DNA of 64,000 nt from Octopus vulgaris. Lineage: Eukaryota. A program made the translations under genes and the position numbers. Positions 1-64,000 of the stretch are shown here, one piece after another. Below the pieces are notes generated by a model, which was given only the letters and a program-made list of their open reading frames with translations, had not been told where the DNA came from and searched no databases. Every line of letters starts with the position of its first letter. Position 1 is the stretch's first letter. The stretch is taken from contig OX597831.1 of the NCBI GenBank assembly GCA_951406725.2, positions 12,214,001-12,278,000 on the forward strand. Reading direction: 5' to 3'.

Positions 1-281
1 ATTATATTTGTTACATGAATCAGAGTTTTCTGTCACACACTGCTGGATACTCCTCCACACTCACCCCCACCCACACATTCAATAGGCTTTTGCACTGTGA
101 CTGGCGACTGAATTTCACCTTCCAAACTTCAATTTACCTGAAGCTACAGTTGAAGATACTTGCTCAAGGATTTGTGCAGTGGAGTTTAAACCAGGAACCA
201 AATGGTTGCAAAGGAAAATCCTTAACCACATGGCGATGTCTGCATGGAATCACACCACATGGAATATATCCTGTCTCAGAA

Positions 282-642
282 GGCAGCGAGCTGGCAGAAT
301 TGTTAGCACGCCAGGTGAAATGCGTAGCCGTATTTCACCTGCCGTTATGTTCTGAGTTCAAATTCTGCCGAGGTCAACTTTGCCTTTCATCCTTTCGGAG
401 TCGATTAAATAAGTACCAGAACTATCAAAAATGTTAGCACGCCGGGTGAAATACTTAGTGGTACTTCGCCTGCCGTTATGTTCTGAGTTCAAATTCCGCC
501 AAAGTCAACTTTGCCTTTCATCGTTTCAGGGTCGATTAAATAAGTACCAGTTACGCACTGGGGTTGATGTAATCGACTTAATCCCTTTGTCTGTCTTTGT
601 CTGTCCCCTCTGTGTTTAAACCCTTGTGGGCAGTAAAGAAAT
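282..642 (+). mobile_element. Young dimeric tRNA-derived SINE (Nin/Deu-type core) with perfect 18-bp TSD
   Basis: Two tandem head+core units (gagttcaaattc B-box-like; gcctttcatcctttcgg.gtcgattaaataagtaccag core). atatatcctgtctcagaa occurs at 264-281 and 643-660. Confidence 0.85.
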
Positions 643-2508
643 ATATATCCTGTCTCAGAATTAGATATAGCCTTTAATTCTTCCCCTGTACATTGTACAA
701 TGGCACAGAACAATTGAACAGAAATAATCAGATCTGATAGTAATTGAATTGTAGCAATATGTTTACGTCTGCCTGACAACATATTTAAAGCTGAGAGAAA
801 ATAAGTTTAAATTTAGATTAAGAGAAAAACAATGGTACGTTAAAACATTTTGTTACTATAGTAATTAATCATTTATGAAATTCATTTAATCTACGTAAAC
901 AAATGATATAAACAGTTAATTTATGTAGTGTATATATTTTAAAGCTTTGATGAGATTCTCAACTGTACATTTGGAACTATCCAAAACAGAATGGCTGTTC
1001 CTAAAACTGGGCTGTTTGTATAATACATGGTTCAATATTGTGTTTGTGAAATGATGCAATAGGTACCTAGACTAATTATCCAGAATGTACCCATTTATTA
1101 GGTATCATTAAGTACAGGCTGAGTGGTTGTGAAGCTTGCTTCCCAATCATGAGGTCTTGAGTTCAGTTCCACAGCATGACACCTTGAGGAAGTGTCTTCT
1201 ACTACAGCCTTAGGTTGACCAAAGCTTTGTGAAATGGAAACTGAAAAAAGCTTATAATCTATGTATAATGTGTGTGTCTTTATCCTCCTTTGACATCAGG
1301 TGATGATTGTAAATGAGCATCACCTTCATACAAGTGATGTTGTTTGGTGACATAGACACACCACCACTGGTTATCAAGAGATGCCAGGGGACAAACATAT
1401 GTATATACACATATATAAAACGGGCTTCTTTCAGTTTCCATCAACCAAATCTACTCACAAAGTCTTTAGTCAACCTGTTGCTATATTAGAAAACAATTGC
1501 CCAAGGTGTCAAGCAGTGGAACTGAACCTGGAACCACGTAGTTGGCAAGCAAGCTTCTCAACACATAGCCACACCTGTGCCTTCACACACATACATATGC
1601 AAACACACTTAGTATTAAGAGCCTTTTTCTCCTTTTCGTTTTCCCCTGTTCTTTTTATGTCTTGCAAGCTACATGGCAACCTCACTAGTGCTGGTGGTGT
1701 GTAAAAAGCACCCAGTACACACTCTTATGTGGTTGGCTTAAAGGAAAAGCTTCCAACCATAGAAACCATGCTAAAGCTGACACTGCTTGCTGTATTCTGT
1801 CAAACCATCCAAGCCATACCAGCATTGAAAATAGATGTTAACTCATGATGAAGATGACGATGATACTGACAATAAAATAACGAGCTAAGAGAATCAAGCT
1901 AGAGTGGTCAGTGACATAAGTATGAACAACAAAGGAAAGGAAGATAGTGTAAATATACAAAATTAATTCTATATTTATTGAAACTATTTTTACTCTGGGA
2001 GAATGTAAACAAACACCTAGTGGCAATTGCAATGAAAAGGGAAGATAATCGTTTTTTTCTTCCCCTTTCTGGAGACAAAAAGACACATGATTGCATGCAT
2101 ACTATCCTACTCCTTGTTACTATAAAGTCTGCTGTTTTTCATGCTGGCATGGGTTGAATGAGATTTCTTGATGCTTATACAGCAGGATGGTCTTTGTGTT
2201 ACCAATCCTTGCTTGTTTTGTTCTATGGTTTTGCAACATGAAACCATCGTCTGCCAGTTTACACAGGACATGAACGCCACACAGCAGCTGAAGCACTCTC
2301 AGTATGGAGACACAGGGAAACCAACACATACACACACACCAGATATATTCATACACACACACATATCAGATATATGCATACACAACAGTATACATTCACA
2401 CATATGTATGTATATATATATATATATGAATCAGATATATGCATACACAAGTACATACATTTACAAACACACGCAAACATATGCATACGTATACATACAC
2501 ACCTGATT

Positions 2509-2549
<41 letters not shown>

Positions 2550-3817
2550 ATTTATATGAAGTATACTCTAATTCTATAAATAATGATCACTTCTGTTTTG
2601 AAAGATTTAGAGGAATCCTGCCAATATGTATGATATGCCTCTCTCCTGAAGAAATTGGAATTCTCTCAAGAAATACATGAAAGCTTGTCTAAAATAATGA
2701 TCAATGATTTTATAATAATCATCCCATCCACTGACAGAGCCTAGGGCTTTATACCTTGGCACTAAACTTTAGTATATATTTGCTTTTTTGCAAACTGCAA
2801 CACGGGAATATTTTCTTTCCAGCTAAAAAAGATCCTGCTATTATATATTGACTTATATTTCAGCTCTCTTTTTGTTTTTTTGTTTTTCAGTTTGGTATTA
2901 TAATTTGTATAATTAAACACAGGAATAAGCTTTCATCGTTTGAATCAAATTTTCATCATTTGTACTCCAAGCTTTGCTCATTCGAAAACAGTAAAGAAAT
3001 ACAATGAGACAGTATACGTTACAGACACAGATCACTGCACCAGTGAGTGAGCCTCTATGCGGTTACTAGATGTGCTAGTAACAATAACCAAATCTAAACA
3101 AAGGAAGGACGATACATTATGATGAAGAAAAATAAAGTCATCGGGTCAGAGTTGGAATGGATTTTGATTACAGGTGAAGTGATTTAAAGCTGAACTGGGA
3201 GCTAAACAATAATAGAGAGCAAAGGTCACCAGAAGAATAGCCACCTCAGTTTGTTGTCTTAACAATCACAATATTGATTTGTGTGTTTCCTGCCTTTTCA
3301 AGTGTTATTTGTTATTGATAGGAATCAATAGATTTTTGACAGAAGAGTATAGGAAATTAGCTCAATATTGCACTTGTTGTTGTTATCTACGGTGTCTCTT
3401 GCAAGCTGAATTTTCAATAGAGATCCAATAGACAGAAGCCTCACCAGCTTGATAATAGATTGTTCCAGAATAGACGGAGGCATGACTGAGTGGTTAAGAA
3501 GTCCACTTCCCAGCTGTAGAGTTTCAAGTTCAAACCCACTGCATGATGTCCTGGGTGAAAGTCTCCATCCATACTACAGCTTTAAGTACGATAAAAATAT
3601 TTTGAGTGGATTTGGTTGATGGAAACTGAAAGAAGCCCCTTGCATATGTGTGTGTGTGTGTGTGTGTATGTGTCTGTGTGTGTATGTGTCTGTATGTATA
3701 TATATATATATGTATACTAGCAGTAGTACATGGCATTGCACGGGTCTTAATAAATTACCATTCAACTGTGGAAAGATGAGGCCTTACACTTGATAAGATG
3801 TTTTGATCCCTACCTCA

Positions 3818-4245
3818 GCTACAGTGTTTGCACCCAGCTTCACCTGAAAGCACTTGTACATGGAAACCAAGCATTCGTTTACCGAGTTTGATAAATTGGC
3901 TCAATGGTTCCGGTGCTATGGGTTGCATTAAAGGCATTTTTTGAATCGGTTTTTCCCCATGCTGTGCTCAAACAAAATGGAATTTAAAAGAAATAATAAC
4001 GATATGAAAAACCTTGGGTAAGAATGCATAGGTATTTTAAGTTTGATCAAAATCAGATGACTTATCGAAAAAATCAATAATTATCGATCGAGTTTTTGCA
4101 AAAACCAAACATTGATGGAAGCAGTTGTTATAACTAAAACAAGCCTTGGAACATACCAAATGCTTGTCTGAAATTTCAGTCGAATCGGTTAGGTGGAACG
4201 CACACACACACGGACAGTTTCTCTTTGATATATATAGATATATAT
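3818..4245 (-). mobile_element. Helitron-like non-autonomous element
   Basis: Minus strand begins tatatatcaaagagaaactgtccgtgtgtg and ends in a degenerate hairpin caggtgaagctggg...tgtag. Confidence 0.5.
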
Positions 4246-4508
4246 GAGAGAGAGAGAGAAATCTGTGGCAGGTAGTGGAGGAATGTGGGCAAGGAAAGAA
4301 TTCTATAAGGGTACAGTTTTGGAGGTGTGCATACTCTGGCTAACTTTTTATTCAGAGAGAACCAACAGAGGTGATGCCAGAGTAGTACAGGGACCACTTT
4401 TTGGGGGTTTATGAAAAACAACTGGTTTTAAAGTGTTCATATTTAAACAAAATCCATCATAGCTTAATGACAGGTAAATCAAGATTCAAACACCAATTTA
4501 ATATACAA

Positions 4509-4845
4509 ATCATCATCATCATCATTATCATCGTTTAGCGTCCGCTTTCCATGCTAGCATGGGTTGGACGGTTCAACTGGGGTCTGGGAAGCCAGAAGGC
4601 TGCACCAGGTCCAGTCTGATCTGGCAATGTTTCTACGGCTGGATGCCCTTCCTAATGCCAACCACTCCGTGAGTGTAGTGGATGCTGGCAAATGGCCATG
4701 ATTGGATGGTGCTTTTTACGTGCCACCAGCACGGAGGCCAGGCGAGGCTGGCAACGGACATGATTGGATGGTGCTTTTTACGTGCCGCCAGCACGGAGGC
4801 CAGGCGAGGCTGGCAACGGACATGATTGGATGGTGCTTTTTACGT
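4509..4845 (-). mobile_element. RTE-type 3' UTR fragment with ~62-bp tandem unit (about 2.6 copies)
   Basis: (CAT)n tail on the left, then repeated ttggatggtgctttttacgt. Confidence 0.8.
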
Positions 4846-5142
4846 CTTTTAAATAAGTACAAAAATGTCTATGAATATACTAAATTCTCTCAAATTCTTG
4901 ATTATTTCTAAATTTAACTGAAACGTAAACAGAATATTTAGTTAAAAGTATGATCAGAAGAATGGTTAATTTACCTGTACTGTTTATGCTTTTGTGTTCA
5001 CTGAACTACACACCATACTGAATCACATAGAACATTAAACTACATATAACATATTTTCAATCAGTGATAATTTAACAAAACCTTGCTGTTTGTTTTACTT
5101 GAAATATAAATAAAGATATAAATGAAATATAAAGGAAATATG

Positions 5143-5746
5143 GATCTTTGTGGTTTTCTTCACTGTTTACAATTATCTTTAAAACAATATTTTAATGTAT
5201 CATATAGATGTAATTTTTGATGCTGAATCTGGATTTGTTATTCATTTATTCCAGAAAAAGTTTCCAAAAATGTTACTGGTGTCAAATTTTGATAATTTTC
5301 AGAATTTTTAGCCAATCAGAAAACATGTTTGCTGCCTCTTCCATCATTAGGGGAGAAGTGGAGGCATCAGCATGTCAAAACATTAAACTAGGAGTTTATG
5401 AAATAAATTATCTTTCTCGTATCTTCTTCTCCTCCTTGTGCGCATGTGCAACATCTTTGGTTACTATGGAAACAGTTTTTCACAATCAACCATTTCTTTG
5501 CTTTGGTTACTATGGGAATAGAAATTTTGGCCACGGTGATATGTAAAATACTCACTTCTGATTGGTTAAAATACCCAAAATTTGCAAATTTTAAAAGCTA
5601 ATAACTTTTTAATTATGGATTTATAGGGAAAATGAATTTCATTTTCATAATTAGCATAGAAAACTTAATCCATTTATGAAATTTGAAAACAATTGGAACA
5701 AAATTGTGAACAGCAGCGAAAACCACAAAAATCTCGAAATACTTAA
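5143..5746. mobile_element. MITE with ~30-bp terminal and internal inverted repeats (possibly Kolobok-type)
   Basis: gatctttgtggttttcttcactgtttacaatt pairs with aattgtgaacagcagcgaaaaccacaaaaatc. Internal ttttagccaatcagaa / ttctgattggttaaaa. TTAA at the right end. Confidence 0.75.
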
Positions 5747-5763
5747 TGAAATATTATACTTAC

Positions 5764-5938
5764 ACCTCCCCAATTCAGAGTTCTTGCAAGGTCATTCCCA
5801 GTACCTAGTGGTAGAATGGCAACAGGAGGTGAAGGCTGGATAGCTAATTCATCAAGAATAGATAGAATCCAACCAACTGTACCATCACCACCACACGCAA
5901 GCACCCGAAGATTAGGCACTTTTTTGTATAATTCAAGG
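5764..5938 (-). CDS. DGKZ: Diacylglycerol kinase type IV, internal exon: catalytic domain with ATP-binding motif
   Basis: 175-nt exon with ctatctttacag| acceptor and |gtaagt donor, phase 2 in (matches previous exon) and phase 0 out. Translates [58 protein letters not shown] (GGDGT and [10 protein letters not shown] motifs). The next expected exon (GYTDEP...) was not found, so it probably lies left of position 1. Confidence 0.98.
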
Positions 5939-6556
5939 CTGTAAAGATAGAAATAGGAAGTGAGGGAAATAAGACTGAAGATTAAAGATAATGAAATGGA
6001 AAATCTTTTAACAAATTTAAAGGGAAGTCATGTTGAATGTGTGAGAGAAGACATTTGCTTTTAATCAGTGGAATTACTGGTACCAAAAATGATCATTACA
6101 TAAGAGTGGAAGTTGAAATAATCCCATACTTCAACAGAAGGAAGATTTATTTTTATGAAATAAATGAGCTGGTAGCTGAGGTGGAAATTGTTAAGACACT
6201 CTTCTGGAGCAAACATTGGAAAGATATGCAGTGACACACACACACACACATTTCTCTCTCTCTCTCTCTCTCTCTAATATATATATATGTCCAAAATTAG
6301 GGAATGGTGTAGATAAAATCCAGGCTACATATGTTTCATAGCTAAAAGATGCTCAGAAGTAGGAATTAACCAAACATGGGATGATCCGCTAGCAACTTGT
6401 TGGGCCAAAAATACCTTAATCAAAAGAAGTTTACACTGTCATCAAGGGATACCATGTTGACTCACAGGAGATTCAGTTGAAAATGCATGGTAAGCAGAGA
6501 AACTGACAAGGAAAGCATAATAGCGAAGAAGCAATATATGGGGGAGTAACGTATGG

Positions 6557-6618
<62 letters not shown>

Positions 6619-7607
6619 TAAATAGATATATGGATAATTTTTTCAATGTCCCCTTTTCTATGCTTGCTAAGTTCAGGGCTAAAGTTGTTGCAGTAATGAT
6701 GATGGCCCCATGGCAAACACTAAAAAGACTGGCTGAAACTAGTAAAAGAGTGTTTCCGATATTGAAAATTTTCAGTTGGAATGGCAGTGGAAGAAAATTT
6801 AACTCTAAAATCACAGAATTCATTTTGAAATCTTTTGGTGATATAAGTGAAAAGTTTTACAACAGAAGATAAATTTAAGGAAACATTGTGAGAGTTAAGA
6901 TGTTACATATAACCAAAGTACAATTCAGAACCATTGCAAACATTTCAAGCCAATGAGGAAGCCTCCACATGGTTGCCTGACATTCTAGAAATGGCAGCGA
7001 AACATCCAAACTTTCCTCTGATCACATCCTACTGCTTTGTATTTAAAGAAAAAAACTCATTGGATAATTATTTGTAATTTAAGCATAAGGCCAGAAGTTT
7101 ATTGGGAAGTGTTTAGTTGATTAAACTAACCCCAGTATTAGACTGGTATTTCATATTATTGACCCCAAAGCGATGAAATGTTGATCTGGGTGGGATTTGA
7201 ATTTGCATTGTGGAGTGTCAGGGACAAATACTGCAAGACATTTTTCTGCTGCTCTAATGATCCTACCACATCGCCACCTTAAAGAATACGTTAGAAAATG
7301 CAGTCCGCAATATCTTAATAATGGCATGATAGTAAAAGCTGGAATACCTTTGAACACGGGTCTGGATGATCAGAGCTAAATTGGGCTTAAGCAACAAGAA
7401 AAACTATAATCAGAGCAGATGTGGCAGTGTAGTTAGAAGTTTGCTTCCCCAATCACATGGTCCTGCATTCAGTCCCATGCGTGGCACCTTGGACAAGCAT
7501 GTTCTATTACAGTCTCAGGCCAACCAAACATGTTTGGTAGATAGAGGATTGTCATGTGTATACACACAAGCAGACACACATACACATGTGCATGCACACA
7601 CATCTTC

Positions 7608-8100
7608 ATCATTTAATTTCCACTTTCGATGCTGGCTTGGGTTGGACGGTTTGGCTGAAAACTGGTAAGCCAGGGGACTGCACCAGATTCCAGTTTGATC
7701 TGGCAAGGTTTCCACAGCCGGCTGCCCTTCCTAACACCAACCACTCTGAGAGTGTAGTGGGTGCTTTTTGCGTGTCACCAGCACAGGTACCATTGACCTG
7801 ACACTGGCCACAACTACAGTTTCACTTGGCTTGACAGGTCTACATAAGCACAGTATGTTGCCAAAGGTCTTGGTCACCTGCCACTGCATCCACGAGGCCC
7901 AACACTTGAATGGTGCTTTTTATGTGCTACCAGCATAGGTGCCAGTCAGACGGCAATGGCATCGGCCACAACTACAATTTCACAAGAACAGCATATCACC
8001 TAACGATTTCAACAGGCCAGTTACACGACACTGGCATTGAAGATGACTACGATCTCACTTGGCTTGATGTTACTGTCTCCATGAGACCCGTCAGAATGAG
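7608..8100 (-). mobile_element. RTE-type 3' UTR fragment
   Basis: Same tail family. Related pieces at ~1665-1850, 8130-8350, 22008-22200, 51766-51990 and 52998-53305. Confidence 0.65.
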
Positions 8101-10311
8101 TGCCAGTCATATATATAAGGGCATCAGGCTGTATAAAATATTACCAAAACTAACCTTACCTGTGTTAGTGCTACCTTAAAACCACAGTCCACTCCACAGA
8201 GTGGTTGGCATTAGGAAGGGCATCCAACTGTAAAAACCCTGCCGAAACAGACACAGTAGCGTAAGGTAATTTTCTATCTAGCCAGCTCCTATCAACCATC
8301 CTATCTATGCAGGTAGGGAAGGAGCAGATGTTAAATGATGATAAAGAAGATGATGTGTAAGTGTAGGTGTATATGTATGCATGTGTGCGGGAGTGTGTTT
8401 GTTACAGTTTCCCTGCCTTGGCATTACAGAACAGTTGTAAATAATTGTCACTGTCATACAAGCTGTTTCCAAAATTCTCTGAGAATATGCCTGATCCTCG
8501 GGGAAAATATTACTTTGCTTGGATAACAGGTGAGGGTTGGTGACGGGAAGAGCAACTGGCTATAGAAAGATCTGCCTCAATAAACTTCATCCAGTCCATG
8601 CAAGAAAGGAAAAGTGGATGTTAAGACAATGATGATGATGATGATGGTGATTCAGAAAAGGATGGTTTGAAACAGAAGTAAACAATTGGAACATATTTCT
8701 TAAAAAGAAATCTCCACATCTGATTGCAAGTAACATTTCCTCCACCATTATTCAAAATACTAATGCAGACTAATTAGAAAAAGAAAAGAAAAATCCAAGA
8801 AATCAGTCCAATCTCAATTCAATCTGGTTTTCTTACAATCTGAAGACTTAACGATGATTAAATTAATTGCTTTATATTCCCATTATGAAGCAAGCTGAAT
8901 AATTTATCAGTTTGCCCAGGACTAATCAACAAAAAAAAAAAAAACCCTAAAATAATTAAGAATAATGTTACAAATTAGCAATGATGAAAGAATAAAATTG
9001 AGTCAATTGACCAACAGAAAAGTGTAAAAATAACTTAGGTAGTTTTTTTTTATGTAAGGGTAATTATTTAGTTGTGTTAAGGTATAATGAGTTTTGATCT
9101 TATCAGTTGAAAAGTGTTAAGTAGCAGCTAACGAGCAGTTATTCTTTTATTTGATTAAAGATATCAGCCATTAGACTGTGGCCAAGCTGGGATACTATCT
9201 TCAGAGGTTTTTAAGTCAATCACACTGACCTCTGACCTCTCTCTTTATTTCAATTTAGGAGTTAATTAATTAATCTATACTTTTACTGGTTGCTTTATTC
9301 ACTGTTTGACTCAATATCTGTATTGTTTTGACTGGTGGTGATTTCAATAGTTAAACACAGACACCATACACACCTATGCAATTTGTATAGATATATCCAG
9401 TAGCCTATTTTTACTCTGGGGTCCCTCTGAACAGTCCAATAACAGTTGGCTCCTTACACATGAATAGACTAATATGTGTGTGTGTGTGTGTTCGTGTGTG
9501 TATAATTACACACATATATACATACACACGCATACACATAGATATACACACCTAAATATATACATAAATACACACACACATATAGATATACATCAAGCAA
9601 TATATTATAGATGATGGCATATAACTGGACAAAATGTTACTGTGAAGGGCAAAACAAATGGTAACCATTTGGCCAATAATTTCTTGCTTGAAGATTTAAA
9701 AATAAATTGAGTTTATTATTTATATACAGGGTTCTTTTTTTCTTTTTTTTGACTGATGGTCAACTTATATACATGCGCAGAGCATACATCTATATACATT
9801 CCGTCCACAATGTATTGGCTATCTCAAGGTTACAGAGGACACCTGACCAATGTATTGTGCAGTGGGATTCAAACAGATAGCACAAGGGTTGCAAAACAAT
9901 ATGTTTAAAATTTTCATAATTTGTCAGTGTTAATAACAACAACAGTGTCTACCATCAAGACAATTAGCATTACCAGTCAATGTCCTTTGTCAGCTAATTA
10001 GTCTGAACAATTAGTTCCATCATGTTTTACACAACGAAGAAAATAAAAACAATTTGATTTGCCATTCAGGTAGATTAACTCATTGATATCGTAAGTGCAA
10101 CACCCTAACCACCAGGTGATGCCCCTTCGCAAGACAGGTGGAATTAAAAGTCCCTTACTTGCAAAACATGTAGGGGTTAGCAATTAGGAAGGCATCTGAC
10201 AGTAAAATAATGTCTCTATAATAAGTTTTTATCCCACCTATACCAGCAAAGAAAAAACAAACAAACATAAACCGTGTATTTCAATAAAGAGACCATTGTG
10301 AAAGTGGTAAG

Positions 10312-10876
10312 CCTTTTAATACATATCCACCTAAGACTGTACCAGGTTCTCTGACACAAACTTCTTGTTTTAAAGTGATTTGAATTAAAACCTTCCATTA
10401 AAATTTTGTATTAATTTGTTTAAAATATCAGCTTAACAATGACAAAAGTTGTTTTACTAAATCCTTCCTTATTTTCAAAATTAATTGAAACAAAAGGGTT
10501 AAATTTAGTTTTAAGAACTCACATACCTATTTCATAATATCTTTGAATCTTGGGATAACATATTCATAGGTTGTTAATCATAAAATAAAATGTAAACCAA
10601 AAACCAAAGTTGGTAGGATTTAACCTTTCCGTGACTCAATTTCCAATGAATGGCCTGCTTATGTGTTTCAATTAATTTTCAACAAAATCAATACTGTAGC
10701 AGATTTTAGTAAAACATCTTTAAGTTTATTTATTGGTATATTATGCTGATGTTGACCAAACAAAATCTCATGATAGTATTCATGTTATAATGAGATTCTG
10801 ATTGAGATTTTTTAATTTAAATATCAACACTTTAGTATGGACAGTCTCAGGTGGGTTGGTATTAAGAGAGATTAAA
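10312..10876. mobile_element. Two TTAA-flanked MITEs (piggyBac-type ends TTAA|CCCTTT...AAAGGG|TTAA)
   Basis: The same ~210-bp family recurs at ~13287, 24296, 29767, 29960, 32560 and 54405. A second TTAA family lies at ~24450-24630 and ~33466-33686. Confidence 0.6.
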
Positions 10877-12255
10877 CCAATAATCCAGACATGAAACTTA
10901 AAACTCTGTAGTGTTTACTCTGTTGTTCTATTGATGCCAACTTTGCAAAACTAAAAATAAATCAAATATTATAGTCGTTTACATCATAGCAGTTGCAACT
11001 TTGATCAATTATTTGTTCTTTAATAATCTATAATGAAACAATTATCGTCATAAACCAGTCATCTTATATATAACTTTATGTTAACATCTAGAAAAACAGA
11101 GTTTGTAACTTTTCTAAAAGACAAATTTGCTGAGAATTTATAACACTTAAGATTTTATAAAATTGCAATTATGATTCAGAACCGAGGCCCCATTGCAATT
11201 AACAAACGATTTTCATGATTTGTTTAAAAAATGAAAAAGGAATGCTAAAGACAAGTGGGAAATCGCAGATTTTTAACAGTCATTTAAAACCACTTAAGTA
11301 CTTTTACAATATTCGTTACTAGATTTACAATTTATTTCCAACTGTTTTAACAAACTCATTCAGCATCACACTGAAATGTTTACATCATTCACTTTCCTCC
11401 AGTGATGTTACTTTGAACGAGGATTCTGTTATGCTTTACCACAAACACACACATTACTATAAGCACAACACATTTGAAAATACAGACCATCAATGGTAAG
11501 AAAGTCTCAAGAGAACTAAACAGCAGAAGGGCTTTAGAGAAAAAAAACCCACTCATGCAACTGTTTCGGCCCTTAACTTCTTACATTCTAAAAGGGCCAG
11601 GTATCCTTCTACTGACACCTTTTAGCCACTTGGATATTGGAGACTTGAGCATTTAAGCCACTTGGAGATCTCATTGAGTTGTAACTCTACTCAGTTGATT
11701 CAGCTTTCAAACTTATACTGAGAGAAAAAATAAGGTTGGTTGTCATGGCAGCAGTGGAACATCAACACTATCACACAGATTCACACCAGAGTTACTTCCA
11801 TTAGTGTTAAGGAAACTGTAGTAACAAACCTGACTCCTATAGGTGTAGGTGTGTTAACTTAGGCAAATGTCTTCTACTATAGCTCTGGGTCGACCAAAGC
11901 CTTGTGAGTGGATTTGGTAGATGGAAACCAAAAGAAACCCATCATCTGTGTGTGTGTGTGCGCGCACGTGCATTATTATGTTGATAATTTACTTGCTGCC
12001 ACGTACGCAAAGTGGTGCTCATGTTGACATCCCTTGATGATATTGCAACTGGTTGCTTTGCATCATCAAAGGGCTGTAGAAAATAAAAATACCTTACCTG
12101 AAAAACAGGCGAGGATTGGCGACAGCAAGAGCCTCCAGTCATGAAATCAAACCTCAAATAACTCCTCCCTTAAAATGAACAATGAAGAAGTATTCTTCAA
12201 TCTGTTTTAGCTATTATGGCTAAGATCATGCTGGAGCACCATCTTTATATAATCA

Positions 12256-12627
12256 TGGCACTCCATTGGTTGTGACAACGAGGGTTCCAGTTGATTTGAT
12301 CAATGGAACAGCCTGCTCATGAAATTAAAGTGCAAGTGGCTGAGCACTCCACAGACATGTGTACCCTTAATGGAGTTCTCGAGGAGATTCAGCAAGACAC
12401 AGAGTGTGACAAGACTGGCCCCTTTGAAATACAGGTACAACAGAAAGAGTGAGAAAAAGTTGTGGTGAAAGTGTACAGTAGGATTTGCCATCACCCTCTA
12501 CCAGAACCTTGTGGAGCTTTAGGCATTTGTGCTCAATAAACACTCACAATTCCAAGTCTAGGAATTGAAACTGCGATCCTATGACCACAAGTCCGCTGTC
12601 CTAACCACTGGGCCATTGCGCCTCCGC
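12256..12627 (-). mobile_element. tRNA-derived SINE of a third family
   Basis: Head gcggaggcgcaatggcccagtggttagg...gtttcaattcc. A homologous 3' fragment lies at ~19360-19476 (ccagttgat..gatca.tggaaca.cct...caagtggctgagcact.cacagacatgtgtacccttaa). Confidence 0.75.
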
Positions 12628-13467
12628 ACCTTTATAAAATAGACTGGGATAGAAGTGAAAACAAATGCAAATTGAGATGATGAAGACTGTTGGGAAGTAT
12701 CTTTGTAATTAGTAATTAATTTCTCCCAGTGACCTTTGATCACAAGTCAAGAACATATGCTTCATTGTTCGGCCGTTGTATTCCATTACGGGTGTTAGAG
12801 ATTATGAGATACACTAATCCAAGGACTGTAGATCTTGTCATATACTTTGCAGTGATCAATACTTTACACAGTAGCATTCTATCATCCACTCACTGAGTGT
12901 CATTCTGTCAATAAAACTGTAGGTCAACTGCTGGCTATAATATGCTTTAACTTTATTTCCATATGGAAGGATATATCAGCAAGCAACTCCCATCACTTGT
13001 CTCTTCATCAGCCATAAACATGCAATAATTTTCTCTCTCTTTTTATCTGATCTTTCTCGGAAAAAAAAATCAGTTCTCTCCACAGTTGCTGTTACTGTCG
13101 CTTCTGACTGAATAGACTTATGATTGAAAGTTTTACAGTTCTGATCAGGTTGAGTTTTAGGGTTCTCTGGGAGGACTATAAAATATTTATGGTCTTCTAT
13201 AAAAAGGTAAGATGTAATTTGAAGGAGATTTGGTTGTTATTCGCAACAGATAGAATTACCAGACATAGCAAAGGTGGTGAAGCCTTTTAATCCCTTTTGA
13301 TACCAATCCACCTGAAACTGACCCCTTTGGCTATGATACAAACTTCCTGTTTTAAAGTAATCTAAATTAAAACTTTCAAAACTTCGGGGTAATTGATGTT
13401 CTAAACAACAACTTGATAATGACAAAGTTACTTTACTAAATTGCTAATTATTTTCAAAATGAATTAA

Positions 13468-14152
13468 GATGGCAAACTGACAGAACTCTTAGTTTGCCAG
13501 AAAAAATGCTCAGCGGCATTTCATATGTCTTTAGGTTCTGAGCTAAAATTGCACAGAGGTTGATTTTTACCTTTCAGCCTTTCAGAGACAGTAAAAAAAG
13601 ATAACAGTCAAGTACTGGGGTTGATATAATTGAAGGAGACGAACTGTCAAAAACGTTAGCACACCGGGTGAAATACTTAGTGGTACTTCGCCTGCCGCTA
13701 TGTTCTGGGTTCAAATTCCGCCAAGGTCAACTTTGCCTTTCATCTTTTCAGGGTCGATTAAATAAGTACCAGTTATGCACTGAGGTCGATGTAATCGACT
13801 TAATCTCTTTGTCTGTCCTTGTTTGTCCCCTCTATGTTTAGCTCTCTGTGGGCAATAAAGACATAATAATTGACTCTCCCTCTCCTCAAAACCTACTGGC
13901 CCTCTTCCAAAATCTGAAGCCATTATTTTCAAAATCAATTAAGGTGGCAAGTTGGCAGAATTGTTAGTACACTGAGTAAAATGCTCGGTGGCATTTCACC
14001 TGTCTTTACGTTCTGAATTCAAATTCCGTCAAGGTTGACTTTGCCTTTCATTTGTTCAGGGTTGATAAATTAAGTACCAGAGGAGTACTAGGGTTAATGT
14101 AATCAACCACTTCCGCAAAATTTCAGGTCTTGTGTCTGTGGCAGAAAGGATT
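13468..14152 (+). mobile_element. Three nested/tandem Nin-core SINEs interrupting a TTAA MITE
   Basis: Three copies of head+core. The inner copy is flanked by ataattga (13626-13633, 13866-13873). MITE halves lie at ~13287-13465 and ~14152-14213. Confidence 0.75.
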
Positions 14153-16218
14153 ATTTTCAAAAATAATTGAAACAATGGCAGTGGATGTCAACAGAAATAT
14201 GGTAACAAAAGGATCATTATACAGGTAGGAGTTTGGTAGTATAAGAACAAAAGACCTTTTGGTAGCACTAAGGAAAATAAAATATTTTAGATTTTATTAA
14301 TTCACAGGTGACTTTACAAATCCTTAAGGTAAAAAGTTTTTTTGGTTGGGGCAGGAGGTAGGATTTTTAAAAATTTAAATGCATCTGAGAGGTTCTGCAG
14401 TTATGATTTTAAGGAGTGCTTTGTCAGGTATTAAGCACGATCTGTTATAAGTACAGTTGTTTATTTGTTTTACATCTGTTTGTTAATGCTTGCTTGGGTT
14501 GGACAAATATGTTGAGATATTACTTTACAGCTGGATGATCTTCCTAATGCTAACCCCCACGTTTTTTGCTTAAGAAACCTCTTACTCCATAGTGCTTTAA
14601 ATTCACAAAGCAACTGAATGATTTGTTGACAGGAGAACCTGACAACAACCCTGCCTGCTTCCCTTTTCACCCAAGGGATCAGAGATAAAAACAAACACAA
14701 AGTTACACATATAAGTGTATATACATCAATCTTATTCCAGTTTCTGTCCACAAAATCCATTTTACAAGAAATATATGACAAGGAAGTTGTTCAGAGTCAC
14801 CGGGAAGAGTTATGGTTGTTTTTTAAATCTAAGATCTGCCATCATTGAACAAACTAACGGTGAAAGACTTCTACTTGTGCTCATCATTTCTTCTTTCAAT
14901 TCCGACTCCCTGCTTCCATATAACTTCATCCATCTCTGCACATATTTATCATAAACATTATCTACATCAACCTCATCATTTTTCCTGAATGTGCGACGGA
15001 CACAGAAATAGCTCCTTTCTACAGACCAAACTATTAAAAAAAACAAAAAACAAAACACACACACACACACAAATGTCTCTAGTAGATATAATTCTAAGAT
15101 ATATTCTCTAAAAGTAGGCAAATGGTTTCTCAGTAATTATATCCAATCCAATAGAATATAATATTTAAGTAGGTTAAAACAAAATACAAGCTTGTAGTTA
15201 TGAGGGACTTTAGCTATTATTATACCAAGGGATAAACACTGATTTGTCTTTGATATTTATCTAAGACAATGTAATGCCGTCAGGCATAATTTGTTACTGA
15301 TTCTCTTTGAGATTTAAATAGTGCAATGTGAATGTCATCAGCCACAGCACAAATTTTAAGCCATCTTTGAATTGAGTTGCAATAAATTTGCTTCATTCAT
15401 GCAATCATAATGAAACCAATCTTCTCAGAGATGAATTAAAAGGCAAATCATACTAAGTCTCCAAACAAAGAACATCAGACAAGACATTAACAATAAATAT
15501 ATTATGAATAACCTTCTCTGCTTCTCTAACCAGAATGTTTTCTATGCATGCGATGGAACAACACCAATCTAACAGAAAAGACAGGGAAGCAATGACGACA
15601 ATGAAACATGTACAGTGAAACATGTACAATGAATATTCCAAGAGACTTGATGAATACCAGCTTCTACTACAAATTCTAGCTGTAATGTTTATTCTGCTAA
15701 AACAATATTGGTAGGTATTGTTGTTGCTTTTAGATAATTTTCCAGACTAAATCACACCAGCTAAACACTCTACTAAATATCCCATTACCTTTACTTAAAG
15801 TAATCGGCTTCTTCCACTTTATCGCATCTAAGATTCTTTGTTTGTTTCCTTCTTTCTTCATTTATTAGCTTCAGCCGTTATATAAAATAGACTTAACATA
15901 TGTGAATTCCCCATATAAAAATAACATCACTAATTTTTTTGTCACATTCATTATTTTCTATATTAGCGATGCGCTGGATGTGTGGTTAAGAAGTCAGCAT
16001 TGAAACTATGTGGGGTTTTAGGTTCAATTCCCTTGTGCAGCACTTTGGACAAGTGCCATAGCTTCAGGTTGATGGATACCCTGGGAGTGGATTAGGGAAG
16101 ATAGAAAATATGAAGAAGCTTATTGTGTATATCTGTGTACACACATACACTCACACACAAAATGAAAACAAGAGAAATAATTCTCAGTGCCCAGTGGCAT
16201 GTATTTGAACAAATAAGA

Positions 16219-16259
<41 letters not shown>

Positions 16260-16410
16260 TGATGATGATGATATATATGTGTGTGTGTACATATATCTAT
16301 CTATCTATATATACATATATAAATACATGTGTACACACACACATGCATGCAAGCATACATATACCCACATACATAAACAAAGAATGTGAGTAAACGAATA
16401 AACCAATACT

Positions 16411-16701
16411 TTGTAAGCCTAGTACTTATTTTATCGGTCTCTTTTGCTGAACCACTAAGTTACGGGGACATAAACACACCAACATTGGTTGTCAAACTTT
16501 GGTGGAGGGACAAACACAGACACACAAACATATACAGATGATGGGCTTCTTTCAGTTTCTGTCTACCAAATCCACTCACAAGGCTTTGGTTGGCCCGAGG
16601 CCATAGCAGAAAACACCTGCCTGAGGTGCCATGCAGTGGGACTGAACTTAGAGCCATGTGGTTGGTAAGCAAGCTACTTACCACACAGCCACTCCTGCAC
16701 C
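16411..16701 (-). mobile_element. tRNA-derived SINE with CORE-like segment (most abundant family, about 20 or more copies or fragments in the window)
   Basis: Minus strand ggtgcaggagtggctgtgtggtaag (A box)...agttcagtccc (B box)...gtgagtggatttggtagacagaaactgaaagaagccc, followed by an internal microsatellite and a second module. Confidence 0.85.
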
Positions 16702-16742
16702 TAATACATATATACATATATATATATAATTAAAAGCGTAAC

Positions 16743-17066
16743 AGGCACGGGCGTGGCTGTGCAGTAAGAAGCTTGTTTCTCAACCACATGGTTCTTGGTT
16801 TAGTTTCACTGCATGGCACTTTGATCAAGTGTCTTTTACTATGTGTGTGTGAGTCTTTGTGTCTGTATTTGTCCCCTATCACTGCTTGACAATCCCTGTT
16901 GATGTGTTTATGTCCCTGCAATTTAGCAGTTCAGCAAAAGGGACCACTAGAATAAGTATCAGGCTTTTATAAGAAATTTGTGCTGGATTCGATCCATTCA
17001 GCTAAAAAATGTTTCAAGGCAGTGCCCCAGCATGGCCACAATATAATATGACTGGAACAAGCAAAG
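16743..17066 (+). mobile_element. tRNA/CORE-like SINE, inverted relative to its neighbour
   Basis: Same family, internally deleted. Confidence 0.8.
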
Positions 17067-17146
17067 GAAAAATATTTTAAATATCAAAAAGAAAAAAAAC
17101 TCCCCAAATCCTATTGAATGTAAATACATGTTAATGCTATGCTTAC

Positions 17147-17385
17147 CCAAATGTGGGGCCACCTTGACTTAAATCAAAGACTTGCCGAGGGTTGAGTAAC
17201 CAACAGAACTTGTGCATTATTTTGGCCCCTTGGTTTCCTCCACTCTTTGGATTGATAAAGACCAAAAGGGGTTTAGTTGTCGGTGACGGAATGGACTTCA
17301 CAATAAAAGTTTTCTGTTCATCTTTATTTTTCTTCTTTTTTAATGATGCCTTTTTTCTTTTTCTCAGAGAAGATTTGAATGAACC
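17147..17385 (-). CDS. DGKZ: Diacylglycerol kinase type IV, internal exon: MARCKS-like basic segment and start of catalytic domain
   Basis: 239-nt exon with cctttttcatttcag| acceptor and |gtaagc donor, phase 0 in and phase 2 out. Translates [79 protein letters not shown](G), containing the [15 protein letters not shown] and [12 protein letters not shown] signatures. Not in the ORF track. Confidence 0.97.
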
Positions 17386-18757
17386 CTGAAATGAAAAAGG
17401 AAAAAAAAAAGAAATATCAGCAAAACAAAAACAATGGTTAGCATTGTGGCACTGTTATATTATTATGGTTTTGTGTGCGACCAAAACCACCTTTAAATCA
17501 GAGAATATTGTTAGTGCATGTCAATATGTAGGACTGTGGAAATAAAAGAGTTACAGAGAGGAAATTGATTAAAGTCTGAGTCTTTCGTGACAATAAAAAC
17601 TCATTTAAAATTACATCCAAAGAAATCAATGTTTGCATTAACAACTTTGAAGCTATTCAATATAAAACATAAAAACCTCAGTAAGTTGATGGGATTCAGT
17701 TCCAGTTATATAAGAATGGACAATAATATTGTAAAGACATGATCTAGTGGTTAAGGCATTAGTTTTATGATCATCAGAATGTGGGTTCGATTCCTGTTGT
17801 TGCATGGGTGTTGTGTAACTGTTGTTATTGTTGTTGAATGAAAATTGTTTCTTGGGTTGTGTGAAGAAGTATCTACCAACACTGATGAACATTTAACTGA
17901 ATATTTCATTATTGCACAGAGTCTGTTTTTTTCCAAATAACAACAACAATAACTGCATACTAAGGAGAGAGAGATACTGCTTGGAGTTTACTGCAAGCTT
18001 ACTGATATGGCAACATGTGGCTGGCCCGGCATCAGTGGAAGCAGCTGTGCTATATTGGTAAGGATGGAGATTCCTGCTGTCTATCTACCATCTTCCTTTG
18101 TCATCTGGTTGTGACAAGAATAGAGGCACATTGTGCGGCTGCCTCAACATGTAGAAGATTAGGTTACAAAAAGAAAAAAAAAATCCTTGGGTGGGAAAAA
18201 GTCAAAAAGCTGCTTGAGGGAAATGAACTTGTATCTTCTGTAAACAAGTTCTGTCCAATTTTGAAGAATCCATTCTGACCAGTGAGGGTTGTTGTTTACA
18301 TTATAAGAATTTAGAAATTTTGAGAGATAGGCACAGGCATGGTGATCAGTCAGTCATTACTGTTTTAATATCTATTTTTTGATGGTGACAGAGGCTACTA
18401 TCAGTCTATAATTTAGTCATCACAATACTACAGAACAGTATCATATTGTCTCTAAGACACAGTATTCCATAATATGATGTTTATACTGTTACACTGTCTA
18501 TCTTGGTCTTCCAGCATATTCTAATAACAATATGTGACACATATCACCCAACCTCTGTCAACCATCGATCATTTATTGTGAGAATTTCCACTCATAATTT
18601 GATTTTGTAGATACCTACTTTGGCACAATATTGTCACTCTTCCTTGTGAATGAAGATTAAATGAGCCTGATATCAAGTCTTTGTACAATCTCTCTCTCTC
18701 TCTCTCTCCCTCCATATATATGAGTGTATGTGTGTATATATAAATATATATACATAT

Positions 18758-18803
<46 letters not shown>

Positions 18804-18804
18804 T

Positions 18805-18967
18805 AGATGCAGTGATGGCTGTGTGGTAAGAAGTTTGCTTCCCATTCACGTGGTTCTGGGTTCAATTCCACTGTGTGACACTTTGGACAAGTATCTCTTA
18901 CCACAGCCCCAGGTCAACCAAAGCCTTAAGAGTGGATTGACAGATGGAAACTGAAAGAAGCCTGTCG

Positions 18968-18998
<31 letters not shown>

Positions 18999-19222
18999 TT
19001 CTATATTTGTGTGTGTCTTTGTGTTTGTTTCCCACCACTGCTTGACAACCAGTATTGGTTTGTTGATGTTCCCATAACTTAGTAGTTCAGCAAAAAGAGA
19101 CAGATAGAATAAGTAGCATTCTTTAAAAAATAAGTACTGGGGTTAATTTGTTCAGCTAAAACTTGTCGAGGGCAGTGCCCCAGCATGGCCACCACAGTCT
19201 AATGACTGAAACAGGCACAAGG
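18805..19222 (+). mobile_element. tRNA/CORE-like SINE, full length
   Basis: Head, core, (TA)n, and 3' module ending gtctaatgactgaaacagg. Confidence 0.85.
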
Positions 19223-19315
19223 TAGAATATAAACACACACACAACACATATAAATATATACATACATAACATTGTCATCACTGTTTAATGTCCATCTTCC
19301 ATGCATGCATGGGTA

Positions 19316-19355
<40 letters not shown>

Positions 19356-21207
19356 CTAACTGGTAGTCCATTGGTTACAATGACAAGGGATCCAGTTGAT
19401 CCGATCATTGGAACAACCTCCCTGTGAAATTAATGTACAAGTGGCTGAGCACTTCACAGACATGTGTACCCTTAACGAACGAGAGAGGGAGAGTGAAAGG
19501 GAGAGAGAGTGAGAGAGAGAGGAGTCTATTGACAACAAGGTTGAGCTCTGGGCATATTTTTTTGATGAAAATGAATGTGGGATGGTCAGAGTTGGTTTCC
19601 TTGTTAGTCTGAAGTGATTGGCAGTGTTTTTATACTTGGTGTGTTTGAGTGTGCAAAGGAAGGGGTGAGAAGGGATAGTTTGGGAGGAGATTAAGCTGCT
19701 ATTATATGCAGTGTGCAGATGGATGCAAAGCAGCAGAAAATGTCGATATATTTACATTTGTAAAATCTCAATAATTTGAAAACACTAATTACAAAATTTA
19801 AATCTGCAATAATCTTAAGGAAAACAATCTATACAATATATTATTTAGACTGTGTATTTTGTATTTTCAAAATAATCCTTGAAATAAGTTGTTTTGGAAG
19901 AGTCAGATGAAATTAATTTCTGAGAAAATTTTCTTGTTAAAACAAAGCTACAAAGCTGTAGCAAGTGAATCTATTGTTAGAATTAACAATCAGTTTAAAA
20001 ACAATGAAGATGAGACTGAGAGTTGAATCTGGATAATGAGTTTAACTTTAATTTGAATCTATTTTTAAAAAGTGAATGAAATGATAAATATTTATTGCAG
20101 TTAAATTTGACATGAACCAGATGAAACTCAAGCAAGCTTTTATTGTATTTCATCATTGGCAAACATGCCAACATGCGAAAAAAAGAAGAAAAAAATAAAC
20201 GGAAAAAAAAATCTTCTACATAAAAATCACTAGCATTTAATTATTTCTTTCAAGCAAATTTAAAAAAAATAATAAGTATCAATTCTGAAATTCTTAGATC
20301 AATATATGGAATCAAATGTTTCATTAGAATTTTCAGAATTAAAGAAACTCCAATTACTAAGTGAAAATTAAAGTTTACAATTTGTAACATATTAGAAAAC
20401 GACAACAACAACAATAACAAAACGGTAAATTTCCTTCTTTTAATATCACTATGACATCAATATAAGGCAACAGTAAATATTTGCATTTAATTACAAAGGA
20501 TGTAGCCTGTAGACTACTTGAATGTAATTAACTACAATACAAAATTTGAACAGAACATCATTTATATTTTAAATCAATTTTTTTCTTAAATAACTGCAGA
20601 TATTACAAAATTTTCAATTTCGTTTTCAACTTCAGCCAAATGGAGTAATCTGCTTAAGATTTACAAACTCCTGTTTATGTTTGTGTCTTATTTAAAGATC
20701 TCAAATGAGATTTATCTTTCGTTTGGGTGAATGTTATAGAAAATGTCGTTATATAAGGGCAAAACAAATCTTTGTAATTCTTGAAACGTCCAAATTAATT
20801 TTTAAACAATTACTTTGTACTAAATTCTTTTGATGATTAATTAGTTGGATATATAAATGCTGAATTCTAGGAGTATGAAACTAAAGTAGACCAAAGTAAG
20901 GCCAATGGTGGGTCTTAAGTGTTAGATGGTTTAAAATCAAAGTGCCTCCACGCGGTCACTCAATCTCTAAGAAATAGCAGCCAATGTACCACTTAAAAGA
21001 CACTGTTTGAAAATATAACCAAATGGTCATGGTTGGAAAACTTTGATTGGAAATCTGTTCTTCAGAGCTGACATGGGACTAAAGAGCAATGTGAAGACTT
21101 GGAGAGAAGAGAGAACAACAAGGCACCTTGCCAGTAGGACAGTCTTTGGTATTGGTTCTTGCAATGTTCAATATCATCTTACATTTCAATATTTCAGAGA
21201 TGAGGAA

Positions 21208-21370
21208 TTATTTACATTATTTACATTTGATGGATATTTGTCCTCATCCTGTTTATTGTTAACACAACGTTTCGGCTGATGAAGGCTGGAGAGTTTATCA
21301 GCCGAAATGCTGTGTTAAACAACAAACAAGATGAGGACAAATATCCGTCAAATGTAAATAATGTAAATAA
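21208..21370. repeat. Near-perfect 73-bp inverted repeat (fold-back) carrying an HHR core; probable PLE terminal-repeat derivative
   Basis: Arms 21208-21280 and 21297-21370 differ by 5 substitutions and 1 indel, with a 16-nt loop. The centre reads CTGATGA-a-ggctg..cagcc-GAAA. Confidence 0.85.
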
Positions 21371-21475
21371 TCTATCATCTTACATTGTTAGAGAAAAGGA
21401 AAACAAATCTTATTTTTATGTATCTCAATATGATTTGATACATTGTGATGGTGTGGAGTTGAGAATGATAACCAA

Positions 21476-21634
21476 GGGGTGGCTGTGTGGTAAGAGGCTG
21501 GCTTACCAAGCACATGGTTCTGGGTTCACTCCCTCTGTGTGGCATCTTGTGCAAGTATCTCCTACTATACCCTCAGGCTGACCAAAGCCTTGTGAGTGGA
21601 TTTGGTAGACAGAAACTGAAAGAAGCCTGTTGTG

Positions 21635-21707
<73 letters not shown>

Positions 21708-21903
21708 GTATCTGTGATTGTTCCCCCACCATCACTTGGCAACCAATGCAGGTGTGTTTACATCCCCGTAACTTAGCAGTTCAGCAAAAGAGACTGATAG
21801 AATAAGTACTAGGCTTACAAAGAATAAGTCCTGGGGTCGATTTGCTCGAATAAAGGTGGTGCTTCAGCATGGTCACAGTCAAATGACTGAAACAAGTAAA
21901 AGA
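21476..21903 (+). mobile_element. tRNA/CORE-like SINE, full length
   Basis: Same family, with internal (TA)n(TG)n. Confidence 0.85.
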
Positions 21904-21932
21904 ATATATTAGGCAAGGATGTGTGTGTGCAT

Positions 21933-21983
<51 letters not shown>

Positions 21984-24723
21984 TGTGTGTGTGTGTATAT
22001 ATAAAAATCATCATTCAACAATCTTCCTGCCGTGCTGGCTTGGGTTGGAAGGTTTGACAGAAGTCAGCAAGTCAGAGCACTGCACCAAGCTCTGCTTTGG
22101 CATGGGTTTCAACAGCTGGATGTCCTTCCTAATGCCAACCACTTTACAGAGTGTACAGGGTGATTTTTACATGGCACCAGCAACTGTGAGGTGATGAAGT
22201 AACTTGCAAATCAAGACTCCTTTGATGGCAGGGGAGTAGTATTGAGGGAGATGGAGATTTGTGCCAGGTGTTGGGAGGCTGGAGTATGAATTAGCGGGAC
22301 AGAAACAGGGGTTTTGCAGTGGAGGAGAAACGGGGCTACCTTTGCTGGAGAGAGTGAGAGAGTGGAGAGAGAGATAAAAAGGAGAGAAAGAGAAAGAGAG
22401 AAACAGATGGAGAAGAGCATAGGCAAGGATGTGTTCAGAATAGTTGAATATTTCATTGGCATTGAAAAAGAAACTGAAGTTACTGAGGTGAGGATGAAGA
22501 AGGTAACACTATAACAATAGATCTAAAAGGGTTTTTAAATCTTTAACAAAGGTTTTCAGTGCTAACTACAAAAGACAAACTTCAAAGAACTGTTATTTCA
22601 TGCATTCATTCAGAGTTTCAAAATATAATTTGAAATGTAAACTACTTCTTTTTTATTTTTTGTTGTTGTGAAGTTGTAGAGTTGGGGTTGGTGCTATCTA
22701 CATGGCCTAACTCACTGATTATATATATTTGTTTTCAGAAATGTAATGAAATATGCATTTTATAACCACCATAAATTAGTAATCTATGTAACATGCACAT
22801 ATACATATGTGATTGCAGAGTTGTTTCTTGTAACCTTTTCTTTGGCTGTTTGATGTTGGAAAACTTCTTTCAAGCCATTTTCATTCCAGCTATGAAAGTT
22901 AAAAGAACGAGTTTGCAGATTCATAGTAATTCATTTGTTAATTTCAAATTTCTGAAGTTTTTTAAAAATTTATTTTCCTCCTTCCTTCTAGCATTGCTAA
23001 TAATAAATAATATGTAACCTAGGCAACAACAATGAACAACAGAAATGTATTTTATTCAGATTTTTTTTTTTTTTTTGAGAGCAATCTTTACATGGAATTA
23101 TAAACTTGGGTTAGTTAAAAAAAGAAAAATGACTGCTGTATTGTATAAGCAAGATTTAGTTATTCTCTAGCCAGAAGATACCAGACTAAATGATTCAGTT
23201 CAAAAGTACAAAGCAAAATGCACCTCAAAACATTAGCTAACTATTAAATTCTGTAAGGAATTTAGCTTTCAGGAATTAAAACCATTTTTCTAGAAAATAA
23301 AATTCCAAGAAGTTTAGTAAATTAGAGTTTATTCTTAATGATTTTCTAATTCATCAGAAGACATTCATTAGTGGTAATTAAGATTCTATCAACTACTTCT
23401 AAGGTGTTATATATATATATGTATGTATATATGTTGCTTACAAGGATGACAGCAAATAAAAAAAAAACACCCAGCAAAAACAAAACAAATATTATCATCA
23501 AATCTTTTTGTCAAGAATCAAAATAATTTCAAGTTGAAAAATATTGAAAATTATTTTATTTATGGTTAGTTTATTAGATTGTTTTTTAAATTCCCATAAG
23601 TGAATCTTAGCGTTAAGTCAGTCCATAAATTGTTTCACATTAAACTAATATTATTAAAACTTCTATTCGTTCCCATGTTCCACAAAAATAAAAAAAAAAG
23701 AAATAATTATAATAAAATAAAAACAAATACAGAAGAGAATGACATCATTTCATAATATATTATGAATCAGTCTTTTGTTAGTTTTTCACACACACACACA
23801 CACCTTTGTGTTTCTCTTGGCACATGGTGTCAGGCATAGCTGTGTGATTAAGAAGGTTGTTCAGAGCAAGTGGTTCTGGGTTCACTTCCAAGGTAAGCAC
23901 CACATAGGCAAATGTTTTCTATCAGAGTCTCATGTGAGTGAAATTTGGTATGTGGAAACTATACAGAATCCTATTTGACACATGGATACACAAACACACA
24001 CACAGACACTCATATATATATATATACAGATCTAAATGTCCATTATGATTCAGTTCCATTTCTATGTACCAAATTTCACTTGAAACTATGTGCGCATGCG
24101 CATGTGTGTGTGAGAGAGAGAGGGGGGAGAGAGTGAGAGAGAGAGAGGGAGAGAGAGTACAAGTGTAACGGTGTGGGATGGTAGAAATCAGCAGACAGAA
24201 TGTAAAATTGAATTCATCTCATTTTCATTGCCTTCAGTCAACTTGCCTCCAGTTATCCTCAGAGACTGATAAACTTAGTACAAGAAATGAGTGCCTTAAC
24301 CTTTCTGCTGAACTCCACTAACTCGACTCTTAAAGAATTAAGAAAAACAATGAAGAACTTATCAGAATAACTTTGATGTCACAAAGCTGGCATTTGGAAC
24401 ATCAATTAAAATGAAATATTAACCGAATGTTTTTATTCAGATCACTGCAAGCTTTTAGCATTCGAATCAGCCATATCCTGTCTAAATATTCCACCCACCC
24501 ATTTTATGCTCAGACCAGATCCAGCCTCTTACACTTACCCTGCAATATCCCTCTAAGAATAAACAAAGCAATCACACCATGAAAATCTTGAAGCTACAAG
24601 GTAATGCATGATTCTCAATGTTAAAGGGTTAAAAGTAGAAATTTGAATCATAAGAGCATGGGGCAGTCCTAGGTGGGTTGGTATCAAAAGGGTTAGCCCT
24701 AAAATGCAAAGCTACAGTATTCA

Positions 24724-24943
24724 TTCTTTTATTTGTTTCAGTCATTTGACTGTGGCCATGCTGGAACACTGCCTTTAGTCGAACAAATTGACCCCAGGAC
24801 TTATTCTTTGTATGTCTAGTACATAATCTATCGGTTTCTTTTGCCAAACTGCTAAGTTATGGGATGTAAATACACCAACAGTGGTTGTCAAGCAATGGTG
24901 GGGGAACAAACACAGACATACAAATATATACATATATACATAT

Positions 24944-24974
<31 letters not shown>

Positions 24975-25205
24975 CAGATGAGTGGTACAACAAGGCACCA
25001 ATATATATATATATATATATATTATATTTGTATATATATATGATGGGATTCTTTCAGTTTCCATCTAACATCTCCACTCATAAGGCTTTGGTCAGTCCAA
25101 GGCTATAGGAGAAGATACTTGCCCAAGGTGCTGTGCAGTAGGACTGAACCCCCGGGACCATGTGGTTGGTAAGCAAGCTACTTACCACACAGCCACTCCT
25201 GCACC
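24724..25205 (-). mobile_element. tRNA/CORE-like SINE, full length
   Basis: Same family, reverse orientation. Confidence 0.85.
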
Positions 25206-25827
25206 AATGGTCATTGTTTGATCACTGAAACCTGTAAAATAACAATTCCCTCTAACCTATCCATGCCGTACCTCTTTGTGTCTAGATTAAGTTGTTAGAA
25301 TAACCAAAGAGTTTAAAATCCTTTAAATGTTATGTTTTTCAATAGCTAACAACAAAAAAAAACAAGCAAGATGTTAATACTATTGAATAATAATTTATGT
25401 GAAATCCATCAAACTAATTTTAGAAAATATCTATAAAAGACAAACCTTTTCTTGAGTATCAGATTGTTATTAAAACAGGATTTGAAATATTATTATTATT
25501 ATTATTATTATTATTTTCTAGTTTTAACAATACTTTCATGGAAATAAATGTTCAGAAAAGAGACATTATAGAACGTTTACTGTATGAGAAGCTTGCCATA
25601 TAATCTCTCAACAACAACAATATCAATAATAATAGTAATAATAATGATAAAAACCTTTTATTTTAAACATATAATATTGGATGACAATGGAATAGTAATT
25701 TTACATAAAATGTACATTTATGGCAATAGATGGAATTATTAACACATTGTAACAATTTAATTTATATTGCTAGTATTACAATTTCCTGCCGGAAACAGAG
25801 CAAGAGATTTAAACTCATAATGGTGCC

Positions 25828-26470
<643 letters not shown>

Positions 26471-26987
26471 TATGGCCATTTTAAGTCGAGCTGAGAAAAA
26501 TAAAACCCAAATAATGGCTCACATGGTAGTTTGAAGAAATTTAAAATGATGCAATTTATATAATGTAATTTTGCAGTGGGTGGATGGCGGGAACTGGTAG
26601 AGTGTCAGACAAATATTTAAGTCACGTCCTGCTACATTCTGATTCTATATATTTTTATATTTTTCAATGATAGGATTTACTTTACAACTATAACAATAAT
26701 GAGTTTTGAGACAAATGATTGTTGAATCAGTCTTTATTGATGTTTGACATTAAGAGTGTGTGTGTGTGTGTGTCAGTGTGTCCGTGTATGTGCTCACGTC
26801 TACAAAGTTATTAAGAGAGTGAGTAGGTGTTGTATACAGGAATTACATAAATACAAAATTGCTTTGATTACTATTGATTTTTTTTTTCAAGAAATTCAAT
26901 ATTTCTATAAAGGAATTGTGATTTTTCAAATAAAAAAAATTATTTTGTCAATACTAATCTGAAGTGTTTGCTTGTTATATAGTGGGC

Positions 26988-26988
26988 A

Positions 26989-27020
<32 letters not shown>

Positions 27021-27021
27021 C

Positions 27022-27052
<31 letters not shown>

Positions 27053-27053
27053 C

Positions 27054-27104
<51 letters not shown>

Positions 27105-27141
27105 CATATATATATACATATATATATACATATATATATAC

Positions 27142-27178
<37 letters not shown>

Positions 27179-27247
27179 CATATATATATACATATATATA
27201 TACATATATATATATGCATATATATAAACACACACACACGTATATAT
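26988..27247. repeat. (TG)n-(TA)n/TATACA-(CA)n compound microsatellite
   Basis: Directly visible. Confidence 0.95.
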
Positions 27248-28044
27248 CTCAATGTCAATAGTTCATTTTCTAGAAATAAATCTCTATTATATTCCCTCTT
27301 CCTTTCTCAATGAACCCAAAGTAAAGTTTCTGATAGAAGACAGGAAATGAGGATTTAAAGAAAAAACAATGATTAGTTAAAAGAAACCTATTTAGATACC
27401 CTTTTCTAAACTGGAGTTGAAACTGAATATACTGTGTAATCGATAATGCAGTCACTTGTGAATCAATGGATATGTGGTTCAAATCTTGTCAGTGAACCTG
27501 CTTTGTTGTCTTAGATTAATGCTTGGAAGAACTAATATCATTTAGTAAACATTTTAGTATTTAATTTATAATGTTCAATTTTGTTAATAGCTTCTTAAAT
27601 AGCTTTAAATCTGTTCAAATGAAGAAGGTTTCACTCATCAGTTATTGACGTTAATTTTGATAAATAGCAGAAATAATTTCGTGATATTATTTTTCAATCT
27701 ATTTAAAAATTCAGACTGATTAAAATTCAAACCTGCAAAATACAATATTTGCTTGTCTATGGAGCATTTTTGTGTAATTAAGAAGAGTGCATTACAAATC
27801 GCATGAGTCAAGGCTCAAATCCTCTTCACAGCAACTTGGGCATGTAAATTCTTTCTTAGAATAAATTGGTGAAATACACTAGATGGGAACTGTGCAGAAG
27901 CCCGTCAGAAGTGTGTGTGTGTATGTGTGTGTGCGTATGTGCATATGTATTAACACTCATTATGAAAAATCAATGCGAAAGACTAGAAAAAATCTGGTGG
28001 TTTCCAATCTCTTATTGTTTACATTCAACTATGTTTCTCACATC

Positions 28045-28428
28045 TTTTATCTGTTACTTGTTTCAGTCCCAGGAGTTTGGCCCTGCTGGGGCATCACCTT
28101 GAAGGGTTTATCCCAAACAAGTTAGTACCTACGTTTGGTACTTATTGATCACGTTTGTAAAACTGTAAAAAAAAGTTACAAGGATGAGAAAAAAAGCCAA
28201 CACCTGTTGTTAAGCGATGGTGGGGGATGAACACAAGCAAACACATACACACACATATATGCATACATATACACGATGGGCTTCTTTCCATTTCCATCAC
28301 CTCAATCCACTCACAAGGCTTTGGTTGGCACAGGGCTATAGTAGAAGACACTTGTTCAAGTTACAACACAGAGAGACTGAACCCAGGACCTTGTGGTTGG
28401 GAAGCAAACCTCTTTCAATACAGCCACA
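28045..28428 (-). mobile_element. tRNA/CORE-like SINE
   Basis: Same family, reverse orientation. Confidence 0.75.
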
Positions 28429-29523
28429 CTTTTTAACTTTCAACCATTTCTGAGGTCAACAGAATGCATAAAATACAGGGACCAGTTTACATGACTAAAA
28501 CCACCAAAGGTGATGCCACAGCATGGCTGCAGTCTAATGAGTGAAACAGGTAACAAAAACCAAAAAGTATTTGATATATTATTTTATCTCTTTACGACAG
28601 ATTGAGTATTTCCTCTCTATGGTGGAACCTCAGTTTATGAATTTAATTTATTCCTGAAGGCTGTTTATTGCACGAAATGTTTGTAAACTGAAACTGCTTT
28701 GCTCATAGGAAATTCAAGAGAAGGTATGGCAAATTCGAGCTGGGATGTGCAGTGAGGGAATGCTAGACAGCAAATGACACTCTCCTATTGTTGCTTCCAT
28801 CTTGACACCAACCGTTGTTGCCTGCTTCCAAAGAAAATTTGGTCTTGTAGCCAATCAAAAGGAGTTATTATTGCCACAAAATATATAAATGATTAAATAA
28901 GAAAAAAGGAGGAAAAGAAACTCTTATTTCCATTATATAAAGAGAAATAAATAAATATTCAATAAGTAAATGCTATTGACGGTCCTAAACTGATAATGGT
29001 TTGTGAAATACAGTGTGAAATTTGCCTTGTAATAAAATAATACCTGAAAAATGGGGAACATCTTTTTTCCACACAGTGATGAAAATTGGTGGCTATTTAT
29101 TTATAACTCATCTACATAATAAGTGGATTTGATAAAAAAAAAATGCTTTGACTAAATCTAAGTCTTATTGTAATTACAGAAATAATGAATGAATATACTG
29201 AAGAGAAATGAGTATGTGAAATTATGAAGAAAATAGAGAAAAATCTTGTATGAGAAACAAAATTTCAATATTTCTTTAAATGAGTTCATTTCTAAACAAA
29301 CTGATGTCTCCAAGAGCTACATAGGCCTGTAGAGTTTCTTAGTTTACCATTGAGTAACATTAAGTAAATATAAGGCAAATCATTTCAACCTCTTGGAGAG
29401 GATTATCAGACTGGTATATGAAGCGTTGCTCAAAATTATTTTGAAATCTTGACACCAAAGTGAGGATGATAATGATAATAATAATAATAATAATAATGAT
29501 GATGATGATGATGATGATGATAA

Positions 29524-29725
29524 TAATCCTTTCTACTATAGGCACAAGGCCTTAAATTTGGGGGCTTGGGACTAGTTGAATACATTGACCTCAATGTTTC
29601 ACTGGTACTTAATGTATTGACCCCGAAAACTGACCTCAGTGGAATTTGAACTCAGAATGTAGCAACAGGTGAAATACTGCAAAGCATTTCGTCCAGTGTG
29701 CTAACGATTCTGCTAGCTCGCCACC

Positions 29726-29728
<3 letters not shown>
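29524..29728 (-). mobile_element. Nin-core SINE between (AAT)n tracts
   Basis: Reverse complement of the same head/core, with tail cttgtgcctatagtagaaagga(tta)n. Confidence 0.8.
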
Positions 29729-29763
<35 letters not shown>

Positions 29764-30729
29764 TATAAAACCATATTTCTGTTGAAATATTCTGCCTTTA
29801 TTTCAATTAATTTTGAAAAAAAACTAAAGAATTTAGTAAAATAATTTTGCCATTGGTGTTTAGAACAGAAATTAGCATAAAATTTTGATGGACGGTTTTA
29901 ATTTCATAATAGATCACTTTAAAACTGAAATTTTCTATCGCAGAACCAGAGGGTTAAACCATATGATATTAAGCTGCTTGGGAACGCTTCTGGCTTTATG
30001 ACTCAAACTTCTAGTCTAAATTAAGACCATCCATCAACATTTCCTGTTGATTTATGTTCTAAGTTGTTATGAAACAACAAAATTATTGCACTAAATTTTT
30101 CATTATTTTGAAAATAAATTGAAAGTAGGGGAGAGCAATTGAACAGAGATATGGTAACAAAAGTGTTAAGCTACCAAATTTTAACGCTATTTAAAATGAA
30201 TTATATCTGTCTTAAAAGCCCACATCTCTGATCAGCAAACACCTAAATCTCTGAGCTTATAGATAAAAGCAGGAGGTTTTGAGTGTATACATTTGAAGCC
30301 AATAACCTTTGACCTTTTTAAAATAAGAGGTACAGGAAGTAATCCCCTCAGATCTAATAACATTTCAGTAACACTTAAGGAACAAATGTGGGGCAGGAGA
30401 GAATCAGAAAAAAGTAAGAATAAGATTCTGACCATACATAAGTGCAGGTGTGGCTATATGGTAAGTAGCTCGCTTCTTAACTATATGGTTCTGCTATTAT
30501 AGCCTCAGACTGACCCGAAAGCAATGTGAGTGGATTTGGTAGATCGAAACTGGAAGAAGCCATCACATCAATGTGTGTGAGTGTGTGTGTGTTTGTCCCC
30601 CCTCACCACCACCACCACCTGACAACTGGTGGTGTGTTTACATCCCCATCACTTAGCGGTTCAGCAAAAGAGACTGGCAGAATAAGTACTAAGCTTAACA
30701 AAAATAAATTCTGGAGTCAATTCATTTGA

Positions 30730-31191
30730 ATTATAGACAGGGGTGCAAAAACATGTAATTGTAGAGCTCCTGAATTATGTCCACTTGCCAGCTTATGTTT
30801 ACACAAAAACGTAATCTATAAATGCACTGTGACTAGCGACAAACATCAAGCCAGAATATACATAGGAAACACTAAAGACTTCAAGAAACGATATAGAACA
30901 CATGTAAATTCTTTTGACAAGGTAAAGCATAAAAATTCAATGGCATTAGCCAGATATATACATGACTTAAAATTACAGAGCATTAATTATACATTGTCTT
31001 GGCCAATCATAGACGAGGCCCCATCTTACAATATGATTACTGGCAGATGTCAAATGTGTATAAAAGAATCATACACTATCCTTTGCATGTTTAATTCCAC
31101 TGTTTTAAATAAGTTCTTTGACATTATTCATTTGTGCAACCACAGATACTACTCAACTTTCAAGAGACGATTTAAATTTGAGCCCACTTAG
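30730..31191 (+). CDS. Penelope-like GIY-YIG endonuclease C-terminal fragment (transposon-derived, no start codon)
   Basis: Stop-free for 153 codons: CNCRAPELCPLASLCLHKNVIYKCTV...IYIGNTKDFKKRYRTH..SF...LARYIHDLK...W.II...CQMCIKE...LNK. The VIY/YIG motifs, conserved R, E and N, and the Cys clusters are typical of PLE endonucleases (Naiad-like pattern, from recall). Confidence 0.88.
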   Translation: MIDRGAKTCNCRAPELCPLASLCLHKNVIYKCTVTSDKHQARIYIGNTKDFKKRYRTHVNSFDKVKHKNSMALARYIHDLKLQSINYTLSWPIIDEAPSYNMITGRCQMCIKESYTILCMFNSTVLNKFFDIIHLCNHRYYSTFKRRFKFEPT

Positions 31192-31399
31192 CGTTAATTT
31201 CTGTTGCACAATAATATATTGCCAATACAAATATAAATTTTTAGAAAGAAAGTAAGCAATCTAATTTTACTCCCATCAGCCCTCATAAAAAACTTCCTTA
31301 ATTTACATAGCTATATCCGCTCTTCTATAAAAGCATCCAATTTTCACATACCTTTGTAAAGAAGTGAACGCATATCTAGAATAAACATCAATTTCCTTT

Positions 31400-31486
31400 T
31401 TCCCTGATGAAGGGGCATTCTCTGGAAATTAATCTTAAGATCCATCTGTTATTTGGCCAAATGAGCTCCAGAAACGATCGTTGGAA
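31400..31486 (+). ncRNA. Type I minimal hammerhead ribozyme of the Penelope-like element
   Basis: ttcc-CTGATGA(31404-31410)-a-ggggc...gctcc-a-GAAAC-gatc-GTT-ggaa. Stem I ttcc/ggaa, stem II ggggc/gctcc, palindromic stem III AACGATCGTT. Confidence 0.8.
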
Positions 31487-32294
31487 CACTGTATTTCTTC
31501 TTACATGTAACCCTAAACTCTTTTTAATGCCTATTACTATACCATATTCAAAATTTTTTTTAAAACGTTTTTTAATCTATATTCCACTATTATTTTTATC
31601 TATATTGTATTATTAATATGTTTATATATCTCTATGTCTCTGTATACTTTTAGTATTCATATATTTTTATATTTCTATATATTCTTTATACCTTTAATAC
31701 ATCAATATATGTTTCAGTTCAGGCAATCTTTATTTTATGTTAACTAAACCCGTAGACGTAGGTGTTAATCGTTGTCTGCCTGATTTGAACTTTTTCCATT
31801 CTGTCCACTATACTTATCTAACGGCTCAGGTTCAACTTAAGTACTTCTACACTTAGTTTCGTAGGAAAATTATAAATATATATAAATATATACACATATA
31901 CACACGCACTCACACACACACACGTGTATCAGTGTATCAGAGAGATTGTTGTTAGTGTTTGTTCCCTCACCACCAATTGACGAGTGTTATTTGTTCAACC
32001 AAAATTCTTCAAGACAATCTTCCCACATGGGACCCTTTTTGCCCAAAAGTTATGACCGACAGATAACATCAGCAATTTGAAAAAGCAATGGAAACATAAT
32101 TTTCTTTGTTTGATAAAAAGATCAATTGCCACAACACCATTGCTATAATTATATTACTAAAACTGCAAATTATGAGCTATACAAAAATACAATAATTGAT
32201 AATTACAACAATTAATAATAGTATAATTAATAATTATTATAACTGGTAATTAGTTGTAAGTATCTGCATGCTCATAGTTCTGCTTTCTCTTTAT

Positions 32295-32540
32295 TAGGGA
32301 AATTGTGCAAGGAGCATTGATTCAAGGGCAGGGCAGTTGTCCTATGAGGGAAATTATTCAAGGTTATTTGTCCTTTAGGAGTAATTGAGTAAGGCTAATC
32401 ATCCAGGGGCAATTTTCTGAGAGCTGTTGTCTTATGTAGAAAGTGGGGTCAATTTTCTGTGGGTAGTTGTCTTATGGGTGCAAATATCTGGAGGATAATT
32501 ATCAAGGGCCAATCATCTAAGTGCAGTTGTCCTTATACCA
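32295..32540. repeat. Degenerate ~15-bp tandem repeat (ggg.aattgtcc-like), probable DNA-transposon subterminal arm
   Basis: Recurrent ggcagttgtcc/gggaaatt/gttgtctta motifs ending ttgtccttatacc. Confidence 0.5.
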
Positions 32541-33999
32541 TTTGGAATATAACAAAAAAGCCTTATATAAAGTTATGATAGAAGATTTAGAATTTAAATC
32601 TGAACACTTTAAAAGAAGTTTCATATCACTGAACAAGAGATGGTCTCAGGTAGGAGCTGGTGTCAAAAGGGTTAAACGAAACAACAAAACACTAGAAACC
32701 ATTGAGAATTATAACAATGATGTTGGATATTTTTCATAAAAGGAAAACAACATCATTCAAAACAGTTAAACAGTTCAGTCATTCGGTTGGTGATTGTCAT
32801 TATTAAAGCAAAACAAAACTAAAAGAAAAGGCAAAAACCACTTTACAACGATGGCTAAATGAACATTTGCAGATAACACAGTAAACAAAAAAAGTGATGT
32901 GAAGGAAGATAGAAAGAGAAAGAAACTATCGATACTGGTTGAACTAGATAAAGGAAACTCAATTATTAAAATAAAGAAATGAATAGAAATATTTAGTGAA
33001 TATAACATCGATGGGAAAGAGGAAGTGAGAGAAATAAGAGATGGGTTAATACAAGAAATCTTAATAAAGACAATGAATTTAGCAATTTCAAAAACAGGAA
33101 TTCTTCTTTGAAACAATGGTTTATCTAAAAGAAGCTCCAGAATATTCAACAGAATATTAAATAATACTAAATAAGGATGATATAATGACTGACAAAAATT
33201 GAAATAAATATTTGGAAGACGTATGGAAACCATAACAAAAAAGGTATCGTGAATTAAAAAGGAGACAGAAAAGAGGGAGAAATTAAGAGTAGTCAGTTAC
33301 AAAATATATTCACTGGAGAAATAATCTTGGTATAAATGAAATAAAATATAAACTAGGAATTGCTTGCATTAAACTTTCAGCCAGAATACTTTACAGATAT
33401 AGACAAGGCCTTAGCAAGGGATCTCATCAGAATGCTGTAACAAAGAAATCTAATATTTGGCTATTTTAACCCTTTAACAGTGAGATTACTTGGTCAAATA
33501 TAATATTTATGTATTCACATTGCTTTGAATTAATCATGCATTAACTAATAGCTCTAAGATTTCAATGGTGTGAATGTTTGTTTTTAGAATGACCTTGTAG
33601 GGTAGGTGTGAGAGGCTGGATCTGGCCAGTTTCAATATAAAATGAGTAGAATATTTGGGACAGACGTGGGTGGGTAAAATGCTTAAGAACTTTTATCTCT
33701 GACACCCCAACTCTTAATACAGGAGCTTTATGTAGTCAGTCACTTTATCAGCTAATAATAACAAGTGAAATCATCCTTGAAACAACAATCTATCATTGTA
33801 ACATGAAAAAAGACAACAACAAAAAAACAAACATTTGGTGATACAGTTCTCCAAATACGATATTAAAGGAAAAACTGGAAAGATGGTCAAGGCCTGACTC
33901 TCTTTAATTATAGGTCTATCTGGTCAGGGGAAACAAAAAGGTAAACATTAGCAACAAAACATTAACTGTAGATCATTCATTTGTCTAGCAACATCATAT

Positions 34000-34460
34000 A
34001 AATAGTCAACTTCCATATTCTGACATTTTCGTATGCCAGTTAAAGTGCAAAATCTTACCAAAGAGGCAGGAGCTTATCTTGCTGAGAGATATATGGATAG
34101 AGGGGGTAAGTCCCTTATAAGTAAAAACCTTGCTAAGTTGTTGTCCCTTGTAAGAGAGTATGACCTGTAGCTTGTGCCATGCTTTTTTGCAGTTGTTTTA
34201 GGCGCCTGTGTTGCCATGAGCAGATATTGACACTCTCAGCCTTTTTGAGTCTTCAGTCAGTGGAACACTGAGAATGTGAGAGCTGGGGGGGGGGGAGTTA
34301 CACCAATAATCAGCTGGTACTCATTTTCAGTTGAGTAAACTGGAGCAGAGAGGAACTAAGTGCCTTGCTCAAGACATACAATCTGTTGCTCTATCCAGGA
34401 AATGAACTGATGACCTTACGTTCAGGATCCCAACAACTTAGCCATAGGCCACGTATCCTC
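34000..34460 (-). mobile_element. Older tRNA-derived SINE with CORE-like segment
   Basis: Minus strand gtggcctatggctaag...gttcatttcc...tgtcttgagcaaggcacttag...ctccagtttactcaactgaaaatgagtaccagc. Left boundary uncertain. Confidence 0.55.
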
Positions 34461-34699
34461 AATAAAAAAAAGGAATGGTAACATACAGTTGAAGTAGAGT
34501 GACAAACAGTAAACAGCCCATAATTGACTACCAAAATGCATTTGTAAACTAAAAGGAGTCCAAATAAATAGAATAAAACTAATAAAGGAACTAAGTTATC
34601 GATGGTGTAGAAAAGTAAATACTTTGGAGCAGAAGATATAAAACTAGCACAATTTCCAATAAGAATAAGAATTTTCTTGGGGGATTTGTTGTCTCTGTT

Positions 34700-35540
34700 G
34701 CTTTTTCATCAAATGGCTTTATTGAAGCAGCCAGCCTACATTTACATCTCTTGTAAACAGACAGCTTGAAAACTGTATGCAAGAGATGATAACTAATTAG
34801 AAGATTCACTATAAATAGTGTAAGGATTCAGTAGAGACATTTACATGGATATGGGACTTGAGACGTGTGTGAAAGCCATAAAAATAAAAAGAAACAGAAT
34901 TTAAAATAACAAAAAGGCAACAAGAGATATATAGATATCTAGAAATCAAAGTACTAAAGCAAGAACAGATATTAATAAATACTTAGGAATAAAGCAAGCA
35001 GGCGATATTCAGCAAACAGAAGTGAAGGAAGAAATTAAATGGAGAATACTGTAGTGGAACCACATTAGTATTACGAACATGACTAAACATAAAACAAAAT
35101 AGTAATAACAATAATAATTAGTGTAAACACACTGGCTAAACCATTAATTGGCTACAGTTTCAGTGAAAATAAATTGGAAAGTGAGTGCATGGAGCAAGAT
35201 AGACAAGAAAAGAAGGAAATTTATGATAGGATTTTAAATATATCACCATTCTAAATCTTACGTGGGCAGTACGTTCTTACCATTGAGATAGAGGTTTTAT
35301 TATAGGAGAAGTAAAAAAGAAACTAATATGAACAAACAATATAAACAGCAATGTTTTCTATACATATCAAGAAGAAAGGAGGCAAGTAGGTACAATAAAA
35401 TGATTGTTAGTATAGAGGTAACTGCAGGTAATGAGAGAACACTAGCCAAAGAAGTAAGAATATAATGATACATGAGACAAAAACTAAAAGATATAGGAAT
35501 TAAGTGAAAGAAAGGGGCAAATTAAACCTCAACATGGTTG
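34700..35540 (+). pseudogene. Decayed R4/Dong-like non-LTR reverse transcriptase region
   Basis: Broken frames give YMD, KYLGIKQAGDIQQTEVKEEI, VNTLAKPLIGYSF, IDKKRRKFM and HHSKS in the order expected for R4-clade RTs. Confidence 0.6.
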
Positions 35541-37100
35541 TCAGTATCTGGCAAAAGAGGATAAGGGGCCTGGTGTGAATATGAAAGTAAACCAAAATAA
35601 ACTTCCAGTACACAAGTCCAAGACCTTTATAACACTTGTAGTAGAGTTTATCCACAGAAAGCTACTTAATATATCACACTTGGTGGGAGACAGCTTGATG
35701 ACTGCTGCAGGGGTCTTCACTAACAACCTACCCATTGACTGTTCTTTCTGTTTTCTGCCCTCATTTCTTTGCAAGCCAGCACCTTCTCACTTTCATCCTT
35801 CTCCTACATAATAATGGTCAAGAGATCCTTCAACTCCTTCTTGAATAAATAACCTTACTGTAAACTCCATGATCTCTAAAGATGAATTTGAATCCTTGAT
35901 GTTGGTTTTCTACCAAGAGGAGGCTGAGAGAGGGTGGACCTCCTTTCATCTGGGTGTTTTCTGTTCAAGTGTTCTTTGTCCTCTTTTTGTTTCGACTATC
36001 TTCAACAATCTGTCACTTCTCTTAATTTTTCATTTCCTCATCATGACAAGACAATCAGATAATGCCACTCATTATGACAAGAGAGTCTGTTAGTTCTTGG
36101 GTCTGAGAGCAATACAATTTCTTTCACTGTTTTCAGATTCATTGCTGGTTATACTCGGAGAATCTTTGGTGCTCGCATCTTTGTTTCTCAACCTCCTCCT
36201 CCAGGCAGAAAGCTATAAAATAGCCTTTACTATCATACATCTAGCATCCAGGTTTTCTGCTCTGGAGCACCAGTCCCATGGCTTTTCTTTCAATACCCAC
36301 GACGAGACACAGTTCAAGAAAGGCTTGTGATTTTTGGATGTCAATAAGACTGGCATATCCAATGAAGACCCCCAAACCACAGATTGTTCCTAATTAATTT
36401 GGTGCTTATCATCTTCCTGTGTCCAGTCACAAAATGATGAGGAACCAAAAGTCAAAATCACTGCCAACCATCCCCTACCACGACTCCCGCATTATGGCAT
36501 GAGCCACTGGGTAAGGATCTGATATATACTACTTTGCTTTACTTTCTTTTGACCCATTCTTTCACTGGGTACCTCTCTCATATGCTTTTTTTTTTGCCCA
36601 GGAGTTAGTCTATATTATGTGACTCTCTTAGACTAGAAATGCTGGCAAAACTGTATTATCACTACTAACCTTATAAACAATATAACATTTATTTTGCTTG
36701 TTAAAGTTTGAATGGTTGCTGTTTTTGATTTTTCAATGTAGTGAATATTCTTCTTAAGTTTTTTCTTAAAATTTTGTTATTTTTTTACAAAGATTTCTTT
36801 GTGGGTGTGATTCATGCTGTCAGGTTTATAATAATTATCTCTGTCATCTAGACATAGATGAAACCGCCTTCAATGATAAGTAAATAAACAGATTCTTCAA
36901 AAATTGAATAAATTCTTAAAAGATCGTTCATTCATCTTGAGATAATGTCTTTAAAAAATCCTCCAAAATTCCATAAGGCCATAGTTTACAAATAATCCAA
37001 AAGAAAATATTTTTCATTTAATGAATCAAAGCAAAATCTAAAAACATGGCAAAGCAGTAAAACACAACAAGCCACAACAACTAATAACAGTAAGGATAAG

Positions 37101-37718
37101 AATCCTTTCTATTATAGGCACAAGGCCTGAAATTCGTGGGGCGGATGACAGTCGATTACATCAACCCCAGTACTTGACTGGTACTTAATTTATCGACCCC
37201 AAAAGGATGAAAGGCAAAGTTGACCTTAGTGGAATTTGAACTCAGAATGTAGCAGCGATTCTGCCAGCTCACCACCTTAATAATAATAATAATAATCTTT
37301 TCTACTCTAGGCACAAGGCCTGAAATTTTGGGGGAGAGGGCCAGTCGATTAGATTGACCTCAGAACGCAACTGGTACTTAATTTATCAACCCTGAAAGGA
37401 TGAAAGGCAAAGTTGACCTCGGCAGAATTTGAACTCAGAATGTAAAGACAGATGAAATACTGCTAAGCATTTCACCCATCACGCTAATAATTCTGCCAGC
37501 TCGCCACCTTAATAATAATAATAATGATAATAACAACAACAACAATCCTTTCTAGTACAGGTACAAAGCCTGAAAATTGGTGGAGAGGGGGATAGTTGTT
37601 CAACTGGTACTTATTTCATCAGCCCAAAGGATAGAAGGCAAATGCAATCTTGCTAGAATTTGAACACAGAACGTTAAGATAAATGAAATGCCACTAAGCA
37701 TTTTGTCTACTTTGCTAA
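37101..37718 (-). mobile_element. Head-to-tail array of three Nin-core SINEs joined by (AAT)n
   Basis: Three repeats of atcctttct...cacaaggcctgaaatt...actggtactt...aatttgaac.cagaa separated by aataat runs. Confidence 0.8.
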
Positions 37719-38236
37719 TGATGATGATGATGATGATGACAACAATGGTTTCTATGACAATGATGATGACAACATTTATGAAAATTGATGTAACTCTTCA
37801 TGCAGGCAGATATAAAATAAGAAGAGTGCAACACAGTTTGTAATAAATAGAGATTGACTTTGTTTATTGAACTGAACAATATTTCAACTGTCTTTCTATC
37901 TTCTTAAGCTTCAAATTGAAAAAAGAAAAAAAGGTCAGATATACAGAAATTCAAAATCTGGACTAGAATACTCCGGGATAACTGGTTACCAGTTATGTAA
38001 AAGTGAAAATAGATAACAATCATTTTTTTTTTGTTTCTAAAAAAGGAATATGAAATATTCCAGTTCAAATCATGAATTTCTGTATATTTTACGTTTTTCA
38101 TTTTAAACCTGAGAAAGACAGACATATTGTTGAAATATTGCTCAATTCAATAACCAGACTCAATCTCTGTTTATTACAAATTGTATCACACTCTTACTGT
38201 TATGTAATGATGATGATGATAATAATAATAATAATG

Positions 38237-38282
<46 letters not shown>

Positions 38283-38286
38283 GGAT

Positions 38287-38740
38287 AATCCTTTCTACAA
38301 TAGGCACAAGGCCTGACATTTTGGGGTGGGGGATAGTTGATTACATTGACCCCAGTACGCAACTGGTACTTAATTTATTGACCCCGAAAGGATGAAAAAG
38401 AAAATTGACCTCAGTGGAATTGGAACTCAGAGTGTAGTGGCAGACAAAATACCGCTAAGCATTTCACCCGGCGTGCTAAAGATTCTGCCAGCTTGCAGCC
38501 TAATGATAGTAGTAATAATAATGACTTCAAATTTTGGCACAAGACCAGCAATTCTGGGGGAGGGGTAAGTCGCTTATCATCAAAACCAGTGCTCAATTGG
38601 TACTTATTATACTGACCCCAAGAATGCAAAAAAGTAGACTCAATTTCAATAGAATTTGAACTTAGAAAGTTGAAGATGGATGAAATACTGCTAAGCATTT
38701 TTGCCCAGCAGCCTAACAATTCAACCAACTCACCACCTTA
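38287..38740 (-). mobile_element. Two tandem Nin-core SINEs within AAT/CTA microsatellites
   Basis: Same head/core, with two different 3' tails. Confidence 0.75.
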
Positions 38741-38752
38741 CTACTACTACTG

Positions 38753-38823
<71 letters not shown>

Positions 38824-38865
38824 TTCTTATATAAAGTACGACACCAATAATTTGAGGGAGAGAAA

Positions 38866-38971
<106 letters not shown>

Positions 38972-39689
38972 TAACTTATATAAAGTACGACACCAATAAT
39001 TTGAGGGAGAGAAATGCTCCTCGATATCAACCCCAGTATTTGACTCGTACCATATTTTATAATCTCTGGAAAGTCACAATTCAATATTTGCTACCCGCAC
39101 GACCATTTTCACCAGTGTCACAGTACCAGAGCTTGCATCTGCAGTTTCCATGCATGCTGCAGCTCTCCTCTACTTGACCAAGCTTTGTGAAGCTGCTGAC
39201 TAACACCACCTTCTGCTGCATGATACTCAATTAGAGGAGGTAAATTACACACATCTGAAGAGGTTAACAAAATTAAATGGATGCCAATGAGAGATTGCTG
39301 TAAAAACCTACAGGTCACGGTTGAAAGTTGTTGTTGCTTAGTTTCAATTGGCACTGACCAAACAGACCTATTGTCAAAAGCATTCCAGTCGTGACCATCC
39401 AGACTTTTATTCAAATATAGTGTAGCTTGGACTACATTATCCAACATGGTTTGAGAGAGATTTGATAGCAATTCTTAGCGATATGAGGAACTAGAGAGAG
39501 ATCTTCTAAGCTGAAGCTAGCAGAAGCAGAGAGAAAAGCCTGGCAGGGCATGTGCTGACAACTGGAATGCATTCAGGTGTTCCATATTCATGGAGATCAG
39601 AATTGCTGAAAGATAGCATCAAAGATGAGTAGATATATTGAACGTAAGATGATAAAATGAATAATACTGAAAAAGAAGTATGGATGGAC

Positions 39690-39969
39690 AAAACAATATT
39701 AAATGTCTATTACTGGTTAAACTACTGCACTAAAGTGGTTTTGGATACAGCGGTTTATGAGACAGCTATGAACCACATTTATACGTGGATATTCTTTACA
39801 ACTTCTTGCTTAAAGTAATAACAACTTTGTCTATTCACTTAGTAGAGATGCTTGATGAAAATGGGAGTAGATAAATGTGCAAATATCACCCTGAAGAAGG
39901 GGAAAACATATGACATGATACATGGTTAAATAAAGATAGTGAAATCAAAGATTAGATCAAAGTCAGCCC

Positions 39970-40010
<41 letters not shown>

Positions 40011-40300
40011 ACTAAGCAGGTCTTGGATACAACGTCATTCAAGAAAAAAGTAAAAAATTCAAGCAAGAAATTTATGTACTTAAGATAGAATAAATGCCAA
40101 GAATAAAAGAGATGAGTGTTAACCTATTAACTATATTAATAATAAGTTATACTTTTAATGTAATAAATTGCAATATCAATACATGACAGTGGTAAGAGAG
40201 CGTAAAAGGGGAAAAAAAAGCAGATGAAAATAATGACATACAAAAATCACCACCCAAAAGCAGGCACTAACAAATTATATTATCGTGGGTAAAAGAAATA
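39690..40300 (+). pseudogene. Decayed R4/Dong-like RT fragment
   Basis: MGVDKCANITLKKGK (GLDKCA-like motif) and NHHPKAGTNKLY (HHPKAD..RLY-like motif). Confidence 0.55.
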
Positions 40301-40352
40301 GATTTCTACCTTTAGAAATTTATTATAAGATAGCTATTGTAAGTTAAGTATA

Positions 40353-40391
<39 letters not shown>

Positions 40392-40945
40392 GGAGAGAGA
40401 GAGAGAGAGAGTAGGAATAGCCACAAGTTAATGCTGATAACCAGGGAACACAAAAATGTAAGAAATATCCTGTATTTTGTGAGAGACAAACAATAAAAAG
40501 ACAAATATTTCTACAACACTCCAGAACACCATGACACCCACAGTCATGGTAAAGCCTATCTGGTTCAGAAGCTTATTGCATAATCAAGTGGATTCGGGTT
40601 CATTAGCTTGGGGGCCAACCAAAGCCATGCGAGTTGATTTGGTACACAGAAACTGAAAGAAGCCCATGACGTATACATACATGTATACACACTTTTCTGT
40701 GAGTGTATGTGTGTGTTCCTACCTGTCTTGACATCACCTGATGGTTCTAAATGAGTATTACTGTCATGCAGGTGGTGTCACTTGTTCCCCATCCCTGGTG
40801 AAATGTTTGGCTATGAAGAGACATTACCTTATTTGGAAACATCTGAGAGTGTTAGTGACATGAAAGGAATCTGGCTGTGGGAAATCTTCCTCAATAAAAT
40901 CTGTCTGACCAATACAAGCATGTAAAAAGCAAATGATAAATCAAA

Positions 40946-41662
40946 AGTGGCTTCCATGCTGGTGGCACGTAAAAAGCACCATCCGAACGTGAACAATGCC
41001 AGTGCCTCCTGACTGGCCCCCCGTGCCAGTGACACATAAAAAGCACTATCCGAACGTGAACAATGCCAGTGCCTCCTGACTGGCCCCCCGTGCCAGTGAC
41101 ACATAAAAAGCACTATCCGAACGTGAACAATGCCAGTGCCTCCTGACTGGCCCCCCGTGCCAGTGACACATAAAAAGCACCATCCGAACGTGAACAATGC
41201 CAGTGCCTCCTGACTGGCCCCCGTGCCAGTGACACATAAAAGCACCATCCGAACGTGAACAATGCCAGTGCCTCCTGACTGGCCCCCGTGCCAGTGACAC
41301 ATAAAAGCACCATCCGAACGTGAACAATGCCAGTGCCTCCTGACTGGCCCCCCGTGCCAGTGACACATAAAAAGCACTATCCGAACGTGAACAATGCCAG
41401 TGCCTCCTGACTGGCCCCCCCGTGCCAGTGACACATAAAAAGCACTATCCGAACGTGATTGATGCCAGGCCCCGCCTGACTGGCTCCTGTGCTGGTGGCA
41501 CGTAAAAAGCACCTACTACACTCACGGAGTGGTTGGTGTTAGGAAGAGCCTCCACCTGTAGAAACATTGCCAGATCAGATTGGAGCCTGGTGCAGCCTTC
41601 TGGCTTCCCAGTCCCCAGTCAAACCGTCCAACCCATGCCAGCATGGAAAGCAGATGTTATAC

Positions 41663-41695
<33 letters not shown>
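40946..41695 (+). mobile_element. RTE-type 3' UTR fragment with expanded internal tandem repeat
   Basis: Same 3' end as 49540-49708, with (GAT)n tail. Confidence 0.8.
40971..41512 (+). repeat. Minisatellite, 8 copies of a 65-68-bp unit
   Basis: atccgaacgtga starts at 40981, 41048, 41115, 41182, 41247, 41312, 41379 and 41447. Units are near-identical apart from C-run and A-run length and one C/T. Confidence 0.95.
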
Positions 41696-41709
41696 ATATA
41701 TTCTTTTAA

Positions 41710-42335
41710 TTCTTTTACTTGCTTCAGTCATTTGACTGCAGCCATGCTGGAGCACCACCATTAGCCAAACAAATTGATCCTAAGACTTATTCTTTGTAAG
41801 CCTAGTACTTATTCTATTGGTGTCTTTTGCTGAACTGCTAAGTTACAGGGTCACAAACACACCAACATTGGTTGTCAAGTGATGGTGGGGGGACAAACAC
41901 ACAGACACACCCACAAATATATATACAATGGGGTTCTTTCAGTTTCCATCTGCCAAATCCACTCACAAGGGTTTGGTCGGCCCAGGGCCACAGTAGAAGA
42001 CACATGCCAAAGGTGCAATGCAGTGGGACTGAACCTGGAACCATGTGGTTGGGAAGCAAGCTTCTTACCACAAAATCACTTGCATGACAGTAATACTCAT
42101 ATATCTGTGTGGGTGGGGGTGATGTCTTTGTGTTTGTGTATGTCCCCCACGAATGCTTGACAACTGGTGTTCTTGTGTTTACATCCCCATAACTTAGCAG
42201 TTCAGTAAAAGAGACTGATAGAATACATAACCATTTTATAAAAATAAAAAAAAGGAAAAATACAGGCATTGATTCATTTGGCTAAAAATTCTGCTGAGTG
42301 ATGCCCTAGCTGGGCTCCAGTCTAATGACTGAAAC

Positions 42336-42336
<1 letters not shown>
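41710..42336. mobile_element. Full minus-strand tRNA/CORE-like SINE abutting a plus-strand 3' half (inverted pair)
   Basis: 41710-42085 is reverse; ~42100-42336 is a forward 3' module. Confidence 0.75.
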
Positions 42337-42373
<37 letters not shown>

Positions 42374-42949
42374 ACATATGTGTGTGTGTTTGTTTATATA
42401 TGTGTGTGTGTGAGTATATGTATGTATGTGTGTGTGTGTGTGTGTGTATGTATATATAAACAAATGCCTTTTAAACATGGGACTGATGGGTCAGGAATGA
42501 CTTAGGCTGAACAACAACATCCCCGCCCACTTCCATACAGTCTAGACAAAAAACAAAACAACAAAAAAACAAAACAACATATACAGAAAATTAGCAGCAG
42601 TATCAATCACCTCATTAGCTGCTGAACAGTGCCGGGATGTAAGCGATCAATGATAAGTGCAGAAGAACGGCGACTGTTGCATTGTAACAAAGTCCACTTT
42701 GTTGGCTTCTACAGACGTAGGCTGTTCAGTGGAGTGAGTGCATTTCAGACTTAATTATGCAATTAACGAATGTGTGTAGAAACGCAAAGTATGGTTCTTT
42801 GTTAGGTGGAGAAGACCCAGTTTATCTGAACGATAGGTCTCTAAGTTGTACCTCATTATTAGACCCGTATGCCAAGGGTGTGTTCAATCTGAGATTACTT
42901 GGGGTTACATAACAGTTATAACACAAATTATGTAGTGCACACTGCTAAT

Positions 42950-43448
42950 ATTGGTTCCAAATTTTGCCACAAGGGCAGCAATTTTGGAGAAAGGGCCAAG
43001 TTGATTACATTGACTCCAGTGTTCAACTGGTACTGATTTTATCTACGCCGAAAGGATGAAAGGTAAAGTTGACCCCAGTGGCATTTGAACCCAGGACATA
43101 AAGACAGATAAAATGCTGCTAAGCATTTTACCCAAAACACTAATGATGCTGACCATTAACTGCCCTAAAGACCCTCAGATAACATCAGTAGAACAGAAAA
43201 GAGAGCTGGAGCTAATTAACAACGAAAACACTAATATCAGTTTCACATTTTGGCACAAGACCTGCAGTTATGAGGGGAGGGGTTAAGTCGATTACATCGA
43301 CCCCAGTGTTCAACTGGTACTTATTTTATCAACCCTAGAAGGATGAAAGGTGAAGTCAATCTTAGTGGAATTTGAATTCATTTAGAACATAAATACAAAT
43401 GAAATGCTGCTAAGCAGTTTCCTCAGAATACCAACAATACTACCAGCC
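42950..43448 (-). mobile_element. Two Nin-core SINEs
   Basis: Same core (gaaaggatgaaagg..aagt), with tail ttttggcacaag. Confidence 0.75.
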
Positions 43449-43710
43449 CCCCCCCCCCCCAACTCACAGCAACAATACTAATCTCAAGCGAACCGCTATG
43501 AGATCACTAATCTGGATAAACTCAACCATCCAATTTCTTTTAAATTCCACTTGTCATAACAAAAGTGGTCATGTTTGATAATGTAGACTGTGGTATGTGA
43601 TACAAGTGAGCAAGACAGCTTTGGCAGACGACCTCTTTTGTCCATTGCTCTGTTCCATCAGATTTAATCTTAGGTTAAATGGCAAAACAGAATTTTTAAA
43701 AAAGTGCAAC

Positions 43711-44026
43711 AGGTGCCGGTGTGGCTGAGTGGCAAGAAGCTTTGCTTCCCAACCACATGATTCAGGAGTTCTGTCTCGCAGCATGGCACCTTAGGCAAGT
43801 GTCTTGTACCATAGCCTTGGGCTGACCAAAACCTTGTGAGTGGATTTGGCAGATGGAAACTGAAAGAAGCTCACCGTGTATACATATGTGCATGCATGTG
43901 TGTGTATTTCTGTTTTTGTTTGTCCTCCACCATAGCTAGAAATACTGGGGTTGATTTGTTTGGCTCATATTCTTCAAGGTGGTGTCCCAGCATGGCCATG
44001 GTCTAATGACTGAAACAAGAAAAAGA
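43711..44026 (+). mobile_element. tRNA/CORE-like SINE
   Basis: Same family. Confidence 0.8.
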
Positions 44027-44034
44027 TGCCCTTC

Positions 44035-44399
44035 ATTACCTCTGCCTTAGCAAAGGCGGAGGTATTGTTTTCAGTTGTTTTGTTTGTCTGTCTGTGGACA
44101 AGGTGTCTCAAGAACTGCTGGATGGATTCGTATGAAACTTTCAGGGATATTTGGCCTCATGACTGACACAAACTGATTAGATTTTGGGATCAATCTGGTA
44201 CCAGACAAGGATTCTGGATTATTTCTCCTGTTTTTCACTTAATTTATGAGAGTGGTCGGGTTCATTTTTAGTATTCTCGTTTATGAGAGCGGTTGAGTTT
44301 ATTTCAGATATTCTCAATTTAAAAATCATCTCTGGCTAATTATTGAGAGGACATTGGTGTTGCCTTGGTGGAGGTTTGCGTTCTCTGAGTGCTCTTGTT
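44035..44399 (+). mobile_element. Helentron-associated non-autonomous element (HINE/DINE-1-like)
   Basis: 5' tacctctgcc...ggcggaggta palindrome, (gtct/gttt)n microsatellite, 3' subterminal inverted repeat ggtggaggt and terminal stem-loop gcgttc-tct-gagtgc. Confidence 0.75.
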
Positions 44400-44404
44400 A
44401 ATAT

Positions 44405-45290
44405 TGCTCTAACTTTCCCAGCTTCAACCAAAACTAGCTTCATCATGTTGTAGCCTCTTCACCTTCCTTGTAGCAATTTCTAACAATACTGCTACGTCAC
44501 TTACAAGAGATAATGTCTTACTGCACAGGAGTGGGAAATATAAGCAACAGAGTTCCAGTGCTGTGTAAATCATAGGCTCTCGGTGGTGTGAAAAGTAAAA
44601 CCAGTCTTCGCAATATTTTAATGAAGAGCATAGGGTAAAACCAAACAATGGAAAAGATCATTGCCCGGAAACCTTCTGTACTTATAGCACCACCAATGCC
44701 ATCCATGGAACAACAGATGTGTGGACTCATCTCATTATTTGGCAGATAATCCAGCTGCTGTAGATGTTCTCATTGAGATCTAACAACATATACCTAGCCC
44801 AAGCTAAGTAAATTTAAAATCTACATACAGTGAAGAGCATTGTGGTTTGTTTGAAGCATTGTAGTACAGAAAGTTGAAAAAACCTTTATATTTTAGGTGC
44901 AAAGGTCTTTCTACTGGCACAAGCACCAGACTATCCAAAATATCAAAATCTATGTAAATACACATTTCTTTGACTGTATTCTTCTGAAAATAGGCCTTTG
45001 TAATATAAAGGTTTTTGAAAACTTTTAGCATTGTAAGATTTCCTTATTTCTCTTTTCACTCATTCTTCTTCTTCTGTATTTGGCATTTTCTTTGAAGACA
45101 AATAAATGAGTGGAAAACCAGTGAAGAACCACATATTCAGCAGGGGGAAGCAGGCCTATTGTAAACTATATCAGCTCCAACTGACTGCTTTTTATCAGAA
45201 GAACCAGGAACTTGAAGATGTTGGTGACGGTCTGCATCAGCAAAAAATTAATCCATAAGAGATTTCATACAATTCAATAAGTTTGATTAC
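44405..45290 (-). pseudogene. Heavily decayed hAT (Buster/Charlie-like) transposase
   Basis: In order: WARY..LNEN (FVRY-like), CCSMDG..A...GFRA (CTDGA-like), HHREPM (HCxxHRE-like) and LQHDEA..WL..GK (HTEVRWLSRG-like). Many stops and frameshifts. Confidence 0.5.
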
Positions 45291-46186
45291 CATGGTGATT
45301 GGTGATAGCTAAAGTTTCAGAATTTCACTCATCAACTGAGAGTGAGGAAGAGAGAATGGAGGAAGTGGGGGAAACAAAGAAGGGGACAGACAGAGAAGAG
45401 GAAGAGGAGAATAGAAGTGAGGAGAAAGGGAGGGAGAGGGAAGGATGAAAAAGAGAGGAAGAGGAGATAGGAAAAGAGGGAGTGGAAAAAGAGAGGAAAA
45501 GAGAGAGAGGGAGAGAAAGTGGTTTTGTTACTTTGGTGATTAGCTAATAAAGAAAAACATCAGTGATAACACAGTTAAATTTTTTTTTTTTTTCGTTACC
45601 GACAAAGGGCACACAAGGTGCAAAATATCAAGATTCATCACTCTTCATGTCAAGTGAACTTATCAAACACCTTTATGAACTTTATAGGTTTATTTGTTAA
45701 GTCTTATAGGAGGCTACTTATTTTGAGACACGTGAATAAAAACAGAGATTTATGTTTCGATATTGCTCAAAGGATCCATTTGTTACTGTGATTCATTGCT
45801 AGAACAATTCCTTTCAATAGAGAATGGAATATAAATAAGAATACCATATTATACACAACAATAAATCTTCCAGTAATTGATACGTAAGCAGTAAACATAA
45901 TATATCAAAGGTTTAGCTATTTGATTTTTCTTTCTGTTACCAAACTATAATGAAAATGTTCCTTGATCTTCTTAATATTCATTAAGTAACCACTGTGTAA
46001 TCTAGTGACAGGAATAAAAGTGTGTGTCATGACATAGACATGACTAGGCAGTAAATTTAACTTTGCAATCATGTAATTCTGGGTTCAATCCGACAACACA
46101 GTACCTTAAGCAAGCCTCATCTTAACCAATACTGCATTAGCGGAACTTGTTAGAGAGAAACTATGCAGAAGACCATCATGTGTTAT

Positions 46187-46399
46187 ACTCTTTTACTTGT
46201 CTCAGTCATTTGACTGTGGCCATGCTGGAGCACCACCTTTTAGTCAAATAAATCCATCCCAGGACTTATCCTTTGTAAGCCTAGTACTTATTCTATCGGT
46301 CTCTTTTTGCCAAACTGCTAAGTGACGGGGATGTAAACACACCAACATCAGTTGTCAAGCAATGATGGGGGACAAACACTGACACAAACAACAAATGCA

Positions 46400-46436
<37 letters not shown>

Positions 46437-46545
46437 CAGGCTTCTTTCAGTTTCCGTCTACCAAATCCACTGACAAGGCTTTGGTCGGCTTGTGGCTATA
46501 GTAGAAGACACTTGACCAAGGTGCCATGCAGTGGGACTGAACCCA
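46187..46545 (-). mobile_element. tRNA/CORE-like SINE, 5'-truncated
   Basis: Same family. Confidence 0.8.
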
Positions 46546-46981
46546 TTCTAGCATAGGCATTGAAATTTTCAGACTAAAATATACAGCCAAAAGAGGTTGA
46601 GAAACTTATAGAGGAAGAAGAATTTTAGAGGACCAAGAATTCCATGTGAAGTGCAACAGGATTTGGAAAGAAAGCGATGGAATCTGAATGCTTATACTGC
46701 ATACAATACTAACTCTTATATTGGAAAATACTGTGTGTGTGTATATATGTGTGTGTATGTGTGTGCGTGAGTCTTTTGCTAATATGCAACAGTGAAGGAT
46801 ATATACATCAGCATTGTTTAAAAAAAATGCATTACAGATCTGCACTGAGCTGCACAGATATCTTCTTGATGCTCTCACCTTCAGAAATTCCACAAATCAG
46901 TGACTGTTCAAGTGGAAACCTATAACTTAAAATCACATTTTCAGCAATTGCAATAGCAGATGAAATAAAATAAAATCTCAC

Positions 46982-47134
46982 CTTTCGAGGTAATTTGATG
47001 ATCCAAGATGGTGGAATGATGATGTTACTGTGGACGCCAAGGGTACATTGTTCTTCAAAGTGTCGCATCATAAAGCAAGTGATTTTATTGTGGTAAGCCA
47101 TTTTGCACCAGGAACAACTGATAGCAATGATTTC
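46982..47134 (-). CDS. DGKZ: Diacylglycerol kinase type IV (zeta/iota-like), internal exon: C-terminal part of second C1 domain
   Basis: 153-nt exon with tttcttgttgcag| acceptor and |gtgaga donor, phase 0/0. Translates [51 protein letters not shown], matching the recalled DGKZ/DGKI segment [43 protein letters not shown]. Confidence 0.96.
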
Positions 47135-47317
47135 CTGCAACAAGAAAATGGTTACATGAAAATATTTTCAAATAGATCACAATGAATTTTTCTTTGTTTA
47201 TATTGATTTCAGCCACTAAGACTGTTGCCAAGCTGGGGCACTGCTTTCAGAGGCATTTAGTTAATTTTATTGACCCAAGTATTTTGTCTTATTTTTATTT
47301 CATCATATATTTATATA

Positions 47318-47383
47318 TACTTTATTTAAAGCAGCAGAAAATTCAACAAAACCTGTTACTCTGAGTTTCACATTCCCATTCGT
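47318..47383 (-). mobile_element. PLE-type 3' tail with truncated hammerhead (3' half)
   Basis: Minus strand reads ACGA-atgggaatgt-GAAAC-tcaga-GTA-acagg...aaataaag. The CTG of CTGACGA and the 5' strand of stem I are missing. Confidence 0.55.
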
Positions 47384-47699
47384 AAATAAGATTCTGGTAA
47401 AAACCTTGTCGTATGCTATGTAAAGCTTTCCCACAGTTATTGGCTACCTGAGGTCATCATACAATGGAAATGCTTCTGCTACTGGATATATCGAAACAAA
47501 TGTAGTGATTTTAAATACTGAAAGTGAAAATGTTGTTCAAACCATTTCTATTATCTGTCTGTCTGTATGTATATAAATGTGAGTGTGTGTGTTTGTGTGT
47601 GTGTGTGTATATATATATACACACATGTGCATATATATTGCTTGTTTTTATGTTCAGTTATAATAATAGCAATTTTAAATTAATCTGATAGGTTACTTT

Positions 47700-48380
47700 A
47701 TACTTATGTAGAGTACAAATTTATTATTCTTATACAAGATTGTCGTTGATAATGACTTTGGTCAAAACCAGTCAAGCTATCGTTGAACTGCTGTGCATCA
47801 GAGTTAGTCTTGCTTTTATATAATCTCTGTTGGGTTAAAAGCATCTTTGGGTGTGTAGGTGGTGATTAGGTGTTTGCTGTCAGCTGTTATGGAAAGGTGT
47901 TTTTGAAAAAATTTTATTGATTAAATTTCAGCTTATGCTATTGTTTAGAAATTATTCATATTTGGTAGAACTTTGAAAACAAGCTTGTAAGTGTTTCTTT
48001 TCATTTGTTAGATAGGCATAAGCTGTGACAGTAATTTTGTTGCTTTTAGTATTATTGGATATGATTCCTTTGCTTTGACAAAATAAAGGTCATGATACAA
48101 AGTTCAATACTTAATCCCTTACAAATTGGGTGTGTCAACTTTGTTTTCACAAAAGAATATAGGTAGGTGGTAAGTAAGTTTAGGCTGGTCCTGTCTTTAC
48201 TTGTGGTTATTGTTATTTTGAGTATTTCCAGGTTTTCATTTGTATGGTTGGGGTTATAGGTCAGGCATGTTATGGCTTTGTTAGTATAGAAAATTATTTC
48301 TCTTGTGCTTTGATGTTCACAAACATATTTGAGTAAAGATTCTACTTTTATATGTTTCTCTCTAAAAGTTCATTGTTCTA
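47700..48380 (-). pseudogene. Decayed LINE AP-endonuclease-like fragment
   Basis: Minus frame IIFYTNKAITC...NENLEILKITITTSKDRTSLNLLTTY resembles APE domain spacing. Weak. Confidence 0.35.
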
Positions 48381-48441
48381 TAAGCAATTTGATTAGTCTA
48401 TGTGTACATATGTGAATGTGTGTGTGTATATATATATATAC

Positions 48442-48497
<56 letters not shown>

Positions 48498-49014
48498 GAG
48501 ACATGATTATAGACTGCTGATTTCAAAGAGAATTTCTCAAATTTATTACAGTCTTTCTATATTTTAAACATTGTTGGTTTGATTTGATATGAATTCAACT
48601 CAATTATATCACAATATTTTTTTGTTCGTTATTTTATAATTTTGAAACTGTTGACCTTTAATCAGATTGATAGAAAATATTTTAAAGAAATTTATTTGTG
48701 AATTACTTTGTGACCTTTAACTGTAAGAATTAAATAAATTGTTGCTTAACCAGAGATTAAATTATAAGTACATGTTTTTATTTTCCAACAAAGTGAAATA
48801 TACTAATTAACAGAGTAATCAAATCATAAAGAATCAAACAAAACATGAAAATATGCTAAGACTGGAACCCATGTTTATAAATGTTGTCAGTGCAACATTG
48901 TAACAAACACTCTCATGTGAATACTGCATGTGACTGGTTTCAAAGAAAAACCAAAGACACTCTAAAACTGATGAATTTCAGTATCAACACACACACACAC
49001 TCTCTCTCTAAATA

Positions 49015-49049
<35 letters not shown>

Positions 49050-49077
49050 CAGTGGTTATGTCAGTGTGCCTATATGA

Positions 49078-49708
49078 TAGAGTGAAAATGATTTGAGAGA
49101 AAAACTGTGAACACAAGGTAGTAGATGTAGTGTGCAAGAGAGAAAACTGCGCTGGTACAGTTATGTAATGCATAAGGATGAGGCCAGCCACATCAAATAC
49201 TGATCTCAAATTGTGGTGGGCATGTGCAGAGGGGTAGACCCAGGAAGATGTGTGATGAAGTGATGAGAAAGGATCTTCAGATGTTGGGCCTCACAGAGGG
49301 GATGACAAGGGACTAAGACTTCTGGTGGTTTGCTGCACTTAAGAAGATACTTCAAGCTAAGTAAAATCATGGTTGTCCTTGCATTCAGTCATGTTCCCTA
49401 CATCCGTCTTCGGGTCAGCAATCCTAATCGTGCAGGCTCATGGGTACTGGTACCACATAAAAAAAAAGCACCCATAATGATGCCATGTAAAAGCACCCAT
49501 GTCAGTGCTGCACAAAAGTACCCCTGCCGGTGCTGCATAAAAGCACCCAGTACACTCTGTAGAGCAGTTGGCATTAGGAAGGGCATCCAGCCATAGAGAC
49601 CATGCCAGAACAGACACAGAACCTGGGAAGCGCTCCAGTTGACCAGCTCCGGCCAAACTGTTCAACTCATGCCACCATGGAAAATGGATGTTAGAAAATG
49701 ATGATAAT
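49078..49708 (+). mobile_element. RTE-clade LINE 3' end (degenerate ORF end, 3' UTR, (GAT)n tail)
   Basis: Broken translation resembles VQERKLRWY.YVM..DE / RGRPRK..DEVMRKDLQMLGLTEGMTRD..FW. It is followed by aaaagcaccc modules, ggcattaggaagggcatccagc and an atgatgat tail. Confidence 0.8.
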
Positions 49709-49857
49709 GTGTGTGTGCCTATGTATGTATATATGCTTATATGCGTCTATATGTATACATTTATGTACATTTGAGCACCTATGGATGTATACTTTTGTTC
49801 CTGTGTTTTATATTGATACATATGTCTATGCATGCATGTGAATCCATGAACATAATA

Positions 49858-50222
49858 AGGTGCAGGCATGGTTGTGTGGTAAGAAGCTTGCTTCCCAACC
49901 ACATGGTACCAGGTTCAGTCCCACTGCGTGGCACTTTGGGCAAATGTCTTCTACTATAGCCTTGAGTGGATTTGGTAGACGGAAACTGAAAGAAGCCCAT
50001 CTGTGTGTGTGTGTATGTATGTTAGTGTGTCTGTGTTTGTCCCCACCACCAATGCCTGACAACTGACGTTGGTGTGTATAGTCCCCGTAATTTAGTGGTT
50101 CGGCAAAAGGGACCGATAAAATAAGTACTAGGCTTACAAAGAATAAGTGCTGGGGTGATTTGTTCAACCAAAAGTTGTGCTCCAGCATGGCTACAGTCAG
50201 ATGACTCAAACAAGTAAAAGAA
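49858..50222 (+). mobile_element. tRNA/CORE-like SINE, full length
   Basis: Same family, with gtggcactttgggcaaatgtctt CORE-like segment. Confidence 0.85.
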
Positions 50223-50302
50223 TAATGTATTGATGAGTGTGGATATATGTATGCGTATGCGTTTGTACATATTGTATTTCTGTTCACTAGCACTCTCGGT
50301 TA

Positions 50303-50316
50303 CGTATGTGTGTATG

Positions 50317-50407
<91 letters not shown>

Positions 50408-50415
50408 TATATATG

Positions 50416-50457
<42 letters not shown>

Positions 50458-50525
50458 TATACATATATATATATATCTATCTTTAAATCTTCCTTATGTG
50501 TTTATTTATTTATTTATTTATTTAT
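50303..50525. repeat. (TA)n/(TATG)n/(TTTA)n compound microsatellite
   Basis: Directly visible. Confidence 0.95.
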
Positions 50526-51106
50526 TCATCTATAGAATGATGTAACAAGCAAACCATTTGCGAAATATGCATTATCCAGGTGACATAGCAATTGTTTATA
50601 TAATTTGTTCCAGAACAATTCAGGAAAATACCATTATCACTGGTATATAAATATATGACCCCTTGATTTGAAACCAATTTGGTAAATGCCAATGCATGAA
50701 ACACATGGTCCTGGAGTCACTCAGTAACTTATGCCGGTTATTAATAAAAAATGTGTATATATTCATATATACACGAAAGAGCCTATATGTAGTTAAATGT
50801 ATGGCATTGATAATCAATATTTTATCTTCGCTTACATAAAGCGTATCACACTTTACCACGAGAAAATACTGAATATTTTATACCCGTAATCCACACCATT
50901 CATACTCTACATACATGATGTGTGTTTACATATGATGGGTAATTGGATATATATATATATATGTGGATGTATATATATGTGTGTCCATATATATGCAATC
51001 AAACACAAACACTGGCACACACACATATATATATATATGTATATATATATGTATAACGAAAGGCACTCAATATGGAAGCAGAGTGTAAATATTTATCAAA
51101 GAGCTA

Positions 51107-51142
<36 letters not shown>

Positions 51143-52958
51143 CTGTCTTTCTGTCTTCTTACGCACAAGTTCAGAGTTTCACATAAGCTACTGATCGCAT
51201 AACTGGTTTACGATATGTTAGACACAATATTTATAACGAATAATTCATGAGGAGTCAGTCATTGACTGGGAAATGAGTCAGCCGCAAGCAAAGCTAAGTG
51301 AAATCGTGGCCATCATACATGCATGCATATCTTTGAAAGCCACGCCACACCACCATCACCACCACCACCACATTATCCGACCTCTGTCCGAACTCCCTCA
51401 TCTTCCCAACACTTGCTGTAGCCCCTCCTCTCCATTTTCTCTCTCATGTGCCTATCTGCACACTCTTCATGTCCTCACATATCTTTCCTACCCCACTCAT
51501 CATCAGCCCTCATACCCTCTATGGAACATCTCCCTCTATCCCCTCCGTATCATTCATACTACTCCCACTGTTCTCTGTAATAGGCCTCCCCCCCATACAT
51601 CTCCTGCACCACTTATTTCTCTCTCTCTCTCTCAATCTGTCTCTCTATTTCTCCCTCTAAACTCTTCCCACCTTCGATCTCCTACTATGTCTGTCCCCCT
51701 ATTATGCCTTAACCTCTTGCCTAGTACACAACCCGCTTCCCTTTGCTTCACTTTCTCACTCAACTAAGAGGTCCTTGTCCACAAAGTTACTTGGTGACCC
51801 AACTGGTGCCATGTGAAAAAAACACTTGTGCTGGTACCACATAAAAAGCAGTCAGTACACTCTGTAAAGTGAGTGGCACCAGGAAGGACATCCAGCTGTA
51901 GAAACCATGCCAAAACAGATGATTTGATCCTGGTACAGCTCTCTGGTTTACCAGCTTATGCCATCATCATCACTAAATGATGATGATGATAAGTTTCGAG
52001 ATAAAAATTCTATGTGGTGAATCAGAGTGAAAAAAATTTAAAAAAAAGGAAAAGTCACAGAAATTTTATGTTGACAGTTTTGTCTCAACTGAGCACCTTG
52101 GTCAAGTGTCTTTTACTATAGCTTCAGGATGACCAAAGCCTTTGTGGATAGACTTGGTAGATGGGAACTGAAAGTAGCCCATTGCATATGTGTATATGTA
52201 TGCATGTGTGTGCCAACTGGTTTCATTTATGCTAATCACGACTAAGTAGTTATGTTACAATTTCATGCTATCTTAAGTTTTCAATCCATGTTAATAGGAG
52301 GAGGGACATTTTGTAAATGACTCATGAGGCAAAATACATGTATGCAACAATAGAGAAGGAAATTTCATGAAAATTCAGACATTTTGCATCCATTTTTCTA
52401 TATTTCTATCTATTTCTCTTTCTCAGATATCATCATCATGATTCTAACATTCACTTTTCCATGCAGGCATCGATCAGATGGAGTTTATTGAAGCAGATGA
52501 GTGGGCACCCTTCCTATTGCCAACACTCACCTCAAGTATCTTTTATAATAGAAGACCCTTACCTAAGGGACCATGCAGTGATGCCTAGGGCAAGTGAATC
52601 CTATTGTAGTGCTGTGGTTGGGAAGTCAACTTCATACCACACAGCTAAGTCTAAGCTTACATATATATCATAGAAAGAAAAGGAAAAACCCACCAAATAA
52701 AAATACAGGCTGATAGATAGTTGGATAGAGAGATAGCACAGTTGGACCTAAAAGGCACTCAATCAGTTTCTACATAAGTGTTTTTGCTGAAAGCCAAAAG
52801 AAGACCTACTCAAGTGTACATGTGACTGTGCAGGTATGGTGAAGAAGTTTGCTTTGCAACCACACAGTTCCAGAGCAAGAGTCTTCACTTATAGCCTTAG
52901 GGTGACCAAATCCATGTGAGTGAATTTGGTAAGCAGTAATTGAAAGAAGTCCATTTTA

Positions 52959-52998
<40 letters not shown>

Positions 52999-53689
52999 CT
53001 GAGATTGAAAAGAAACATTAAACTAAGTAAAAACATGGTGGCCCTTGTATACAGGCTTTCCCTTGCAAAGCTCTCCAGCAGAGCATCCCTAATGTTGTGG
53101 GCTTGTAAGTGCTGGTGCCACACAAAAAGCATCCATGATGGTGCTGAATAAAAGCACTCAGTAAACTCTGTAAAGTGGTTGGCGTTAGGAAGGGATCCAG
53201 TTGTAGAAACCATGGCAAAATAGACATGGAGCCTCAGCTCCTGTCAAACTACCCAACCCATGCCATCATGAAAAATAGACGTTAAATGATGATGATGATG
53301 ATGATGGAGGAGTGGATATGTGTTTTAAAGTCTCCCTGTCTTGACATCGTATGACAGTTGCAAACGAGTGTGACAGTCATACATGCTGTGTTGTTCCTTT
53401 CTAACATTTTGAAAAAATATACATGGCAATGGGAAAATATCACTTGGCTTGGAAACAGGTGAGGGTTAGCATAAAGAAGGGCATATGATCATAGAAAATC
53501 TGTCTTGATAAACTTTAGGTGACCCGTGCAAACACGGAAATGTGGATATTAAAATGATGAAGATGGAAAAGAGAGAGGAAGAAGATATTTTTCAGACAGT
53601 TTATCTAAGATTACATCGTCCGACATGTCTTTTTTCCCTTTTAAGATGGATTATGGTTTGAGAAACATTTGATTGCTATTTCTATCTGT

Positions 53690-54356
53690 AAAAGCTGGTT
53701 AAGATCAAGCAAATGACAAGCAAGTCTGTAGTAATGAGTGGAATATTTGCTGTAGCCTATCTTTTACACCAAGACAAATCATGATAACACTTCCAATCAG
53801 TAATGATCAGAAGCCATGAGAGCCACTGCCTGGCACTGCATCAGGGCATTTACTATTATTAAGTGAGAGAACAGTGCATGTCATCAAAGTGACAATGGGG
53901 TACAAATATATGAAGCCCAATATACCCATCCGATAAGGGTACAACACACGCGCATGACATGGCAATCTCATATCAACAGTGCATGACCTTGCAGGTAGGG
54001 CCCAGTTAGAATTTTCTGTAGGTTGAGTAACCCATCCCACTCAAAAGGTCCCCAAATAAGGGTTGTTTAAGGATGTTGAATGAAATACCCAGGCTACCAC
54101 AGGTGAATTAAATCCCAAAGAATTCCTCTCAACACATGGCTCTGATCACTTCTACTTGTGATCAGAGATGCACATATCGTCAGCCACCAAGGGACAGGGT
54201 CAACTGGTTATGGTCAAACAACTGACAAGCAAATCCGTGGTATTGAGCAGAATATTTGCTGTAGTCCATCTTTTATACCAAGACAAAACAATGTACATGA
54301 TAACACTTCCAATCAGTTAAGATCAGAAGCCATGAGAGCCACTGCCTGGTACTGCA

Positions 54357-54357
<1 letters not shown>
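53690..54357 (-). mobile_element. ~530-bp non-coding interspersed repeat (1.3 tandem copies) bounded by (TAA)n
   Basis: Reverse complement of 58512-59045. 53690-53850 repeats 54200-54357. Confidence 0.85.
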
Positions 54358-54387
<30 letters not shown>

Positions 54388-55712
54388 CATCATCATCATC
54401 ATTATTGTGTTTAGAACATGGACTAACACAAAATTACGAAGGAAGATTTTAATTTAGATCATTTGAAACATGAAGTCTCTATCACGGAACCAGGAGCAGT
54501 TTCAGGAGACTTATTATGAAAAGGTTTTATGCACAAAACTGAAAATAGAAAGGTTACTTGCTATATTTATCATTAAAATGGTTTATGCTAACAATATCTA
54601 TGCAGTAACCTATTGGTTAAAACAGATCCAACAGAGGTTATCATCATCTGCCATAAATACAAAGTCTGACTTTTTGTGCACTTTTAGTTAGACTCAGTAA
54701 TTGAAATTAGCCATGATATGAAGCTGATCTAAACACTTTTGGAAGGGTAAAATCAATACAAATTTAACCACTGTGGCATATAGTAATCTGCAAAGAAAGG
54801 AAAAGCCATTAGAATGTAAAAGTTAGTATTTATTTTGCTGTATGGAAGAAAAGTTCCCTTAATGTGGCTGTTGTGAAAAATGTGAGTGGACTTCTTTTCA
54901 ATGTTTGCTTTCACAACAAGCACAGGCATGGCTGTGTGGTAAGAAGTTTGTTTTGCAACTACAAAGTTTCAGGTTCTGTCCCACTGCTGGGTGTCTTGGG
55001 CAAACGTCTTCTACTGCAGATTCAGGATGACCAATTCTTTGTGAATGGACTTGGTAAATGGAAACTGAAAGAAGCCCATTAGGTGTGTGTGTGTGTGTGC
55101 ACATATAGTATGTTTCTATGTATGTTCCTGTCTACTTGTTTTGACATCGTATGATAGTTGTATGTGAGTGCCACTGTCAGATAAGTGGTGTTGTTTGCTT
55201 TCGATATTCACAAAGACACATCTGGCCATGGGGAAAATATTACCTTTCTTGAACAGAGGTGAGAGTGTTAGTGACAGGAAAGGCATCTGGCCATTGAAAA
55301 TCTTCCAGATGGCCCACACATGTATGGAAAAATGGACACTAAACAATGGTGATGATGATGGTGGTGATAATAATGATGATGGTGATGATAATGATGATGG
55401 TGATGGTAGTGATAATGATGATGATGGTGGTAGTGGTGATGGTGATGGTGGTGATGCCTATTTACTGTGTGTTTTGATTGATTCTTTGAAGTAGGAACGC
55501 CTTTCTTTTTTTGCAACTTTGATCGTATGGTCTTGCATAACGATAATCATAGGTTGATTATGGTCATGAGTTATTGACCTTCCACCTGGAATACAAAGAT
55601 GCCCTTTATGTGCCTTTTTTCTTTTTTCTTTTTTTTTTTTGGTCAACTTGTTAGAAAAAGCAGTCAAATTACTCTGAAAACAAAAACCTTACTATTCAAA
55701 CAAAAAAACATG

Positions 55713-55852
55713 ATGTGGTAAGAAGTTTGCTTCCCAACCACATGGTTCTGGGTTCAGTCCCACTGTGTGGCACCCTGGCCACGTGTCTTCTACTATAGCC
55801 TCAGGCTGACCAAAGCCTTGTGAGTGGACAGAAACCGAAACGAAGCCCATCG

Positions 55853-55919
<67 letters not shown>

Positions 55920-56123
55920 TTGTGTGTGTCTACTATTACTGCTTTGACAACCAGTGTCGGTATGTTTACATCTCTATAACTTAGCAGTTCTGCAAATGGA
56001 AACCAATAGAATAAAGATGAGGCTTAAGAAAAATTAAAAAGAACTGGGGTCTATTAATTCCCCTAAAATTCCTTGAGGCAGTGCTCCAGCATGGCCGCAG
56101 TCTAATGACAGAAACAAATAAAA
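55713..56123 (+). mobile_element. tRNA/CORE-like SINE
   Basis: Same family, with (TG)n centre. Confidence 0.8.
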
Positions 56124-56426
56124 GGTAAAGATGGTCATGATTAGAATGCTTCCATCATAATCTGCTTGTTCGGCACTGAATGACCCAGGGCTAAACAGCA
56201 ACAGTGATTATCATCAGTTGTTCATCTCAAAACAATCTCAGATGTCTGACTCTTAGATTTTAGCTTCATCAAAAGTTTTCTTCACAGCTCTGAAAATTAC
56301 ACAACACAGAGACAAGTGAACAAGCTGACTTCAATGTGGTTACTCAACCTGCTAAAAATAGTAGTCAAATTTCTCTTGCAGTCACATCAATACAATTATC
56401 ATCATAATTATTATTTTAACACATTA

Positions 56427-56645
56427 AGGCACCAAGCTGGCAGAAACGTTAGCACACCGGGTGAAATGCTTAGCAGTATTTCATCTGTCTTTACATTCTG
56501 AGTTCAAATTCTGCTGATGTCGACTTTGCCTGTTATCCTTTTGGGGTTGATAAATTAAGTACCAGTTGCATACTGGGGTCAATCTAATTGACAGGCCTCC
56601 TCCCTCAAAATTTGGGGCCTTGTGCCTAGAGTAGAAAAGAATTAT
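56427..56645 (+). mobile_element. Nin-core SINE, full length
   Basis: Head aagctggcagaaacgttagc, core, and tail cttgtgcctagagtagaaaagaattattat. Confidence 0.8.
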
Positions 56646-57540
56646 TATTTTGACACCCACTTTTCCATGCTTGCATGGCTCAGATGAAATTTGTTGAAGT
56701 TGATTTTCTATGGCTGGATACCCTTCCTGTAGCTAACACTCACTTGTTTCCAAGCAAACTAACACTTTCCCACGACTGAACATGTTTCCATAGGAGATTG
56801 GAGACAAAAAACACAACTGATATAGTGGAGCTCAAGAAGATGCAAACACCAACACCACACACACAAATACATACACACACGTTTGCATGTGTGTGTGTGT
56901 GTAAGTATGTATGTACACACATACACATATAAATGAAGGGTTTTCCGTTTCCCTTTATCAAATCCACTGAAAAAGATTGGCCCCAGTGCTATAGTAGAAG
57001 ACACTTGCTCAAGATGCCATGCTGTGGAAGTGAACCTAAAACTACATAGCTAAGAAGCAAGCAAGCTTCTTAACAGAAATAGCCATTTCTGTACCTTTGC
57101 AATGAAAACACTATATCAAGTTTAACTCCTTGAGGCTTGAATGTAGTCAAGCAGGGTCAAAGACAACCTATTTGTGTATGTCAGTATTGTGTATCAAATC
57201 CAATATAACAAGTCATAAATTATTAAATCGCAGTTGAGTTGCAGATATCCAGAGACAAACCCCAGATAACATGAGAAATCTAATCACTGACACCGACTAA
57301 GCTATAATTACAAGCACAATAAATGCAGGATATATCATATATATATGAGCGAACCTGTACATAATCAATAAACTTACAAGAAATAGCAGCCAAATCTATA
57401 TTGTGTAACAGCTTACCATCTGGTAAAAACAAAGGACACATCTGATAATGTTCTCCCACACACATTTAAAACGACTGGATGAATGCAGTTGAAATGTTTT
57501 TGATCAGGGGTTTACCAAATCAGGGTTTACTTGTGCCTCA

Positions 57541-57597
57541 GATAACAATGACAATGACTACCACCATTACCGCCACTACTACTACTACTACTACTAC

Positions 57598-57641
<44 letters not shown>

Positions 57642-57663
57642 TAATAATAATAATAATAAAATG

Positions 57664-57738
<75 letters not shown>

Positions 57739-57786
57739 TAATAATAATAATAATAATAATAAAATAATAATAATAATAATAAAATG

Positions 57787-57849
<63 letters not shown>

Positions 57850-57851
57850 TG

Positions 57852-57905
<54 letters not shown>

Positions 57906-57923
57906 TGATAATAATAATAATAA

Positions 57924-57957
<34 letters not shown>

Positions 57958-57959
57958 TG

Positions 57960-58005
<46 letters not shown>

Positions 58006-58006
58006 T
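57541..58006. repeat. (CTA)n-(TAA)n microsatellite with recurrent aaaatgat interruptions
   Basis: Directly visible. Confidence 0.97.
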
Positions 58007-58222
58007 GGTTTCAAATTTTGGCTCAAGGCAACCAGTTTCAGAGGAGAGGGTAAATTGATTACATCGATTCCCAGGGCTTAACTGGTACGTATTTTATTGA
58101 CCCTGAAAGGATGAAAGGCAAAGTCAACCTCGGCAGAATTTGAACTCAGAATGTAACGGCAGATGAAATACTGCTAAGCATTTCACCTGGTGTGCTAACA
58201 ATTCTGCCAGCTCACCACCTTA

Positions 58223-58254
<32 letters not shown>

Positions 58255-58455
58255 CCTTTCTACTATTGACACAAGGCCTGAATTTTTAAGGGTTGGGTCA
58301 GACGATAACATTGGCCCCAGTGCTCAGGCAGTATTTATTTTATCCTGAAAGGATGAAAGGCAAAGTTGATCCTGGTAGAATTTGAACTCAGAATGTATGG
58401 ATGCATGAAACACTGCTCAGTCTTTTTTCTGGTGTGCTAACAATTCTACCACCTC
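58006..58455 (-). mobile_element. Two tandem Nin-core SINEs next to a long (AAT)n array
   Basis: Same head/core, separated by (aat)n. Confidence 0.8.
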
Positions 58456-58511
58456 AATAATAATGATAATAATGATGATGATGGTGATGGTGATGATGAT
58501 GATAATAATAA

Positions 58512-59045
58512 ATGCCCTGATGCAGTACCAGGCAGTGGCTCTCATGGCTTCTGATCTTAAATGATTGTACATAATTTTGTCTTTGTATAAAAGATAGGCT
58601 ACAGTAAATATTCTGCTCAATACCACAGATCTGCTTGTCAGTTTCTTGACCATAACTAGTTGAGCATGTCCCTTAGTAGCTGATGATATGTGCATCTCTG
58701 ATCACGAGCAGAAGTAGTGGGGGAGCATCATAGCCATGTGTTGAGAGGGATTCTTTGGGGTTTGAATAATTCACCTCTGGAAACATGGGTGGTTCATTCA
58801 ACATCCTTAAACAACCCTTATTCAGGGACCTTTTGAGTGGGATGGGCTACTCAACCTGAAGAAAATTCTAACTGGGCCCCACCTGCACTGTTTATCTTGG
58901 TATGAGATCACCATGTTGTGCACATATGGTTATGATGCATGTGCCTGGTGTACCCTTATCAGACAAGTAGAGATGACAGGTATACTGGGCTTCTTATATT
59001 TGTACCCCAGCATCTCTTTGACAGCATGTGCTGCTCTCTCACTCA
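58512..59045 (+). mobile_element. ~530-bp non-coding interspersed repeat inserted in (TAA)n/(TGA)n
   Basis: Starts atgccctgatgcagtaccaggc and ends ctctctcactcaataataat. Strand assignment is inferred from the tail. Confidence 0.85.
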
Positions 59046-59135
59046 ATAATAATAATGATATCATCAACAATAATGACAATGCAGTAAGACCGTTCAGAGA
59101 GCAAAATACTTTTGTATGCTAAATTACAAAGGCAG

Positions 59136-59171
<36 letters not shown>

Positions 59172-60087
59172 ATACATATATATCTCACTAAGATTTCTTA
59201 TAAAGATTTCTGTCAATATTTTGATAACAACATTTCTGGCCACTAGTTATATATATATAAGAGACAAATTGACTGAAGAACACCAGTAATGGAAACAGAA
59301 GTTTTGTTCTTGAAACAAGGGATGAAGAAGGAAGGAAAAAAAAAGAAGAAAAAAAGAAAAAAAAAAAGAAGAAGAAAAGAAAATAAAAAGAAAGAAAAAA
59401 AACAGAAAAACAAAATCAACATTATAAATAATTTGAATTTTCTTCATACTTTTCATTTACCTTAGTGTATATGTGCTGTGACAGTGAGTGGTGGTTTGGA
59501 GCTAGTATCTACTTTCAGACAATATTTGTTTAACAATATTTGCTAACACACAACACAAAGAAAACAAATTCTTTTTTATATCGTCCATTAATTACTGTTT
59601 CCCACCAACAAGCTACCATTAAGAAGGAGGAGGAGATTTTTATTTCATTAAAAATTGCTATCTGTTGCATGGATGATTGATTGAACAGTCTCTTATCTCT
59701 TCATCACAACTATTACCACTCCGACACCCCCGCCACGACCACCTCCACCGTGGTGGCTGCTGCTGTCAGAAATTCTTCTACATTTATTTGTCTATGTGCT
59801 GCAAAAAAGTCTACAAGCTGTTCTTCAAACTTGCTACTTTCTTCTTCATTTATTTTCTTTTACTCTTTTAGTGGTTTCAGTCACTGGACTGTGGCCATGC
59901 TGGGGCACTTCCTTTAAGAGATTTTGCTGATTACATCAACTCTGGTACAACTTTGGTAGTTATTTTGCCAATCTCATAATGTTGAATGTCAAAGTTGAAC
60001 TGAGAATTTGAGGTAGAGAATCTGTCAGTGCACACACATACATGCACACACACACACATGCACACACACACACACACACACGCACAT

Positions 60088-60124
<37 letters not shown>

Positions 60125-60448
60125 TGCACACACACACACACACGCACATGCATATGAGTGACAGCACTAATTCTCCATATTCCATGGAGTGCGGCAGCTT
60201 CTGTTTAATTTGTGTCATTTGTTAACTGATCAACATATATTTGGAGGGTAACCAATGGGAATTAGATCATGTTGGGCAGTCACGGACTCATATTTCCTTA
60301 TTTTCCCACAATGTCCTGCAAAACAAACTCTTCTTTCTTTTATGGGATCCAATACTTTAGGAACCTTATGGTACAATCTTTCTCAGGTAGGCATATATGC
60401 AGGAAGGAAATTTGAAATTTGCTTTGGGGACACAAACCCATTCTTTTA

Positions 60449-60828
60449 TTCTTTTATTTGTTTCAGTCATTTAACTGCGGCCATGCTGGAGCACCGCCTT
60501 TAGTCGAGCAAATCGACCCCAAGACTTATTCTTTGTAAACCTAGTACTTATTCTATCGGTCTCTCTTGCCGAACTGCTAAGTTAATGGGCCCTTAAACAC
60601 ACCAGCATCGGTTTTCAAGCGATGTTGGAGAGGGACAAACATATATGTGTATATATACATATATACGATGGCCATCTTTCAGTTTCTGTCTACCAAATCT
60701 GCTCACGAGGCTTTGGTCAACCTGAGGCTATAGTAGAAGACACTTGCCCAAGGTGCTACGCAGTGGGAGTGAACCCACAACCATGTGATTGGTAAGCAAG
60801 CTACTTACCACACAGCCACTCCAGCACC
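60449..60828 (-). mobile_element. tRNA/CORE-like SINE, full length
   Basis: Same family. Confidence 0.85.
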
Positions 60829-61366
60829 ATGTCTAAAATTTTTAAAAGGTTGATTTTTTTCTATTGTGATATCAAAACAAATATGGGAATGATAACAATA
60901 ATTATTATATTTGTACATCGATCAAGTCAGATAAAAACAATAATGGAAAAAATAATGTTTCTATATGAATCCAAAAGTGTTTCTATGCTCATTCATTTTG
61001 GTGATGAAATTTCTCAGGAGGGTGTTTGAAGCATTTTCATTGTCCCCACCCCAAATTTCAGGGAGTGTGCTTGCATTCCCTGTGCCCCCTGATTCTGAGC
61101 CAAAGCAAGTGGTGTGTCTTTTCTGGGACATGTTCAAAATGGCACCAAACATTTCCATGTACGGGCCCTCCAACAAAGCTAAGTCTTTTGGTTGGGGTCA
61201 AAAGAGAAAGAACCATGGAGATGCACAATTTCAACCCCTGCACGAAAGGGGTTCCTTTTAAGATTCTCTGACAGCTTAAATATCTATGAGATTATGCTGA
61301 AAATTCTAAGGGCTAACCAAACTTTGCCGAATAAGGGTCATGTAAGTTTGAACAGACTCAACCTCA

Positions 61367-61605
61367 TGAGGATGATGATGATGATGATGATGGCGATGAC
61401 TATAATGATGATGATCATGATAATGACTGATATTAATGATAATTGATTATGATGATGAAGATGATGACAATGATTATGATGATCATGACAAAGATGATGA
61501 TGATGATGACACTGATAATAATGATTATGAGGATTATCGTTATTATTATTATTATGAGAATAATGATAAGGATGCTGTTGCTTCTGCTGCTGCTGATGAT
61601 GATGA
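61367..61605. repeat. Degenerate (GAT)n/(TAT)n triplet repeat
   Basis: Directly visible. A similar tract lies at 55345-55456. Confidence 0.9.
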
Positions 61606-62462
61606 GTGATAGCTGATCAAAGGAAGTTGTGGAGTGTTTCATGAAAAACAGCACCAGCCAGGCTGCAATTCCTTCAGAACACTGTGTAAGACGTGCTTCC
61701 ATCCACAGCTGTTATTCAACAATTAGATTAGAGTTGTAAATCTGATTGTATTCTACATGACCAGCTTCTACATGACTAGCTTCACAGATCCATTATTAAT
61801 TTGTGATTTCAAATTAAAAAGAAGCATCTATTTATTCTAAATTTTATATTATGTATTTGTGAACCAAAAGAATTCATGGTTATGTGTCTCTGATGGGCCG
61901 ATTGTGAGTTCACTTCATTTCCAAAGACAAAAATTACGGGGAAGGGTGTATTTAGCTTGAGTAAATTATACAATATATTTATTTAATGTACTAGTTCACA
62001 TATATATATATATATATATATATAGGCCTATAAAAGGTTTCCCCATAGTTTCCGTCCTTATAATTACACTCAAAATGCTTTGGTCAACTTGAGGCTAGGA
62101 TTAAAGTTATTTGTTCTATCATGCATACTTCTAAAGCACACAGGCAGGCTTGCATCATTAAGTGAAAATTATGTTTCTTTGATTTGTAAGATTTTAAAAC
62201 TTCAGAAACAAATTTATAAGAATTTGATGGCACTGAGACCAGATCAAGTGAGCAGGATTAGGGGCAAGTCAGAAAAACTGCTTAGTCGCATTCATATTTT
62301 CGGAGTTCAAATTTCACTGTAATTGACATTGCCTTTCACTTTTTTCAGGGTCAGTAAAATAGACACCATTTGAATACTGGGGTCAATGTAATTGACTATC
62401 ATTCTTCCTTAGCAGCATTTCATCTGGTTCCTTACTTTCTGGTTTCAAATCCCAACAAACTC

Positions 62463-62852
62463 AATATCTCTCATTGTGACATTTAAAAATAGTAATTTTC
62501 TAATTTATAGATCAGTGACTAGTTGTCACTTTGAAAACTATATATTTTGAACGGGAATTTGGCAGCGCCACCTCTAGCCGAACAATTATTCTGTGCTGAT
62601 GAAGAGAAATAACCTGGAAATCGTAATACACAGATATTGTTCTGAGCTGAGTGGGGGTGCTAGATTCCCTTGTTTGAAAATATAAGGACACAGATTGTGT
62701 CGTACAGCCAGCTGGAGACGATGTCTACTGGGGCTAAATTACAGCAACATTCATCCTAAACCAGGACTGCCATGTTATGTTGGCAATCTTTACTTCAAAG
62801 TATTGTTACTGAATATCTCTCATTGTGAAATCTAAAAATAGTAATTTTCTAA
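62463..62852 (+). mobile_element. Candidate retrozyme: ~349-nt HHR-containing non-coding unit with terminal redundancy, inserted into a SINE
   Basis: 41-nt direct repeat (62463-62503 vs 62812-62852, 2 mismatches). Probable TSD aaactcaat/aagctcaat (62457-62465, 62851-62859). The host SINE resumes on both sides. Internal HHR core on a long imperfect helix. Confidence 0.7.
62581..62641 (+). ncRNA. Type I hammerhead ribozyme motif (stem II degenerate)
   Basis: tctgtg-CTGATGA(62596-62602)-agagaaataacctg-GAAA(62617-62620)-tcgta-ATA-cacaga. Stem I tctgtg/cacaga is extended by aacaat/attgtt. Predicted cleavage after AUA at 62628. Confidence 0.7.
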
Positions 62853-64000
62853 GCTCAATTTTGTTTTCCATCTTTTAGGGGTGTATAAAATAATTACCAG
62901 TTGAGCACTAGGGTCAATGTAATGGACTTATCACCTGCCCACCACTGAAATTGCTGGCCCTGTGCCCAAATATGAAACAGTTACTGTCATCATCTACTCC
63001 TTCCTGATATTAGACAATGTTGTTGCAATACAAAATGTCTTCAACAGAAGAATGGGTGATAGAAAATTGCCATACATCATAATGATTTATTTGGTTTTGG
63101 TAAAGTGCAAATCATCTCAAAGTAGTAGTGAGAATAATCCAATTCCAATGACAAAAAAAAGTCTTTGTGTAAATAGAAGAAAGTAAAATGAAGTTGGAAG
63201 TAGACAGAGAACTTCTTAGGAGGAAGGATTTAATTTGTTAAATCAAATATTAAACGACACCAGAGATTTCTCTTTCTTAATGTCAAAATTAGTTTGAGAA
63301 AGAAATGGAAAAGGTCTGGCAGACTTTCAGGAGACAAACTTAATCTGTTGTTCATAACAGTGGAGTCTATTTTGTTGGAAATATTCAGTCTTTAGACCAA
63401 GGTAAAATAGTTCAATACGCTGCAACATTGCTGTTTCCTGCAGCATCAATCAAAGAATTATAGCTTCTCCTTCCCTAATTTTTCAGCAATCCTGGGAGTC
63501 CAGTAGAAAAATTCAAGGATGCTGTCCTTCTTCTAAGATGCCATTGTTGCTGCCACTACTACCAACATTGTCATCAAGGTTTTAACACCTGCATTTCGAT
63601 GCTTGCATAGATCAGATTACATTCAGTTGAGGCAGAATTTTCTATGACTGGATGCTCTTCCTGTTGCCAATCTTCCCTTGTTTCCCTCATCTGTCAAACA
63701 GTGAACAGTCTGCACATACTGTTGTAGGGCATTGCAAACAAATGACAAGGTTTCTATGAATGGAGACTTTTGTATGTTTTGAAATTATATTTCCAATCAT
63801 AAAAACCACTTTGAATATTATTTTAGCAAGTTCTTTGGTGCAATAAGCCATTTACCATTTCCATGGTGTCTCCCTCTCTTCTCTAGATGCCCTAAGCACA
63901 ATGCTTATTTTGATTAATGGTTAATCCAGCACTGAGAAACACACAACATCACAAATCCTTGTTGTGGCTGGTGCCAGTGACATGTGAAAGGGACCCACTT

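Follow-up and report, generated by a model that had tools for sequence, protein, structure and literature searches.

A decayed retrozyme copy in an octopus genome, likely inserted by a Penelope-like reverse transcriptase-endonuclease and probably from a circular RNA

Introduction

Near the end of the window (the whole 64,000-nt stretch of Octopus vulgaris contig OX597831.1 analysed here, positions 12,214,001 to 12,278,000 of the forward strand) a short non-coding insert interrupts a SINE-like repeat. The locus raises the question of what kind of element this is and by what machinery it entered the site. A sequence-only reading had proposed a cephalopod retrozyme, that is, ~1.1 monomers of a rod-folded, hammerhead-bearing unit. 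We followed this proposal through the 2.8-Gb assembly. The reading that we consider fairly probable as a whole is that of a decayed retrozyme copy, likely inserted by a Penelope-like reverse transcriptase (RT)-endonuclease and probably from a circular RNA.

Metazoan non-LTR retrozymes, including mussel units of ~350-390 bp expressed as circles, have been described together with a proposal of their mobilisation by Penelope elements (PMC7229834). Penelope mobilisation of animal retrozymes has thus been a hypothesis since 2020, based on co-occurrence and then, in 2026, on terminal-repeat similarity: vertebrate retrozymes were described as non-autonomous Penelope derivatives (Li 2026, 10.64898/2026.07.22.740005). 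The class is therefore already known, and the new part of this study is how the copies are inserted. The main text of PMC7229834 contains neither "inverted" nor "cephalopod", and the text of Li 2026 has no "tail" and no analysis of insertion ends. A genome paper on the giant squid merely counts 235 Rfam hammerheads. Our literature search found no description of cephalopod retrozymes or of retrozyme insertion ends, although supplements or subscription journals could hold one.

Results

The insertion in the window

The insert is a non-coding 390-base stretch with a single arm, whose 3' end lies at the second of two preferred end sites (site B, Table 1). The structural claims of the sequence-only reading were reproduced here: the 41-nt terminal repeat recurs with a spacing of 349 and 2 mismatches, and the flanking repeats AAACTCAAT (62457-65) and AAGCTCAAT (62851-59) are identical at 8 of 9 positions. 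Splitting of a SINE-like repeat was verified as well, since its halves rejoin in register (62458 to 62853) with 22 of 30 columns matching homologues, compared to at most 13 in 15 other registers. Given this joint, the target duplication has 7 nt of its own and 2 more that it has in common with the element end; at the 5' junction its left copy is similar to the element too. Another copy of the host repeat is located just upstream, at 62290-62400, and the window contains at least 11 copies.

Two further claims stood in part. The window copy indeed ran 1.1 rings, but this is not typical of the family, where only 13 of 150 arms reach one ring and the median arm is 184 nt. The terminal redundancy, ascribed to reverse transcription around a circle, agrees with a cDNA that started at site B and continued 41 nt past one ring; a tandem linear RNA fits it too. 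The window copy is thus a decayed, 5'-truncated representative of the rarer single-arm form, started at B.

Table 1. Features of the insertion and its flanks (positions in the window)
Feature	Position	Strand	Evidence or remark
Host SINE-like repeat, 5' half	62425..62458 (start approximate)	+	joins 62853 in register, 22/30 columns
Target-site duplication, left copy	62457..62465	+	7 nt certain, 9 with shared AA
Partial second ring pass, 41 nt (variable truncated 5' end)	62463..62503	+	2 mismatches to 62812-62852
Complete ring unit, 349 nt, 38% GC, no long ORF	62504..62852	+	
Long imperfect rod with hammerhead at tip (extended helix I)	62541..62684	+	fold; equivalent rod in family 2
Type I hammerhead motif	62590..62634	+	column counts, 20 exact intact natural copies, pair probabilities
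Hammerhead helix I	62590-95/62629-34	+	6 pairs, continuing into rod
Hammerhead core	62596-602 and 62617-20	+	CTGATGA from 62596, GAAA from 62617
Extra A; extra G	62603; 62616	+	flank helix II
Hammerhead helix II	62604-06/62613-15	+	family GGG/CCC
Hammerhead helix III, short, palindromic	62620-27	+	predicted cut after 62628
Four short hairpins between ribozyme and site A	62685..62786	+	kept in family 2; putative protein-recognition region
Site A, first preferred 3' end (putative reverse-transcription start)	62790..62804	+	56/143 ends (sample 1); internal in window copy
Optional ~55-nt "tail", sites A to B	62800..62852	+	
Site B, second preferred 3' end, used by window copy	62845..62853	+	68/143 ends in the 20-nt interval from 62845
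Target-site duplication, right copy	62851..62859	+	pairs with left copy
Host SINE-like repeat, 3' half	62853..62935 (end approximate)	+	107 matches in fetched loci and window

A multicopy ring repeat without a protein

The insert belongs to a large dispersed family (family 1). The best 40 of 3,244 candidates yielded 88 matches of ~90% identity, and one 27-mer of the family has 1,393 exact, dispersed matches in the assembly, compared to 0 for a control 27-mer, so the sequence is not single-copy. Its unit closes into a ring of ~352 nt (349 in the window, 350-353 in other copies) with 38% GC, in keeping with the 150-450 nt and low GC of non-LTR retrozyme units. Copies are ~91% alike pairwise and differ from the column majority by 3.5% outside CpG sites. 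Public sequencing runs of five organism labels contain 39-70% of the family 1 words.

Tandem multimers, expected for a retrozyme, are present but rare: head-to-tail arrays with a hammerhead in each unit occur at four loci (L002, L004, L005 and L010), together with further dimers, the longest having ~3 units. Among the first 100 of 145 exact matches listed for the ring junction, one represents a head-to-tail pair. The ring carries no ORF; the longest stop-free frames in a natural trimer have 47 and 73 codons, and an autonomous frame for RT and the GIY-YIG endonuclease is absent from the ring and joined to none of the arms. The evidence supports the insert as a copy of a protein-free, multicopy, hammerhead-bearing ring repeat of the non-LTR retrozyme type.

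Fold and hammerhead

The window stretch folds better than shuffled sequences as a line (z -3.84, 0 of 100 shuffles) and, as the sequence-only reading had anticipated, the 349-nt ring does so as a circle (z -4.4, 40 shuffles). Over the rings folded as circles, z ranges from -4.4 to -6.8, with 62-67% of bases paired. The reverse strand folds about equally well against shuffles (z -5.1), and so it is the hammerhead alone, not the z-score, that picks the strand. All helix strands of the sequence-only reading that were searched are in their proposed places, and its ctc/gag strands pair in the fold. The description of a rod-folded unit holds for one long rod, 62541-62684, but not for the rest of the unit, which forms 5-6 short hairpins.

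The proposed hammerhead core was found in its stated place, with the cleavage triplet ATA at 62626-28. The pattern CUGANGA...GAAA...NUH with an open helix I spans 62596-62628 in the window and is kept in 95-100% of copies at the family columns; such high conservation reflects a common source, not selection. The family letters give an intact core, as had been expected of a consensus, with stem II as GGG/CCC. Column counts in family 1 are G in 92 of 109 copies at 62605, C in 76 of 113 at 62615 and G in 85 of 113 at 62616. Stem II is indeed broken in the window copy, but the proposed gag/ctc register and its repair by a G>C change were wrong, because most family copies have G at 62616 as well. 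The window copy departs from the family letters at 62605, 62615, 62624 and 62625, and its helix II pairs with a probability of 0-0.08, compared to 0.98-0.99 for the GGG/CCC of an intact copy (L046). With four changes in helices II and III, its hammerhead is probably dead.

Helix III of the family has 2 pairs inside an 8-nt palindrome and does not form in monomer folding. Metazoan and Penelope hammerheads with dimeric cleavage typically have an extra nucleotide after position 9 and a palindromic helix III (PMC4209133), and the extra A after A9 in family 1 is shared with the Penelope ones. The extra G before GAAA is unusual; a canonical helix II would have G10.1-C11.1 adjoining the core. The Rfam check suggested in the sequence-only reading gave no hammerhead in the window at E<=10, nor in 14 loci, intact copies included, at the gathering score. 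We judge it likely, with good confidence, that the source element would encode a functional ribozyme.

Two fixed 3' ends and inverted pairs

The top matches examined first shared one fixed 3' end; 20 copies chosen on the ribozyme alone revealed two. Instead of the circularly permuted ends expected by the sequence-only reading, 3' ends are thus fixed at two sites ~55 nt apart (A and B), neither of which is the ribozyme cut site, and 5' ends vary. Two samples of insertions were collected: 87 loci on contig 1 found with a probe upstream of both ends (82 after removal of 5 duplicates), and 90 new loci found with another probe (72 after removal of 18 overlaps and same-junction repeats).

Most insertions are 5'-to-5' inverted pairs, and nearly all classifiable pairs have one arm ending at A and the other at B. 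In sample 1 (n=82), 64 insertions were inverted pairs, 15 single arms and 3 complex. The pairs comprised 47 A+B, 5 B+B, 1 A+A and 11 with an unclassed end (p 3e-9 versus free choice); at least one pair scored as B+B, at L133, was A+B on inspection. Sample 2 gave 57 inverted pairs: 35 A+B, no A+A, no B+B and 22 with an unclassed end. Pooled, A+B accounts for 82 of 88 classifiable pairs. The probes favour pairs over single arms, which overstates the share of inverted insertions but leaves the A+B ratio as it is.

Target duplications flank 42 of 64 pairs in sample 1 and only 18 of 313 shuffled flank pairs. In anchored A+B pairs they were found at 59 of 79, with lengths of 8-15 nt (30 of 59 at 12-13 nt) and 73% AT, and on both sides they share ~2 nt with the element end, a figure given without a chance control. 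Inversion junctions have 0-6 nt of microhomology, with at least 1 nt in 39 of 51 ungapped cases; 13 more are gapped. Beyond the arm ends, the only sequences that recur among 130 loci are widespread host repeats.

A DNA-level foldback or MITE-like element with terminal inverted repeats, or LINE twin priming, would likewise leave inverted arms flanked by target duplications, and a few junctions do recur at unrelated sites. We give these explanations very little probability: the two ends differ (A versus B), arms vary without restriction in length and in centre, duplications range over 8-15 nt, and a poly(A) or repeat tail is lacking. Moreover, the two arms span one and the same part of the ring, an outcome that LINE twin priming is not known to give.

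The recurrent junctions themselves may be hot spots or re-copied inverted parents. They are shared by L132, L133 and L134 (contig 1, within 450 kb), by L052/L223/L232, L224/L227, L267/L270 and L075/L077; in the pairs that were aligned, flanks differ and identity is only average. One of them (62581-83 with 62640-42) falls on complementary strands of the rod.

Coding Penelope-like elements and a younger sister family

A scan for GIY-YIG domains revealed coding Penelope-like families in the same genome, some with intact RT-endonuclease frames of 781 aa or longer; named matches to Penelope proteins were to octopus and bivalves. One of these families has two 3' ends ~41 nt apart, with one of each in all 9 readable inverted pairs (11 fetched). 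Another has an optional ~37-nt tail and a minimal hammerhead. Thus the insertion footprint of the ring repeat matches that of coding elements beside it, and Penelope-type mobilisation, as suggested in the sequence-only reading, is in our view highly probable.

In a second coding family (L298-L330), frames reach 811-869 aa, candidates number 16,294, identity is ~99% among top matches, and inverted ends are strictly one short and one long. The family with the ~37-nt tail and the minimal hammerhead is a young two-ORF family (L158-L161, L167) that has a 781-aa frame for RT and GIY-YIG, a (TA)n target and an upstream frame of 333-479 aa, which has no Pfam match in the one copy scanned.

The same anatomy could mean that the copies are truncated terminal repeats (pLTRs) of a coding Penelope-like element that escaped detection. 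Most arms are shorter than one ring, and retrozymes of Xenopus were linked to pLTRs (Li 2026, 10.64898/2026.07.22.740005). We nevertheless regard this as highly improbable, since arms extending upstream re-enter the ring (26 of 92 run past its start) and not an ORF, dimers and trimers exist with only the short frames given above, and Penelope coding pieces (searched with one query protein) lie near 3 of 137 loci and are joined to the 5' end of no arm. The copies are thus not fixed ends of a coding element.

A second ring family was found by chance during the search for coding partners. Family 2 (L156:1-290 and L174-L204, for example L202) has a ring of 362 nt, ~97% identity among top matches and 2,724 candidates. 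It is colinear with family 1 over 212 of 369 columns (57% alike; score 211 versus 66+-10 in 200 shuffles) and keeps the rod and the series of hairpins. In its hammerhead U3-A8 replaces C3-G8, two pairs of helix I show compensatory changes, the palindrome of helix III is different, and U takes the place of the extra G, pairing with the extra A. Residue numbers follow the standard hammerhead scheme. This is the covariation that the sequence-only reading had expected, although the comparison rests on two lineages only; compensatory changes in the core and helix I of families merely 57% alike argue for selection on the ribozyme.

Ends of family 2 follow the same rule: its A and B are 57 nt apart, and 11 of 15 inverted pairs, read by eye, are A+B, with no like pairs. 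Of its ends, 32 of 39 lie in (TA)n, as do those of all coding families with readable ends, and the coding family with the ~37-nt tail has the U3-A8 core and palindrome of family 2. The common (TA)n ends suggest that these coding elements are likely partners of family 2.

In family 1, by contrast, contact with (TA)n is rare, 3 of 79 at each end. No terminal repeat matching family 1, only short shared motifs, was found in 36 GIY-YIG loci (of 6,136 candidates, mostly unscored), and no partner emerged from 20 more loci of the second coding family or from the ends of 8 others. Our guess is that its partner may be an older, less specific relative. Two motifs taken from loose read ends led to 3 ordinary copies and 0 matches, respectively. 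A copy 4 kb from a coding element was considered as a sign of partnership and dismissed as coincidence.

Circular or linear template

Arms were compared with the predicted cut. Of 82 arms, 78 pass it, and the 4 that stop in 62626-62632 are within the 3-13% of neighbouring windows; the slight sign of 5' ends close to 62629 that sample 1 had given was gone in this targeted sample. As arms do not stop at 62629, their template had either escaped cleavage or been ligated again. Each round of linear copying would shorten a copy and never lengthen it, and the best 40 of 3,511 candidates, which were scored, include no long source array (assembly may have dropped or collapsed one); this favours a circle. 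From the sequences we consider a circular RNA template reasonably probable.

An alternative, in our estimate rather unlikely, is the same Penelope-driven insertion from linear read-through of short tandems, with a weak or vestigial hammerhead that has no role in a circle. It is in agreement with the dispensability of cleavage for Penelope insertion in vitro (Frangieh 2024, PMC11167929), with a few insertions of at least three arms, which re-copying of genomic copies would produce, and with the differences between some tandem passes. In favour of a circle, consecutive passes carry the same alleles in most cases (26 of 29 and 15 of 19). They differ at transversion sites in 7 of 48 comparisons (15 of 69 by an alignment method), compared to ~46% for unrelated copies. 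A pure monomer circle would, by our estimate, predict ~1-2%, and the observed differences count against it. The shortening of linear copies, the compensatory changes between the two ring families and the lack of shared sequence past arm ends in the 130 loci stand against the linear template.

RNA-seq was inspected in ~6% of two raw runs from a related organism (2,096 and 1,763 reads from standard cDNA libraries). Reads come from both strands, with genomic-like depth and 3' bias, and include inverted joints; they are read-through of dispersed copies. No pile-up of read starts or ends was observed at the cut site in either run, as the linear template would have it, and the library type cannot show circles. 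In these runs 187 and 115 reads continue past site A (place 1839 of L004) into one shared sequence, absent from the octopus genome, and probably represent one expressed insertion in the related species.

Opposite arms of a pair share variants above chance (5.0% versus 2.2+-0.5%) and agree at three diagnostic sites in 75-85% of cases (54-68% expected). This fits copying from one RNA, but also contemporaneous subfamilies or later conversion; a concordance of only 75-85% weakens the case for one RNA.

Discussion

The following scheme of insertion can be proposed. The family exists as a closed ring of sequence without an ORF, whose copies cross its start and form short tandems. A transcript with two hammerheads would cleave itself, probably by dimerising at the palindromic helix III, and be ligated into a circle. 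The 8-15-nt duplications suggest that a GIY-YIG endonuclease cuts the two strands of an AT-rich target at positions 12-13 nt from each other. The cut ends would then serve as primers, one at A and the second at B, which lies 55 nt 3' of A, frequently pairing over 1-4 nt. Each cDNA ends prematurely, at no constant position, and their 5'-to-5' joining via microhomology would leave the inverted pair seen at the junctions; in single copies, as in the window, only one arm would survive. The near-strict A+B rule suggests that both primers are on one RNA or on one protein dimer. Double priming on a single RNA has about an even chance of being correct. More tentatively, and with somewhat less confidence than that, a Penelope RT dimer may capture the retrozyme circle and prime both cut strands on one RNA at two fixed sites. 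If true, this would explain both the spread of animal retrozymes and the Penelope tail at one inverted end only.

Various aspects of this scheme have counterparts in coding Penelope-like elements, for which inverted copies and one-ended tails are known (PMC8557442, PMC3846280). Frangieh 2024 (PMC11167929) described in vitro how two internal start sites make the tail and how both strands are cut and extended. The ring repeat is similar to these elements (PMC3846280, PMC8557442, PMC11167929) in its 5' truncation, the 5'-to-5' inverted copy, the tail at one end, duplications of the 8-10-bp class, AT-rich targets and a hammerhead upstream of two internal start sites. It differs from them in having no ORF, in closing into a ring, in a tail of ~55 nt as opposed to 30-40, and in a near-canonical hammerhead with a long helix I, theirs being minimal. 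Moreover, ring junctions show a short overlap with the target, whereas the starts of Frangieh 2024 (PMC11167929) are not homologous to the cut DNA.

The metazoan non-LTR retrozymes described in PMC7229834 are likewise non-coding, of ~350 nt and GC below 45%, with a type I hammerhead and short helix III, a highly paired predicted circle, head-to-tail repeats, duplications longer than 4 bp and co-occurring Penelope-like elements. In contrast to them, family 1 consists mostly of dispersed inverted pairs shorter than a unit, with tandems of at most ~3 units and two fixed internal 3' ends; circle expression was demonstrated for those retrozymes, whereas family 1 is known from genomic sequence and read-through RNA-seq. 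Li 2026 (10.64898/2026.07.22.740005) concluded the same mobilising partner for vertebrate retrozymes, on the basis of co-occurrence and pLTR homology in 35 non-mollusc genomes; here the conclusion comes from the insertion footprint, without pLTR homology. That study saw no in vitro cleavage for 8 of the 9 retrozyme dimers predicted, which counts against the present reading.

An ORF-less hammerhead ring with the full Penelope insertion signature at more than 100 loci, beside coding elements with the same signature, is genomic support for the idea, proposed long ago, that Penelope-like elements mobilise retrozymes. The near-strict A/B pairing limits quantitatively how a so far unexplained step in Penelope transposition can work, and the small RNA, with ~170-225 nt from the ribozyme to the start sites, offers a minimal template for work in vitro. 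The best experimental candidate is the young family 2; together with the intact (TA)n-targeting elements it makes a ready-made pair for reconstituting capture of the circle by an RT dimer.

Finally, further motifs resembling a hammerhead, but not related to either ring family, were observed on the minus strand of L149/L159 (near 5230) and of L141/L170, where they sit in apparent further short repeats.
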